From: Bythopirellula sp.
Lineage (GTDB): Bacteria > Planctomycetota > Planctomycetia > Pirellulales > Lacipirellulaceae
Direction of reading: 5' to 3'
Assembly (NCBI GenBank): GCA_965216565.1
Contig: OZ244170.1
Span: forward strand, 4,704,001-4,768,000
Length of the DNA stretch: 64,000 nucleotides
Shown piece after piece: positions 1 to 64,000 of this stretch. Each line of letters starts with the position of its first letter. The first letter of the stretch is position 1. The position numbers and the translations under genes are program-made. The notes beneath the pieces were generated by a model, which made no database searches, was not told the DNA's origin, and saw nothing but the letters and a program-made list of their open reading frames with translations.

Positions 1-490
1 AGCGGAATCAGTCGCAAACTCCGCCGCGAAAGTTGCTTGCTCTTCACAGTCAGGGCATTGGATCGAATAATGCTCGCCCATTAGCGCGGGCGCCATGGAA
101 TTCCCCGTCACTTGCACAGGCAATACGAGACCTAGGACGACCCAAGTTCGCAGGATCAGCACCAGCACGATACTGCCTGCCAGCACTTGCAGAGCCGATT
201 TGAGGGGGCGTAGTTTTTGCATGGGTCGCGTCAGCATTCGTTGGATTCGGCCTATTCCTGACAACATTCTAGCTTACAACCGTTGCAACCGGTATCGGAC
301 GCCCCCCTCGCCCACCAAAATGTTGCCAAAACGCAACGAGTGGTTTGCTTCTCACCACACCGCGGGCAATGGTTGTGAGGACGTAACCTACGATGGCGGC
401 AATGCGCCGCGCGTCTTCCAAATATCCCGCCTCCCTCCCCGCCTGCGAGACTTTCCACAGGAGTGTCCTGTTAACTAGGACAACAGAGTA

Positions 491-793
491 ATGAAGCGAT
501 CCCTGGCTTTCTTAGCGTTGACCCTTATGGTGCTTGGCACCAGTGGCTGTGGCTGCTGTCGCAATATGGTGGCCAAAAAGCAAACCTGTGCCCCGCGACC
601 TGTTTATCAGCAGTGTGCCCCGGTGTGCGCCCCACAATGTCAGACCTGTCAGCCAACCTGCGACGCCTGTGGCGACGTAGGTGGTGTGACTTACAACTAC
701 GGTGGTGCTCCCGCGATGATGATGCCCCAATCGTTTGAGGGCGTACAAATGATGGCCCCCTCAAGCGGTGGCTGTAGCACATGTGCTCAATAG
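491..793 (+). CDS. Small Cys-rich putative lipoprotein (100 aa, 12 Cys)
   Basis: Basic N-terminus plus hydrophobic signal ending LGTSGC (lipobox-like); CxxC/CxxxC-spaced cysteines; followed by a terminator hairpin. Confidence 0.75.
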   Translation: MKRSLAFLALTLMVLGTSGCGCCRNMVAKKQTCAPRPVYQQCAPVCAPQCQTCQPTCDACGDVGGVTYNYGGAPAMMMPQSFEGVQMMAPSSGGCSTCAQ

Positions 794-829
794 TCGCTAA
801 GCACACCTAGAAGTCTTTTGACACGAATA

Positions 830-864
830 AAAAAAGCCGTGGGCACTCTGCCCACGGCTTTTTT
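830..864. terminator. Bidirectional rho-independent terminator
   Basis: AAAAAAGCCGTGGGCA-CTC-TGCCCACGGCTTTTTT perfect hairpin with A/T tracts between convergent genes. Confidence 0.9.
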
Positions 865-883
865 CGTTTTCATGGGTTTTCGT

Positions 884-1957
884 CTAGAACTCAGAATCGC
901 TCACAGCCGGCAACTGAGACTCAGGGGTGTCGCCGCTTCCTACGAACAAGTCGGACTTGTTGCGGTTGCTTGTCATCAGTTGGGCGTAGACGATTGGACT
1001 GATTTGATCGCTGACAAAGCGAACACTTCCACCGACAAAAGCAAGATTGATACCCGCAGGGTGGAGAGCCGTCGGCATCGCATGCCTGTAATCTCCCGCG
1101 AGACAGATATCACTTACCTCGACGTAATCGTCCTCGGTCTTGTCGGCATTGATGCGAGGATTCCCATTTGTAATTGCCGTGTCAGCCGAGTCTGGGTCAT
1201 CCCAGCATACGCCGAAGTGCCACTTTTCATCGGAGTGATCCTGCACACTGCTGGAGAACGAATACTCACCGGCAGAATTTTTGTGGGCCCAAAACACTTG
1301 ATGGATGTTTTCGGCGAGCATGATTGTCGACGTACTTCCATCCCCTTTTTGTTGAATGTAGGCCATCGTCATTGAAATCGGCGAGAACGCAGCATACTCA
1401 TCGACAGGGCCTACTAGAGGCGTGCCAGTACTCGCGCGACTCGCGTCGAAGAACACACCGTTTGCGGGATTCTCGCCATCGGCGTGGTCAAAGTCTTGAC
1501 TCTTTTGCAGAAAGCCTGCGTTGGCAGCGTAGGAAAGATTCGGCTGCCCCGGGAACACAGGAGGATCGCTAGGGCACAACAGAATTTCGATTTCGGGCAA
1601 TGCGAAGGTCGCGAAGTCTACAGGCAAGCTGGAGGACCCATCAACTTGCGACCAAATGTCCCACAACGTATTTTGCTCGAGATACGGGAACGTGTAGACA
1701 ACCCAGCTAGCGCGAATTTGATCGGCGGTGCCCTTCACCCCCAGGTTGTTGATGTAGCCAGGGAAATCGCCGAGAGATGATTCTCTCTGGCTCAGTCCTT
1801 TGTGCAACTGGGTGAGATTGTTTCGACAGGTGTTAGAACGGGCCGCCTCGCGAGCGGCTTGTACCGCCGGGAGCAATAGACCGACCAATGTGCCAATGAT
1901 GGCGATCACCACCAGCAGTTCTACCAGAGTAAAACCTTGTTTAGATGTTTGCCTCAT
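884..1957 (-). CDS. DUF1559 family prepilin-type N-terminal cleavage/methylation protein
   Basis: GFTLVELLVVIAIIGTLVGLLLPAVQAAREAAR N-terminus, CPSD motif, C-terminal HPAGINLAFVGGSV (variant of H-X9-DG). Confidence 0.93.
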   Translation of the reverse strand: MRQTSKQGFTLVELLVVIAIIGTLVGLLLPAVQAAREAARSNTCRNNLTQLHKGLSQRESSLGDFPGYINNLGVKGTADQIRASWVVYTFPYLEQNTLWDIWSQVDGSSSLPVDFATFALPEIEILLCPSDPPVFPGQPNLSYAANAGFLQKSQDFDHADGENPANGVFFDASRASTGTPLVGPVDEYAAFSPISMTMAYIQQKGDGSTSTIMLAENIHQVFWAHKNSAGEYSFSSSVQDHSDEKWHFGVCWDDPDSADTAITNGNPRINADKTEDDYVEVSDICLAGDYRHAMPTALHPAGINLAFVGGSVRFVSDQISPIVYAQLMTSNRNKSDLFVGSGDTPESQLPAVSDSEF

Positions 1958-2371
1958 CTCTTGTTTTCTCCAATGGAAGAAATTGAGCTGCTACTAAGGT
2001 GAGCCAGCCGAGCAACTGAAGGAATTGTATGAAAGCTCTGATGTAGGGGCCAATTAAATGGCAAGCACCTTAAATTGTCGCAAATATACAGCCGTTTGTC
2101 CAGTAAATGCGGTTCTAAGACAAATGGGGTGCTACTTTCGCGGCCCAAGAGCCATTCGGCATTCTCAGCCCAAAATGCCTGACCATGCGCTCGTAGTCGA
2201 TAGGGCCGGTTGCCCATAGCAATTGGGCAGTGGTATCTTGCTAGTTACCAAATTATTCGTGGAACGCCCCCCGGGGAACGCGGCCTAGACGTTTGATGCC
2301 GCGAGACCAGAGCCACCAGCCAACGGGGCGAATTGATCCAGTAGCGGATCTCAATGAGGAGATAGCTTTCC

Positions 2372-2869
2372 ATGTCGATGTTTATTGGCGAAGCACTAAC
2401 AGGTGATGGCAATGAAATTGCACACATCGATTTACTGATCGGTTCCAAAGATGGCCCCGTCGGCCAAGCCTATGCCAACGCACTGGCACGTCAAAGCGAA
2501 GGACACAGCAATCTGCTGGCGGTACTCGCCCCTAATTTGGCTGTGAAGCCTTCGACCGTGATGGTCACCAAGGTCACAATCAAGGGCATGCGCCAGGCTG
2601 TGCAAATGTTTGGTCCTGCTCAGGCCGCAGTTGCTAAGGCGATGGCTGACTCGGTTGCTGATGGTGTAATCGACAAAAGTCAGGCTGAAGATTTGGTTTG
2701 CGTTTGCGGCGTGTTCATCCATCCGGAAGCTGCCGACGACAAAAAAATCTACGAATACAATTACGAAGCCACGAAGATGGCCGTCAAGAACGCGATGGAA
2801 GGCAAGCCATCTGTGGACGAGATGCTAGCCGGCAAAGAAGAAGCGGCTCATCCGTTCCGCGGTTTCTAG
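2372..2869 (+). CDS. fae: Formaldehyde-activating enzyme
   Basis: GEALTGDGNEIAHIDLLIG, QMFGPAQAAVAKA and VFIHPEA motifs; 165 aa, typical Fae length. Confidence 0.95.
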   Translation: MSMFIGEALTGDGNEIAHIDLLIGSKDGPVGQAYANALARQSEGHSNLLAVLAPNLAVKPSTVMVTKVTIKGMRQAVQMFGPAQAAVAKAMADSVADGVIDKSQAEDLVCVCGVFIHPEAADDKKIYEYNYEATKMAVKNAMEGKPSVDEMLAGKEEAAHPFRGF

Positions 2870-2979
2870 TTGCCTGCCGGGCTGCGTCGCAACCTACTTC
2901 GATCCAGCAAGTGATCTCCCCGCCCCATTGGCGGGCTGGATCACTGTGCAGTTAGCTCCTGCGCTACGGGAAAAATGTA

Positions 2980-3852
2980 ATGAAAAAGATTCTGCTTTGC
3001 CTCGATACCGATGTGCAGCCGAGCGTCTTCGATTCGGTCGTAGCCGTTGATTCGGGCGTTGATCAACTCTTCCGACACGGAGGGGTCAAGCCAGAGGAAG
3101 TGCGCGAGTTGGTGCATGGAGCCATGTTTACCCGTGGCGGTGAGGGATTGCGCAGCACGGCAATTTTCATCGGGGGTTCGGACGTTCAAGCTGCCGAGCA
3201 GTTGATGCTCGCCGCTCAACAGTCGTTCATTGGTTCGGTACGGGTTTCTTTAATGCTCGACCCCAGTGGATCGTGTACCACGGCTGCCGCCGCCGTTGTG
3301 ACGGCCTCGCGGCATATCTCGCTCGGTCCAGAAACGATTGCCGTCGTTTTGGGCGGAACGGGGCCGGTGGGGCAACGGACTGTAAAAATGCTGGCCCAGG
3401 AGGGGGCGGAAGTGCGGGTGGTTTCGCGGAAGCTCTCGCGAGCCGAGGGTGTGTGCCATCGCGTTTCGCAGGCTATTAGCGGTGCCCGGGTGACTCCGCA
3501 TGCGGTTGAAGATTCGAACTGTGCGCATGCTATCCAAGGCGCTCAGTTGATTATCTCAGCCGGTGCCGCTGGTATCGAAATGCTTAGCGAAGAGTGCCGA
3601 AAGAACGAACCTGCGCTCCAGGTTGTCATTGATCTGAATGCGGTTCCCCCCGTCGGTATCGGAGGCATTGCCCAGCAAGCGAAAGCGACCGAGAGCTCAG
3701 GGCAAATCTGCTATGGCGCACTCGGTGTGGGTGGTTTGAAAATGAAACTACATAAGGCTGCCATTCAAAGGCTGTTCGAGTCGAATGACGCGGATCTCGA
3801 TGCAGACAATATCTACGCATTGGCAAAGTCGATGGAGCAACAGCCAAATTGA
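2980..3852 (+). CDS. mtdC: NAD(P)-dependent methylene-tetrahydromethanopterin dehydrogenase (MtdA/B/C family)
   Basis: PSVFDSVVAVDSG, GAMFTRG, DPSGSCTTAAAAV, GGTGPVG and DLNAVPPVGI motifs; adjacent to fae; the MtdC subtype is inferred from the planctomycete context. Confidence 0.88.
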   Translation: MKKILLCLDTDVQPSVFDSVVAVDSGVDQLFRHGGVKPEEVRELVHGAMFTRGGEGLRSTAIFIGGSDVQAAEQLMLAAQQSFIGSVRVSLMLDPSGSCTTAAAAVVTASRHISLGPETIAVVLGGTGPVGQRTVKMLAQEGAEVRVVSRKLSRAEGVCHRVSQAISGARVTPHAVEDSNCAHAIQGAQLIISAGAAGIEMLSEECRKNEPALQVVIDLNAVPPVGIGGIAQQAKATESSGQICYGALGVGGLKMKLHKAAIQRLFESNDADLDADNIYALAKSMEQQPN

Positions 3853-3867
3853 CGAGGACTACCTCTA

Positions 3868-4431
3868 GTGGCTAAGCGAAGGAGGCGCCCCAGCGCAAAT
3901 CCGACGGTCGTGTCGGTGCGACGCGGTAAGAGCGGCAACGACTGGGTGCTGGCACACCCTAAGGCGGTGCGCGAGATGGCTGAAGATTTGGAAGAGGTCC
4001 GCCAAATGATTGCCGCGGGCGAATCGGACATTGCCATCGACGAACTGCGCTGGTTGTTGGGTACTTGTAGCGAATCGATCGAGGCCCATTTTCTCCTCGG
4101 TAAATTAGCGGTAGAGGAAGATGGCGACATCGGTCTGGGGCGCGGACACTTTGGTTTTGGTTATCAGCTGGGCATCAAAGCTCTCAAACGCGCCGGCAAG
4201 CCAAAACCACTGCCCGTATTGCATCCGGCTAACCGATATTTCTACGACGCGGGGCGTGGTTTGGCTTGGTGCTTAAACGAACTCGAAAAGCCGCACATGG
4301 CATTGGAAATCGTCGAGCAACTGCTGGAGCTCGACCCCACCGATCCCCTGGGGCTGACAGCCTGGGCAGATGAGCTTCGTTCGGGAGGAAAGCAAGTTGT
4401 CGAGCTGGGGCAGTTGTGGAAGGGCTCGTAG
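3868..4431 (+). CDS. Hypothetical protein with TPR-like helices
   Basis: 187-aa ORF directly downstream of mtd; EAHFLLGKLA and LLELDPTDPLG are TPR-like segments. Confidence 0.7.
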   Translation: MAKRRRRPSANPTVVSVRRGKSGNDWVLAHPKAVREMAEDLEEVRQMIAAGESDIAIDELRWLLGTCSESIEAHFLLGKLAVEEDGDIGLGRGHFGFGYQLGIKALKRAGKPKPLPVLHPANRYFYDAGRGLAWCLNELEKPHMALEIVEQLLELDPTDPLGLTAWADELRSGGKQVVELGQLWKGS

Positions 4432-4454
4432 GGCAGCGAGTATTTAGACAGGAT

Positions 4455-4710
4455 GACAGGATTTGCTGGATGGACAGGATCAATTTCGGCGTCCATAACG
4501 AATAAACTAAGCAGGGTTGAAAACCGTAGGGTGGGTGGAGCACGCGAAGTTGTGGTGGGTTCCGTGAGCTAGTTAATTCATGATCCGAGATTGAACCTAA
4601 TACTGGTCATTAACTGAGTGCGTAACCCACCAAGACAGTTCGCTCACTCCACCCACCCTACAAATTGCATGTCTACGTAGCCTTATCCTGTCCATCCGGC
4701 TAATCCTGTC
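4455..4710. repeat. Nested inverted-repeat (MITE/REPIN-like) element
   Basis: Outer 26-bp IR 4455-4480/4685-4710 (2 mismatches); inner GTAG-starting IR 4526-4548/4639-4661 (3 mismatches); further imperfect inner IR about 4553-4577/4609-4632. Confidence 0.8.
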
Positions 4711-4736
4711 TTCAACAAGGCTAAGCGGAGCCTCAC

Positions 4737-6083
4737 TCACGGCAGCGGTAGATCTTTCAGTTCGTAGGCGACCGGGACGCGCATGATCGACGCCGGGGTG
4801 CGATAGACCCAGGTGTATTCGCTAATATCGTCGTCGGGCAACTCGAAGAAGTAGGCCATGCCAACCTCGCGCTCACTTTCGCGGGTCGTCTCGAACCCGG
4901 CATGATCAATCTCCGTTCCGTCTTTGCCCACCATGTACGTGATGTTCTGAAAGACCCAGCCCCGCTGCGAATTCACCCCAGGATCGTTACTAAGTAATTC
5001 CAGCCGCATGTAAACTTCCCACAAGCCTTGATTCTTGCGAACACGATCGACTACGACCTTAACGCCACCCTGTTGTTGCTCGGCACCGAGTGCTTCGTCG
5101 AGATCGTCGAACTTAAAATCCACCTGCCGCCCCGGTACCAGGGCAGAGATGCTTCCTCGCAAGGAGGCAATCTTGGTTACGTTTCTCGACGGCAAAGCTA
5201 AGGGGATGATCAACTCTTCTGAATGGCTGCCAGGCTGTACTTCCCTGGTGAGAACGTTCCGGGAACTAGTTGACGGGATCGGTTGATTGTCGTCGCCTCT
5301 CACGCGCAGATCGGAAAGATCTTGCGACAAAGCAATTGGGTGTAAGCGTGGCTCCCAGGCAACCTCCAATTCCACCCGGGCACTATCGTCTGCTGGATTC
5401 TGTAGATTGCGTCGGGCAAAAATCTTTAGGGCTTCTACGCGAAACGGTCCGGAATAGCTTCCCCGTTTGTGGCGCGGCAGCATACCAGGATCGCGATTGA
5501 CGATCGCCAGATTCTCTTCGCCAGAAAGCGAATAAGGTTCGAGCTTTGCCTCGTCCAGTATTTGGTCGAGTCCAGGCCAGAAGTCTTGTTCTTCGAGTTC
5601 TAGGGTTACCCGTGTATCGGAAAACTCTTGGCCGAATTGTTCCCGTTGGTCGTTCAGGCGGTTGCCAGTTTGCGATTGGATCTGGTCGAACACCTCGGAG
5701 AGTTGCATCGCTTCGGCGGTGAGTGAGAATCTTGTGGCGGTAATAATTTTCTCTGCCAACCGAGTTTCGATCTCCATCCGAATACGTCGGAGTCGTTGCT
5801 GAACCTGCTCAGGCATCCCCGGCTTGGGCCTGGGCAGCATGTTCAAGAAGTGGTCCACCTCTGCATGGCCTGCTTCTGGGGCCATCTCCAATAGTGCCTC
5901 TTCCGCATCATCGCGCTGGGCCGTCTCTTTGGCGTTGAGCTGACGTATGAGCTGATCGATTTTCGCAGCTTCCGCATCCGAGTGCTCAGCCAGCGCAGGA
6001 TTTCCCCCGACCATGCTTGAAACTAGGGCGGCTAGTAGCCACGGCAACAGAGAGTTCCGACGGGGCAGCATGCTGAGTCTCAT
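4737..6083 (-). CDS. Secreted hypothetical protein
   Basis: Long ORF; signal peptide-like segment ending NPALA; start moved to the ATG at 6083 (the track ORF starts at 6167). Confidence 0.7.
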   Translation of the reverse strand: MRLSMLPRRNSLLPWLLAALVSSMVGGNPALAEHSDAEAAKIDQLIRQLNAKETAQRDDAEEALLEMAPEAGHAEVDHFLNMLPRPKPGMPEQVQQRLRRIRMEIETRLAEKIITATRFSLTAEAMQLSEVFDQIQSQTGNRLNDQREQFGQEFSDTRVTLELEEQDFWPGLDQILDEAKLEPYSLSGEENLAIVNRDPGMLPRHKRGSYSGPFRVEALKIFARRNLQNPADDSARVELEVAWEPRLHPIALSQDLSDLRVRGDDNQPIPSTSSRNVLTREVQPGSHSEELIIPLALPSRNVTKIASLRGSISALVPGRQVDFKFDDLDEALGAEQQQGGVKVVVDRVRKNQGLWEVYMRLELLSNDPGVNSQRGWVFQNITYMVGKDGTEIDHAGFETTRESEREVGMAYFFELPDDDISEYTWVYRTPASIMRVPVAYELKDLPLP

Positions 6084-6218
6084 GGTAAGGGGCGGTTCTA
6101 GGTGAAACCAGAAGCGGTTCCATTGTAGCGAAGTTGATGCTTGTGACGACTGCCCGTCCAGGCCCATAAGCTAGGCTTCTAATGGGATTCTCGCCTTTAC
6201 CACTTTGGGAGACAAACG

Positions 6219-7304
6219 GTGTTTTTGACTATTCTGCGGCGAAAGTGTTTCGCGATGGCACTCATGGTTACGGTATCGCTGTGTGGCGAGCTCCCCGCAG
6301 GTGGGCCTGCCAAGTTCATGATGCGTACCACCGTCGACAGCAAGGTGCTGGAAGGCCAGCCGCTTCAATGGTCGGATCGTGAGATGCTGCTCCTGGGTCG
6401 TGATGGTCAGCTTCATGAGTTTCATCCTAAAGACGCCAAGAAATCGAAGAAGATTGGCACGGCCTATCGAGGTTACAACAGTGGTGAAATGAAAGCACTG
6501 TTGCGTCGCGAGTTCGACGAGCGGTTCGGAATGACCACCACCCAGCACTTTGTGGTAGTTCATCCTCAGGGTCGATGGAGCCACTGGGCCGATCGGCTCG
6601 AGTCGTTGTACCGTTCGTTTAGTCACTACATGCAAGTTCGAGGGTTTCGCCTAGAACGACCCAAGGTGCCGTTAGTGGCCGTCGTATTCCGCAACCAAGG
6701 CGACTACTACCGTCACGCTGCGGCAGGTGGAACTCCGCTGATGCCCGGCACGTTGGGGCATTACGATCCGCAATCGAATCGGATCTTTCTCTTCGATGCT
6801 GGCGGCAAAGATTGGTCAGCCAACGCCGAGACAATCATTCACGAAGCAACGCATCAAACCGCCTTCAATGTTGGCGTGCATCGACGCTTTGCGGAGCAAC
6901 CGCGCTGGCTGGTTGAGGGGTTGGCCATGATGTTCGAAGCTCGTGGCGTGTGGGATGGTCGTTCCATTTACTCGCAAAGCGATCGGCTCAATCGTGGCCG
7001 ACTGGATGACTTTCGCCACTATCTCAACTATCGACCGGCTGGTGCTATCGCAGCACTGATCGCCAACGATCAGTTGTTCCGCACCGATCCGGCTTTTGCC
7101 TATGCGGAGTCGTGGACGCTGAGCTTTTTTCTTAGCGAAACGCGTCCGCAGGAGTATAGCCGCTATCTGGCAAAGGTTGCCTCGCGGCCTCGCTTCCAAC
7201 CCTATCCCGCTCGGCAACGATTGCTCGACTTCGGCAGTGTCTTTGGCAAAGACCTGGCGCTGCTCGATGCTCAGCTGCGCCGATTTGTGAAGGGATTGGA
7301 ATAG
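6219..7304 (+). CDS. DUF1570 domain zincin-like protein
   Basis: TIIHEATHQTAFNVG (HExxH), PRWLVEGLAMMFE and YAESW motifs typical of planctomycete DUF1570; exact start uncertain. Confidence 0.85.
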   Translation: MFLTILRRKCFAMALMVTVSLCGELPAGGPAKFMMRTTVDSKVLEGQPLQWSDREMLLLGRDGQLHEFHPKDAKKSKKIGTAYRGYNSGEMKALLRREFDERFGMTTTQHFVVVHPQGRWSHWADRLESLYRSFSHYMQVRGFRLERPKVPLVAVVFRNQGDYYRHAAAGGTPLMPGTLGHYDPQSNRIFLFDAGGKDWSANAETIIHEATHQTAFNVGVHRRFAEQPRWLVEGLAMMFEARGVWDGRSIYSQSDRLNRGRLDDFRHYLNYRPAGAIAALIANDQLFRTDPAFAYAESWTLSFFLSETRPQEYSRYLAKVASRPRFQPYPARQRLLDFGSVFGKDLALLDAQLRRFVKGLE

Positions 7305-7359
7305 ACCCGAACGAAGCAGGAGGCTTGTCTAGCCGCGATCTGTCAGATCGTGGTTCCAT

Positions 7360-8661
7360 CTACTTGAGCGTCCGCTTGTTGAGCCCCGTATAAACCTGAC
7401 GGGGTCGGCAGATACGTTTGGTGGGACTCGCATGCATTTCCCGCCAATGGGCAATCCATCCCGGCAGGCGGCCAATGGCAAACAGTACGGTAAACATCGG
7501 TACGGGAATGCCAATCGCGCGGTAGATAATGCCTGAGTAGAAGTCGACGTTCGGATAGAGATGACGTTCCTTGAAGTATTCGTCTTCCAAAGCAACTTCT
7601 TCCAACTCTTGGGCGATCTGGAAGATCGGGTCGTCGATGCCACGTTTCTTGAGTAACTTGTCGCACGACTTTTTGATGATGGTGGCCCGCGGATCGAAAT
7701 TCTTGTAGACGCGGTGCCCAAAACCCATCAAGCGGAAATTGTTGTCTTTGTCCTTGGCCATGTCGACATATTTGCCAACGTTTCCGCCATCCTGGCGAAT
7801 TCGCTCGAGCATGGCGACACAGGCTTCGTTGGCTCCGCCATGCAAGGGGCCCCAGAGAGCGCTGATGCCTGCGGAGATCGAAGCGAACAGGTTGGCATTC
7901 GACGAGCCTACCATGCGGACGGTCGACGTACTGCAATTTTGCTCGTGATCTGCATGCACGATCAGCAGTAAGTTGAGCGCTTCGGTAAAGTCGGGATCGA
8001 TCTCGTACTCCTCGGTGGGTACAGAGAACATCATCCGCAAAAAGTTTTCACAATAGTTCAGGTCGTTGCGTGGATAGACAAACGGTTGACCAACTGATTT
8101 CTTGTAGGCAAACGCCGCGATTGTCGGCAGCTTGGCTAACAGGCGGACGATCGATTCGTCGACTTGGCTGGGATCGTGCGGGTCGAGCGTGTCTTGGTAA
8201 AAGGTCGAAAGGGCTCCAACCACCGAGCTCAAAATCGCCATCGGATGAGCATCGCGGGGGAAGCCATCGTAAAACGACCGCATATCCTCGTGCAGCATCG
8301 TATGGTGACGAAGTTTGCCACGGAAATTGGCGAGTTCTTCGTCCGAGGGCAACTCACCGTAAATCAGCAGGTAGCCCACTTCAACAAAGTCGCACTTCTC
8401 GGCGAGCTGTTCGATGGGGTATCCGCGATAACGAAGGATGCCTTGTTCGCCATTGAGAAACGTGATCGCACTCTTCGTGGAACCTGTATTTACGTAGCCC
8501 TCGTCGAGAGTAATCAACCCGGTCTCGGATCGGAGCTTCGAAATATCAAGCGCCCGCTCTTCTTCGGTCCCCTCGATAATCGGAAATTCGATCTCTTGAT
8601 CGCCAACTGTCAAGCGGGCCATACCGGCATCGGTAGTAGTGTTTTCGACCGTGCTACTCAT
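7360..8661 (-). CDS. gltA: Citrate synthase (type II)
   Basis: GILRYRGYPIEQLA, HADHEQNCSTST, GPLHGGANE, MGFGHRVYKNFDPR, YPNVDF; start set at MSSTV (8661). Confidence 0.97.
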   Translation of the reverse strand: MSSTVENTTTDAGMARLTVGDQEIEFPIIEGTEEERALDISKLRSETGLITLDEGYVNTGSTKSAITFLNGEQGILRYRGYPIEQLAEKCDFVEVGYLLIYGELPSDEELANFRGKLRHHTMLHEDMRSFYDGFPRDAHPMAILSSVVGALSTFYQDTLDPHDPSQVDESIVRLLAKLPTIAAFAYKKSVGQPFVYPRNDLNYCENFLRMMFSVPTEEYEIDPDFTEALNLLLIVHADHEQNCSTSTVRMVGSSNANLFASISAGISALWGPLHGGANEACVAMLERIRQDGGNVGKYVDMAKDKDNNFRLMGFGHRVYKNFDPRATIIKKSCDKLLKKRGIDDPIFQIAQELEEVALEDEYFKERHLYPNVDFYSGIIYRAIGIPVPMFTVLFAIGRLPGWIAHWREMHASPTKRICRPRQVYTGLNKRTLK

Positions 8662-8980
8662 AAATTCTCTCATTCCAAACGCAAGGAGACGACTTCGATT
8701 AGCTCTTTGTACCAATGAGGGCTGGGCGGTATTCAGAGGTAATAAAGTCTACCGTTACCGGCGGTGTGATTCAATCGCCTGCGATTTTAGGGTGGATCGC
8801 CGTCCTTGGAATCAAGGAGTTCAGGCGATTCATGCGGATCACGGGGAATAGTTGATTGCGGTTTGCTAGTGCAATTTCCCTAGAGGTTGCCCACGTCGTT
8901 CATCCGGAAAGGGCAACCATAAAGAATTTGGCAATCGCACGGTCCCGTCACTGACGTTCTGGGCTCACCTGAGCATTGAG

Positions 8981-10120
8981 CTAGGCGGCTTTCGATCGCT
9001 GGGGTGTGTGTTCTTGGATTGCCGAACTACCTGCAACTAGCTGGCGGTACGTCGCCAGATGACGCTCGGCCATACGGGAGACAGAGAAGTTCTCTTCGGC
9101 CCAAGCTTGGGCTAGGGCTGCGCGGCGATCGGCGGCGTCGCGTCGCAAGCCTTCCTTGAGTGCGGTCACAAGCCGCCGGGTCTTTCCAGCCGGGAAGGCC
9201 ACCGCATGGGGCGATTTGCCCGTTTCATCGATGCAGAGCGCTTCGCGATTGCCACCCACAGGGGTCGCTACCAGCGGACAACCAATTAGCATCCCTTCGA
9301 TTAAGACCAGCGACAACCCTTCGAAGTGCGATGCCGAAACCAACAGATCGGCTGCGGACAGCAGATCGCCCACGTCCTTGCGAAAGCCTAGGAAGTGAAC
9401 CCGGTCGGCGACACCTTCTAGCTTGGCTAGCTCTTCCAGTGCTTCTTGTTCGGTCCCGGTTCCAGCGAGCCATAGCCGCCACCGCTGCCCTTGGCGAACG
9501 CCTGCCGCGAGTGCGGAGATGAGCGTGTCGAAACCCTTTACAGGCAACAGACTGCCCAGAGCCAGTAAGTGGCTATCCGTCCGATGGCCGGAGGCGTTGT
9601 GGAACATGGCCCGTAGTCGAGCGACGTTGGCGGGATTGATGGCGGGCTTTTCCAGTCCCGCATAGATCACACTCGTTTTTTCAAGTGAGATACCCGCCTG
9701 GGTGCATTCCTCTTGGGCGGCCTGAGCGACGCAAATCACATGATCGAGCAGGCGGTTGTGTTTCCAGGCGGAGTGGATTGGGAATACGGTGTGTCGAATG
9801 CCAACTTTTTTAGCCGGCAAGCCTAAGCTAGCAACGCCTCCGCCGGTGATGGCGTGAGGGTCGTTGAAGACGATCACATCGAATTGGTTTTCTGCAAGCC
9901 ACTTCCGCAATTGCCACATGCACCAGGGAGAGCGGCCGCGGCCCGACTGTTCGAATATCTGGAGCCCCTGTTGCTTGTGGGCCCATTCAGCAGTGGGCGA
10001 ATCGCGACAGCAGGCAATCGCCAGGTCTTGCCCTAAATCGGCAAGCCCATCTATGAGGGATGCTAGCAATCTCTCGCCACCACCCCACGACGATGCTGAA
10101 CTGACAAAGCAAATTCGCAT
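8981..10120 (-). CDS. Glycosyltransferase family 4
   Basis: WGGGER N-terminal motif, VKGFDTL, FLGFRKDV, EGLSLVLIEGM (ExxxxxxxE). Confidence 0.9.
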   Translation of the reverse strand: MRICFVSSASSWGGGERLLASLIDGLADLGQDLAIACCRDSPTAEWAHKQQGLQIFEQSGRGRSPWCMWQLRKWLAENQFDVIVFNDPHAITGGGVASLGLPAKKVGIRHTVFPIHSAWKHNRLLDHVICVAQAAQEECTQAGISLEKTSVIYAGLEKPAINPANVARLRAMFHNASGHRTDSHLLALGSLLPVKGFDTLISALAAGVRQGQRWRLWLAGTGTEQEALEELAKLEGVADRVHFLGFRKDVGDLLSAADLLVSASHFEGLSLVLIEGMLIGCPLVATPVGGNREALCIDETGKSPHAVAFPAGKTRRLVTALKEGLRRDAADRRAALAQAWAEENFSVSRMAERHLATYRQLVAGSSAIQEHTPQRSKAA

Positions 10121-10271
10121 GAAACAGAACCTGGTCTTTCCTGATTGGCAAAGTTGCCGCTATCGTAGTCGCCCGCGCAACTTGCGTCTGTATCGATTTC
10201 GCCGGCAATTGGCGCGATTCGGTCTCACGTTGGCGCGATCCCCCGCATCGCAAATCATGGAGTCTGTACCG

Positions 10272-10949
10272 ATGAGCCAACTGGTATCTCCTCGGAATCT
10301 TATAGGAAGCTCGCTCGACCGCGTTAGAAGCAGCTTAAGAAATCGGCGTCGGCAGAAGGAATTTAGTCGGTGGGTCCAAGCAGGAAAGCCAGCGCCTCCT
10401 CCGCACCTGGCCAAGCAAGCAGTGCTGAGAGAATATGCGAAGCGCTACCAGACGCGCGTCTTCATAGAAACCGGCACGTTCATGGGCGATATGATCGAGG
10501 CGATGCGGAACACGTTCGACACGATCTATTCCATTGAGTTGAGCCCCGTCTATTTTGAGAAAGCCCAGCAACGGTTCCAGGAGTTCTCCAACATTCAACT
10601 GCTGCAAGGCGATAGCGGCAAAGTGCTGGGGGAGATCTTGCAGCACATCGACGAGCCAGCCCTGCTGTGGCTAGATGGTCATTACTCGGCAGGTAGTACT
10701 GCACGGGGTGAGAAAGACACCCCAGTATTCGAAGAGCTCAGTCACGTGATTGATGTTCTAGAGCAACAGCCAGGTCATGTCGTATTGATCGACGATGCCC
10801 GATGCTTTGGCACAGATCCGGCATACCCTTTGATTGAAGAACTCAGCGAGTATCTAAAGCGGCACGACACACAGTTCGACTTGGATGTGGAGGAAGACAT
10901 CATCCGCATTACTTCATTGACGCCCACCAAGGAACTTGAGGTCGCCTAA
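10272..10949 (+). CDS. Class I SAM-dependent methyltransferase-like protein
   Basis: FIETGTFMGD, SIELS, GDSG, WLDGHYS, LIDDAR motifs; ATG at 10272 preceded by GGAG; the upstream part of the track ORF overlaps the GT4 gene. Confidence 0.75.
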   Translation: MSQLVSPRNLIGSSLDRVRSSLRNRRRQKEFSRWVQAGKPAPPPHLAKQAVLREYAKRYQTRVFIETGTFMGDMIEAMRNTFDTIYSIELSPVYFEKAQQRFQEFSNIQLLQGDSGKVLGEILQHIDEPALLWLDGHYSAGSTARGEKDTPVFEELSHVIDVLEQQPGHVVLIDDARCFGTDPAYPLIEELSEYLKRHDTQFDLDVEEDIIRITSLTPTKELEVA

Positions 10950-10966
10950 CGGCTGGCCAAAGCACC

Positions 10967-11860
10967 ATGATTGTTAGCAGAATCCAAGGTGGCTTGGGGA
11001 ACCAAATGTTCCAGTACGCCTACGGGCTGTACTTAGCCGGGCGCTACGATACGCAGTTGTGGTTGGAGTGTTCGCAGATGGCGACCGACCCGCTGCGAGA
11101 TTTGATGTTGCATCGCTGGAAGATCGATACGCCGCACGTCACCGATCATCTCCGGCAGTTGATTCCCAGTCGGTATGGCGGCAACGGCTGGAAAAACTGG
11201 CTGCACGGGAATCGCAGCTTGCGGCGGGTGGTGGAACGGCCTTTCGGATTTCAGGAGAAATACCTAGATACCGGCGACAATGTTTTTCTTGATGGCTACT
11301 GGCAGAGTGAACGGTTCTTCCCCCAGTTGCGATCGCAGTTGCAAGAATGCTTTCAGCCGTCCGGCAACACCAGCGCTACCACGGTCGCCATCGCCAAGAA
11401 GATGGCCCAGGCCAACTCGGTTTCGCTCCATGTCCGCCGGGGTGACTATGTCTCCAATGCGCACACTAACTCGGTCCACGGCGTATGTTCGCTGGAGTAC
11501 TACCAAAGTTGCATCGAACAACTGCAAGGCAGTACTGAATCGATGCATGTATTCATATTTTCCGACGACCCCAGTTGGTGCCAACAGAATTTGGCGCTCG
11601 GCTGCCCCGTGACCTACGTCCAACACAACGGTGCGGAACAGGCCCATGAAGATCTGTGGTTAATGACCCAATGTAAACATCACGTTGTGGCCAACAGCAG
11701 TTTCAGCTGGTGGGGCGCGTGGCTCCGCACAGACGATTCGGGCACAGTCTTCGCTCCGCAGCCCTGGTTCCGCAGCCCGAGTCTCGATACCCGCTCCGTG
11801 GTACCCGCCTCCTGGCGAAGGATTGCCAATGAGGGAACCACGCACGCAAAGGCGGCTTAG
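10967..11860 (+). CDS. Alpha-1,2-fucosyltransferase (GT11)
   Basis: GGLGNQMFQYA, GYWQSE, HVRRGDY, FSDD, ANSSFSWWGAWL: the canonical GT11 motifs. Confidence 0.93.
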   Translation: MIVSRIQGGLGNQMFQYAYGLYLAGRYDTQLWLECSQMATDPLRDLMLHRWKIDTPHVTDHLRQLIPSRYGGNGWKNWLHGNRSLRRVVERPFGFQEKYLDTGDNVFLDGYWQSERFFPQLRSQLQECFQPSGNTSATTVAIAKKMAQANSVSLHVRRGDYVSNAHTNSVHGVCSLEYYQSCIEQLQGSTESMHVFIFSDDPSWCQQNLALGCPVTYVQHNGAEQAHEDLWLMTQCKHHVVANSSFSWWGAWLRTDDSGTVFAPQPWFRSPSLDTRSVVPASWRRIANEGTTHAKAA

Positions 11861-11862
11861 CA

Positions 11863-12876
11863 ATGTCTGCGCCAGCCGTTAGTGTTGTGATGCCCGTCTA
11901 CAATGGCGCTCGCTATTTGCGGCAGGCGATTGCCAGTATCCGCTGGCAAACATTCACCGATTGGGAACTCATCTGCGTGGATGACGGTTCGACCGACAAC
12001 TCAGTCGAGATACTGGCAGAGTTTGCTGAGGCGGATTCGCGTATTCGATATTTGAGCCAGGAGAATCAGGGAGTCGTCGCGGCGCGCAATCATTGTCTGC
12101 ATCTAGCCCGCGGCCAGTGGATCGCCTGCCTGGACTGCGACGACGTGGCCCTGCCCAATCGGTTGGAAGTTCAGCTCGAATTCATGAAGCTCAATCCCGA
12201 GGTGGTCGCCGTGGGCAGTAACATGCTGTGCACCGATCCTGAGGGCTTGCCAATTCAAACCACGAATTACGCCATCGAACATGCGGAGATTGAACAGAGC
12301 TTGCTCCACGGTCGCGGCAATACAATTGGCCAGCCAAGCGTGATGATGCGTCGCGATGCGGTCGACAAGGTTGGCAACTATCGGCCGGTATTTGAATGGA
12401 TCGAAGACACGGATCTCTGGCTCCGCTTGGCAGAAGTGGGATCTCTAGCGAATTTGCACGACGTGCTGACCTACTATCGCCTGCACGAACAGAGCACATG
12501 CTGGAAACGTCGCGGACTGCAGCGAACATTGATGCCGCAACTTCTGACTGAGGCGCACCGTAGAAGAAAACTGCCCGTGCCAGAAACTCCGGCAGCGAGT
12601 TTGGCTGCACCCCGCAAGCAAACGTCCGCGGCTGGCAAGTGGGCACGTCAAGCAGCACGGGCGGGCCACTACGTGAGCGCCTGGAAGCATTGGCGTCGCC
12701 AAGCGAGTGCGGAACCGTTCTCCTGGCTTACCTGTCGAGTGACTTTGGAAACGCTGCTTCGCATGGTGGGTTCGCTACTTGCGGGAAAACGCACTTCCCT
12801 CTCACTTCTTCCTGATTGGCGTCGATGGGATGCGACCGAGAGTGAATCTGACTGCGATTCGCACCGCGCTGCGTAA
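11863..12876 (+). CDS. Glycosyltransferase family 2
   Basis: VSVVMPVYN, VDDGSTD, NQGVVAARN, LDCDD, EDTDLWLR. Confidence 0.92.
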   Translation: MSAPAVSVVMPVYNGARYLRQAIASIRWQTFTDWELICVDDGSTDNSVEILAEFAEADSRIRYLSQENQGVVAARNHCLHLARGQWIACLDCDDVALPNRLEVQLEFMKLNPEVVAVGSNMLCTDPEGLPIQTTNYAIEHAEIEQSLLHGRGNTIGQPSVMMRRDAVDKVGNYRPVFEWIEDTDLWLRLAEVGSLANLHDVLTYYRLHEQSTCWKRRGLQRTLMPQLLTEAHRRRKLPVPETPAASLAAPRKQTSAAGKWARQAARAGHYVSAWKHWRRQASAEPFSWLTCRVTLETLLRMVGSLLAGKRTSLSLLPDWRRWDATESESDCDSHRAA

Positions 12877-13086
12877 GCATTGAATAGCTTGAATGGCAGT
12901 CGCTAGACGCTCTTGAGCACCGTGCTGCATTGTCGGGGAAAAGAAGGGGCTGGGGGGACGTTGGACTCCGGAGGCAGGTGTGCCTCCGGCTATTTGACCG
13001 GTGCTGGATTACAGTGTTCTGGAGTGGTTATTTCGCTTCGCCTTCTCTGTTGATCTCCTGCGGGATACAATCTTGCCAGCGAAACG

Positions 13087-16000
13087 ATGGAAATAGTCGT
13101 CCCCGCCGAATCGCCAGCCGCGCATCGGCTCAGCGATTTGGTTGCCCAACTCGAAGAGCAAAGCGACTTCGCCAAAGTGCTCGCCAGCTTAAATGCTGGG
13201 GACGGAGCCACCTTGGGAGGAGTCTGGGGATCGTCGTGCGCGCTGGTCGCTGCGGCACTCGCCCGTAGCTGTGCGGAAACCTTGGTGGTTGTGCTGCCGC
13301 ACGCGCGAGATATCGATTCCTTCTGCGACGACTTAACGCTCTTCACCCCAGATAGCGTGGCATCTTTCCCTGCGTGGGAAAGTGATGCAGGCGAGCGCGT
13401 GCTGCACGATGAGATTTTCGGGACGCGGTTGCGATTGCTGAAGTCCCTCAAGAATGGCAAGGGTCCGTCCGTAGTAGTTACCGCCATTCAAAGTCTCCTG
13501 CAACCGGTGCCCGACGAAAGTGATCTGCAGGCAGCGACGCGAGTCGTGTCCGTCGGCGAATCATTGGATACCGAACAGCTTTGCACTTGGCTTACGGAGC
13601 AAGGTTGCCAGAGCACTACTGCGGTGGAACTGCCAGGCGAGTTCTCGCTCCGCGGCGGCATACTCGATGTGTTTCCGCCCGATGCCCTTGATCCCGTGCG
13701 TATCGAACTCTTTGGCGATGATATTGAATCGATCCGGTCTTTTGATGTAGCTACCCAACGTAGTCTCGAGACGCATGACTCGGTTGAGTTGACCGTGCTG
13801 GAACCTAATCGCAAGAGCCGCATTCACTTTGCTAGTTATCTGAAGCAGCAAAGTTGGTTTCTGCTCGTCGAGCCTAATCAGTTGAAAGAAGAGGGCCGGT
13901 ACTACCATCAGCGATTGGAACATCCGGAGGATTTCTTCGCCACAAACACCACCCTGGCAGAGATTTTCAAATTCCCGTCCATCACCGCCTCGGGAATTCC
14001 AGCCGGCTCGTTCGAGACGACAGCCCACCTGCAGTTTGAGTCGGTAGAACGGTTTAGCGGCGATGTGCATCGCGTGCGCGAAGAGCTTGATGAAGCCACG
14101 GCGGGGCAGCAAGTCGTTCTCGTCGTAGAAACCGAAGCCGAGCAGCAGCGACTGGTGGAACTGTTCGGCGAAACCCAAGCAGCAGCCGAGGGGCGGTTGC
14201 AATATGTGCGGGGACGACTCGAGAGTGGATTCCGCTTGGTGCATCAGCAAGTGGTGCTGATTAGTGCGCTGGAACTCTTCCAACGCCAAGAAGTAGCGCG
14301 CCCCTCGCAACGCCGAACCGGCAGGGCCATCGATAGCTTTCTGCAATTGCGGGAAGGCGATTTGGTGGTCCATGTAGCCCACGGGATTGGGCGGTATCGC
14401 GGACTAAAGCTGCTGGAGAAAGAGGGCGGCGCTGAAGAGCATCTCGACGTAGAATTCGACGGCGGGACACACATTTATGTGCCCACCAGCAAAATCGATC
14501 TGGTGCAGAAATACGTGGGTGGTCGCAAGGCCGTGCCGCGACTTGCCAAGATCGGTGGGAAGACCTGGATCCGCCAGAAAGAGGCCGCTCAGAAGGCCGT
14601 CACCGATCTGGCGGTCGATATGCTGCAGCTACAGGCGGCTCGCGAGGCGCGGCCGGGGATCGCCTTTCCCAGCGATAGTCAGTGGCAGCAAGAATTCGAC
14701 GCGGCGTTTCCCTATCAGGAAACCCCGGACCAGCTTGAGGCGTTGATCTCGATCAAGCAAGACATGCAACAGCCTAAGCCGATGGATCGACTGCTCTGCG
14801 GCGATGTCGGTTTCGGCAAAACTGAAATGGCAATGCGAAGCGCCTTCAAGGCCATCGACGCCGGCTACCAAGTTGCTGTGCTTGTGCCAACGACCGTACT
14901 TGCCGAGCAACATCGCCGCACATTTTCGCAACGGATGGCGGAGTTTCCGTTTGAGATTGCGTCGATCTCGCGCTTCAGCACAGCCAAGCAACAGCGCGAG
15001 ACAATCGCAAAAGCAGCCGAGGGCACGGTCGACCTATTGATCGGTACGCACCGGCTTGTTTCCAAGGACGTACAGTTCCAAAACCTGGGTCTGGTGATAA
15101 TCGACGAAGAACAGCGATTTGGCGTCGCGATCAAAGAACGCTTGAAAGCCTTGCGGGCGAGTGTCGATGTGCTGACGATGACGGCAACGCCGATTCCGCG
15201 AACCTTGCACATGTCTCTGCTAGGGGTGCGGAGCATTTCCAATTTGGAGACGGCTCCTAAGGATCGGATTGCAGTGGAAACACGCGTTTCCCGATTCGAC
15301 GAAGGCCTGATTCGTCATGCGGTACTGCGAGAATTGAACCGCGAGGGTCAGGTGTTTTTTGTCCACAACCGGGTCCACGACATCCAAGCCGTTGCAGATC
15401 GCCTACAACGAATTGTTCCCGAAGCGTCCATTGGAATCGGCCATGGCCAGATGAACGAGTCGGAGCTGGAAGAGGTCATGCTGGGTTTCGTGCGACACGA
15501 TTTTGATATCTTGCTGGCGACGACCATCGTCGAAAGTGGCTTGGACATTCCCAATGCCAACACCATGTTTATTGACGACGCCGATCGATACGGGTTGGCC
15601 GACTTGCATCAATTGCGGGGCAGAGTAGGACGGTACAAACATCGGGCTTATTGCTATTTGTTGGTCGATGAGGATCGTCATCTATCGCCCGAGGCAGCGC
15701 GACGTTTGCGGGCAATTGAGGAGTTTAGCCAGATGGGTGCGGGCTTTGCACTCGCGATGCGCGACCTGGAACTACGCGGTGCCGGCAATCTGTTGGGCAC
15801 GCAACAAAGTGGGCACATCGCGACGGTGGGCTATGAACTTTACTGTGCCCTGTTAGAAAAGTCGGTGCGTCAGCTAAAGAATCTTCCGCTTCCGGATTCG
15901 ATCGAGGTCTCGCTCGACCTGCCGGTGGCCGCCTACTTCCCACGGCAATATGTGCCCGACATGCGGACGAAAATCGATCTCTACCGACGGCTATCACGCA

Positions 16001-16335
16001 TTGCCGATGAGGCAGAGCTCGAGGATTTCCAAGTCGAGTTGGCAGACCGCTTCGGTCCGCTCCCCGCGGCAGTGGAGCAGCTGATTGAGCTGGGCCGGCT
16101 GCGAATTTGGGCGCATGCCTGGAATATCTCCTCAATTCATCAGGAGGATAAGTACCTGGTGTTGGGCTACACGAATCCGAAAAGTATCGAATTATTGCGA
16201 GCCAAGTCGGCTGGCCAGCTGCGTGTGGCCGATGCCAGCAGTGCTTATCTGCCTATGCCACAAGCGGTTACGGAGCTGGAAGAGATTTTAACGCAATTGA
16301 AATCGCTATTGCGGCCCGAGACGACCGACAGCTAG
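13087..16335 (+). CDS. mfd: Transcription-repair coupling factor
   Basis: GEFSLRGGILDVF, VVHVAHGIGRY (CarD-like), CGDVGFGKTE, DEEQRFG, MTATPIPRTL, QLRGRVGR. Confidence 0.97.
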   Translation: MEIVVPAESPAAHRLSDLVAQLEEQSDFAKVLASLNAGDGATLGGVWGSSCALVAAALARSCAETLVVVLPHARDIDSFCDDLTLFTPDSVASFPAWESDAGERVLHDEIFGTRLRLLKSLKNGKGPSVVVTAIQSLLQPVPDESDLQAATRVVSVGESLDTEQLCTWLTEQGCQSTTAVELPGEFSLRGGILDVFPPDALDPVRIELFGDDIESIRSFDVATQRSLETHDSVELTVLEPNRKSRIHFASYLKQQSWFLLVEPNQLKEEGRYYHQRLEHPEDFFATNTTLAEIFKFPSITASGIPAGSFETTAHLQFESVERFSGDVHRVREELDEATAGQQVVLVVETEAEQQRLVELFGETQAAAEGRLQYVRGRLESGFRLVHQQVVLISALELFQRQEVARPSQRRTGRAIDSFLQLREGDLVVHVAHGIGRYRGLKLLEKEGGAEEHLDVEFDGGTHIYVPTSKIDLVQKYVGGRKAVPRLAKIGGKTWIRQKEAAQKAVTDLAVDMLQLQAAREARPGIAFPSDSQWQQEFDAAFPYQETPDQLEALISIKQDMQQPKPMDRLLCGDVGFGKTEMAMRSAFKAIDAGYQVAVLVPTTVLAEQHRRTFSQRMAEFPFEIASISRFSTAKQQRETIAKAAEGTVDLLIGTHRLVSKDVQFQNLGLVIIDEEQRFGVAIKERLKALRASVDVLTMTATPIPRTLHMSLLGVRSISNLETAPKDRIAVETRVSRFDEGLIRHAVLRELNREGQVFFVHNRVHDIQAVADRLQRIVPEASIGIGHGQMNESELEEVMLGFVRHDFDILLATTIVESGLDIPNANTMFIDDADRYGLADLHQLRGRVGRYKHRAYCYLLVDEDRHLSPEAARRLRAIEEFSQMGAGFALAMRDLELRGAGNLLGTQQSGHIATVGYELYCALLEKSVRQLKNLPLPDSIEVSLDLPVAAYFPRQYVPDMRTKIDLYRRLSRIADEAELEDFQVELADRFGPLPAAVEQLIELGRLRIWAHAWNISSIHQEDKYLVLGYTNPKSIELLRAKSAGQLRVADASSAYLPMPQAVTELEEILTQLKSLLRPETTDS

Positions 16336-16426
16336 AATCCCGCCGCTTTTCTTCAGGAATATATGGCTCTTCAGCTGCCAGTGGGTGCAGCGATGCGCAG
16401 CAATTCCCCAATAGCGACGAATCAAC

Positions 16427-17731
16427 GTGCGAATTCACGAGCAGCCAAAACCAACTCGGCAGCAACATCTATTGTCGACCGCTGCATCGATTCTCTCGCT
16501 AACAATAGGTTTCAGTTCGCTACTTGCTACCTCCAGCGCCCAACCTATGTTTGCTCCCCCGGCGGCGCCCAATCCGTCCGCTGTACGGGGTGTTCAAGAT
16601 TTGGGGACCGTCACCACGTCGCCAGCCACCATTGCGCCAGCTCCGGTTACTCCGACTATCCCCAAAAGATATACGGGCGTATCGACCACAGGTGGAACAG
16701 AAAACGCCAAGCCGCTGAAGAGCGGCGAGATTATCGCTCGCATTGACGGACAGATCGTGCTGGCGAGTGACCTGCTTTGGCAAGTCAATAAAATCCTCGA
16801 CGCCAATGCCGACCGGATTCCTCCAGGGCAACGCGATACCATTGCCAACCAGATCATGAAGCAGCAGCTGTTGAGTATGATCGATACGAAACTACTGTAC
16901 GCTGATTTCCGTCGCACAGTGCCTCCCGAGAACATTCCCAGTGTGGAAGAAAACCTACAAAAGCCGTTCGAGGAGCATGAGGTTCCTCGCTTGATGGAAT
17001 TGTTCGAGGTGGAGAGCCCGAAACAATTAAGCAAAGAGCTAGCCAAGATCGATACGTCTCTGTCGGACATGCAACGACAGTTCAACGAGCGGACCATTGC
17101 CAGCGAGTGGCTCCGCCAAAAGACGCCGAAGCCCAAGGAGGTAACGTACGATCAGCTCGTGGAGTACTACCAGAAGCATGTGAAACAGGGAGACTACGAC
17201 AACGAGGCAAAAGCGAAATGGGAAGAATTGATGGTCCGCTTCGACAAGTTCGGCGGCGACCGCAATGCAGCCTATCGTGCCATGGCCGAAATCGGCAACG
17301 AGGTGTGGGGCCATGTGGTGGCCAATCCCGATTTGCGGGGGCCTGCTTTCGCCGAGATCGCTGTGAAAAAGTCGCACGGCTTCACAGCTGCCAAGGGTGG
17401 CCAGCACGACTGGACCACCAAAGGCGCACTCCGCAGCAAACAAATTGACGAAGCACTGTTTACGCTCGAAGTGGGCCAGATGAGCAACATTATCGAGTCG
17501 GAGCAGGGTTTCCACGTTATCAGAGTGCTGAAACGCAAAGAAGCAGGCCGCACGCCGTTCACCAAGGCCCAAGCCGACATCCGCAAGAAGCTCGAAGCGG
17601 AGGAGCAGCAGAAGCTCGTCCGGGCCGAGGTCGAGAACATGCGGAAAGATTGCACCATCTGGACGGTCTACGACGGTGAGCTCTCTGGGCCCGAGGTGGC
17701 CGAGATGATGAAGAAGCCCCGACGCAAATAG
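16427..17731 (+). CDS. Exported PpiC/parvulin-type peptidyl-prolyl isomerase (SurA-like)
   Basis: Signal-like N-terminus; FAEIAVKKS...GG...LFTLEVGQMSNIIESEQGFHVIRV rotamase signature. Confidence 0.82.
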   Translation: MRIHEQPKPTRQQHLLSTAASILSLTIGFSSLLATSSAQPMFAPPAAPNPSAVRGVQDLGTVTTSPATIAPAPVTPTIPKRYTGVSTTGGTENAKPLKSGEIIARIDGQIVLASDLLWQVNKILDANADRIPPGQRDTIANQIMKQQLLSMIDTKLLYADFRRTVPPENIPSVEENLQKPFEEHEVPRLMELFEVESPKQLSKELAKIDTSLSDMQRQFNERTIASEWLRQKTPKPKEVTYDQLVEYYQKHVKQGDYDNEAKAKWEELMVRFDKFGGDRNAAYRAMAEIGNEVWGHVVANPDLRGPAFAEIAVKKSHGFTAAKGGQHDWTTKGALRSKQIDEALFTLEVGQMSNIIESEQGFHVIRVLKRKEAGRTPFTKAQADIRKKLEAEEQQKLVRAEVENMRKDCTIWTVYDGELSGPEVAEMMKKPRRK

Positions 17732-17739
17732 TGGGAAAA

Positions 17740-17806
17740 GTTGGAAGTTTGAACGTGGAAGTGTGAAGGAAAAAAAATTGGTCACTTCAACGTTCGAACT
17801 TCCAAC
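17740..17806. repeat. 24-bp inverted repeat built from 7-bp units
   Basis: GTTGGAAGTTTGAACGTGGAAGTG (17740-17763) vs CACTTCAACGTTCGAACTTCCAAC (17783-17806), 2 mismatches. Confidence 0.75.
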
Positions 17807-17982
17807 GTCAGCCTTCCCGCCCGCACAACCGGGGCGACCTGTTCGATCTGAGTCTATTCAGCGGTTTGCTTGCCGCCTGAGGTCGAACGTGCTGATGCTG
17901 GGTGCGAAAGTTTGACGATAGGGAGTTATATCCTGTCGCAAAATTTCCCTCGCCCCGCAATCCCGTGGAAGGAACTCCAGCC

Positions 17983-18207
17983 ATGTGGCGTTCGCTATTT
18001 TTGGCCCTGGGAGCCTACACCTGTCTATTGGGTGTCGAAGCTCTCGCCGTGGAGAAAGCCGTTCTCAAACAGCCCGAGAATGGGCAACCGCGAAAATTCA
18101 TCAAAGAGGACATCACACCTCCCGAGTGGGCCCCGTGGAGCCTGATGGCCTCCGGAGCCGTGGTGACGCTCTATTCGTTCACCATTCCCCGCCGGGTTGG
18201 GAACTGA
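17983..18207 (+). CDS. Small two-TM membrane protein
   Basis: MWRSLFLALGAYTCLLGVE...PPEWAPWSLMASGAVVTLYSFTIP; AAGGA upstream of ATG 17983. Confidence 0.7.
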   Translation: MWRSLFLALGAYTCLLGVEALAVEKAVLKQPENGQPRKFIKEDITPPEWAPWSLMASGAVVTLYSFTIPRRVGN

Positions 18208-18213
18208 GGTCAG

Positions 18214-18258
18214 GGCTTAGAGCTAGGAGCGGAGAGTCCAGAGCTTAGAGTTCAGAGT
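18214..18258. repeat. Degenerate heptamer tandem repeat (AGnnnAG)
   Basis: GGCTTAG AGCTAGG AGCGGAG AGTCCAG AGCTTAG AGTTCAG AGT. Confidence 0.65.
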
Positions 18259-18610
18259 CGCCTGTTGAAACTATGATGTCATCGGGGCTGCCTCCAGCTA
18301 TCGTAGTCTCGATATGGGGGCGGGCTACGTCGTGTTGTTGCCGTGACGAGACAGGCAATCGAACCTGTTCTCTCGCAGCCTTGTCCACTCAGACAAGGAC
18401 CATTTTGATTCGACGGGCAAAAATAGCACGAGAATCGCAGCCTCTGTTCCGCAAAACGGGCGGGGAATCTTGAGTTTTCTCCCTAAAAGGCTTACTATGG
18501 ATAGGTTTAGGAGAATGCACGAGCAACGAGGCGTTGCTGGGTGCCCTTCCGCGAAGCAGGGCCGAGATTGACGGCCGAATCATTGAAAAGATCTGACACG
18601 AGGAAAAGTT

Positions 18611-20392
18611 GTGGCGACCATCAATAAGAAGAAGTCTGACAAGAAAACCAAAGGTGAACTAACTACCGGAGCCGACATCCTGGTCCAGTCGTTAGTGAAC
18701 CTGGGTGTCGACACTATTTTCGCCTACCCTGGCGGGGCCAGCATGCCCCTGCATCAAGCGCTGACCCGATACAGCGACAAGCTGCGCACCATTTTGCCTC
18801 GGCATGAGCAGGGTGGCGGTTTCGCGGCTCAGGGAGTTACCCGCACCACCGATAAGGTGGGGGTCTGTATGGCTACCAGTGGCCCGGGGGCTACGAATCT
18901 GGTGACCGCCATTGCCGATGCCAAGCTCGACAGCATTGCCATGGTTGCCATTACCGCACAGGTTCCAATCAAGGTGATCGGTAGCGATGCATTTCAGGAA
19001 ACGCCAATTGTCGAAGTTTGCCGTGGGATCACGAAGCACCACTATCTGGTGACCGACGTCAACGATGTGGCTCGCATTGTGAAAGAAGCGTTTCTCATTG
19101 CTTCCTCCGGTCGTCCCGGTCCGGTGCTGATCGATGTTCCGAAGAACGTTCAGCTCGAGCAATGTGTGCCCGATTACGAAACAGATCTCGATTTGCCCGG
19201 CTACAGTTTCGACTTGCCCTTGGCAGCTCCCGAACAAATCAACCAAATCGCCGCGGCCATCAAGCTTGCCAAGCGGCCCGTCATTTACGCCGGTGGCGGA
19301 ATTATTCTCGCCGAGGCCAGCGAACAGTTGCGGGAACTGGTGAAGAAGACTGGCATCCCAATTACCACCACAGTCATGGGTCTGGGTGCTTATCCGGGCG
19401 ACGATCCTTTGTCGCTCGACATGCTCGGCATGCACGGATCGGTGTACTCGAATCTGGCTGTCGACGAGGCCGACTTGCTAATCGCCTTGGGCGTACGATT
19501 CGATGATCGTGTGACCGGCAAAGTCGAGGAATTCTGCAAGCATGGCAAGATTATTCATGTTGATGTCGATGCTTCGGAACTCAACAAGAACAAGCCGGCA
19601 CACATCCCTGTATGTAGCGACGTGAAGTTTGCCCTGGAAGAACTCAACAAGATTGTTGAGGCTCCCGAAGATATCAGCGACTGGGTTGCCCAGTGCCAAG
19701 AGTGGAAAAAGGAAGAGCCTTTTTCGTACGACACCTCCTACCCGGGCATCACCCAGCAGCGTGCCATCCAGGAACTATGGAAGCTGACGCGGGACAAAGA
19801 TCCGATTATTTCGGTAGGCGTCGGACAGCATCAGATGTGGGCTGCCCAATTCTATAAGTTCGCCGAACCAAAGCGTTGGATGAGTTCTAGCGGCTTGGGC
19901 ACGATGGGCTTTGGTCTCCCCGCTGCCATGGGAGCTCAGGCGGCGAATCCCGATCGGTTGGTGTTCGACATCGACGGAGATGGTAGCTTCCTAATGAACA
20001 TTCAGGAAATGGCCACCTGCGTGTGTGAAAAGTTGCCGGTGAAGGTGCTGCTTTTGAACAATCAGCATCTCGGTATGGTGGTTCAATGGGAAGACCGCTT
20101 TATGCAAGGCAATCGGGCCCACACGTACCTAGGCCCCGTCGACAACCCTGAAGCCCACGGCAAGGGCGATGGAATTGGCCCCGACGAGCGCTATCCCGAC
20201 TTTGTCTCCATCGCCAAAGGCTTTGGATGGGGCAGCTCCTATGTCAAAGAGCAATCGGACTTAACTGACGCCCTGCAGACTATGATCGACTACGACGGGC
20301 CGTACCTGCTGGACGTGGAAGTGCCCTATCAAGAGCATGTGTTACCGATGATTCCCAGCGGCGGCACGGTGAAGGATCTCATTAAAGAGTAA
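18611..20392 (+). CDS. ilvB: Acetolactate synthase large subunit
   Basis: [60 protein letters not shown] motif. Confidence 0.96.
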
Positions 20393-20423
20393 CGAATCGC
20401 ATCTTTCAAATAGTGAAACAAAA

Positions 20424-20460
20424 AAAGCCCGCGGCGGATTGCTGCGGGCTTTCTCTTTTT
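20424..20460. terminator. Rho-independent terminator (likely bidirectional)
   Basis: AAAGCCCGCGGC-GGATT-GCTGCGGGCTTT hairpin, flanked by an A tract and a T-rich tract. Confidence 0.82.
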
Positions 20461-20508
20461 GATTTTACTGTTCTCTTAACACTCGTCCCTAGACTCTCCA
20501 CTCTAAGA

Positions 20509-20733
20509 TCAGCTCTCAGTCGTGGCTGCTGCCTCGTCACCTTCTTCTTCCTTCTTCTTTTTCTTCTTCTTCATCACGAGCTTGCGAACCCGTACCTTTG
20601 GCAGGCCGAGTGGCGAGTCGCCTTCCTGCCAGCGATCGGCTTCCTTAAGCTGCTGTAGACGTTCCATCCGAGTTAGCACGCTACGGTTGGTGGAGCCACC
20701 CCGACGGATTTTCAGGCTTTTATCAATGGTCAT
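20509..20733 (-). CDS. PVC-superphylum small basic protein (TIGR04137-like)
   Basis: MTIDKSLK...RSVLTRMERL...W.EGDSPLGLPKVR plus a poly-Lys tail, matching my recollection of the Chlamydiae/Verrucomicrobia/Planctomycetes signature protein. Confidence 0.88.
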   Translation of the reverse strand: MTIDKSLKIRRGGSTNRSVLTRMERLQQLKEADRWQEGDSPLGLPKVRVRKLVMKKKKKKKEEEGDEAAATTES

Positions 20734-21017
20734 CTTAAAATCCCGCTGTTTCTCTAACGCGCTATTTCTCTAACGCTAATTCTCAAATCTGCCGGAGCCC
20801 TGCAGTGGGGCCGTGGCAATGGATATCGGCGAATCACCCAATATAGCCAATTCTGGCTGGTCCGCAATTGGGGGTGGCACGCGGTACTGGTTCGCTTTCA
20901 CTATGCGGGTTGGGGGCGGGTAAGGCCCTACTGTGGGTGCCTGGGGTCCGAAGTGAACCTCTACCTGGCATCTCGGGGTTCCTAGGCGATCCCAGGGGAT
21001 TCCTGCTCGGTTCGACC

Positions 21018-21347
21018 CTAATGCTTTCCAAATCCCTGACCGTCAGAACCCGAGGCCTCGTCCTTTTGCCTCTGGATAGCTCTCTTGACCTTGCGGGCCC
21101 GTACTGCCAGCACGAAGGCCCACAGGCTGAGAAAGGCAGCAACCATGGCTGCCACCACCCACAGTTTTCGAAAGTCGCCCGCCTGAGCCTCATCGCTGGG
21201 TGCCATATAGGCCCCCAGGGCTAGCAATATACCCCAGCCCGTCAGGCAGCCGGCAATCACCAGTACCATGATTCGGGATTGCTTTTCGGGTTGCTGGTCG
21301 GAGTGGTTCTCGGAGTTCATTGGATATTGGCTCGCATCGGAGGCCAT
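21018..21347 (-). CDS. Small two-TM membrane protein
   Basis: Two clear hydrophobic helices followed by a basic tail; start uncertain. Confidence 0.65.
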   Translation of the reverse strand: MASDASQYPMNSENHSDQQPEKQSRIMVLVIAGCLTGWGILLALGAYMAPSDEAQAGDFRKLWVVAAMVAAFLSLWAFVLAVRARKVKRAIQRQKDEASGSDGQGFGKH

Positions 21348-21600
21348 TAGTCTTTATTGAGCGAGGGCATCTCAAGGAGCCCCTGTTACCCAGTTAGCGC
21401 AAAAGCGTGAGAGTCGGTCGTGCAATTCGAGATACTTTACTCGAAACTCCGTAGTTGGGGACCCGAAATGCGGAATTACCGCAGCGTTACCCAACAGCCG
21501 CTAGACAAACGAATTGCAATGTGCATTGTAACAGTTTCGGACCATTGTGTTTGAATCATAGTACGTTCGTATCAGCAGCCATCAAGATAGGTAGAGCGCG

Positions 21601-22713
21601 ATGATAGTTGGTGTTCCACGCGAGGTGAAGCAAGACGAGTACCGGGTTTCTATGTTGCCGGTGGGTGTCGAGGAACTGGTCCGACGGGGCCACCAAGTAC
21701 TTGTAGAGAAGGGTGCAGGCACCGGCTCAGGATTGGCCGACGAGGATTACCAGGAGCAAGGGGCCGAACTGATCGAGGGCCCGGCGGATATCTTTGCCCG
21801 CGCCGATATGATCGTGAAGGTCAAGGAACCGCAAGAGTCTGAGTGGAAGATGATGCGGGATGGGCAGATTATGTTCACCTACTTTCACTTTGCCGCGGAC
21901 GAAAAGCTGACCCGCGCGGTGTTAAAATCTGGTAGTACCGCCGTTGCCTACGAAACACTCGAAGATCACCGGGGCCAATTGCCGCTGCTGACGCCGATGA
22001 GCGAAGTAGCGGGCCGCATGAGTGTGCAGGAAGGTGCCAAGTATCTGGAGCGCCCCCAAATGGGTCGCGGCATTCTGCTCGGCGGAGTTCCCGGCGTCGC
22101 CCCGGCAAACATCACGATCTTGGGCGGTGGCGTGGTGGGAGCCAACGCGGCGAAGATCGCCGCCGGTTTCAACGCCAACATCGGCCTGCTGGATATCAAC
22201 ATGGATCGCCTCCGCTACCTCGACGACATCATGCCAGCCAACGTCGACGTGCTGTTTAGCGACCGTCACACCATTCGCGATCAACTGGAACGGGCTGATC
22301 TCGTGGTGGGCGCCGTCCTCATTCCTGGTGCGAAAGCGCCGCGACTCGTGGAAGAGGAAGATCTCAAGCGGATGAAGCCGGGAAGCGTGATTATCGATGT
22401 CGCTATCGACCAGGGCGGTTGTATCGCGACGAGTCGACCGACTTCGCATAGCGAACCGACCTACATGGTGCACGATGTGTTGCACTACTGTGTAACGAAC
22501 ATGCCGGGTGCCGTCGGCCGCACAAGCACATATGCCCTGTGCAATGTGACGCTGCCTTGGACGTTGAAGATCGCCGAATTGGGCATAGAGAAAGCTGCTC
22601 AAGAATTCCTGCCCGTAGCGAAGGCCGTGAATACTCACGGGGGCAAGGTGACCAACGAACCGGTGGCTGAGACGTTTGGCTTAGAATATTCGCCAATGTC
22701 CACGGCAAGTTAA
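21601..22713 (+). CDS. ald: Alanine dehydrogenase
   Basis: GVPREVKQDEYRV, VKVKEP, FTYFHFA, PLLTPMSEVAGR, GGGVVG, DVAIDQGGC, YCVTNMPG. Confidence 0.96.
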   Translation: MIVGVPREVKQDEYRVSMLPVGVEELVRRGHQVLVEKGAGTGSGLADEDYQEQGAELIEGPADIFARADMIVKVKEPQESEWKMMRDGQIMFTYFHFAADEKLTRAVLKSGSTAVAYETLEDHRGQLPLLTPMSEVAGRMSVQEGAKYLERPQMGRGILLGGVPGVAPANITILGGGVVGANAAKIAAGFNANIGLLDINMDRLRYLDDIMPANVDVLFSDRHTIRDQLERADLVVGAVLIPGAKAPRLVEEEDLKRMKPGSVIIDVAIDQGGCIATSRPTSHSEPTYMVHDVLHYCVTNMPGAVGRTSTYALCNVTLPWTLKIAELGIEKAAQEFLPVAKAVNTHGGKVTNEPVAETFGLEYSPMSTAS

Positions 22714-22822
22714 GCCTTTCTCGATCGAACCTCGCTTGGGCGGCGGCTGTCTAAAACAGCAGCCAAAATTGCCCCGATATCCGCTGCCTTCTCCACGCAC
22801 CCGGCCCAGCGACATTGTTCTC

Positions 22823-22842
22823 GTTATAACATGTGTTATAAT
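22823..22842. promoter_or_regulatory. Putative TA autorepression operator overlapping a -10 box
   Basis: Two 8-bp boxes, GTTATAAC (palindromic) and GTTATAAT; the second contains TATAAT; about 20 bp upstream of the antitoxin ATG. Confidence 0.65.
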
Positions 22843-22863
22843 ATGGGTGGGAGATCCAAAGCC

Positions 22864-23088
22864 ATGACGACAGTAAAAGTAACGAAAATCGGCAACTCGG
22901 TGGGCATTGTCTTGCCCAAGGAGATTTTGGAACGATTGCGCGTTAGCCAAGGCGATCAGCTTCACATCTGTGAGACACCCGACGGCGTTTCGCTCACGCC
23001 CTACGACAGCGAGTTCGAGCAGCAGATGGAAGTGGCGGAGCAAGTGATGCGCGAAGATCGTGACGTTCTGCGCAAGCTAGCTGAATAG
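22864..23088 (+). CDS. AbrB/MazE/SpoVT-family antitoxin
   Basis: KVTKIGNSVGIVLPKEIL swapped-hairpin motif; GGGAG upstream of ATG 22864; directly upstream of doc. Confidence 0.9.
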   Translation: MTTVKVTKIGNSVGIVLPKEILERLRVSQGDQLHICETPDGVSLTPYDSEFEQQMEVAEQVMREDRDVLRKLAE

Positions 23089-23094
23089 CAAAAA

Positions 23095-23487
23095 ATGAAC
23101 GAGCCTCGATGGATTCATGAGGAAGCCGTTCTCGCGATGCATCAGCGTCAATTGGCTGAGCATGGTGGCATGGACGGAGTGCGCGATCCTGGTCTGCTCT
23201 CATCGGCATTGGCTCGAGCTAGACATCTGTTTGCATATGCTGGTGATTCTATCGATTTGCCAGCATTAGGTGCTGCGTATGCTTTCGGAATTGCACGAAA
23301 CCATCCATTCATTGATGGGAACAAAAGAACCGCGTTTGTTGTGTGCCGCACATTCCTAATCATCAATGGAAGTGACTTCGAAGCCACTAAGGAGGAGAAA
23401 TATAACACCTTCTTGCAGCTTGCCGAGGGTTCGGTCACAGAAGAAGAACTGGCAAACTGGATTCGGGAGCACTTGCAGCAACGCTAA
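23095..23487 (+). CDS. doc: Death-on-curing (Fic/Doc) family toxin
   Basis: HGGMDGVRDPGLLSSALAR and intact HPFIDGNKRT Fic motif. Confidence 0.92.
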   Translation: MNEPRWIHEEAVLAMHQRQLAEHGGMDGVRDPGLLSSALARARHLFAYAGDSIDLPALGAAYAFGIARNHPFIDGNKRTAFVVCRTFLIINGSDFEATKEEKYNTFLQLAEGSVTEEELANWIREHLQQR

Positions 23488-23515
23488 ATCTATCCAGCGA
23501 AAATAGGAGGCGCGC

Positions 23516-25162
23516 ATGTCTCATCCTTCCATCGGCCAATATCTGATCCAGCGATTGCAGGATTACGGGATCGAAGATCTGTTTGGCATTCCCGGCGACT
23601 ATGTGCTCTCGTTCTACACCATGCTGGAAGAGAGTCCGATCAATACGGTCGGCTGCACGCGGGAGGACTGTGCGGGGTTTGCCGCGGATGCCTATGCTCG
23701 AGTGCGGGGGATGGGCGCAATCTGTGTGACCTACTGTGTGGGTGGATTGAGTGTTTGCAATTCGGTTGCCGGGGCGTATGCGGAGAAGTCGCCGGTGGTG
23801 GTCATCAGCGGATCGCCGGGGTTGGGGGAGCGGATTCACAATCCTCTGTTGCACCACATGGTTCGAAATTGGCGAACCCAGTACGACGTGTTTGAGAAGC
23901 TCTGCGTCGCCGGCGCGGAACTCAACGACCCCCTCACCGCTTTCCGAGAAATCGACCGCGTCCTGGCAACCTGCCAGCGTTACAAGCGGCCCGTCTATTT
24001 GGAGCTGCCGCGTGACATGGTGCACGTGCGGCCGGAAGTAACGCCTCCCTACGAGCAATTGGAACTTGTCAGCGATCCCGCGGCATTGGCGGAGGCGATT
24101 GCCGAGGCGACTTCGCGAATTGAATCGGCCCGCCAGCCCGTTCTGTTGTTAGGCGTCGAAGTTCACCGATTCGGTTTGCAGGACTTGGTGCTCAAACTAG
24201 CCGAGAGCACAGGCATTCCCATGGCAGCTACGATGCTAGGCAAGGGCGTGGTGGCAGAAACGCATCCGCAATACATGGGGCTGTACGAAGGGGCTTTAGG
24301 CCGCGAGGAGGTCACCAAGTTTGTCGAGGAAAGCGACTGCGTCGTCATGCTCGGCACGTTCATGACCGATATCAACCTAGGTATCTACACAGCGAAGCTC
24401 GACATTGGCAAATGCATCTACGCCACTAGCGAAAAGCTCCGCGTGCGGCATCATCACTACCACGACGTGCGGCTAGAAGATTTTCTCGAGGGACTCGTCA
24501 ATCGAGGGCTTACTCCGAAATCGAAGTTGCCTCCGGCGCCAACGGAGTGGAACAAAGAGCCGTTCCAATTAGTTGCCGAGGCACCGATCACCATCACACG
24601 ACTGATCGATAGGCTGGACGAGCAACTCGACGAAACCATTGTTGTGGCCGACATCGGCGATGCACTATTTGCTTCCACGGAACTTACCACACGAGGCCGG
24701 ACAGAGTTCTTAAGCCCGGCCTACTATACCTCGATGGGATTTTCAGTGCCCGCTGCTTTAGGGGCTCAAGTGGCTCGGCCCGACGCGCGTGTTGTGGCTA
24801 TTGCTGGTGACGGCGCGTTTCAAATGACGGGGATGGAACTTTCGAGCATCGTGCGACAGAACATGCCCGTGATTCTCATTGTGCTCAATAATGGTGGCTA
24901 TGGCACCGAGCGGTTATTGCACCCTGGCGAGTACGACTTCAACGACATCCATTCTTGGGACTACCACAAGCTGCCAGAACTCCTCGGCGGAGGGACTGGC
25001 TATGAGGTTCGCACAGAAGGAGACTTCGACAGGGCGATCACCGCAGCCTGGCAAGACACAACTGGCCCCAGCATCTTGCACGTCTATCTGGACCGAAATG
25101 ACTGCAGTCAGGCGCTCGACCGCCTAGGCACGATGATGAGCCAGACGGTCATTCAGAAATAA
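23516..25162 (+). CDS. TPP-dependent alpha-keto acid decarboxylase (indolepyruvate/pyruvate decarboxylase family)
   Basis: [29 protein letters not shown]...NNGGY motifs. Confidence 0.9.
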
Positions 25163-25347
25163 TGGAATTAGGAGTATTCTCGCAGCATCGCCACAGTCGA
25201 TCTGCCATCGCTTCTAGTTTTGTCTTCATGCTTGTCGTGGTTGATTTCTCCGCGGCTACGCATCTCTCCGAGAGACATATCTGTTGCTAGAATAGAGCCA
25301 GACTAGCCAAGCCAGATACATCCCCCTTCTCCATTCCGCCTTGCACA

Positions 25348-26127
25348 ATGAGCATTTTTTCCCCGATTCTAGTTTTCCTACTCGCACTCACCTTGGCGTT
25401 GATAGTCATTCGTGTTGGCACGATGGCACTTATGTTGACGGGGCTCTCGCGCGAGGCAGCCCGATTCCAATCGCACTCGGCTTTTACGGGGGTTGGATTT
25501 ACGACGGACGAATCGGAATCAATCATGGGCCATCCCGTACGGCGTCATTTGACGATGGCACTAATGATGCTGGGCAATATTGGCATCGCCACGGTGATTG
25601 CGACGCTGACGGCGGCCCTAATTAGTCAAACTACCGCCGACGAATGGGTGATGAGCATCGTCCTGTTGGCACTGGGAATTGGTTTGCTCGTCGTGTTAGC
25701 CAAGAGCCGGTGGGTGGAACGACAACTAAACAGACCAATCGCTTTTGCGCTAAGTAAGTTCACCCATCTCGACGTGCGAGATTATGTTTCGCTGTTGAAT
25801 CTCTCTAGCGGTTTTGCCGTGTACGAGATTTTGGTCCACGCCGATGATTGGGTGGCGAACAAATCGTTAATCGAACTGGGACTCGCCCGCGAGGGCATCT
25901 TGGTGCTCGGCATTCAAAGACAGAACAAAAACTATATCGGAGCCCCTTCGGGCAACAGCCGCATTCGGTCGGGCGACAATCTGGTAATCTACGGTTCGCT
26001 AGAACACGTGCGAGAACTCGATACTCGCCCCGCCGGTGAAGAGGGCGATAATGCCCACGCTAAGGCGACCGAAGAGTACGACAGCTACCTCACCGAAGTG
26101 CAGGATGACGATGTGGTGACGAGGTAG
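25348..26127 (+). CDS. Membrane protein with channel-like helices and C-terminal TrkA-C (RCK_C) domain
   Basis: ARFQSHSAFTGVGFTT pore-like motif; GILVLGIQR...P....IRSGDNLVIYG RCK_C pattern. Confidence 0.8.
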   Translation: MSIFSPILVFLLALTLALIVIRVGTMALMLTGLSREAARFQSHSAFTGVGFTTDESESIMGHPVRRHLTMALMMLGNIGIATVIATLTAALISQTTADEWVMSIVLLALGIGLLVVLAKSRWVERQLNRPIAFALSKFTHLDVRDYVSLLNLSSGFAVYEILVHADDWVANKSLIELGLAREGILVLGIQRQNKNYIGAPSGNSRIRSGDNLVIYGSLEHVRELDTRPAGEEGDNAHAKATEEYDSYLTEVQDDDVVTR

Positions 26128-26191
26128 AATGCAATAGAATCTTGGTCAACGCCACTTTTTTGGAACTGCTAAATCACCATCGAGATTTTTC

Positions 26192-27502
26192 ATGGAACGA
26201 GCCCTTCGTAGTACATTGTTTTCAGTCCTCGCCCTATTAGCGGTTGGCATTGCCGGTTCCTGGAGCGACAACGCTCAGGGAGAGGTGCTGGAAACAACTA
26301 ACGAACAGCAGTGGTACCGTGGCAATCTGCACACCCACTCGCATTGGAGCGATGGGGACGATTATCTGGAGATGATCGCACTCTGGTATCGTGAGCATGG
26401 TTATCAGTTCTTAGTGTTCACTGATCACAATGTCTTGGCCAACACTGAGCGGTGGATCGACGTGAAGAAGAGCAAGGGTGGTTTAGAGGCCTTTGAAAAA
26501 CTGAAGGCAAAGTTTCCGGCACATGTGCAAGAACGGACAACTGAGGAAGGAAACCTTGAGACTCGCCTCCGCACATTTCAGGAAGTTGCCACCCAATTTA
26601 ACGATCCCGGCAAATTCACGCTTATTCAAGGCGAGGAAATTAGTGATCGGTTCGAGGAAAAGCCCATTCATCTCTGCGCGGGAAATATCGTGGATGTGAT
26701 TCCACCGATGCAGGGTGACTCTGTTTTTGACACGATTCAAAACAATGTCCGCGCGGTGATTGTCCAGCGAGAGAAAACGGGCCAGCCGATGATCGTGCAT
26801 TTGAATCACCCAAATTATGGGTATGCCGTGACAGCCGAGGAGTTGATGCGGGTGCGGGGGGAACGGTTCTTCGAAGTTTACAATGGCCATCCTAGCGTGT
26901 TCAACTCGGGCGACGAGCAGCATGCTGGTACAGAGCGGATGTGGGACGTCATGCTCACCCTCCGTCTCACAGAATTGCAGTTGCCGATGTTGTACGGGCT
27001 GGCTGTCGATGATGGGCACAATTACCATTCGATGACCGAGCACCACAGCAACCCGGGAAGAGGGTGGGTGATGGTTCTGGCTGAAGAGCTGACTGCTGAG
27101 TCGCTGATTGAATCGCTCGAGACCGGCAAGTTTTACGCGTCTTGTGGTGTGGAACTGAGCCGCATATCACAAAACAAATCAGGAATTGCGATCGAGATCG
27201 AACCGGTCGAGGGCGAAACCTATGTCACCGAATTCATCGGCACACGGCGTGGATTCGATCGCGGGAGTAAACCCGTGACTGATAACGAGGGCAAGGAGCT
27301 TCACGCCACACGGATTTACAGCGATGATATCGGCGAGACCTTCAAAAAAGTCGAAGGCACCCGAGCCGAATACCAATTTACCGGCGACGAAATCTACGTT
27401 CGCGCACGGGTCACCTCCTCCGCTCCGCAACCCAATCCGGGAGAAGCTGGCGATCGCAAACGTGCTTGGGTGCAACCGATGCTAGGGCCCGCCGTGGACT
27501 AG
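26192..27502 (+). CDS. Secreted PHP-domain metallohydrolase
   Basis: Signal peptide; WYRGNLHTHSHWSDG, FTDHN, LNHP, EVYNG, DDGH. Confidence 0.85.
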   Translation: MERALRSTLFSVLALLAVGIAGSWSDNAQGEVLETTNEQQWYRGNLHTHSHWSDGDDYLEMIALWYREHGYQFLVFTDHNVLANTERWIDVKKSKGGLEAFEKLKAKFPAHVQERTTEEGNLETRLRTFQEVATQFNDPGKFTLIQGEEISDRFEEKPIHLCAGNIVDVIPPMQGDSVFDTIQNNVRAVIVQREKTGQPMIVHLNHPNYGYAVTAEELMRVRGERFFEVYNGHPSVFNSGDEQHAGTERMWDVMLTLRLTELQLPMLYGLAVDDGHNYHSMTEHHSNPGRGWVMVLAEELTAESLIESLETGKFYASCGVELSRISQNKSGIAIEIEPVEGETYVTEFIGTRRGFDRGSKPVTDNEGKELHATRIYSDDIGETFKKVEGTRAEYQFTGDEIYVRARVTSSAPQPNPGEAGDRKRAWVQPMLGPAVD

Positions 27503-29013
27503 TGGGCTCGTCTACGCGAGATCCCTAAAAGCCCAAACGTACTAAGTGCGATCCAAACGCAGGACGGCTCGGGTACTTGCGACAGGGGCGAACTCGGGTT
27601 GTACTCTGTCTGCCAAATGAGAAAGTCGAGACCGTTGACGCTGCGATCGACATTGGCGTCGCCATCGGAGAACAAGGCACTGATGGTACCGTAGCTATTC
27701 TCCCAGGTAGCTAGATCGTTACCGTCAACTGTGCCGCTGCGGTCGAAGTCGCCCGACTCGGTGGCGTCTGTCAAAATGCGATAGATCCCACCGCCGAGGG
27801 TCATAAAGTAGACGTTGCCCGCCGAGTCTTCGGCAAACGATACGGGACCGCCAGTGGTATTGCTTCCGCCGGGGAACAATTCGTCTTCGAGCCGTTCCAC
27901 GGACCCGACAGGGTTGGCTGCATCGAGACTCCAGAAATACTCCTGCTCAGCAAACACATCACCAAATAGATAGCGGCCGTGGACTTCGGGATCGGGTCCC
28001 CGATAAACCACGCCACCAATGACCGAGACGCCGCGGAACTCCGGATCGGACGGGCCCGATCCATTGTGCGAGTAGTCGTAGACTGGGTCGACGACGTTGC
28101 TTCCGGGGGTGTTTTTTAAATTGGTACATGCCGTGGAGGTCACCAACCCTTCGCACGGGTTCCAGCCAAAGTTCTCGCCGCCCGCGCTATCTGAGCGAAT
28201 AACGTCGACCTCTTCCCGCTGACCCGCACCCACGTCGCCAATCCACAGATCGCCCGTGTGACGATCGAAACTTGCTTGAAATGGATTCCGCAGTCCATAG
28301 GCGTAGATTTCATCCTCGCCGGTGGTGGTGGAAAATGGGTTGGAGGAGGGAATGGCGTAGTTGCGTGATGGGTCTGCAGGAAAGTCGTCGCCATCGACAT
28401 CGATCCTCAGCACGTTACCTAACAGATCGCCGGTGATGGTTTGGCCAGGGCCGCTGCCGCCGCCATCGCCAATCGTGATGTGCAGATACGACTCTTCCCC
28501 CGCGTTAGCTTGCGGATTGAAACCTATCCATCCACCATTGTGGTTAGAGAATGTTTGCGGCACTTCCAGAACAGTCGTTGAGTTGGGGTCGGCAACCAAG
28601 GGGTTGGAGCCGCTGACCGTGTACTCGTAAATCGTCGACGTAAACGGATTGTTGTTCCCAGGATTAGCGTCGTTAGGATCGATCGTCGCATGGACATAGA
28701 ATTTACCGTTGGTCTGATAGTTTGGATGGAACGCCAGTCCGAGTAACCCGCCCTCGCCGGTCTCGTCGACTCCAGGTACTTGAACGAATGGAGTCGGCAG
28801 TAGCGTGTCAGTCTGTAGATCGAGAACCCGCACGACTCCGTCGCGTTGCGCTAAAAATAAATGATCGGAATCGCCGGGGGCTGGTGAGGCAGCCAAGATA
28901 GAGACACCGGGAAACGCCACCAACTGGACCCCTGTGATCTCTGCGTCTGCCGACGGGGTATTCCACAAGACAAGAATAAGTACGCATGCGCGCAGAAGAG
29001 CCTTCTTCATCAT
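27499..29013 (-). CDS. PQQ-dependent sugar dehydrogenase-like (GSDH beta-propeller) protein with dockerin-like repeats and PEP-CTERM
   Basis: EGGLLGLAFHP, NHNGG, YGLRNP, GDVG, NFGW; GDFDRSGTVDGNDL repeats; VPEP + TM + RRR C-terminus; start set at MMKKA. Confidence 0.88.
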   Translation of the reverse strand: MMKKALLRACVLILVLWNTPSADAEITGVQLVAFPGVSILAASPAPGDSDHLFLAQRDGVVRVLDLQTDTLLPTPFVQVPGVDETGEGGLLGLAFHPNYQTNGKFYVHATIDPNDANPGNNNPFTSTIYEYTVSGSNPLVADPNSTTVLEVPQTFSNHNGGWIGFNPQANAGEESYLHITIGDGGGSGPGQTITGDLLGNVLRIDVDGDDFPADPSRNYAIPSSNPFSTTTGEDEIYAYGLRNPFQASFDRHTGDLWIGDVGAGQREEVDVIRSDSAGGENFGWNPCEGLVTSTACTNLKNTPGSNVVDPVYDYSHNGSGPSDPEFRGVSVIGGVVYRGPDPEVHGRYLFGDVFAEQEYFWSLDAANPVGSVERLEDELFPGGSNTTGGPVSFAEDSAGNVYFMTLGGGIYRILTDATESGDFDRSGTVDGNDLATWENSYGTISALFSDGDANVDRSVNGLDFLIWQTEYNPSSPLSQVPEPSCVWIALSTFGLLGISRRRAH

Positions 29014-29135
29014 CTGTTCCTCTCGTTCTGTTCCGTGCAGTTTTGCCCCTGCAGCTATGCAGTTTAGTCGCACGTCGCGCAGGGTGTCAACAAAACGAGT
29101 AGAACCTTTGCAGTTTCGAGCCTACAACTTACAGC

Positions 29136-30578
29136 CTATATGTCGTAGTACATGCAGAACTCATAAGGATGAGGACGCAACGCGAGAGCGTCGACCTCGT
29201 TTTCTTTCTTGTAAGAAATCCAGGTGTTGATCACGTCTTGCGTGAAGACGTCGCCGCGGAGTAGGAATTCGTGATCGGCAGCCAGGGCGTCGAGCGCTGC
29301 GTCCAACGAACCGGGCGTGGTTGGCACGTTGGCCATTTCTTCTGGTTCTAGGTCGTAGATATCTTTATCCAGTGGATCGCCAGGGTGGATTTTGTTTTGA
29401 ATGCCGTCGAGGGCTGCCATCATTAGCGCGGAGAATGCCAGGTAAGGATTCGCACTGGGGTCGGGGCAGCGGAACTCAATCCGCTTGGCTTTGGGGTTGG
29501 GGCTGTACATCGGAATGCGACACGCTGCTGAGCGGTTGCGTTGCGAGTACGCCAGGTTGACAGGGGCTTCGTACCCGGGGACTAGGCGTTTGTAACTGTT
29601 GGTCGTGGGATTGGTGAAGGCAAGAATCGCCGGAGCGTGCGTTAAGATGCCGCCGATAGCGAAGAGGGCATCGTCACTCAGGCCCGCGTAGCCGCTGCCG
29701 GCAAAGATTGGTTGGTCGCCTTTCCAAAACGAAATGTGCGTGTGCATGCCGGAACCGTTGTCGCTGAACAGAGGTTTAGGCATAAATGTGACGGTATGTC
29801 CGTGCTGCTTGGCGACATTCTTGATGATGTATTTGTACAGGCACATGTCGTCGGCCATCTGTACCAGGTCGTTGTAACGCAGATCGATTTCCGATTGACC
29901 GGCAGTCGCCACCTCGTGATGCTGGGCCTCCACATCTAAGCCGCAATCGATCATCATCTGCATCATCTCGTTCCGGATGTCCATAAACGAGTCGGCCGGT
30001 GGGCAGGGGAAATAGCCTTCTTTGTGACGCAGTTTGTAACCCAGGTTCGGACCTTCGCCGAGCATCCGCGTATCGGTGCCCCGATTCCATTCCCCTTCGT
30101 TACTATCGATGAAAAAAAAGCTGTGTTCTGGGCGTTGATCGAAACGGACGTCGTCGAAGATGAAGAACTCTGCTTCGGGGCCGATGCGGCAAGAGTCGGC
30201 CACGCCGGTGCTCTTGAGATAGTTCACCGCCTTGCGGGCAACATTGCGAGGATCGCGTGTATAGTCTTCGCGTGTGATGGGGTCCTGAATGTTACAAATC
30301 ATCACTAGCGTGGCCAATTCGGTGAATGGATCGATAAACGCCGTCTCGGCCTGCGGCACAAGCAGCATGTCGCTCTCGTTGATCGCCTGCCACCCGCGAA
30401 TGCTGGAGCCATCGAACCCCAGTCCGTCTTCGAATACATCTTCATCGAGTTTGCCGACAGGGATAGTGAAGTGCTGCCAGAGCCCGGGAAAATCCATGAA
30501 GCGTAGATCAACTGCTTTGACGCTTTTTTCACGGCACAGAGCCAAAACGTCTTGGGGTTTCATTTGAATGTCTGTCAT
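29136..30578 (-). CDS. glnA: Glutamine synthetase type I
   Basis: [61 protein letters not shown] region with the adenylylation Tyr. Confidence 0.97.
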
Positions 30579-30690
30579 GTTGGACTCGAGAGATTGTTTG
30601 AATTACTGATGGACACGAATGAAAACGAATAGGGCATAGAAACTTAGTCTTTCCCATCCGCGTTTGGGATTTTGATGGGTTGAAACTTTC

Positions 30691-30770
30691 TTGAGCCGAT
30701 AGCACTAGCCACGGGTGCACTGGGTGGTCTCGTGCTCTATGAGCATCCGAAACTAACGCGTTCGGCTCAA
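30691..30770. repeat. REP doublet (TGAGCCG family), copy 1
   Basis: TTGAGCCGATAGCACTAGCCACGG ... CCGAAACTAACGCGTTCGGCTCAA inverted arms; related copy at 40147-40227. Confidence 0.65.
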
Positions 30771-30940
30771 TAGATTGGAAACCGGTTTCGAGTCTATTCG
30801 TGGTGCAAAACTCAAAGGCTGAGGTGCCATGAAGATACAACAGAAAACCCCTCTCCGCCAGCGGGCGAAGAGGGGCGATAGCTTTCGAATTATCGTTCCA
30901 GTTTACCGGGGGTGGGCCCAGGTAACTTAGGTTTGATAGC

Positions 30941-31930
30941 CTAGGAACGCAGGGTTGTGAGAATCTCTCTGACAACCCGATAGGGGTCGGCGTTGGAAGC
31001 CGGTCGGCGATCTTCCAGATAACCCTTCCAGCCGTTTTGCACTGTGCCAATCGGAATGCGAATCGAAGCGCCACGATCACTGACGTCGTAGCTGAACTTC
31101 TCGATCGACTGGGTTTCGTGCAAACCGGTGAGGCGTTGTTCGTTATCGGAGCCATAGGCAGCGATGTGATCCTCGTGGCGTCCCCGGAACTTCTCGCAAA
31201 TGCCTTTGATTAGGTCCTCGCCACCTTCGTCGCGAATCGGCGTGGTGGAGAAGTTGGTGTGCATGCCACTACCATTCCAATCGCCCTGGATGGGCTTGGG
31301 ATGGAGTTCGATGGAAACGCCATATTTTTCGCCCGTGCGGTGCAACAGGTAACGCGATAGCCAAAGGTCATCGCAGGCGTCTTTGGCACCCTTGCCAAAC
31401 AACTGATATTCCCACTGGCCCTTCATCACCTCGGCATTGATGCCGGTGACGGATAGGCCTGCTTCCAAGCAAATGTCGAGATGCTCTTCGACAATGTCGC
31501 GGCCAACGCAATTGTTGAATCCAACCGAGCAGTAGTAAGGGCCCTGAGGTCCAGGGTAACCATCGGCAGGAAAGCCCAAAGGCTTGAAGCCGTTCATGAT
31601 GGTGTACTCTTGTTCGAATCCGAGCCACAGATCAGAATCGTCCTCGAAGCTGCCACGACCGTTGGAATTATGGGTCGAGCCATCAGCGTTAAGCACTTCG
31701 CATAGTACGAGCGAGGCTTCTTCGCGTGCGGGGTCGACGACCATTTTCACAGGTTTCAGCAAACAGTCGGAGGAACTTCCCTCGGCTTGCTCGGTGCTAC
31801 TTCCGTCAAACGACCAATCTGGGCAATCCTCTACTTTGGATGGCTGGCTGGACACGACTTTTGTTTTGCTGCGTAGGCTGGGCTCGGGTTGGTAGCCATC
31901 TAGCCATATGTACTCTAGCTTGTAACTCAT
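30941..31930 (-). CDS. glnII: Glutamine synthetase type II
   Basis: KLEYIWLDG, LRSKTK, WSFDGSST, GFEQEY, PGPQGPYYC, GINAEVMKGQWEYQ, GDWNGSGMH, RLTGLHET, EDRRPASNADPY; 329 aa. Confidence 0.95.
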   Translation of the reverse strand: MSYKLEYIWLDGYQPEPSLRSKTKVVSSQPSKVEDCPDWSFDGSSTEQAEGSSSDCLLKPVKMVVDPAREEASLVLCEVLNADGSTHNSNGRGSFEDDSDLWLGFEQEYTIMNGFKPLGFPADGYPGPQGPYYCSVGFNNCVGRDIVEEHLDICLEAGLSVTGINAEVMKGQWEYQLFGKGAKDACDDLWLSRYLLHRTGEKYGVSIELHPKPIQGDWNGSGMHTNFSTTPIRDEGGEDLIKGICEKFRGRHEDHIAAYGSDNEQRLTGLHETQSIEKFSYDVSDRGASIRIPIGTVQNGWKGYLEDRRPASNADPYRVVREILTTLRS

Positions 31931-32375
31931 CTTTCATTCGCTCCTTAGCAAATCGACCAAAAAATTGATTCCCTAAATGCCTGCTATCCATGACGGATTA
32001 GAACGTCGTCGCACGCTGCGAGTTTTGCCCGCAGACGTCTTAGTGACGACCCAGTGACAACAGTTTCGCCAATTGGGGTACCATCTACCAGCGACGGTCG
32101 ACTTGAATAGGTGTGAGCCGTCGGGCATTAAGCAAGCCCTCATCGTAAGAAGATTGTCCCCGTTCCGCTAGGTACTGGAGCAGAATTGGGGGCAAAAACG
32201 AGGGTCGCAGAAGGTGAATTCTGCATTGGAGGCTGACTGATGCGCCGGCCAAAATCGGTGTTCAGGTCGGAGACTCTACCGAAAACAGTCCGGTTAGGCC
32301 GACCTGAGCTTAGTTTTCCGCCAATCGTGTCCAGAGGCCCAGAAGGAAGCAGGACTCTCAACCCTATCAGCGAAT

Positions 32376-32391
32376 TGCAATCCTGGTGCCG
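32376..32391 (-). promoter_or_regulatory. Putative sigma-54 (-24/-12) promoter facing glnII-glnA
   Basis: Minus strand reads CGGCAC-CAGGA-TTGCA (GG-N10-GC); about 445 bp upstream of the glnII start. Confidence 0.55.
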
Positions 32392-32743
32392 TTTTTCCGC
32401 ACTATCCGACGCGTAGCAACGTAAACTATTAGCGTGCATGAGTTTGTGCTCAGAAAAGTCCCAGCAACGATAGCGCACTGATTAGGGACCACTGCCTGAG
32501 TTCCACGCATGGTCTGCTGACGCGACAGGCACGGCGGCTGTACTTCGACGTCGCTGAACATTGGTGTATGGTACAGGCAACAGCAGGAAGAGTTTCCGGA
32601 GAAGTTAACGGCTTGGGGAACGAAGTTGGCAGAGAAACATCGCAAATCGGACTTGGAAATGTGCATTCTAGAGAGGCAAATCTCGGTGATCTCCCCGTTT
32701 TCTCTACTTACGGTTGGCAAGGTTTGATTCCGGACTGCACACG

Positions 32744-33724
32744 ATGCCCAGCAAGCTGAAATTTATCCCCACGGCAACAACGTTTAAGCTGCTCGATCCG
32801 CTCGGCGTGGGAACGGTCGGGACCGTGTATCGCGCCGAAAGTCCGGATCTCTCCGAACAAGTTGCGGTGAAGTTACTTCATCCGACGATCGCGCACGACG
32901 AGAACATCGTTGAACGATTTCAGCGCGAAATCGTCATCATGGAACGGCTAAACCATCCGCATATCGTCCGTAACTATGGCGGCGGATTGATGGATGGTCA
33001 GTACTTCTATGCCATGGAGTTGCTAGGCCAAGGGTCGCTCAAGGAACGCATCAAACAACATGGGCCGCTACCATGGCCGCAAGCCGCCCTCTACGCAGCC
33101 CAAATTGCATCGGCCCTGCAGCACGCACACAATCATGGAATCATTCATCGCGATCTGAAAGCCAGCAATCTGTTCTTTGGAAAAGAAGGTCGTTTGATCT
33201 TAGGAGACTTCGGCATCGCGCGTGATACTCACGAAGCGGACGTCACGGGCGACGGCATCACGGTGGGCACCTATGCCTATATGTCACCCGAACAAATCTG
33301 TGCCGACAAAGACATTACCGGCCAGGCCGACTTGTATTCGTTAGGCTGTGTGATCTACGAGATGCTCACGGGCAAGCCGCCGTTTATGGGAGCGAATTTC
33401 GCTCAGATTTGGGATCAGCATCTTCACAGCCAACCGAAGAGCCTCAAGGAAAAGGCACCCGACTGCCCGCAGTGGCTGGAAGACCTGGTGATGAAGCTAT
33501 TGGAGAAAAAGCCCGAGCAACGTCCCTTCAACGCGCGGGCAGTTCAAGGCGAGATCAAAGAACATCTGATTGACGAGTTTGGACCCGACTTGGACAAACT
33601 CACGCAGGAATTGCCCCCATTGGAAGATGTGGCAGAGAAACCTCAATTCAACGTAAAACGCCTAGCGATCGGGCTCGCAGTGATCGCTGCGATTATCGCG
33701 GCGGTGGTGATGATGGATCGGTAA
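32744..33724 (+). CDS. Ser/Thr protein kinase (Hanks type) with C-terminal TM
   Basis: LGVGTVGTVY, VAVK, HRDLKASN, DFG, GTYAYMSPEQ, DLYSLG; start set at MPSK (the track ORF starts at 32714). Confidence 0.93.
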   Translation: MPSKLKFIPTATTFKLLDPLGVGTVGTVYRAESPDLSEQVAVKLLHPTIAHDENIVERFQREIVIMERLNHPHIVRNYGGGLMDGQYFYAMELLGQGSLKERIKQHGPLPWPQAALYAAQIASALQHAHNHGIIHRDLKASNLFFGKEGRLILGDFGIARDTHEADVTGDGITVGTYAYMSPEQICADKDITGQADLYSLGCVIYEMLTGKPPFMGANFAQIWDQHLHSQPKSLKEKAPDCPQWLEDLVMKLLEKKPEQRPFNARAVQGEIKEHLIDEFGPDLDKLTQELPPLEDVAEKPQFNVKRLAIGLAVIAAIIAAVVMMDR

Positions 33725-33842
33725 ACCATCTTTCGAGGTGTCCAGATTCGAAAAGATGCGCAGTCGCTCGAAGTCGCCGAGGAGTTTCACTTCGTCGCTG
33801 TTCTCTGCAGACATCAATCCCAAGAAAGCGAAGCACCTAAGG

Positions 33843-33929
33843 CCCCCTCTCCCAGGAATTGTCATCCGACTGTACTCTACCAGGAGAATTTGATGCCTCG
33901 ATAGATTTGGGAGAGGGCTGGGGTGAGGG
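33843..33929. repeat. BoxC-like purine/pyrimidine palindromic repeat
   Basis: CCCCCTCTCCCA ... TGGGAGAGGGCTGGGGTGAGGG; related copy at 53660-53700. Confidence 0.6.
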
Positions 33930-34058
33930 AGCCATCTCACAGCCTGCAATCGCTATGCAATTCGATCGCGACGAAGCGAGCCTGGCTGGGTGCCGTGGTC
34001 ACGCCGAACGGTATTGTATTTTTGAAAAGCCCGCGGCATGACGCCTGGCTGACGGATC

Positions 34059-35000
34059 TCAGTTGACGCTGGCCGCCGTTTCGCCGCCGTTCATGGTGCC
34101 TAACGCTTGGTAAATGCGGAGGTCGATGTCTTCGCTCACCGTGTGGACGCTGCCGTCGCAGAGTAAGAATTGTGATAGCCCAGCGTGGGAAGCGGAGACG
34201 TCGCGGTCGTCGCTGTCCGAGGCGTTGGGAGTGTGCCCCGTTTGGAACAACACCATGTGGCCATGGTCGTCGGTCGATTCGTCGATGTCGCGGACTGCGC
34301 CGATCCAGGTGGTTTCATATTCCGTGTGGCTGCCGTTGACTCCAGCGGTGCGGAAGGGTCCGTTTTGCCGCTCGCCGACCATCAGTGTTTGCGACGTGCC
34401 GTCGGTAATCTCCGACAGCTTGGTTTGGCTATTGCGATAGAACGGTCCCCACGGGCCCTCATAGGTACCTAGTCCGGGAGCGACTTCGAGGCTTTCGCCG
34501 GCTTGGACTTGATCTAGGTCGAGATCGGGCACGCCGAAGTTGGCGACATAACATGCCATTGCGTAGCTTTCGTCTCCCATCTCGACAAAGCCGGTGGGCG
34601 AGACATCGTCGGTGGGACAGAGCAGTGTGCTGATGTGCTCGGCACGTACAATTTCGTTGATCGGGTCGTAAATTGGCTTGTTGAAGTCGATTCGATCGTA
34701 GAGATTACCGAGCTCCATGAACGGAAGAATCCGGGCACCCCAGGAATAGCCAAGTTGGTTACCCTCGCTGCCCAATTCGTACTCGTAGCCGGGTGGGAGT
34801 GATTTGAACGAAATTTCGTAATTGTGCATCGCCACGCCAACCTGCTTCAGATTGTTCTTGCAGGTATTGCGACGGGCGGCCTCGCGAGCAGATTGCACGG
34901 CCGGGAGCAGCAGGGCCACCAACACGCCAATGATGGCGATCACTACCAACAACTCGACCAGCGTAAAGCCACGATTTTTACTGGGGGGGAGATTCTTCAT
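34059..35000 (-). CDS. DUF1559 family prepilin-type protein
   Basis: GFTLVELLVVIAIIGVLVALLLPAVQSAREAARR, CPTD, ITDGTSQTLMVGE, H-AGLSQFLLC-DG; start at MKNLP (35000). Confidence 0.93.
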   Translation of the reverse strand: MKNLPPSKNRGFTLVELLVVIAIIGVLVALLLPAVQSAREAARRNTCKNNLKQVGVAMHNYEISFKSLPPGYEYELGSEGNQLGYSWGARILPFMELGNLYDRIDFNKPIYDPINEIVRAEHISTLLCPTDDVSPTGFVEMGDESYAMACYVANFGVPDLDLDQVQAGESLEVAPGLGTYEGPWGPFYRNSQTKLSEITDGTSQTLMVGERQNGPFRTAGVNGSHTEYETTWIGAVRDIDESTDDHGHMVLFQTGHTPNASDSDDRDVSASHAGLSQFLLCDGSVHTVSEDIDLRIYQALGTMNGGETAASVN

Positions 35001-35235
35001 CTTGTTCCTGGGATGCCTCCTCGGGATGGCTATGTTCGTGTCCGTGGCCGGTGAATTCGTCGTCTTGATGCTCGTGTTCGTGCGAAACGTCCACACTGTG
35101 CACGTGATAATGCTCGTGCGAGTCTTCAAGCATGACCGAATCGTCGCTGCCACGCTTGTGGTCTTGGGGATCGGTTTTGCTACATCCTATTACGAAGAGA
35201 AATGAAGCGGCGATGCAAAATTTCGGCCAATACAT
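34978..35235 (-). CDS. Small His/Asp/Glu-rich putative lipoprotein (85 aa, 12 His)
   Basis: Lipobox-like FVIGC; GGAG Shine-Dalgarno 8 nt upstream; HEHYHVH, HEHEH and HGHEHSH tracts; overlaps the DUF1559 start by 23 nt. Confidence 0.75.
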   Translation of the reverse strand: MYWPKFCIAASFLFVIGCSKTDPQDHKRGSDDSVMLEDSHEHYHVHSVDVSHEHEHQDDEFTGHGHEHSHPEEASQEQDEESPPQ

Positions 35236-35413
35236 ACAAGTTACTCCTGCTCAGAAGAGACTTCTGTGCAATGGCTTACAAGCCATAGTTACACCATCAG
35301 GCCACAAGACAACCCTGTCATATTATCAATTTGGTGCCAGCACGTCTGCTGTCGACAATCTTCCGAGTCTCAATAGACGTTCTCTGCGGCCCGAAACCCG
35401 ATATAAATAGTGC

Positions 35414-36073
35414 ATGGGAGAATACGAGTTTCGAGACAATTTGGTCACGCTGGCGACATTCCAATCTGCCACCGAAGCGATGATGCTAAAATCTCGCCTA
35501 GAGGTCGATGGAATTGCCGCCCAGGTCGATGGCGACGTAGCAGCCACCGCTCTCAATCACATCGGGGCAGGGTTGGTCAGTACACGCGTGGTCGTGCGGC
35601 AGGGAGATTTGACTCGGGCCCGAGAGGTGCTCGAGAATATCCGCCCACTCAGCGAAGACGAAGCGTTACCCGACCACGGCGGAGAGGACTATTCAGAAGA
35701 TTTAGGGTATGACACCGACGAGGACTACTATGCCGACGACTGGTCGGGAGAAGACTGGGCAGATGACGAGGAGGACGATGATGAATGGGAAGAAGATGGC
35801 TGGGAAGAAAACGACGAACCTTACAGCGAAGAACCCCACGTCACACCGCCGGTGAAGCGCGCCTTTCGGGCCGCGGTGATTGGGGCCTTTCTATTGCCAC
35901 CCCTGCTTACGATCTATTCGCTGGCAATCATCTTTCGGCATCGGCTCTGGGAACCGGCCGAGGGCGAGGACGACGTCGACTGGCGAGTGTATGCCAGCTT
36001 TTTGTTTCACATCATTGGTTTGCTCTTTGCTTGGTGGTTGTTTGGCTCGCCCAAATCTTGGCTAGAAAATTAG
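35414..36073 (+). CDS. DUF2007-like membrane protein with acidic linker
   Basis: LVTLATF...EAMMLKSRLEVDGI...VVVRQGDLTRAREVL N-domain, D/E-rich middle, two C-terminal TMs. Confidence 0.72.
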   Translation: MGEYEFRDNLVTLATFQSATEAMMLKSRLEVDGIAAQVDGDVAATALNHIGAGLVSTRVVVRQGDLTRAREVLENIRPLSEDEALPDHGGEDYSEDLGYDTDEDYYADDWSGEDWADDEEDDDEWEEDGWEENDEPYSEEPHVTPPVKRAFRAAVIGAFLLPPLLTIYSLAIIFRHRLWEPAEGEDDVDWRVYASFLFHIIGLLFAWWLFGSPKSWLEN

Positions 36074-36161
36074 CCGTGGTGGTATCGGCTGAAATCTAGC
36101 CGGCTCGCCAATTCTAGAACCTCTGCTTGCTATCGCGATCGGAGGGCCTTAGGTTTGTGTC

Positions 36162-37478
36162 ATGCCGGGCCGGAGATCTCAACGCCGCAAGCTGATGAAT
36201 CGCTTCTATCTGAATGGGGCGCTCTGGGGACTCGGCAATGGGTTGGTGAGTTCGGCACTGATCGTTTATCTGGCAACGTCTTATGGTGTGCAGCGAGGAT
36301 TCTACACCAGTTTGATTATTGCGGCCCCTCGATTCGTGGGCGTACTGCGCCTGGGCACTCCGCTGTGGATTGCGAGGGTTGGCAACACACAAAGATTTTG
36401 CGTTGCCAGTTTCCTAGCAGCCAGCGCTATTCTTCTATTGCTCCCTGTCGCTACGGTACCAGGTACGCTACCAAGCGTGCGCATGTCTCTGATAACGCTG
36501 GTGACTTTGTGGACGCTGTATCACTTGGCGGAGTATTTTGGCATCGTGTCCCTGTGGGCTTGGATAGGGCAGGCTGTGCCCGGGGCGATTCGAGGTCGGT
36601 TTATCGGTCGGCGTTTGGCATTCTTAAACGCTTGCCAAGTGGTGAGCATGGTTCTCAGCGGTTGGGGAAACATCGAGTGGCGAGAGTACTGTAACGAGGC
36701 TGGACGTCCCGATGACTATTGGTATGGCTATGTTTTTTGCATCAGCTTAGGCGCATTGCTACTGGCGTGTGCTGTGTGGCCCTTAGCGAAGGCACCCGCT
36801 TTCGCGATCAAGCCGGCAACGGCGCGGGTTTCGGTTGCCATTCGTAGTATTTTTGCACCCTACGCGGACCGAGCGTATTGGCGGTTTCTTATCTATGGCG
36901 CGTGGTTTTCTTTGTCGAATGGACTCCCGTACACGGCTACCTTGTTGTACCGCATTCAAATATTAAATATCCCTTACGGCGTGCATCTCGCTATGGATGG
37001 CACGTCGCAAGGTGTACAGTCTGCAGTGATGCCGTGGGCTGGCAAGTCATTGGACCGTTGGGGTGGCGTGCCGGTGCTGACGATTTCGCAAATTTTGGTG
37101 GCGTTGAGCATGGTGTTTTTTCTGCTTGCCACGCCGGAGGCCAGATGGTGGATCGTGGGGGCCTATGTCATGTGGATCGCTTATGCCGGCGTCAACACTG
37201 CGATGCCCAAGCTGATGCTGGCGTTCAGTCCCAAAGGCCAGTACGCGGCCTACTCTGCCGCGTGGTTTGCTTGGCTGGAATTGATCTATGGGATGACAAC
37301 TTTGGTAGGGGGATTGTTGTACGACTCGATGAAGGAAAATTTCGCGCCAATCAGCATTGGATCTTGGGAGATCGACCACTTTGCAGCCCTGTTTCTTTTG
37401 GGGCTGTTCTTGCGACTGACTGCTGGCTTGTGGGCAAGCCTGATCCGAGAGCCGCAGCAGGTTGGCTCTGCTTCGTAG
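36162..37478 (+). CDS. MFS transporter
   Basis: About 11-12 hydrophobic segments; VPGAIRGRFIGRR and GKSLDRWG loop motifs. Confidence 0.8.
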   Translation: MPGRRSQRRKLMNRFYLNGALWGLGNGLVSSALIVYLATSYGVQRGFYTSLIIAAPRFVGVLRLGTPLWIARVGNTQRFCVASFLAASAILLLLPVATVPGTLPSVRMSLITLVTLWTLYHLAEYFGIVSLWAWIGQAVPGAIRGRFIGRRLAFLNACQVVSMVLSGWGNIEWREYCNEAGRPDDYWYGYVFCISLGALLLACAVWPLAKAPAFAIKPATARVSVAIRSIFAPYADRAYWRFLIYGAWFSLSNGLPYTATLLYRIQILNIPYGVHLAMDGTSQGVQSAVMPWAGKSLDRWGGVPVLTISQILVALSMVFFLLATPEARWWIVGAYVMWIAYAGVNTAMPKLMLAFSPKGQYAAYSAAWFAWLELIYGMTTLVGGLLYDSMKENFAPISIGSWEIDHFAALFLLGLFLRLTAGLWASLIREPQQVGSAS

Positions 37479-37602
37479 GCTCACATCCTGTAAAAAGCGG
37501 GTTTCCACTAGCAGTTGGCCCCTTTCATCCTTACCGGGACAAGTATAATGAGGGTTTTCCGTCAACAAAAAATGGCGTTCAGCCAGTTTGCTACCTTTTC
37601 CC

Positions 37603-39336
37603 ATGGCTCACTCTGTCACGAATCGAATTCTCGTTCTAATCACCTTGGTGTGTTGTGGGCTTTTGCAACTTGGTTGCGAGCGTTCGATGGCACCCTCGGC
37701 AGCTCAAGCAGAAGCTCCTCCGAGTAGAACTGATTCGAGTAAAACTGAAACGAGTAGAACTGAACCGATCGTAACTGCATCAAAGCCTGCGATCGATCAT
37801 GCCGGCGTTGCCAAATCAAAGATACGCAATGTGATTGTGATCGTCGGCGATGGCATGGGCCCCCAGCAGCTAGGGCTGTTGTTTGCTTACTCGCATCTAG
37901 CCCCCAACTCTGTGGTAGCCGACCGTACTCCAGCCGTGGAGTTGCTCAGCCAAGATAGCACGATTGGTTTGGTGCGCACCGAGCCTTATGGAGGCATCGT
38001 GGTCGACTCGGCCGCCTCCGCAACTCAATTGGCCACAGGCGAGATGGCGGGATCGGAAATGATCGGTGCCAACTACAACGGCGACGCCGTGCCAACTGTG
38101 TTAGAGATTGCCAAAGAGTCTGGCAAAGCGACGGGACTGGTCTCCGATACGCGGATCACCCATGCCACCCCCGCCTCGTTCGCCGCGCATCAGCCACATA
38201 GGACGCGGGAAAATGAAATTGCAGTCGACATGCTCGAAAACCGAGTCGATGTGATGCTCAGTGGTGGGCTCAGAAATTGGGTGCCGGAGCTAGTGAACGA
38301 AGACAAGTCACCGACGCAAATGTCGATCATTCAAATGATCGGCGGAGCCTTTCGTCCCTCTTCCAAGCGGCAAGACAATCGCAATCTCCTCCTGGAAGCC
38401 CGCGAAGATTACCAATTGGCGTTCGACCGCGACCAGCTTGAGAAAGTTAAGGAAGGCCGTCTGCTGGGACTGTTTGCCGACTCGGCCATGGACGATGCAA
38501 TCTCCGTGCGAGACATTGCTGATGAAGATCGCAAGGAACCCACTCTAGCGGAGATGACTTCCAAGGCATTGGAATTACTTTCTCAGGATCCGGACGGGTT
38601 TTTCCTGATGGTTGAGTCGGGGCAAATCGACTGGTGCGGCCACAACAACGACGCTGGTAGTATGCTACAGGAACTCTTGCGGCTTGATGCCGCAGTGCGG
38701 GTGATTTACGAGTGGGCCAAAGATCGCGACGACACGGTAGTCGTGTTGACTGCCGACCACGAGACGGGGTCGTTTGGTTTTAGTTACTCAGGTTCCCCAC
38801 TGCCTGAGCCCGCCGATAAGGAAGGCCAGCTGTTTAGCGATAGCCAATTTCAACCACAGTTTAACTTCGCGGATCCTATTGTCCTCGATCAACTGTACGA
38901 CCAGCGTCGCAGTTACTTCAAAATCTTCTTAGAGTTTGATTCTCTCAGAGAAGAAGAAAAGACACCCGAGAAGCTGTTGGAAATAGTCAATGCGGGAATT
39001 GCACCGTTTACGATCACTCTTGAGGATGCCAAGCTGCTGTTAGAACGAGTGGCCAATAAACAGTATGCGGAGGGTCACAGCTATCTGGGCACAGAAACGT
39101 TGCCCTTAATTCCCGGTCAGGAATCATTCTACGTCTACGGCGAAAATATTCGCATGAATCATCTGGGCCACATCATTGGCTCGCAGCAGAATGTCGTTTG
39201 GGGAACGGGGACGCATACGAATACACCAGTCGTTTTAATTGCGAATGGGCCTTCCAGGGCAACGAAGCGATTCTCTGGCCTCATGCACATGACCGACGTC
39301 GGCAAAGCATTGATATCGCTGGTACGCGGCGAGTAA
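37603..39336 (+). CDS. Alkaline phosphatase (PhoA family), probable lipoprotein
   Basis: NVIVIVGDGMG, VDSAASAT (catalytic Ser), THATPA, ESGQIDWCGH, TADHETG, THT. Confidence 0.9.
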   Translation: MAHSVTNRILVLITLVCCGLLQLGCERSMAPSAAQAEAPPSRTDSSKTETSRTEPIVTASKPAIDHAGVAKSKIRNVIVIVGDGMGPQQLGLLFAYSHLAPNSVVADRTPAVELLSQDSTIGLVRTEPYGGIVVDSAASATQLATGEMAGSEMIGANYNGDAVPTVLEIAKESGKATGLVSDTRITHATPASFAAHQPHRTRENEIAVDMLENRVDVMLSGGLRNWVPELVNEDKSPTQMSIIQMIGGAFRPSSKRQDNRNLLLEAREDYQLAFDRDQLEKVKEGRLLGLFADSAMDDAISVRDIADEDRKEPTLAEMTSKALELLSQDPDGFFLMVESGQIDWCGHNNDAGSMLQELLRLDAAVRVIYEWAKDRDDTVVVLTADHETGSFGFSYSGSPLPEPADKEGQLFSDSQFQPQFNFADPIVLDQLYDQRRSYFKIFLEFDSLREEEKTPEKLLEIVNAGIAPFTITLEDAKLLLERVANKQYAEGHSYLGTETLPLIPGQESFYVYGENIRMNHLGHIIGSQQNVVWGTGTHTNTPVVLIANGPSRATKRFSGLMHMTDVGKALISLVRGE

Positions 39337-39445
39337 AAAGCCTTTCCCGCTAGAGTCAGAGCATGCAGGCGTGGCACTCTTTTCCGCATGGCGTATAATT
39401 AAAAGTCACCAGCACCCCAACCTTTTCTAGCCCGTCATTGATGCA

Positions 39446-39607
39446 ATGCCAACGTTTGGTCCAGACCCAGTAGTCGAAGTTTATAAACGCGATGTTGACC
39501 GATCGTTATTGCGTGAGAACCTACGCATGACGATCGAGGAGAGGATTAGACAACACGACCGCATTGCACGAATGGCTGCTGAATTGCAAAAGGCGAAGTC
39601 TAAGTGA
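39446..39607 (+). CDS. 53-aa putative antitoxin-like partner (absent from the ORF track)
   Basis: Translated by hand: MPTFGPDPVVEVYKRDVDRSLLRENLRMTIEERIRQHDRIARMAAELQKAKSK; its TGA overlaps the next gene's GTG (GTGA). Confidence 0.7.
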   Translation: MPTFGPDPVVEVYKRDVDRSLLRENLRMTIEERIRQHDRIARMAAELQKAKSK

Positions 39608-40107
39608 GTAACGAGTCTTCTAGCAGAATTGTGGGGCTCTTAGAAACACTGTTGCAGTCTGAAGTAGAGTTCATTCTTGTAGGTGGTGTCGCAGCGATTG
39701 TGCATGGTTCAGCGCGTTTGACTTTTGATATCGATCTAGTTTATCGTCGTTCTCACGAAAATAACCAGCGGCTCGTAACTGCTCTGAAAGATCTACAGCC
39801 CTATTTGCGTGGCGCACCAGCAGGACTGCCTTTTCGATGGGACCTTGAGACAATCGAACGTGGTTTGAACTTTACTCTTTCAACAAGTTTGGGCCCACTC
39901 GATCTATTGGCAGAAATTCCTGGTGGCAACTATAAGGTGCTGTTGCCTCATTCTGAAGAAATCGAAATCTACGGATTAAATTGCTATTGCCTCAGTCTGG
40001 AAAAACTAATTGAGGTGAAGCGAGCAGCTGGTCGTCCGAAGGACTTGGAAACAATTGCCGAACTTGAAGCTCTGCTTGAAGAGCGGGACAATTCCTATGA
40101 AGAATAG
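39604..40107 (+). CDS. Nucleotidyltransferase-fold protein (DUF6036/AbiEii-like)
   Basis: FILVGGVAAIVHGSARLTFDIDL (GG...DxD), LIEVKRAAGRPKDL. Confidence 0.82.
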   Translation: MSNESSSRIVGLLETLLQSEVEFILVGGVAAIVHGSARLTFDIDLVYRRSHENNQRLVTALKDLQPYLRGAPAGLPFRWDLETIERGLNFTLSTSLGPLDLLAEIPGGNYKVLLPHSEEIEIYGLNCYCLSLEKLIEVKRAAGRPKDLETIAELEALLEERDNSYEE

Positions 40108-40146
40108 GGATAAATACCGAGGATTGTGAAGCGGTTTTAGGAATCA

Positions 40147-40227
40147 ATGCGCCGAACGCACTAGCGTAGGCTAGTATCGGAGTGATACCTAGACTTACGC
40201 TACTCGCGGCTAGCGCCGTCGGCTCAC
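40147..40227. repeat. REP doublet (TGAGCCG family), copy 2
   Basis: ATGCGCCGAACGCACTAGC ... CGCGGCTAGCGCCGTCGGCTCAC inverted arms around an internal hairpin. Confidence 0.6.
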
Positions 40228-40401
40228 GCAGAACGTTTTTTGATTTTTGAAACAAGTGCTAGTTAGAATGAGATGATACAGTTGGCTTCACTACGAAGTT
40301 CGTACGCAAGTCCGGAACTAATGTGCTACGGCGGTGTTCAATAGTTATCCCAGCCCGTATCTGGGAAACATCCGACGTTTTTCAACGAGGGAACTATACC
40401 G

Positions 40402-41226
40402 ATGCTTTTTCGCCTACTAATCCTGTTTGTGGTTGTTTCATTATGGTCTGGGCTAGCTGATGCCCAACCCCCAGAATTCGAGCCCGGAGACAGCTTCGAC
40501 ACAGAGAGCGATTTGGGGTTAGAACGCGGACCACGCGAGGGCGAAGAACGCGATAGAAATGGCCGACGGGGTCCGCCGCCCAATCCTATGTTCGAGGCAA
40601 TTGATGCCGATGGCGATGGTGTTTTAACAAAAAGAGAGCTGCGTAAAGCCGCGGCCGCACTCAAAACCCTTGATGCCGATGGTGATGGAAATGTCACCAT
40701 GCAAGAGGTGACTCCTCCGCGAGGTCCCAGGCGTGGCGGACCGGGTGGACCGGGTGAAGATCCAGCCGAGGCAATTGAGAGAATTATGCAACACGATGCC
40801 GACGGAGACGGCCTGCTGACCGTTAAGGAAGTACCAGAGCATGTGGCGAGAATGCTCTCTGGTGCCGACACCAATGGCGATGGCGCGATTAATCGGCAAG
40901 AACTTACTCAAGCCTTGGAGAACAACCGTGAGCAGTTTCGTGGTCGAGGACGGCAAGGTGGCAATGGTGGAGCTGGTGGTCCGTTGGGTCGGGGTGGCTT
41001 TGGAAATGACGATCAGGACACCTTGCTCAAGCAATTGATGGCGGGCGATCAAGACAATGATGGCCGTCTCTCTCCCCAAGAAGTTCCAGAGCGAATGATG
41101 GGTATGTTGCGCGGAGCAGACAAAAACGGAGACGGCAAGCTCGACGCTGGAGAAGTCCGCAAGGCGATGATCAAAGCCCGAGAACGGCGTCTGAAATTGC
41201 GAGATCGTTTCGGCGGTCAGGAGTAG
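40402..41226 (+). CDS. Secreted EF-hand Ca-binding protein
   Basis: Signal peptide; six DxDxDG/DxNxDG loops (e.g. DADGDGVLTKRE, DTNGDGAINRQE, DKNGDGKLDAGE). Confidence 0.88.
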   Translation: MLFRLLILFVVVSLWSGLADAQPPEFEPGDSFDTESDLGLERGPREGEERDRNGRRGPPPNPMFEAIDADGDGVLTKRELRKAAAALKTLDADGDGNVTMQEVTPPRGPRRGGPGGPGEDPAEAIERIMQHDADGDGLLTVKEVPEHVARMLSGADTNGDGAINRQELTQALENNREQFRGRGRQGGNGGAGGPLGRGGFGNDDQDTLLKQLMAGDQDNDGRLSPQEVPERMMGMLRGADKNGDGKLDAGEVRKAMIKARERRLKLRDRFGGQE

Positions 41227-41320
41227 AGAGAGTTGAGCAGTAGGTGACCCAAGTCTCTCACTCTGGATTCTTAACTTTCAGCTCACGCCAATGATTGCGG
41301 TGTTGGATTTTCGTCTGGCA

Positions 41321-43099
41321 TTATGTCCGATCTTGGGTTTGATCATTGCCGGTACGAGAAATCGCATCTTCGAGGAAATAGTTGATGTCCGCTGCTTCGT
41401 CGGCATGAAGCACGTCGTATGCATGAGCCGCGCTGCGAGCGTGGTATAGCTGCTCCCGCAGGTTCACGTCGCGCGTGATCGCCGTGGCAAATGCGGCCAA
41501 GACTTCAAGGTGGCGCTGATGGTCCGACTTGGGCGTGGCCAGCAGCAACACGGCATGAATGGGGCGGCCGTCTGGCGCGCCCAGGTCTAATCCTTTGGAG
41601 CTAATGCCCAAGATCCCTGTTACTGCTTCGCCACTTTCCAAAACAGCGTGAGGTACCATTAACCCTTCAGATAAGCAGGTCGTAGCCTCTTTTTCACGTT
41701 CCAGTACCTTCAGCACAAACTCTTCCTGCTCGACCGAGGGCGTTACTTTCGTTTTGTATAACTGGGCGGCCAGTGAGCGAACCACCTCTTCTTTGGTCGT
41801 CCCAGCGACATTGACAGAAATGTGGTGTTCATCCAGGAAGTCGAGGAGGCGTGGATGAGCTTTGCCAGCTTCGCCGGCTTGAGACAGCGCAAATCGTGCT
41901 CCACTTGGCCCCACAAGCTGATTGATCGCTAAGGCAGCCAAGGCAACTGTAGTAATCGTGGGCGAGATATCGCTTAGCCGCGGATTGTTTTGCACTAAGA
42001 GAATCAAACCAACGGCAACCCCGCCATGGGGAATTAATGCAAGGCCAAGATAGTTTCTTACGCGGTTGGGCACTCCGGCGATCGCCATCGCTGTGTAGGC
42101 GCCTGTGTACTTGCCTACGAACCGAGCAACGAAGTAGAGGAGAACAAGCCCCGTCGCCTGCAGCACTAAAGAGAAGTCTAAGTTCATCCCAGCAAACGTA
42201 TAGAAGGCCGCGAACAATACGCCCCCAATCGAATGCAAGTACGCCTCGGTAGATCGTACTGTGTCGTGGCGAACATTGGACACGGTGATCCCGGCGATGG
42301 TACAAGCCAGAATGCCTGAAGCTTCAAATCCTACGGCTCCGCCCCACGCACCGAGAATAACCGCGACCATCGTAGGTCCCAAGAATGCGGGACTCACCAG
42401 CGTGCGTGTTAATCCCAGGGCAATCAATGCACTCACGGTACCCACGGCCAGGGCGACCCCAAATTCGCGGCCGACGGATATAAGGGCCAAAGGCCAAGTT
42501 TCCTGCCAAGACAGATCTCCACTGCCTCCCTCCACTACAAATGACGCAGCAAAAACGAATGCTCCGACGGCTATCATGTCGATCAACGCTACGGCGGCTA
42601 CTAAAGTGCGGGTGAGGATACCCCGAGCTCGCGCTTCCTGAACCACCAAGATGGTTGTTCCCGGCGCACCCGCAATCGCGATGGCGGCCAGCAGCATGCT
42701 GGTCCGCAGGGTCATTTGCTCTGGGGCCATCCAGCCGCCGATCACGTACATGGCGGCAATAACAATCGAAGGAGTAATTAATGCTTCGCCTAACAGCAGC
42801 AGGCTCAACCTTCCGGTGGAGTTTCGTAAACTGGCAAAGTGCAAAGCAGCCCCGACCGTAAAGGCGATATAGCCCAGCACGAAGCTCATGTACGGGCTGA
42901 ACATGGAAACTGTTTCCGGCGTGAAACCGGTTGTGGAGTTATGGTACGGCGCAAATGCCCGCAGTAAGATTCCAGTGGAAATCCAGCCCGTGACTTTCGG
43001 TAAACGAATCAGTCCAAACAATTCGCCGCCAATGATTCCAGCAACTAGCACAATTGCGAGCTGAAATAGTGGGTCGTGTGGTGAGAATTGGAAATTCAT
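41321..43099 (-). CDS. Cation:proton antiporter (CPA2-like) fused to a PTS EIIA domain
   Basis: Multi-TM N-domain (LPKVTG, RFVGKYTG, LIPHGGVAVG); C-domain VLEREKEATTCLSEGLMVPHA, APDGRPIH, HLEVLA. Confidence 0.85.
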   Translation of the reverse strand: MNFQFSPHDPLFQLAIVLVAGIIGGELFGLIRLPKVTGWISTGILLRAFAPYHNSTTGFTPETVSMFSPYMSFVLGYIAFTVGAALHFASLRNSTGRLSLLLLGEALITPSIVIAAMYVIGGWMAPEQMTLRTSMLLAAIAIAGAPGTTILVVQEARARGILTRTLVAAVALIDMIAVGAFVFAASFVVEGGSGDLSWQETWPLALISVGREFGVALAVGTVSALIALGLTRTLVSPAFLGPTMVAVILGAWGGAVGFEASGILACTIAGITVSNVRHDTVRSTEAYLHSIGGVLFAAFYTFAGMNLDFSLVLQATGLVLLYFVARFVGKYTGAYTAMAIAGVPNRVRNYLGLALIPHGGVAVGLILLVQNNPRLSDISPTITTVALAALAINQLVGPSGARFALSQAGEAGKAHPRLLDFLDEHHISVNVAGTTKEEVVRSLAAQLYKTKVTPSVEQEEFVLKVLEREKEATTCLSEGLMVPHAVLESGEAVTGILGISSKGLDLGAPDGRPIHAVLLLATPKSDHQRHLEVLAAFATAITRDVNLREQLYHARSAAHAYDVLHADEAADINYFLEDAISRTGNDQTQDRT

Positions 43100-43892
43100 A
43101 TCGGAGTATCATCAATCCTAATTGCGTTCTGTAACTCTAGCTAACGCCCTACATCTTTAGACTAAAACATAGTGGGCGTTCGCCATGCGAAGTCATTGGT
43201 CCGCGAATACCCTCTGACTGGGCACTTCGAACGGAGATGACGAATTTTATCGCCCAATACGGTCAAGCCAATCTCCCCAAGCGTCTCGGCCCTGAGCCGG
43301 GAATTCCCTCTCGGATCGGCCGAAAACGCTCCGGTTCAGTTGGGTTCCCATTGTAGTCACTGCGTCTCGTCATGTCTGTTGTGTGGAGATTGTTGGACAT
43401 ATTTCTTGTGTCTGGATGGGCTAACGGGTGAAGTGGTCTCTTGCCGGAATCAAGTTCGAACGCGGCGCAGCCTAGCAAGTTGGAGGAATCGTCCAGGCAG
43501 GCCGATCGCAGTTGTTGCTTCGTGTTCTCTTTCGTTCAATCCTTTATTACGTCTGCGGTCTAGTCCTTTATTAGCTTGCCCGGTTGTAGAGGAATGTCTG
43601 CTACTGAGCGGACGATACCTTCCGTATTGCGTTCAGCCATGTTGAGCAGGCAGATTCCTTTTGCGATCGCATTTCGGAGAAATCCTAGGAATCGTCTCCC
43701 CTTTTCGTTCCCAGTATCAAACATTTTCAATTTTGGTAGCCAACGGCCCGGGAGTCCCTCGGCAGGCAGATATCTTCGACAATTGCATTGGTCAAGGCAA
43801 TTGCAGTTACCATCTTAGCGAGACAGTCGAATTCTGCTGCTTTCCCTGGCGGGAATTGCCGAATAGAATAGCATATCTGCAAACGCATCTCA

Positions 43893-44250
43893 GGGGGCGA
43901 ACAGGGTTCGACCGGATACTTGAAGCGTAGGTGGCGTGTCGTGGTTGATCAGTGGGCCACGTAAAAAGCTGATCACATTTTTAGTTGCCAATGGCAATTA
44001 TGCTTTGGCTGCCTAAATAAAGGCTGCCCGGACTAGAGGCTGCTGTCGCGGTGGCCTGGACGTCCGTCACCAATCGCGACTCGCTGTCTGTCATTGCTGA
44101 GCACGCAGGCAGCTAAATTAGTTCTTGGCTAGCCATCCTCTAACCTGGTCGACTGGGTGATTGGATGTGCGAAATTAAACCAGACGACTACACACGTAGA
44201 GGCTTGCGTGGAGATGTCACGGGACGCGGGTTCGATTCCCGCCGCCTCCA
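43893..44250 (+). ncRNA. ssrA: tmRNA; tag peptide ANGNYALAA* at 43987-44016
   Basis: 5' GGGGGCG pairs with 3' CGCCTCC-A including the G3.U wobble; T-arm GCGGGTTCGATTCCCGC; in-frame tag ending YALAA-stop; 3' CCA not fully encoded. Confidence 0.95.
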
Positions 44251-44388
44251 CTTTTAGTTTATTACAGAATGAGCTGTCTATTCAATTGCTTAAGTAGCTT
44301 CTCAAGAGTCTATCTATTAATGTATCTGTAGGCAGAGTATTCACTGGTAATTCCATAAATCTGATATGGTTTGTAGAAAAGGTAGTTC

Positions 44389-44892
44389 ATGACGATTATT
44401 AAGCATTGGAGGCGATTGTTTTTTGTCTCTCCGGCACTTCTATTGATTAGCCTTTGCGCAGGCCTGTGGGCAATTTCAAACCTCACTGCGGCCCCCATTA
44501 GCGCTTTTAAGAAAAACTTGAGTTCTAAGCCTATTGTTCGATCGGCTGCCTATGTGCCCCAAACAGTGGCGGCTTACGTTGTGCGTCTTGATCCGGATAA
44601 CAAAGAAAGCACACCGACTGTAATCTTAGTTGGCCAACTTGTAGCAGACGTAGTAATGCCCGGGGAGTCAGAGGCTGCTAAGGTGAAAGCTCTCGGATAC
44701 ATGTACGTTACAGAGAATAATCTCCATGAGTTTCCAACGGCCGAGGAAATTGCAAAAAAGGATCGCATGGAATGCCACGCAATTGACACTCTCGATATGC
44801 CAAAGGCTCTTAGGCAACTTAGGAAGGTTTATGCAGATGCACATGGTGTTCCTGTCGCGGAACTAAATCTTGTAAATCGATCAGAGCCTTAG
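44389..44892 (+). CDS. Hypothetical protein with N-terminal TM/signal, AT-rich
   Basis: 167-aa ORF with AAGG upstream, in a visibly AT-richer segment right after ssrA. Confidence 0.6.
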   Translation: MTIIKHWRRLFFVSPALLLISLCAGLWAISNLTAAPISAFKKNLSSKPIVRSAAYVPQTVAAYVVRLDPDNKESTPTVILVGQLVADVVMPGESEAAKVKALGYMYVTENNLHEFPTAEEIAKKDRMECHAIDTLDMPKALRQLRKVYADAHGVPVAELNLVNRSEP

Positions 44893-45013
44893 GTAATCCT
44901 ATAAAATGCAGAGCTCCGTGCGATATCTTGAGAGGTGGGAAAAATTTTAGCCGCACCGCTCTCAACCAATCTCTAACGTGTCTTTTCAAAGTTGAATTGC
45001 GGTTATTGCGTTT

Positions 45014-45439
45014 TCAAAGGCACATCCAGCACACCAACACGCCTCGAAGGCTCCAGGCGAATGTTCGTACCCAGTTGGTCGTGACTAGTTTGCGATGTAC
45101 TCCGGAGTCGAAGCCGGTGTCCAATGCCCGGTGGGCTGGCATTTGCCAGAAGATTGTTGAGAGCCAGATTGCGAATACTAGCGCGAGTCCTCCGGCATTC
45201 AAAGCCCAAGGAATCTCCTTAGGCTGTAGCCAGAACAGCCAACCCGCGACTGCGGCCTCTGTGAGCATCGGCACTGCCACTACGATCGAAGTCAGCGATT
45301 GATGGCGTCGCTCGTACTCTGCAAATCTGTCTTCACCCACGTTGGCCATCAAGGGGTAGTGCACCACCTGGACAAACCAGATTAACCCACACATAAATAG
45401 AGTTGAGACAAGCTGCAGTAGCAGAAGCGTATCAATCAT
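45014..45439 (-). CDS. Four-TM membrane protein
   Basis: GLIWFVQVVHYPL...NWVRT motifs; start at MIDTL (45439), 7 nt after the upstream gene's stop. Confidence 0.75.
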   Translation of the reverse strand: MIDTLLLLQLVSTLFMCGLIWFVQVVHYPLMANVGEDRFAEYERRHQSLTSIVVAVPMLTEAAVAGWLFWLQPKEIPWALNAGGLALVFAIWLSTIFWQMPAHRALDTGFDSGVHRKLVTTNWVRTFAWSLRGVLVCWMCL

Positions 45440-45446
45440 CGCAGGC

Positions 45447-45860
45447 TCAACGATCGGTCTTGCGGGCACGAAATGCGGCATACAAGATAGCCGTGAATGG
45501 AATCCACCAAATGAGATCATTGGTGAGCAAAGTAACGCCAAACCGCAATGGCAACTCGCCATGGTACAGGGCCGAGGCAAATCCGATGGGGCCGAATATT
45601 TTGCCCAGTAACCCAACCAGTGTGATGGGCCAGTGCGTCAGAGGAGCGTTAGCTGCGATGAGGTAGCCTATCCCATAGACTCCCACAATCATCCCCACGC
45701 ACTGCCAGATTTGAGGATAACGGGGCGGCTCAATTTGAGAAAACTCAAATAGAGCGTTCGGAAACGCAATCACCGCAAGGCCCCAGACCAAGTTGTAGAT
45801 GCCTGCCCCAATCAGCACATAGCGCATCCATGGGCGTGCAGGTTCTTGGAGGGTATTCAT
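45447..45860 (-). CDS. Four-TM conserved membrane protein
   Basis: AGIYNLVWG, PRYPQIWQCVGMIVGVYG, GLLGKIFGPIGF, NDLIWW. Confidence 0.75.
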   Translation of the reverse strand: MNTLQEPARPWMRYVLIGAGIYNLVWGLAVIAFPNALFEFSQIEPPRYPQIWQCVGMIVGVYGIGYLIAANAPLTHWPITLVGLLGKIFGPIGFASALYHGELPLRFGVTLLTNDLIWWIPFTAILYAAFRARKTDR

Positions 45861-45872
45861 AGCAGAAGCGGC

Positions 45873-46946
45873 TTACTTTGATCCGTGCGCCGGGTGTTCA
45901 AATCGTCCAAAGACCATGCGTCCCGCACTCGTTTGCAGCACGCTAGTAACATTGGCGACGACGAGCTGGTTCACATATTCGCTCCCATCTTCGATCACGA
46001 CCATCGTTCCATCTTCTAGATAGCCAACGCCTTGGCCTGGCTCTTCGCCGACTTTGATTACTCGTACCTCCAGCATTTCACCTGGCAGGAAGACAGGTTT
46101 CAAGGCATTCGAGAGGTCGTTGAGATTGATCACCCCCACCTCGTGCAGCTTGGCAACTTTGTTGAGGTTGTAATCATTGGTGACGACTTTGCCATCGAGG
46201 TGCTTGGCCAGCAGGACCAGCTTTTGATCGACGCTCTGGCCACTAAACTGGGGCAATTCGCGATCGTAGACTACCAAATCGGTCTTGGGATCGCTGCGGA
46301 GGCGATTCAATATGTCGAGGCCCCGTCGTCCGCGGCCGCGCTTCAGTCGATCGCTCGAATCGGCAATCGCCTGCAGTTCTGCAATGGCAAACTGAGGCAT
46401 AATCAGCTGATTGTCGATTACGCGTGTCTCAACCACATCGGCAATGCGGCCATCGATGACGACACTCGTATCAAGGACGTATGGCTTGAGTCCTTTGATT
46501 TCCTTGGCGAATTCTACGTAGGGAATGATAAACCGAAAATCGTCTTTTGTTTGCAGGAGGACGCTGATGCAGGTGTAGCACACCACTGTGGCTAACGCCA
46601 GATTGATCCACTCGACGAGCCAAGCCGGCTCAGTTGGCAATAGTGGGGACAGCGCAATTTGCAACACGTAGGTCAAGAACAGACCGATCACGATACCAAA
46701 ATAGAATGCAGTGATGGTATCGAGCCGCTTGCGTTTAATTAACCAATCGCCGAGCAGTACGGCAAAGGCAAGTACCAAGACACCAATAAACGCCAGCCAA
46801 GGAAGTAGGGCGTTCTCACTGCGCAACGCGTCGGTTTGTAGTAGTTGAAAACCAAGCGTAATTGCGAGCATCAAGAAGACACAACGCAGAATAACTAAGG
46901 CCATGATAGGATGTATGGTGAGGGTAGGTAGGGGAAGGGAACTCAT
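45873..46946 (-). CDS. Membrane PIN/TRAM domain protein (YacL-like)
   Basis: N-terminal TMs; VLDTSVVIDGRI, RGRRGLDIL, TNDYNLNKVA, GQGVGYLEDGTMVVIE; start may be slightly downstream. Confidence 0.9.
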   Translation of the reverse strand: MSSLPLPTLTIHPIMALVILRCVFLMLAITLGFQLLQTDALRSENALLPWLAFIGVLVLAFAVLLGDWLIKRKRLDTITAFYFGIVIGLFLTYVLQIALSPLLPTEPAWLVEWINLALATVVCYTCISVLLQTKDDFRFIIPYVEFAKEIKGLKPYVLDTSVVIDGRIADVVETRVIDNQLIMPQFAIAELQAIADSSDRLKRGRGRRGLDILNRLRSDPKTDLVVYDRELPQFSGQSVDQKLVLLAKHLDGKVVTNDYNLNKVAKLHEVGVINLNDLSNALKPVFLPGEMLEVRVIKVGEEPGQGVGYLEDGTMVVIEDGSEYVNQLVVANVTSVLQTSAGRMVFGRFEHPAHGSK

Positions 46947-47151
46947 CCTCGATAATGATGAATTCCCCGGATGGATTCAGGGATGGATGATGGATAGGGA
47001 AAGATAATCGTTGGTGCCCCTCAACAACTCCATCTTATCAAGCGGACTTGGTAAAGTCAGCCCTGGCAACTGCCAGATTTCGGATGATGTGCCTCTCCTG
47101 AGATGGGAGAAAGGGCTTATCTGGCTTGAAACACGGCGGGTCCAATCTATC

Positions 47152-48243
47152 TCACATATTGCGGTGAGTTTCCCAGGCGAAGCGGTCTGTCATGTTGGCC
47201 AGATAGTCGCAGGTGCTCCGCACGGCTCCTTCCGCAGTGATCTGCTGAGCGTATTTTTCAGGTAAGCTCTCAGGCTCTTTGATGTGACGATCAAATAGCT
47301 CCTGAAGTACAGCGCAGGCTGTGTCTCTCTCTTCTAAGACCGTCTTGTGCCGATAGACATGTCGAAATAGAAACCTCTCCAATTCCGTCTTCTGCTCTGT
47401 GTACTCATCAGACGGAGTTGCTAATTTTGCGTCGTGTTCGACGACCTGGGCTGTACTTTTGATCGCCGACTCTTGGAGTCGCATCTGAGTGGCACGAATG
47501 ATATCGCTGACTAGCGTCTCGATTAACTGGTGGATAACGGCGCGACGAAAATCCTCGGCACCGAGGTTCGTGTATCGCGATTCGACCTGCTGTGCTGCTT
47601 CTTTCCAAAGGGGGACGGCCAATAGCTCGTCGAATTCCAGCAGGCCCAACTCCAGTGCGTCATCCGCATCGTGTGTGTCGTAAGCAATGCTGTCAGCCGC
47701 ATCGACCACTTGTGCTTCAAGCAGCGGTTGATTGTCGGGGTGTGTCTGCCCTTTGACTCGTCGTCGTTGACTGGCGAGCACCTCGGCCGAAAGATTTAGC
47801 CCAGGGAATTCCGGATAGCGATTTTCCAGCAAAGTAACAATCCGCAGTGCTTGACCATTGTGATTGAATCCGCCGCAGCCCTGGCAGCACAGATCGAGAA
47901 CTTCTTCGCCAGCGTGGCCAAAGGGGGGGTGGCCGATATCGTGCATCAGAGCGAGAGCTTCGATCAAATCTTCATTGAGGTTCAAAGCACGTCCGATCGT
48001 CCGCGCAATGGATGCAACCTCTAGGGTGTGTGTGAGGCGCGAACGATGGTAATCGCCCATGTGGCCGGTGAATACTTGTGTCTTGTGAGCCAGTCTTCGG
48101 AATGCGCTGCTGTGGACAATGCGATCTCTATCGCGACCAAAGGGGCCCCGGTAGGGATGATCGGTCTCTGGGAATTGGCGACCTGCCGTTTCCCGAGGGT
48201 CCATAGCATAGGGGGCGAGATTCAATAGTTGTGTTTGGTCCAT
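47152..48243 (-). CDS. dgt: dNTP triphosphohydrolase (dGTPase)
   Basis: RDRDRIVHSSAFRRLAHKTQVF, RLTHTLEV, HDIGHPPFGHAGE, ADSIAYDTHDADD; ATG overlaps the upstream TGA. Confidence 0.92.
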   Translation of the reverse strand: MDQTQLLNLAPYAMDPRETAGRQFPETDHPYRGPFGRDRDRIVHSSAFRRLAHKTQVFTGHMGDYHRSRLTHTLEVASIARTIGRALNLNEDLIEALALMHDIGHPPFGHAGEEVLDLCCQGCGGFNHNGQALRIVTLLENRYPEFPGLNLSAEVLASQRRRVKGQTHPDNQPLLEAQVVDAADSIAYDTHDADDALELGLLEFDELLAVPLWKEAAQQVESRYTNLGAEDFRRAVIHQLIETLVSDIIRATQMRLQESAIKSTAQVVEHDAKLATPSDEYTEQKTELERFLFRHVYRHKTVLEERDTACAVLQELFDRHIKEPESLPEKYAQQITAEGAVRSTCDYLANMTDRFAWETHRNM

Positions 48244-48797
48244 CAGTTGTCTTCGAAAGGGGCGTCTTCCGCCAATGATTGCCAAATCGCGTCGAGGGAT
48301 TGAGAGATCATCCGCGTCCCAGCCAGCGTCGGCATGAAATTGTTGTCGCCGTGCCAGCGTGGTACGAGGTGCCAATGCAGGTGACCCGGCACACCGGCGC
48401 CCGCTACACGACCCAGGTTCAATCCGATGTTGAAGCCCTGAGCATTGATTTTCTTCGCAAGCACTTGGCTAAAATGCCCCAGCATTTCCATCCCCTCAAG
48501 GTGCTCTGCGGAGGAAAGATTGTGCAGCTCTCCCGAATGACGCAGCGGCGATACCAGCAGATGTCCGTTCGTGTAGGGATACTTGTTGAGCACCACCATC
48601 ATCTGGCTGCCAATAGAGACGACTAGGTTTTGCCGACGTGCTGCGGCATCGTCTTCAAATTCGGCCGCGGCCTGGCACAGAAAGCAGGAAGGCTCTGCGC
48701 CCTCTCGCAGGGACGTCGGCTGCTGGTTGGGTTCGGACGCATTATCACCCTTGATATATCCGATGCGCCATGGTGCCCAAAGTCGCTGTTGATCCAC
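48243..48797 (-). CDS. HIT family hydrolase
   Basis: LWAPWR, CFLC, LNKYPYTNGHLL, GFNIGLNLGRVAGAG, HLHWHLVPRW. Confidence 0.92.
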   Translation of the reverse strand: MDQQRLWAPWRIGYIKGDNASEPNQQPTSLREGAEPSCFLCQAAAEFEDDAAARRQNLVVSIGSQMMVVLNKYPYTNGHLLVSPLRHSGELHNLSSAEHLEGMEMLGHFSQVLAKKINAQGFNIGLNLGRVAGAGVPGHLHWHLVPRWHGDNNFMPTLAGTRMISQSLDAIWQSLAEDAPFEDN

Positions 48798-48974
48798 TTC
48801 GCAATTCCTAGGAAATAAGCACTGAGGTTGTCAAAGGATAGTGAACTGGCCCGCCATAATATTCGGTGGCCAATTATTCTGCTATGCTGGTTTCTGACTG
48901 GAATTATAGGAAGCCCCTTCCATCAGGGGCCCCATTCCTACAGAGGCTAAGTTCCGATTAGTGAGCAAGAGACT

Positions 48975-49643
48975 ATGGCTGCCAATAAACCTGTTGAGAC
49001 GCTGATTCCGCCGCGATATATGTTCCGATTTGCGGTGGACATACACCACTGCAAACCGATTTGGTCCCCGAAAGGTGTGTCGCTCGGTGAACAATATCAA
49101 TTGCCAAATCTAGGGCAGTTGGATCAAGATCGGGCGTTTGCTGAGGTCCGGATGGCTTGGTCGCCGGAAGGGGTGGCGTGGTGGGTGCGAGTCGAAGACA
49201 AACTACAGGTGCCCTGGTGCCGCGAATCGAGACTCGAAGAGAGCGACGGCTTGCACGTTTGGATCGATACTCGCGCCACAACGAATGTCCACCGTGCGAC
49301 GCGCTTTTGTCACCGGTTTGTGTTCTTGCCCGCCGGCGGAGGGCGCGATGCGCAGCAACCGGTCGCTGATCAGTTGTTGATCAATCGGGCACGAGAGAAT
49401 GCCAGGCCCGTCCGTGCCAGAGAATTACAAGTTGCAAGTCGCGTGACGAAGTCGAATTACGAACTGTCCGCGTTTGCTCCGGCCGAGGCGCTGGGTGGCT
49501 TCGATCCAAGTAGTCAGCCGCGGTTAAGCTTTACTTATGCCATTGTCGACCGCGAGCGGGGACTGCAAACATTTTCTGCTGGACCAGGAATTCCGTACGA
49601 AGAAGATCCAAGCTGCTGGGCCGAGGCCCATTTAGTGGAGTGA
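48975..49643 (+). CDS. Conserved hypothetical protein (DOMON/CBM9-like fold, tentative)
   Basis: 222-aa ORF; FAEVRMAWSPEG, DGLHVWIDTR, HRATRFCHRF; followed by a terminator. Confidence 0.65.
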   Translation: MAANKPVETLIPPRYMFRFAVDIHHCKPIWSPKGVSLGEQYQLPNLGQLDQDRAFAEVRMAWSPEGVAWWVRVEDKLQVPWCRESRLEESDGLHVWIDTRATTNVHRATRFCHRFVFLPAGGGRDAQQPVADQLLINRARENARPVRARELQVASRVTKSNYELSAFAPAEALGGFDPSSQPRLSFTYAIVDRERGLQTFSAGPGIPYEEDPSCWAEAHLVE

Positions 49644-49655
49644 AAATTCTAGAAT

Positions 49656-49688
49656 AAAAAAACCCGCCAACCGAAGTCAGCGGGTTTT
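49656..49688. terminator. Bidirectional rho-independent terminator
   Basis: AAAAAAACCCGC...GCGGGTTTT hairpin between convergent genes. Confidence 0.75.
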
Positions 49689-49717
49689 GAATGATCTTAC
49701 TCGGACTGACGCACTGT

Positions 49718-50206
49718 TTAGACGAGCAATTCTTCGTCATCTTCGTGGTCGTCATCTTTCTCGCACTCGCCACAGTGGGCTAGCAACTCTTCTTCGTCGC
49801 CGTCGTCGTCCTTTTCGCACTCACCACAGTGGGCTAGCAACTCTTCTTCGTCGCCATCGTCGTCCTTCTCGCACTCACCACAGTGGGCTAGCAACTCTTC
49901 TTCGTCGCCGTCGTCGTCCTTTTCGCACTCACCACAATGGGCCAGAAGCTCTTCTTCGTCGCCATCGTCGTCTTTTTCGCACTCACCACAGTGGGCTAGC
50001 AACTCTTCTTCGTCGCCATCGTCGTCCTTCTCGCACTCACCGCAATGGGCTAGCAACTCTTCTTCGTCGCCATCGTCGTCCTTTTCGCACTCACCACAAT
50101 GAGCATAGGTGTCGAGGGTTTCGTCGCTGACGGACAGGTCGTTATTGCCAAATGCAAAAAGAGCTAGCAAAGACAAGCCAAAGATAGATGTGATCAATTT
50201 CTTCAT
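49718..50206 (-). CDS. Secreted tandem-repeat protein: 7 x (AHCGECEKDDDGDEEELL)
   Basis: Signal peptide MKKLITSIFGLSLLALFA; AGGGAG Shine-Dalgarno; upstream TATAAT; differences among the six full repeats are synonymous in this frame. Confidence 0.85.
   Translation of the reverse strand: MKKLITSIFGLSLLALFAFGNNDLSVSDETLDTYAHCGECEKDDDGDEEELLAHCGECEKDDDGDEEELLAHCGECEKDDDGDEEELLAHCGECEKDDDGDEEELLAHCGECEKDDDGDEEELLAHCGECEKDDDGDEEELLAHCGECEKDDDHEDDEELLV
49721..50104 (-). repeat. 54-bp coding tandem repeat, 6 full copies plus 1 variant copy
   Basis: Direct head-to-tail repeats without spacers. Confidence 0.95.
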
Positions 50207-50506
50207 CGAATTGGACTCCCTAATAATTGTTTACGAGAACCCTGTTCTCGAATGGTAGGCGAATGCACCAGTGGCTCTTGAACGTGGTTCTAGGTGACCT
50301 CGGTTCGCACGTCTAAGCCTAACGAATAGCTTGTATTATATCGACTCGACTGAGCCGCCAAGGTGAAAAGCAATACAGTTTTCCGAAAGAGTTTTGAGAA
50401 ATCTCGTTGAAATTCGGTCGGAACTCATCTCCCCTTCTGGCCTTGGGGTTCAAGTTGTAAGGCGAAACGTTCTAGACACTTGCCGAAAACGTCCATAAAA
50501 GGACCC

Positions 50507-51664
50507 TTAGCTCAGCTTTTCTCTCGCTGAACGTGCCAGTAGCAGTGCTTGCTCGGCGTTCTCTGCCAGCACCGTAAGGTGTCCCATTTTCCGGCCCGGT
50601 TTTGCTTCGGCTTTGCCGTAGAGATGCAGGTGCAGATTGGGCTGAGACAATATGTCGCCCCAGCGAGGCACCCCATCTTCCCAAAGGTCTCCCATGAGGT
50701 TCGCCATGGCAGCGGCGCGATGCAGTTCGGTGCTCCCCAGCGGCAGGCCGCAGATGGCTCGGACTTGCTGTTCAAACTGAGAAGTCACGCCGGCGTCGAT
50801 TGTCAGGTGGCCTGTGTTGTGGGTGCGGGGCGCGATTTCGTTCACCAACAATTGCCCTTCTTTGGTTAGAAAAAACTCAACCCCCAGCACTCCGATGGCT
50901 CCGAGTTCGGTGGCGATCAATCGCGCCATCTGCTCGGCCTCGTGGGCTGCTCTACCCAGTTCGGGGGCCGGGCAGTGGGAGATGTCGAGAACGTGGTTGA
51001 CGTGATCGTTGGCGATTGCCGGGTAGCAGGCAATCTCACCGACAGCGCTGCGTGCCACCATGACCGAGAGTTCTTGCTGGTATTCGACCCATCCCTCGTA
51101 GATGACCGGCTGACGCCCCAAGTCTTCCCAGCTCTTGATTGCATCGCCGTCTACCGTCAATTTGACTTGGCCCTTGCCATCGTATCCCCATGACGTGGTT
51201 TTTAAGACGGCTGGCAAGCCAATTTTTTTGATTGCCTCGGCGAGTTGTTCCTCGGAAGTGACTTCGGCGAAGGGTGTGCACGGAACATCAATGGACTGTA
51301 GAAATCGCTTCTCGCGAAGTCGATCTTGAGTGATGTGCAGCACCTGGCTGGAGGGATGCATCGCTGTATGCTGCGCTGCGGTATCGGTTGCCGCGGTGGG
51401 TACGTTTTCGAACTCCAGCGTCGCGACGTCAACTGATTTGGCGAACTTGGACACGGCGTCTAAGTCGTCGTACTCGCCGACCGTCTGCAGTGTCGCCACT
51501 TGCCCAGTGGGACTTTGTTCGTTGGGAGAATAAACATGGACCTTGTAGCCCATCGCAGTCGCCGCCATGGTAAACATGCGGCCAAGTTGTCCGCAACCGA
51601 ATACGCCGAGCGTGGCTCCCGGCTGGAGCACCTGCGATTTCCCAGATGATGCGGACGTGGCCAT
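50507..51664 (-). CDS. purK: 5-(carboxyamino)imidazole ribonucleotide synthase
   Basis: GCGQLGRM, TLEFENVP, GYDGKGQ, NEIAPRTHNTGH, SQFEQQVRA, YGK...RKMGH. Confidence 0.96.
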   Translation of the reverse strand: MATSASSGKSQVLQPGATLGVFGCGQLGRMFTMAATAMGYKVHVYSPNEQSPTGQVATLQTVGEYDDLDAVSKFAKSVDVATLEFENVPTAATDTAAQHTAMHPSSQVLHITQDRLREKRFLQSIDVPCTPFAEVTSEEQLAEAIKKIGLPAVLKTTSWGYDGKGQVKLTVDGDAIKSWEDLGRQPVIYEGWVEYQQELSVMVARSAVGEIACYPAIANDHVNHVLDISHCPAPELGRAAHEAEQMARLIATELGAIGVLGVEFFLTKEGQLLVNEIAPRTHNTGHLTIDAGVTSQFEQQVRAICGLPLGSTELHRAAAMANLMGDLWEDGVPRWGDILSQPNLHLHLYGKAEAKPGRKMGHLTVLAENAEQALLLARSAREKLS

Positions 51665-51682
51665 CGTGGCGAATCCTTGGGG

Positions 51683-52183
51683 CTAATCCTTAGGAAGTGT
51701 GTCCTGACGCACCTGTTCAGTGAGCCGCAGGTGATACGCGTGGAGTTTCTCGCGGAGTTCGGGCCGATTGTTGGCGAGAATTCTCACGGCCAGCAGCCCC
51801 GCGTTCTTGGCCCCGGCAGTCCCAATGGCAAGTGTTCCCACGGGAACTCCCCCCGGCATTTGGGCGATCGACAACAGCGAATCCATGCCCTTGAGCGCCC
51901 GGCTCTCCACCGGCACACCCAAAACGGGCAGCACCGTTAGCGATGCTACCATCCCCGGCAAATGGGCGGCCCCGCCGGCACCGGCCACAATGACCTGCAG
52001 GCCTCGCGATTCCGCTTCCTGAGCGTACTCGTTCATCCAGAGCGGTGTACGATGGGCGGAAACGATTTCGCACTCATGGGCAACGCCAAACTCCTCCAAC
52101 ACCTCGGCCGCAGCCCGCATGGTTTCCCAATCGCTCTTGCTGCCCATGATGACGCCCACCAGCGGTTCGGTTTTGTCGGGCAT
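51683..52183 (-). CDS. purE: 5-(carboxyamino)imidazole ribonucleotide mutase
   Basis: [36 protein letters not shown]; start at MPDK (52183). Confidence 0.96.
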
Positions 52184-52398
52184 GATCGCGTCTGAAAACA
52201 GTTGGGCCTGGAGAGGGGAGGAAGACAATCACAATTCGTGCAAATCATCTTGAAACGTTCGCGGCAGATTGTCAACTCGCCGCTACTCCCGCCTGCGGTT
52301 TCGCTGGCTTACCTCTCGCCAAGGCGCTAAGCCGCGGCGCACCACTGGGGCTACTAGAACAACCTCATGTAGTCTGCACACGGAAGAGTTCGCAGTCG

Positions 52399-53607
52399 TC
52401 AGCCTCGCTCGCGGATGGTTGTGCCGTCGGCGATGTCGTCGCCGGGGTGGACGATGACTTGATCGCCGGGCTCTAAGCCCCTCAGGACTTCCGCCGCTAA
52501 GCCGTTCTGCAGGCCGAGCTCGACTTCCCGCAGGCTGGCCGCCCCGTCTTTGGCAACGAACACGGCCCACTGGTCGCCAATTCGGAACAGAGCGCTGGTC
52601 GGTACCTTCAGCACGTCCGCGGCTTCCTCCACTATGATGCGGGCCTCGACGCGGAATCCATCGCCCAAGCTTCGTCGGTCTTGTGGGGGGTCGAGCAGGT
52701 CGACGATCACGTTCACGCGCTGCTCTTCCACACCCAGGGTAGAAATCTTAGTGAAGGCAGAGGGCTCGACGAGTCGTACCCTGCCCTCCAGAACTCTTGT
52801 GCCACCCCAATGTTCCAGCAGCACACGTGCACCGGCGGGGATCTTCACCGCGTCGCGCGAGAGGACGTCGATCTCCACCTCCAAATCGTGCGGGTCGCCA
52901 AGTTCCAGGAGTGCGGTGCCGGCGTTCACCACCGCGCTACTCTCCTGAAACACTCGCAACACGAGTCCATCGATGGGGGAGCGAATCGTGAAATTCCAAC
53001 CTCCGCCAGGCGAAGGCTGGGCTCGGTCTTGTGGACGCGAACGGATGAGGGCTGCCCGTGCTTGCTCCAGTTCGAAGCGAGCGATCTCTTCGTTGTGCCT
53101 GGCGGCGCGCAACATCGCCTTGCGGCTACGCAGCGCGAGAAGTTTGGCCTCCACCTCGCTTTGACTAATCGCTTGAGCCGCGTCTTGGGCTCGTTGCAAT
53201 TCTGTTTGGGCATACTCCATGTTTGCCTGAGCTTCTTCCAGCATCGGCACCATTTTTTCCAAGGCAGCTTCCGCGGCATTGACTCGCGCCTCGGCTTGAG
53301 CGATCGAGCGAGAGTCGAGCAACTCGGGATCGCGCGGCTCTACGGTGGCCAGTAGTGTTTCGCTGCTGGTCACTTCATCGCCAGGGTCGAGATCGATCCG
53401 TAAAAGTCGACCTGCTAGGGGTGTGGAGACTATATATCGCTCGCGAATTCGGGTCTTGCCATCCTGATCGACGGTCACTCGAATCGTGCCGTTCTCGATC
53501 TGCGCTAAATCGACCTCTTTCGGTTCCGGGACAAAGCCATACCCAACCGCGGCAACAATGGCCACGGCTACGAGCAGGAGCGATAGTTTGCGGAAAGTTG
53601 ATTTCAT
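52399..53607 (-). CDS. Efflux periplasmic adaptor (HlyD/MacA family)
   Basis: N-terminal TM, STPLAGRL lipoyl half, coiled coil, SPIDGLVL, KISTLGVEEQRV. Confidence 0.9.
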   Translation of the reverse strand: MKSTFRKLSLLLVAVAIVAAVGYGFVPEPKEVDLAQIENGTIRVTVDQDGKTRIRERYIVSTPLAGRLLRIDLDPGDEVTSSETLLATVEPRDPELLDSRSIAQAEARVNAAEAALEKMVPMLEEAQANMEYAQTELQRAQDAAQAISQSEVEAKLLALRSRKAMLRAARHNEEIARFELEQARAALIRSRPQDRAQPSPGGGWNFTIRSPIDGLVLRVFQESSAVVNAGTALLELGDPHDLEVEIDVLSRDAVKIPAGARVLLEHWGGTRVLEGRVRLVEPSAFTKISTLGVEEQRVNVIVDLLDPPQDRRSLGDGFRVEARIIVEEAADVLKVPTSALFRIGDQWAVFVAKDGAASLREVELGLQNGLAAEVLRGLEPGDQVIVHPGDDIADGTTIRERG

Positions 53608-53659
53608 AGTGGGATGCTTAGTTATGTTGCTTTCTTACAGCTAATCTCACATGGTAAAG

Positions 53660-53700
53660 CCCCCTCCCCTAGCCCCTCCCCCGAAAACGGGAGAGGGGGA
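53660..53700. repeat. BoxC-like palindromic repeat
   Basis: CCCCCTCCCCTAGCCCCTCCCCCGAAAACGGGAGAGGGGGA between the permease and adaptor genes. Confidence 0.6.
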
Positions 53701-53717
53701 TTGGAATGAGCTCTTGG

Positions 53718-56081
53718 CTATTCTCTTGCCTTCAATACAGCAATCAAGTCGAGATGGTCGAGTTTGTTGCGCACCAGCAGCCCCGAGACGACCGAGGCCG
53801 CCATCACCACAGAGGCAGCTAGTGCATAGGTAGTTCGCTCGATCACCAGCGGAAATCGGAACAATTCCAGGTCCAGCGTGCTCACTACGAGCGAGGCCAG
53901 TTGATAACCCATCCACAGACCCAGGGGAATGGCAATCAAGGTGACGATGGCCAGCTCGCCCAGCAAGATGGCGGAAATCTCACCCCGAGTGAACCCTATC
54001 ACTCGCAACGTCGCCAGCTCGCGGCTGCGCTCCGAAAGCGAGATGCGGGCACTGTTGTAAACCACACCAATCGCAATCACGCAGGCAAATATCAGATTGA
54101 TCGACCGCATCAACATCATGTTTTCGCCGATGGTTTTTTCAAAGCTATCGATTGCATGCTGTTTGACCGTGACGCCCGCGACGTTGGGAACTTGTTTGAG
54201 CTGACGAAACAAGGTGTCTTCCACGCGCGAATCGACAACCATATGTGCGCCGTTTACCAGCGGTCCTTCGCGCATCATGTTGCTAAGGGCATCGATGCTC
54301 ATGTAGGCGCTGACACCGGCGAAGTCTTGGAGTTGCCCGGCGACCACCACTTCCCGCACGGGTCGTTTTCCCTCCAGCACTTCTACCTGAATATGGTCGC
54401 CAATTTTTACCCCTAAGATATCTCCTAACTTCCGAGAGATTAGCAGTCCGTCGGTGGGGAGTGCGATTTCCTTGCCGTCAATATTCACCAGTCCGTAGAG
54501 CTTGCTGTCGAGCGGGATTCCCTGGATGCCAACACGACGTTCGCGAGGGCCGACACGGAACCGCGTGGAGACCGACCGCGTCGGTTCCGCATAAATCACC
54601 CCCGGCATGCTGCTCACTTCGTGAATAGCGCGACTGGAGACTGGCTCGTTTGTCACGATGGACATGTCGTACCGCTGCACTAACCGAAACTGGGCGTGGA
54701 TGACGTAGTCGACCGAATCTTCCATGAAGTTGCCCAACACAATGATGGCAACCGCCATGGCAATGGCCGTTACGGAGAGCCCCGTTTTGATCGGGTGACG
54801 TTCCAGTTGGCGAATAATCATGCGTCCCACGGGCGGGACAAGATGGCCGAGCCGAATCCGCTCCAAGAGCGTCGGGCCATAGGTGGTGGGAGGCTCGGCC
54901 CGCATCGCTTCGGCGGGTGGGAGGCGAACGGCTCGAATAATGGCGCTCGCAGTGCCCAGCGTGGCCGCAACTATGCTAACAAGGGTGGCCGTCAGTGCCA
55001 CATCGTAAGTCAATTGATAGGTGAATGAAGGGAAGTGAAACAGCTTGGCATACATACCTGTAACGCCCTGCCCTAGCCATGCCCCCAGTGGCAATCCAAT
55101 TGCCAGGCCGAACCCGACGATCAGCAGCACTAGCTTCAGATAGTGCCAACCGACTTCCCAATTGGAATAGCCAAAAGCCTTTAGCGCAGCAATTTGCTCG
55201 CGTTGCAGATTGATGATCCGAGTGAGAACCACATTCAACAGAAACGCAGCGACACCCAGAAACACCGAAGGCATGATCAGCCCTAGTTGCCGATTCTGCT
55301 CAATTTCGTTATCCACAAACATGTGCGATGGTTGATCCTTGCGCGTGAACGAACCAAGTCCGCCGTACGGTTCAATCAACTCATCTAGCCGCGCCAGCAC
55401 TTCATCTGCCAACGCGCCACGCAATAGCGATAAGGTGACATCGTTAAAGGCACCTTCCAGATTGTAGGCCACGGACAATGCCTCGTGGTTCATCCAAAAA
55501 ACGCCAAAATGCTTGTTGTCGGGGAGTAGGTCGCCGGGTTTGATTTCGTAGATGTACTCTGGAGAGAGGGCGATGCCGACGATGCGCAATCGCTTTTGTC
55601 GGCCATTGATCACGGCGAGAATGTCGTCTCCTACGTGAAGATCATTGGCCAGGGTGAACGCCTCGCTGGCCAGCACTTCGTCGTCGCGACGCGGCTTGAG
55701 CCAGCGGCCTTTGCGCAAATAGAGTTGGTTGAGTACGGGCTTGCGGGTGTCGGGTAGCGAAACCAGCCGCCCTGTTGCTGGTTCGGAGACTCCGGGAACA
55801 GTCAGATTGACGTTGACGACGATGCGGGTTTCCAGCCGGCCCACGCCGGGGATTTCTGCAATCCGATCGGCGAGAACATCGGGAGCACGCTTGAGCGAGG
55901 CAAACACGTCGGCAAATAGATAACGCTGGTAGTACGTGTCCTGGGTGAGTTCCAGCGAGAACAGCATACTCCGCGACAGGGTGAACAGCGCGATGCCACA
56001 GGCAATCACCATGGCAATCGCCACTGCCTGTCCCTTCATGTTCCAAAGATCGCGAAACGTTTTTCGATTGAGCGCTGTCAT
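53718..56081 (-). CDS. ABC transporter permease (duplicated MacB/FtsX domains)
   Basis: QREQIAALKAFG and ERSRELATLRVIGF FtsX motifs; 787 aa. Confidence 0.9.
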   Translation of the reverse strand: MTALNRKTFRDLWNMKGQAVAIAMVIACGIALFTLSRSMLFSLELTQDTYYQRYLFADVFASLKRAPDVLADRIAEIPGVGRLETRIVVNVNLTVPGVSEPATGRLVSLPDTRKPVLNQLYLRKGRWLKPRRDDEVLASEAFTLANDLHVGDDILAVINGRQKRLRIVGIALSPEYIYEIKPGDLLPDNKHFGVFWMNHEALSVAYNLEGAFNDVTLSLLRGALADEVLARLDELIEPYGGLGSFTRKDQPSHMFVDNEIEQNRQLGLIMPSVFLGVAAFLLNVVLTRIINLQREQIAALKAFGYSNWEVGWHYLKLVLLIVGFGLAIGLPLGAWLGQGVTGMYAKLFHFPSFTYQLTYDVALTATLVSIVAATLGTASAIIRAVRLPPAEAMRAEPPTTYGPTLLERIRLGHLVPPVGRMIIRQLERHPIKTGLSVTAIAMAVAIIVLGNFMEDSVDYVIHAQFRLVQRYDMSIVTNEPVSSRAIHEVSSMPGVIYAEPTRSVSTRFRVGPRERRVGIQGIPLDSKLYGLVNIDGKEIALPTDGLLISRKLGDILGVKIGDHIQVEVLEGKRPVREVVVAGQLQDFAGVSAYMSIDALSNMMREGPLVNGAHMVVDSRVEDTLFRQLKQVPNVAGVTVKQHAIDSFEKTIGENMMLMRSINLIFACVIAIGVVYNSARISLSERSRELATLRVIGFTRGEISAILLGELAIVTLIAIPLGLWMGYQLASLVVSTLDLELFRFPLVIERTTYALAASVVMAASVVSGLLVRNKLDHLDLIAVLKARE

Positions 56082-56087
56082 GGTTGG

Positions 56088-56807
56088 CTACCAGGTGAGC
56101 TCGTGCGCTTCGCGGCGTGTTGCATTTTGCTCGACTCCGGTTATGAGTCCCCCGGAAAGATGAATCACTCGGTCTGCCATTTCTGCGATTACTGCATTGT
56201 GGGTGATCACTGCGGTGGTCGTCCCTAGTTCTTGATTGATTCGCTGGATCGCCTCGAGCACCAACACGCCGGTCTTCACGTCAAGGGCACCGGTCGGTTC
56301 GTCGCAGAGCAAGACGTCTGGCTTCTTGGCAACCGCGCGTGCAATGGCCACGCGTTGCTGCTCACCCCCTGACATTTGCGCCGGGAAATGATCTTTTCGG
56401 TCTCCCAGGTCCACAAGTTCCAACGCCTCCAAAGGCGTCATCGGATTGGCCGCAATCTCCGTGATTAGTGCGACGTTTTCCAGCGCTGTGAGGCTTGGAA
56501 TCAAATTGTAGAACTGAAACACGAAGCCGACGTGGTCGCGGCGATAGCTGGTCAGCCCCGCATCGTCGAAGTTGGTGAGCTCCTTATCCCGGTAATGAAC
56601 AGAGCCCGCCGACGGCACATCGAGCCCGCCCAGGATGTTCAGCAGAGTACTTTTGCCACTCCCCGAAGGGCCCAGCAAGACGACAAACTCACCCGAATGC
56701 AGATCGAGGTCTACTCCGCGCAAGGCTTGCACGTCCACCTCGCCCATATGGTAGACCTTGGTGATTTCTCGGGCAGCAAATACTGATTGTGCTTGCGTTG
56801 TTTCCAC
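56088..56807 (-). CDS. ABC transporter ATP-binding protein (LolD/MacB type)
   Basis: [31 protein letters not shown]. Confidence 0.94.
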
Positions 56808-56853
56808 AGGATCTAAACCGCAAGAGGGGAGGTGGGATCACTCTGGAGTCGAG

Positions 56854-57915
56854 CTATTGGGCTTCGCTCTTTGCTTCGGCCATATCGGCTTCGACCATCA
56901 TCTTAGCAAGCTCAACAAGCCCCACCCTGGGTTTCCAGCCGAGTTTGGACTGGGCTTTGGAAGAATCGCCCAAGAGCAAATCAACCTCGGCGGGTCGGTA
57001 ATAGTTAGGATCGACGGCGACGATCGTCCGTCCTTCGGCATCTTTACCAACTTCAGATTCGCCGATGCCTTCCCACTGGAGCGGCAAACCTACTTCTGCA
57101 AAGCAGAGCTCGCAAAACTCCCGGACCGAATTGGTTTCGCCGGTGGCAATAACATAGTCTTCAGGTACGTCCTGTTGCAGCATGAGCCACATGGCTTCGA
57201 CATAGTCGCCAGCGAATCCCCAGTCCCGCTTGGCATCGAGGTTGCCTAAAAAGAGACAGTCCTGATTGCCCAGCTTGATGCGAGCAGCTGCCCGGCTAAT
57301 TTTACGAGTGACGAATGTTTCGCCACGGCGGGGAGACTCATGGTTGAACAGAATCCCATTCACGGCAAACATGCCGTACGACTCGCGATAGTTTCGAGTG
57401 ATATGAAACGCGTACGCCTTGGCTGCCGCGTAGGGGCTGCGCGGATAAAAGGGTGTCGTTTCGGTTTGCGGAGTTTCCACCACCTTGCCGTAGAGTTCGG
57501 AAGACGAGGCTTGATAGAACTTGGCGTCGAGCCCCGATTCGCGAATCGCTTCTAACATTCGAACCGTCCCCAGGCCGGTGACGTCCCCCGTGTATTCTGG
57601 GATTTCGAAGGAGACTTTCACATGCGACTGTGCGCCTAAGTTGTAGATTTCGTCGGGTCGTATCGTGCGGATGATATGGTTGATGCTGGAGGCATCATTG
57701 AGATCGCCATAACAGAGTCGCATACGGATATCAGTTTCGTGAGGATCCTGATAGATGTGGTCGATGCGACCGGTATTGAAAGACGAACTGCGGCGAATGA
57801 TGCCCCAAACCTGATAGCCTTTGCTCAGTAACAGTTCGGCCAGGTATGAGCCGTCTTGTCCCGTAATGCCGGTGATCAGCGCGCGTTTGCCAGCTGGAGT
57901 TAGGTTTTTGCTCAT
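56854..57915 (-). CDS. gmd: GDP-mannose 4,6-dehydratase
   Basis: [50 protein letters not shown]. Confidence 0.97.
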
Positions 57916-58024
57916 CGAATAAATGTTTTCCAAAAAGGCGAGGCGTTGTCTGGGGCGGTCGTTGACTCACTAGAGTAAGAGCGAACCCTTCCGGCATATC
58001 CGGCAGGTGGGCTTGCCGTCAAGA

Positions 58025-58972
58025 TTAATCCTTGGGCGGATGTTCAAGAAACCATTCGTAAGTGGTTCGAATCCCCTCGGCCAGTTCAATCTTATGTTTC
58101 CAGCCCAGGGCATGAAGTCGGCTTACATCCAACAGTTTTCGAGGTGTGCCGTCTGGCCTGCTGGTATCGTAGACGAGCTTGGCTTCTGGAAATACGGTCT
58201 CGCGCACTAGCTCGGCAAGCTCGGAAATAGCGATATCCTCGCCGCTACCCACATTGATGGTTTCAGCGTCGTCGTAGTTCTCAATGAGAAACAGGCAGGC
58301 TGCCGCTAGATCGTCGACGTGCAAGAATTCCCGGCGAGGCGATCCGCTACCCCAAATTTCAACTTCGTCCCGGTTGGCTAGTTTGGCTTCGTGGAATTTT
58401 CGAATCAACGCGGGTACCACATGCGAGCTAGCAAGACCAAAATTGTCCCTCGGTCCGTAGAGATTCGTGGGCATGGCCGAAATAAAATTACAGTCATATT
58501 GGCGACGATAATACTCGCAAGATTTGAGCCCCGTAATCTTCGCTAAGGCGTAGGCTTCGTTAGTTTTTTCCAGAGGACCTGTCAATAAATAGTCTTCCTG
58601 GATGGGTTGAGGGCAATCTCTTGGATAAATGCAGGAACTTCCTAGGTAGAGAAGCTTCTTAACTTTATGCTGGCAAGCGCTTCGTAGGACCGTTGCATGG
58701 ATCAACAAGTTCTCGTACATGAAGTCCGCTGGATAAGTAATGTTGGCATTGATGCCTCCCACCTTGCCTGCGACGTGAATTACGTATTCAGGTTGGTGCT
58801 CTGCGAACCATTGATCGACGGCAAGCGGATCGCATAGGTCGAGTTCAGACCGGGTTGCTCGCAAGAGGTTGGTGAAGCCCCGGTTCTCCAGAGAGCGAGT
58901 GATGGCCGAGCCAACTAGACCTCGGTGTCCGGTGACAAAGACTTTGGCATCGCGTGAAATGGAATTGGTCAT
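58025..58972 (-). CDS. fcl: GDP-L-fucose synthase
   Basis: [48 protein letters not shown]. Confidence 0.96.
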
Positions 58973-59165
58973 AAGGGTTTTGAGAGTAGTTGACGTTGAT
59001 GACGCTACGAATAAGTGGTTGGAAGCTTATCTCAAGTTGTTTTTCGACCTGCAACAGGATAAAACTTCTACTAAGTGTCTGCCTAAGTTGGCATCGATAG
59101 CAGCGGTTGCTGAGCTAGATTCTCGGCAGTTGCAAGAGTCATGTTTTGCGAAAGAATCTTGTTTA

Positions 59166-60880
59166 TGGTGATACGCCGTTATCGATATATTTTGATTGTT
59201 GCCGTCGTACTTGGTTTGGCAGTGCAGGGGGGAAACTCGTCTGTATGTGTTGCGGGAGGCGGGCCAGAGAACGTGTTTCTGCTGGTGAATTCGTCCAGTA
59301 TAGACTCGATGACGGTAGCCAACCACTATATCGATCTGCGAAAGCTTCCCCCTCAGAATGTCTTCTACTTAGACTGGCGAAGGTCCAAGGGGGATACCCA
59401 AGGCAGCGTGTTTCGCGAGGAGATTCTGCAGCCTGCCCTCGAGGAGATCAATAAACGGAAGCTAGGCGGGCAGATTGACTACCTTGTCTATTCTTGCGAT
59501 TTTCCCTGGCGAATCAATTTTCAAAGAGATTTCCCCAACGAGAAGTTTGGCCGCGGAATGCGGCCACTGGCCTCCACAACCGGTGCGACGTTTCTGTGGC
59601 CCTTTACGATGGGCAAGCGAAAGGAAATGTTTGGCCTAAATACCAATTTCTATTTCTCGGCCCGTCGCGCGGGGATGACGTTCACGCGGGGGTTCAAATC
59701 TAGCTACTTCTGGAATGCCGAGGGACGCCGCACAACCAAGGATAAGGGAGTGCCCTATCTGTTGTCGACCATGTTGGGAGTGACGTACGGTAGGGGCAAC
59801 ACGGTCGACGAAATTATCAGGTATCTAGAAAGAGCAGCCCAGGCGGATGGCACAAAGCCAAAGGGGACTATTTATTATGTGAAGAACGATTCCCCTCGGT
59901 CGACGCCGCGGCACGATGATTTCCCGCAAGCGGTGGCTGACTTGAAAATGTTGGGAGTCCACGCCGAGATTGAGCAGGGAAGATTCCTCAGGAATAAAAC
60001 GCAAGTCATGGGAGTTACCTGCGGCGGACCTGTTTTGAAGATTGCAGCCTCTGGAACTCGTTTCTTACCTGGTGCCCTGGGCGACAACCTCACTAGTGCC
60101 GGCGGCAACTTGGTGATTCGCAAAACCAAAGGTCCCGACCAAACACCCATTAGCGAATTCCTGCGATTCGGTTGCGCGGGTGCCTGTGGCACGGTTGCCG
60201 AACCGCTTAACTTCCCACAGAAGTTCCCCTCCGCGTTTTTGCATGTTCACTATGCTCGAGGGAGTTCCCTGGCCGAAGCATTTTATCAATCGATTGCGGG
60301 TCCCTTTCAGCAACTCATCATCGGCGATCCGATTTGCCAACCCTGGGCTAATATCTCTGAAGTGTCACTCGAAGATATCACCGAGGGACAACGCGTCTCG
60401 GATACTCTCAAGATCAAGCCATCCCTGAGAAAGGGGAAGGCCAAATTCTTCGAGTTCTTCGTCGATGGTCGACGTATTGGGCGTCGCCCACCAGGCGAAG
60501 AATTTTCGATTGATACGAAAACATTGCCGGACGGTTACCACGAATTGAGAGTCGTGGCGACGGACAATACACCCTTTGAAACTGTGAGCCGTTGGGTCGG
60601 CGAAATCGTTGTGAAGAACGGCATGGATGCACTCCAGTTGTCCACCGATGTGGCATCAGTGGATTCGTCGCTGAAGGCACTCAACCTGACAGTGGCATCA
60701 TCGGCCGAAGGGAGTGTGGCGATACTGCATAATGGACGCAAGCTAGCCTCGGTGAATCGGGGTAATGGCAGCGCGCTAATTCCAATCGATAAACTCGGCA
60801 AGGGGCCGGTATCCCTCATCGCTGTTACAGAAGGTGAGAAGCGACTGCAGTCGCGGCCTCTACGCGTAGATATCCCTTAG
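59166..60880 (+). CDS. TIGR03790-like secreted protein
   Basis: Signal peptide; PENVFLLVN...SMTVANHY...R, PGALGDNLTS, GACGTVAEP, SLAEAFY, IIGDP motifs; C-terminal Ig-like DGYHELRVVA; start uncertain. Confidence 0.72.
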
Positions 60881-61240
60881 CGAATCGAGAATTCCCCCGA
60901 GAAATCACTGTCCTACTGCATCCGTATCCAAGTGTCCTCTGTCCTATGAACTTCCCTAGTTACGCAGGTTCAATAATCGTTGTGTTGACTACGTCTGTCA
61001 TAGGTTTTGGCGAGAGGTTTAGCCATCGTTGACAGGCACCCACAGCGGGATACGATGAAGAGTTGGCCAAATATGGCTTTGGCCCGCAATAGATAGTGCT
61101 TTTCGGAATCATGGCCCTGGTCAGGGAACAATTGCCTCCGCGATCGACCTTTCGGTTTCGAGGTAGATAAATCGTGACCCTATATAATTCATTTCGGCTC
61201 TGCAGCTAATTCATATTTTAATTTTGGTGAGCTTTCCAGC

Positions 61241-64000
61241 ATGCAACAATATCGGATCAATTACAAACTCTTGCTGGGCCTGTTCGTAGGTAGCATCGTC
61301 CTGACGATTTCGTTGTTTCTCATTTGGAAATGGCAAATCAGCCGCAAGGCAACCTGGTATCGAGATACTGCCATGGTGGCCTTGGAGGAAGATGACCTGC
61401 TCAAGGCGTTCGAGTACATGCAAAAGTTTGTGCAGCTCAGAAGAGAAGACGAAGAAGCCCGCGTGGAGCTTGCCGCCATTGCCTACGATGTCGTGCAACT
61501 CGAAGGTGTGCCTCGCGAAGAACAAGGTATGGCCTTTGGCGTCCTCAGCGATACCGTCCGGCGTACCAGCGACCCCCAGTCTCGTCGCAATCTGGCCGAC
61601 CTCTATTTTAAGAGCGGGCAAGCTCAACAGGCACTTGTGCATTACGAAGAGTTGGTGAAAACCGACGACGATCCCGAATTGAAAGGGCTGCTCGTCCGAT
61701 GCTTGTTCTTGGCCAAGGACTATGAGTCGGCAATGACCGAGGCTTATAGTTTGATTGGTTTCGATCCGGAAACTGAGGAGTTCGATGACGAAAAGGCAAC
61801 CGTCACCGACCAGCCCGAAATCTATTTCACCCTCGCATCCGTTCTGTTGGGGCGAGAAGACGAACCTGAACTTGCCAGGCAAGTCATTGAGAAGATGATT
61901 GCCAACAACCCAGACTCAGCTATTGCACATCTTCGGAAGTCGATGTTCCTGTTCGGGGTCGATGAAAAAGAAGAGGCGAAAGAAGAGTTAGAGAAGGCCT
62001 ATCAGCTAGACCCAGATAATTCAGACATTATTTATCAACGCGCAACTGTTGCCGTTTCGGAAAAAGAATACGAAGAGTCGGTCGCTATTGCAGAAGACGC
62101 TATCAAGAGATTTCCCAAGGAGATGCGGTTTTACAAACTTCAGTCTTCGACTTACCGCGTACTCGAAAAATTCGACGAAGCCATCGAAGTTCTCGACAAG
62201 GGCCTGAAAGAGTTTGGCAATAATCGCGCAATCGATCTTTTGGTCAGTAAGCATGAGGTACTCCTCACCAGTGGGGACTTCAAAGCCGCGCGAGGCGTGA
62301 TAGACGAGATTGAAGGGCTCCGAATGCCACAGCTACAGCCCCTCATCGATTTCCAAAAGGCCCAAATTACGTTTGCGAACAGCGATTGGGCGGGAGCCGC
62401 TCGTGAGCTGCGCAAAGTTCGTCCCAAGCTGGTTGGTTTTGGCTCCTACCAAGCACGAGCCGGCCTGTTGCTAGGTACAGCCTACGAGAAGTTAGGCAAG
62501 CCAGACTTGGCACGTGAAGTCTATGGCATTGTTCTAGAAGACGAAACGATTGCAACGCATCCGTTGAGAAACAACGTGCAGGCACGTCTCGAACGCATTG
62601 ATAAGAAGCTCGGGATTAGCCGAGGCTCAGATACTGGTGGGTTGGATTCGGTAGTTCAGAAGATGCTGGAACAGCCGGAAACACTCCAAGACTGGGACAG
62701 GGTGGAAGAACTCATCGAAGAGGTCGTTGAAAAGAATGAACTTTCCGAGGTGCGAGAGCTGCTGATGCGATCGCGGGTTATGGCGTTGAGGGAAAAATTT
62801 GATGAAGCCAAGAAGCTTATTCAGCAAGCTGCCAAGCTCGATCCCGAGGACATGTCAATTCGACTCGAGGCAGCCAGACTGCTGGTGAACGATCCACCAG
62901 ATGGTCCTCCCAAGGCAGTCAAGTTGCTGCAGAAAATTGAAGACCGATCTGAGATCTCGTACATGTCCCGAGGATTGTTGATCGAGGCGATTTGGGCCTC
63001 CAGGCCGGAGGATCTAAAAGAGCAATTGCTCGAACAAACTCAAGGAATCGAGGACTTAGCTAAATTCGAGCAAGTTAAGGTTCTCAAGCTGCTGGGTAGC
63101 AAATTCTTGCAGCTCGCAGACTTTGATCAAGCATCGACCTTTTTTCTGCAGGCAGTGGAACTAGAACCGAATGACTTGCCTTTGCGGATGCAGTTGTTTG
63201 ATATTGCCTACCAGCAGAAGGATGACGATGCGATGCGTCTCGCTCAGAAGGGCATTCTAGACGTGTTAGGTACTAAGGAAGATGGCAACTACATCCTAAC
63301 CGAAGTCAAAAGACGGCTCATCAATTTTAAGGGCAAAGAATCGCAACGCAAGGAACTTGAGGAAGGCGTGGCGATGCTCGACGAGGCACTGAAGCTACGT
63401 CCCCAATGGCACGAGCTTCACATTCTTTACGGGCAATTGTTATTAACCCTCCGCAGGGATGTTGAGCTAGCGCTCGATCATTTCGACGACGCGTTGAAAT
63501 ACGGGCCTCCCAATCCGCGGGCAGTTGCTCTCCAGGTTAAGCTGCTTTTCGAAAGTGGCCTTAGCAAGCAAGCGTATGAGCGAGTCAGGCTAATTCCCGA
63601 AAGCATTCGTACTCAGTTGCTAGGCCCCACAGAAGCCGATCTCTTGCTAGCCCGAGGCGAGAATGAAGCCGCGTTTGAAAGCGCTAAGAGCACTGCGGAA
63701 GCGAATCAGGGCGACGCAAAAATTCAAGCTTGGTTTGGGACGATCGCTTCCAGTATGGAGGAGCTCGACGCAGCAACCGAAGCGTACGAACGAGCGGTGG
63801 AGCTGAATCCCAAGGCGCACGATTACTGGATGAAGCTGATTGCGGTGCACGCTGCCCGCAAGGATGCCGCCAGCTTGGAACAATCATTCCGAGATGCTCA
63901 ATTGGCACTTGATGCTGAACTCTTGCCACTCGTCCAGGCAAAAGTCTACGAGGTTCAAGGACTGTGGAAGAGTGCGGAAGGCATCTACAAAACGATGTTC
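61241..64000 (+). CDS. Large membrane-anchored TPR protein, truncated by the window end (absent from the ORF track)
   Basis: Starts MQQYRINYKLLLGLFVGSIVLTISLFLIWKWQ; repeated TPR-like helices (KAYQLDPDN, QAAKLDPED, RAVELNPK); the same frame is open at the last codons (LWKSAEGIYKTMF); I spot-checked rather than read every codon. Confidence 0.85.
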   Translation, partial: MQQYRINYKLLLGLFVGSIVLTISLFLIWKWQISRKATWYRDTAMVALEEDDLLKAFEYMQKFVQLRREDEEARVELAAIAYDVVQLEGVPREEQGMAFGVLSDTVRRTSDPQSRRNLADLYFKSGQAQQALVHYEELVKTDDDPELKGLLVRCLFLAKDYESAMTEAYSLIGFDPETEEFDDEKATVTDQPEIYFTLASVLLGREDEPELARQVIEKMIANNPDSAIAHLRKSMFLFGVDEKEEAKEELEKAYQLDPDNSDIIYQRATVAVSEKEYEESVAIAEDAIKRFPKEMRFYKLQSSTYRVLEKFDEAIEVLDKGLKEFGNNRAIDLLVSKHEVLLTSGDFKAARGVIDEIEGLRMPQLQPLIDFQKAQITFANSDWAGAARELRKVRPKLVGFGSYQARAGLLLGTAYEKLGKPDLAREVYGIVLEDETIATHPLRNNVQARLERIDKKLGISRGSDTGGLDSVVQKMLEQPETLQDWDRVEELIEEVVEKNELSEVRELLMRSRVMALREKFDEAKKLIQQAAKLDPEDMSIRLEAARLLVNDPPDGPPKAVKLLQKIEDRSEISYMSRGLLIEAIWASRPEDLKEQLLEQTQGIEDLAKFEQVKVLKLLGSKFLQLADFDQASTFFLQAVELEPNDLPLRMQLFDIAYQQKDDDAMRLAQKGILDVLGTKEDGNYILTEVKRRLINFKGKESQRKELEEGVAMLDEALKLRPQWHELHILYGQLLLTLRRDVELALDHFDDALKYGPPNPRAVALQVKLLFESGLSKQAYERVRLIPESIRTQLLGPTEADLLLARGENEAAFESAKSTAEANQGDAKIQAWFGTIASSMEELDAATEAYERAVELNPKAHDYWMKLIAVHAARKDAASLEQSFRDAQLALDAELLPLVQAKVYEVQGLWKSAEGIYKTMF

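Follow-up and report, generated by a model that had tools for sequence, protein, structure and literature searches.

A Cys-pair repeat protein family of Planctomycetota and Verrucomicrobiota whose unit junction recurs at the stop codon: a possible polyprotein source of metal-binding peptides

A 64,000-nucleotide stretch of the Bythopirellula sp. genome (hereafter the window) contains a repeat gene whose family is undescribed in the libraries and literature searched and spans two PVC phyla. The family is characterized by a junction of the form [L/T/S]-[L/F]-[A/V], with a Cys pair 1-3 residues behind it, and the stop codon falls in the register of this same junction. In the window, the ORF listing and its translation give a 162-residue protein made, in order, of a signal-peptide-like start, a short pro-linker, seven Cys-pair units and an in-register stop right after LLV (Table 1). 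Six units are exact copies of AHCGECEKDDDGDEEELL, each of 18 residues; the seventh is a 19-residue variant ending EELLV-stop. TRF reports a period of 54, 6.5 copies and 91% matches for the gene, and the protein contains 14 Cys and 8 His, with Asp or Glu at 64 of its 127 repeat residues. An earlier note, made from the DNA sequence alone, had described seven HCGEC units with 14 Cys, 8 His and roughly half acidic residues, a description borne out by the ORF, the TRF result and the composition. It had also distinguished the motif from the CxxCH of heme c, and rightly: every one of the seven units has Glu, not His, after its second Cys, and neither Pfam nor NCBIfam returns a cytochrome family for the window protein.

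Table 1 Features of the repeat gene and its flanks (positions in the window)
Feature	Position	Strand	Basis
Whole gene, 162 aa	49718..50206	(-)	ORF sequence and family searches
Predicted Sec signal peptide or anchor, residues 1-20, MKK and hydrophobic stretch	50147..50206	(-)	sequence
Polar pro-linker, residues 21-35, ending in the first junction TYA	50102..50146	(-)	sequence and junction profile
Seven units in junction register, HCGEC, acidic linker and LLA	49721..50101	(-)	TRF, sequence, junction profile
Shine-Dalgarno-like AGGGAG, 9 nt before ATG	50216..50221	(-)	sequence
TATAAT, -10-like hexamer, 134 nt before ATG	50335..50340	(-)	sequence
Intrinsic terminator hairpin, 13-bp stem, T run	49659..49688	(-)	terminator scan
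CRP/FNR-like box TGTAT-N6-TCACC, candidate activator site	50362..50377	(-)	consensus score and orthologues

The signal peptide was assigned by eye and from hydropathy, and residues 3-20 form the sole helix of the AlphaFold model. In the lipobox consensus the Cys stands at the end of the hydrophobic stretch; no lipobox is present here, the first Cys being residue 37, after Y-A-H. AlphaFold yields a confident fold for neither branch of the family, planctomycete or verrucomicrobial (mean pLDDT 44.7 with 13 rows and 48.9 with 61 rows), and the repeat protein is predicted to be disordered.

Among the six full units, 9 of the 54 nucleotide columns vary, and all nine variations are synonymous. Synonymous changes are expected to be in the minority, at 17.9% of the possible single changes and 35.2% of the transitions, so that an all-synonymous pattern is improbable by chance (P of about 8e-5 under a transition model, or 7e-4 when the Leu-Leu block of unit 3, with its three changes, is taken as one event). 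The repeat gene is real, and its peptide is under purifying selection. The synonymous character of the unit differences had already been recognized, and the variable sites listed at the time hold; one, Ala GCT/GCC, had been missed. As for the concern that the copy number might be an artefact, seven is the count in the assembly, and contigs of public sequencing runs break inside the array; since relatives carry 1 to 8 units, the repeat architecture is no assembly artefact. Run X5, from a second study, contains the repeat locus with strain differences. Four differences lie inside the array, all at synonymous third positions when compared by hand, and they may stem from another unit placed there. 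In run X1, loose contig ends lie at window positions 49692 and 50217, just outside the gene, and the depth over the 5' part of the gene is about threefold, which suggests that this sample holds a second, near-identical copy with other flanks, belonging to another strain or locus.

Successive searches retrieved 7, 23, 47 and 166 proteins, amounting to 172 identifiers; after P0048 and P0053 were dropped as false hits, about 170 relatives remain, so the gene, for which the earlier note had called for a homologue search, is not unique. Among the family proteins, 59 were inspected in full and 45 in part. The median unit length is 20 residues. Carriers that could be named belong to Bythopirellula (including Bythopirellula polymerisocia Pla144), Lacipirellula, Luteolibacter, Akkermansiaceae and other Verrucomicrobiales, as collected with a two-unit DNA pattern. 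A scan with the DNA pattern returned 89 stretches, most of which are unrelated long Cys-rich repeats of myxobacteria and some of which are out of frame; 29 pattern loci were flagged as charged, and removal by eye of five cytochrome-like ones left 24 family loci. Small cytochrome-c-like proteins with C-terminal KPEE repeats, from Nitrospirota-type records (L081, L085, L107, L118 and L120), were rejected as unrelated to the family. Judged from sequence matches, the distribution of the gene in its phylum appears patchy: 17 of 120 genomes of the same taxonomic family match our alignment A2, one of them (G006) marginally, and the same query, with at most 11 candidates scored per genome, gave no match in 400 further genomes from the phylum. 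The planctomycete and verrucomicrobial profiles align with 97.6% probability and an E value of 2.9e-12, figures that low complexity may inflate.

For the window protein, Pfam returned repeat-summation artefacts only (Csx1_HEPN, E 1.7e-8, with 0 passing stretches), and for 61 relatives nothing coherent. NCBIfam gave weak, scattered matches (best among 61 members, E 0.002-0.01), and a sequence search of the PDB nothing under E 0.3, in line with the earlier statement that no named family has this architecture. In the ESM Atlas the window protein found no usable match, and a verrucomicrobial member only 'hypothetical' clusters (0.81-0.88). There was no plasmid match, and nothing near a gathering score in Rfam. 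We found no published description of the family in a literature search that covered few subscription journals, and the MNIO landscape paper nowhere contains the strings Planctomycet-, Verrucomicrob- or CGKC in its main text.

The same genome encodes a Cys-free paralogue (C1:3404014-3404232, reverse strand, equal to L140:8014-8232) that consists of a signal peptide and two acidic Phi-L-(V/A)↓KSGKK units, VLV↓KSGKK and VLA↓KSGKK, and ends LRIV. Its cluster comprises DUF3179, two GT2 glycosyltransferases (one TIGR04283-like, below the cut-off), DUF547 and a CRP/FNR regulator, and displays several CRP-like boxes, one of them perfect. A BBP2 beta-barrel porin with N-terminal CCGD repeats lies 1.7 kb from the paralogue (L140:4953-6320, reverse strand), and a protein similar to the paralogue is found in another genome (G023, at L163).

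The junction profile was derived from 30 genome-read genes with verified stops. Of the 24 family loci, three were left out of this count, with start or stop not in view or as a duplicate (L109, L116, L124), and six others (L047, L054, L057, L080, L083, L123) repeat proteins already counted. Before the 115 xCG units of these genes, P3 is Leu (38), Thr (22), Ser (16) or Ala (11), P2 is Leu (75) or Phe (19), and P1 is Ala (82) or Val (22). The protein ends show the same profile, with T10/L9/S5 at -3, L21/V4/F4 at -2 and A19/V9 at -1. The C-terminus fits the pattern [LIVFMWTSQ][LIVFM][AV]A?-stop in 26 of the 30 genes, compared with 37 of 2425 long ORFs of the genome (1.5%) and 108 of 3056 random cut points (3.5%); the four misses are KLA (twice, in proteins whose own junction is KLA), MLS and LLT. 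This pattern was written after the 30 genes had been seen and was then applied unchanged to 110 held-out proteins. Of their C-termini, 94 fit, versus 316 of 8674 random cut points (3.6%), a result favored by the fact that the held-out set was found with a profile containing the terminal motif. Among the 16 that do not fit, thirteen end in something close to the pattern, for instance ALA or TLI, and three proteins run on.

Tandem copying of the unit is not the whole explanation for this register, because n units carry n+1 junctions, the first unit being preceded by one as well (TYA, SFA, TIA or PIA); the single-unit members P0017 and P0051 have both junctions. In 61 of the 110 proteins, the three C-terminal residues are also found ahead of an internal Cys unit, and part of the register arises by itself if a stop-ending unit is duplicated in tandem. 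In Verrucomicrobia, the first Cys is located 1-3 residues behind the predicted signal-peptidase site, mostly AFA or SFA, in 92 of the 102 proteins where the pattern found such a site, and the same distance separates Cys from internal junctions in 248 of 265 cases. With both sites at equal distance from Cys, internal units would share the N-terminus of the first unit. The junction is retained in units devoid of Cys, in which Ser occupies the Cys position (KSG, GSG), and in the Cys-free paralogue.

The core of the unit is the Cys pair CGKC/CGEC. Between junction and Cys, 60 of the 115 units have Asp and 42 have His, so that His is optional and Asp the commoner residue; His-Cys follows the junction in 7/7 window units versus 42/115 family units. 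Units can start with D, H, A, Q, G, SD or GK, and in some of them only one Cys is left, or no Cys at all. The HCxxC core given in the earlier note therefore does not describe the family: of the His/Cys conservation that it had set as a test for homologues, the Cys pair holds and His does not. Its suggested cut at ELLA↓H, on the other hand, gains support at the level of sequence from the family-wide junction and the in-register stop, even if the HCxxC that follows is not family-wide. The linkers contain 43% Asp plus Glu in planctomycetes, versus 28% Lys and 29% Asp plus Glu in verrucomicrobia.

The repeat gene is situated between purK, upstream, and a convergent gene without a Pfam match. With one representative annotated per neighbor cluster, purK was found beside 8 of 18 planctomycete loci (a number that includes one duplicate and the paralogue), while of 14 verrucomicrobial loci, 9 adjoin tgt-yajC-secDF and 8 adjoin a NUDIX gene; nadA, scpA and lpxB are other neighbors. 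No tailoring, dedicated peptidase or metal-handling gene adjoins the family genes among the loci examined, and the view that no maturation enzymes are adjacent holds: the neighbors are housekeeping genes. The convergent gene (window 48975-49643, forward strand) encodes 222 residues, matches neither Pfam nor NCBIfam and has homologues at the same position in three other loci (L003, L014, L021). Upstream of purE-purK, an HlyD-type adaptor and, by eye, an ABC permease and ATPase are encoded (window 52399-56807, reverse strand); this order is repeated in L047, L054 and L057, with no link to the repeat gene shown. Elsewhere in the window, a gene at 41321-43099 (reverse strand) joins a membrane protein to a PTS EIIA domain and, judged by eye, is probably a fusion involving a cation/proton antiporter. 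Another ORF (34978-35235, C1:4738978-4739235, reverse strand) encodes 85 residues that look like a lipoprotein and end in an acidic tail rich in His (HEHYHVH...HEHEH), possibly a metal-binding protein.

The repeat gene is monocistronic and probably under the control of a CRP/FNR-family activator. The Shine-Dalgarno sequence, TATAAT hexamer and terminator of the earlier note are all present, although without a canonical -35: a sigma-70 scan found no canonical -35/-10 pair upstream of the gene. GGAG precedes most planctomycete orthologues, and when 31 family loci were folded, most showed a downstream hairpin followed by a T run. The terminator of the window gene has an A run on its other side and may thus also serve the convergent gene. 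The candidate activator box scores 7 of 10 against the CRP consensus and lies 21 nt before the -10 hexamer, which is the class II position of CRP/FNR activators. Under the same scoring, 10 of 16 planctomycete genes reach at least 6 of 10 and 6 of 16 at least 7, versus at most 3 and 1 of 16 at other gaps; among 1807 upstream regions in the genome, the corresponding shares are 5.7% and 0.9%. The gap was fixed after the first loci had been inspected, and the scored loci are kin. Verrucomicrobial genes score lower (5/14 and 2/14, respectively). Genome-wide, the class II signature shows no enrichment (44 at gap 21/22 vs 33-57 at other gaps), so that it is orthologue conservation only that speaks for the box.

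The genome encodes two paralogous CRP/FNR regulators (C1:3411558-3412310 and C1:118565-119275), the second of which has a gene for a (seleno)protein with a YHS domain nearby. Of 11 perfect TGTGA-N6-TCACA boxes genome-wide, 8 fall between genes, versus a 21% background, and the intergenic ones precede nqrA and genes for a Rieske protein, a ferredoxin and DUF547/regulator. Twenty hand-picked genes after strong boxes include those for NqrA, a Rieske protein, cytochrome c and ferredoxin, as well as two thioredoxins, a P-type ATPase and a MerT/HMA protein, a hint that CRP-like boxes mark a respiration, redox or metal regulon. Upstream of verrucomicrobial members (L043, L075, L114, L117), a different element is conserved, T(T/C)YGAATAATTT ... 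TGGCG ... GGGTA, partly palindromic and about 22 nt before a weak -10; genes of this type have A/C-rich leaders without a Shine-Dalgarno sequence.

Based on the above data, we tentatively propose, as a reading that we regard as plausible while far from assured, that the repeat protein is an exported disordered polyprotein from which a housekeeping peptidase of the envelope, cutting behind every junction, releases unmodified metal-binding peptides. The chain would leave the cytoplasm through its signal peptide, and this export is very likely. It would then be cut after every [L/T/S]-[L/F]-[A/V] junction to give unmodified peptides of about 18-25 residues, here 18-mers HCGEC...LLA, a cleavage toward which the evidence leans. 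The simplest way to account for the n+1 junctions, for a stop in their register and for their resemblance to the signal-peptidase site is that every unit would receive the same two ends, namely a free N-terminal X-Cys and a non-polar C-terminus. The free N-terminal His/Asp-Cys-Gly-x-Cys would finally bind a soft metal ion outside the cytoplasm.

The cutter would be a PDZ protease, Prc/CtpA or HtrA, working stepwise from the C-terminal end. Such an enzyme fits best, since the chain that remains after a cut would again end in a non-polar C-terminus like that of the native protein. Tsp has a P1 preference, and DegP acts processively. The identity of the peptidase, whether a PDZ protease or alternatively signal peptidase I, is a guess. 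The -3,-1 rule of signal peptidase disfavors Val at P1, and with Val at this position in 22 of 115 units we rejected signal peptidase I as the sole cutter while keeping it as a minor option. The PDZ domain of Prc binds non-polar C-termini, and the enzyme is mainly a degrading one, with several substrates that lack non-polar tails (PMC7481392). CtpA cuts DLA↓A, with the P2 Leu as the key residue (PMC8909930). In the genome of the window, S41 was matched three times and trypsin-2 17 times, and S26 matches occur at two loci; however, S41 and HtrA-type proteases also occur in 10 and 12 of 14 control genomes, and such near-universal enzymes discriminate nothing by their presence.

By analogy with the nickel hook of NiSOD, the metal would probably be held by the amine, an amide and two thiolates, with the choice among Cu, Zn and Ni left undecided. 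NiSOD binds Ni via the amine of His1, the amide of Cys2 and two thiolates (PMC10685849), and shares with the repeat protein an A↓H-C start at a processing site (here a proposed one); the NiSOD of the same genome reads LAA↓HCE after its signal peptide. The two also differ: the Cys spacing is 2/6 in NiSOD (PF09055) versus 2/5 in the family, whose His is often Asp, the helical bundle is absent from the family, and the window protein has neither a PF09055 match nor a predicted fold. A partnership with NiSOD as a general link was considered and rejected. NiSOD occurs in 14 of 15 planctomycete carriers versus 0 of 15 verrucomicrobial carriers, and in 15 of 16 carriers of the own taxonomic family versus 55 of 120 genomes of that family, and it is common in the genus anyway (20 of 26 other genomes). 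A single metal-site geometry is further weakened by the variable first residue and by the units with one Cys or none, and the periplasmic CxxC pairs may simply be oxidized to disulfides, which counts against a metal site. The most specific version of the proposal, an exported, CRP/FNR-controlled polyprotein metallophore of Planctomycetota and Verrucomicrobiota from which a housekeeping PDZ protease, stepwise from the C-terminus and with no tailoring enzyme, frees up to eight unmodified peptides whose X-Cys-Gly-x-Cys N-terminus resembles the nickel hook, is rather unlikely to be right in every part.

Alternatively, the chain could stay whole once its signal peptide is removed and serve as a disordered periplasmic metal sponge following the logic of SilE/PcoE or metallothionein, a reading close to the multivalent chelator of the earlier note. 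Each ion would be held by a pair of CxxC motifs, with the hydrophobic tripeptides stapling the chain as it folds on metal. We consider this to be a somewhat unlikely explanation, for which the predicted disorder, the 14 Cys and 8 His, the His-rich linkers of many relatives and a copy number that varies freely from 1 to 8 all speak. SilE, itself a periplasmic sponge, is disordered until Ag+ makes it fold (PMC5008109), and, like the repeat protein, SilE/PcoE are small and exported with repeated metal ligands; the low pLDDT of our two models is compatible with disorder of this kind, not proof of it. Furthermore, unmodified HvfA binds 2-3 Cu(I), if weakly (PMC11252979). However, SilE uses His and Met and sits in the sil efflux operon (PMC5008109), whereas the family uses Cys pairs among housekeeping genes, and the window protein has no Met beyond its start codon. 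A sponge would also leave unexplained why the junction resembles a signal-peptidase site at an equal distance from Cys and why it is retained in Cys-free units, and no efflux or metal-sensor gene adjoins at the loci examined.

A further possibility, which we deem unlikely, is an envelope stress protein of the Asr type, that is, a highly charged, repetitive and disordered chain acting as a chaperone or thiol/disulfide buffer. Such a chain might or might not be cut, and its Cys pairs would switch with redox state and not bind metal. The E. coli protein Asr carries the annotation of a periplasmic chaperone and follows the same plan, with a signal peptide ending AFA, charged disordered AQAA↓KKH repeats with Ala-ending internal sites and a non-polar C-terminus, PAA. 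Asr undergoes internal processing. Its periplasmic location is given in PMC3396692. The existence of Cys-free units and of a Cys-free paralogue fits this explanation, as do the respiratory genes and thioredoxins among the hand-picked genes behind strong CRP-like boxes. Against it, Asr (NF033636; L185) is basic and has no Cys, whereas a Cys pair stands behind nearly every junction of the repeat family. There is no homology past the signal peptide (hhalign probability 2.6%, covering the signal peptide only; the NF033636 model reaches E=0.0089 in 1 of 61 members), and the Cys-Gly-x-Cys core stays constant while the net charge goes from strongly acidic in planctomycetes to neutral in verrucomicrobia.

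The non-polar tails could themselves be functional, the protein or its fragments being a ligand that activates or occupies the PDZ proteases HtrA/Prc, with the Cys pair adding redox or metal dependence. The terminal tripeptide is indeed the best conserved feature, Cys-free members included, and the PDZ domain of Prc binds such tails (PMC7481392). Nevertheless, no protease gene or sensor is linked at any locus examined, and the constant X-CG-x-C directly after the junction would have no explanation, which makes this reading very unlikely.

The resemblance to multi-core RiPP precursors has to be weighed as well, in which Cys (or Ser) cores would be modified by an enzyme encoded elsewhere. The closest systems are the HvfA/oxazolin and Buf_EGKCG metallophores made with MNIO enzymes (NF050137). 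As described (PMC11252979, PMC12452194), they share with the family a signal peptide, Cys repeats in Lys/Glu-rich spacers and a likely role in envelope metal chelation. A signal peptide with Cys-rich repeats, by which MNIO metallophores are recognized, is present in the repeat family, the core-plus-flank plan is common to both, some units read A-E-G-K-C, AEGKCKK-type units resemble the AEGKCGEGKCG of HvfA, and the Ser at the Cys position of Cys-free units would suit a modified core. The HvfA model gives E=0.014 in 1 of 28 members; the HvfA/EGKCG precursor models (NF050137) match neither the window protein nor, at E 0.01, any of 61 members. The family core is C-G-x-C and not EGKCG twice, and its hydrophobic junction recurs at the C-terminus, unlike in these systems. 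Moreover, MNIO (PF05114) was not found near the gene or anywhere in the own assembly (94% complete, one contig), it is present in 1 of 30 other carrier genomes, many of them incomplete, and absent from the other 29, and no tailoring gene adjoins at the loci examined. A modified precursor is accordingly quite improbable. A polyacidic biomineral template, suggested in the earlier note from a repeat region that is half Asp or Glu, is the least probable reading, highly so, because the polyacidic tract is lineage-specific, verrucomicrobial members being charge-balanced with linkers of 28% Lys and 29% Asp plus Glu, and no mineral-related neighbors were seen at the loci examined.

Two further systems were compared. 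KEX2 cuts at dibasic sites. In the fungal proteins that it processes, secreted near-identical repeats are released as peptides by a housekeeping protease (PMC6339444), much as proposed here; these are, however, eukaryotic, and the site proposed for the family is hydrophobic-hydrophobic-Ala/Val. Leaders of the DUF2946 type (CutF/CruR/CzcI) differ as well: the window protein has no PF11162 match (the CzcI model gives E=0.008 in 1 of 61 members), and a terminator and a convergent gene, not a co-oriented metal-transport gene, lie downstream. The repeat family thus belongs to none of the compared systems, each of which failed in its testable defining feature.

The family is therefore conserved in two PVC phyla with a sharp grammar of junction, Cys pair and in-register stop. 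If the chain is cut as proposed, these bacteria would make envelope metal-binding peptides without a biosynthetic cluster, and such peptides would for this reason be invisible to cluster-based genome mining; it would also reveal a productive use for proteases known mainly for degradation. If the chain is not cut, it would still constitute a new Cys-based family of periplasmic sponges. The 18-mer is easily synthesized and named genomes carry the gene, which makes both proposed steps, cleavage and metal binding, directly testable.
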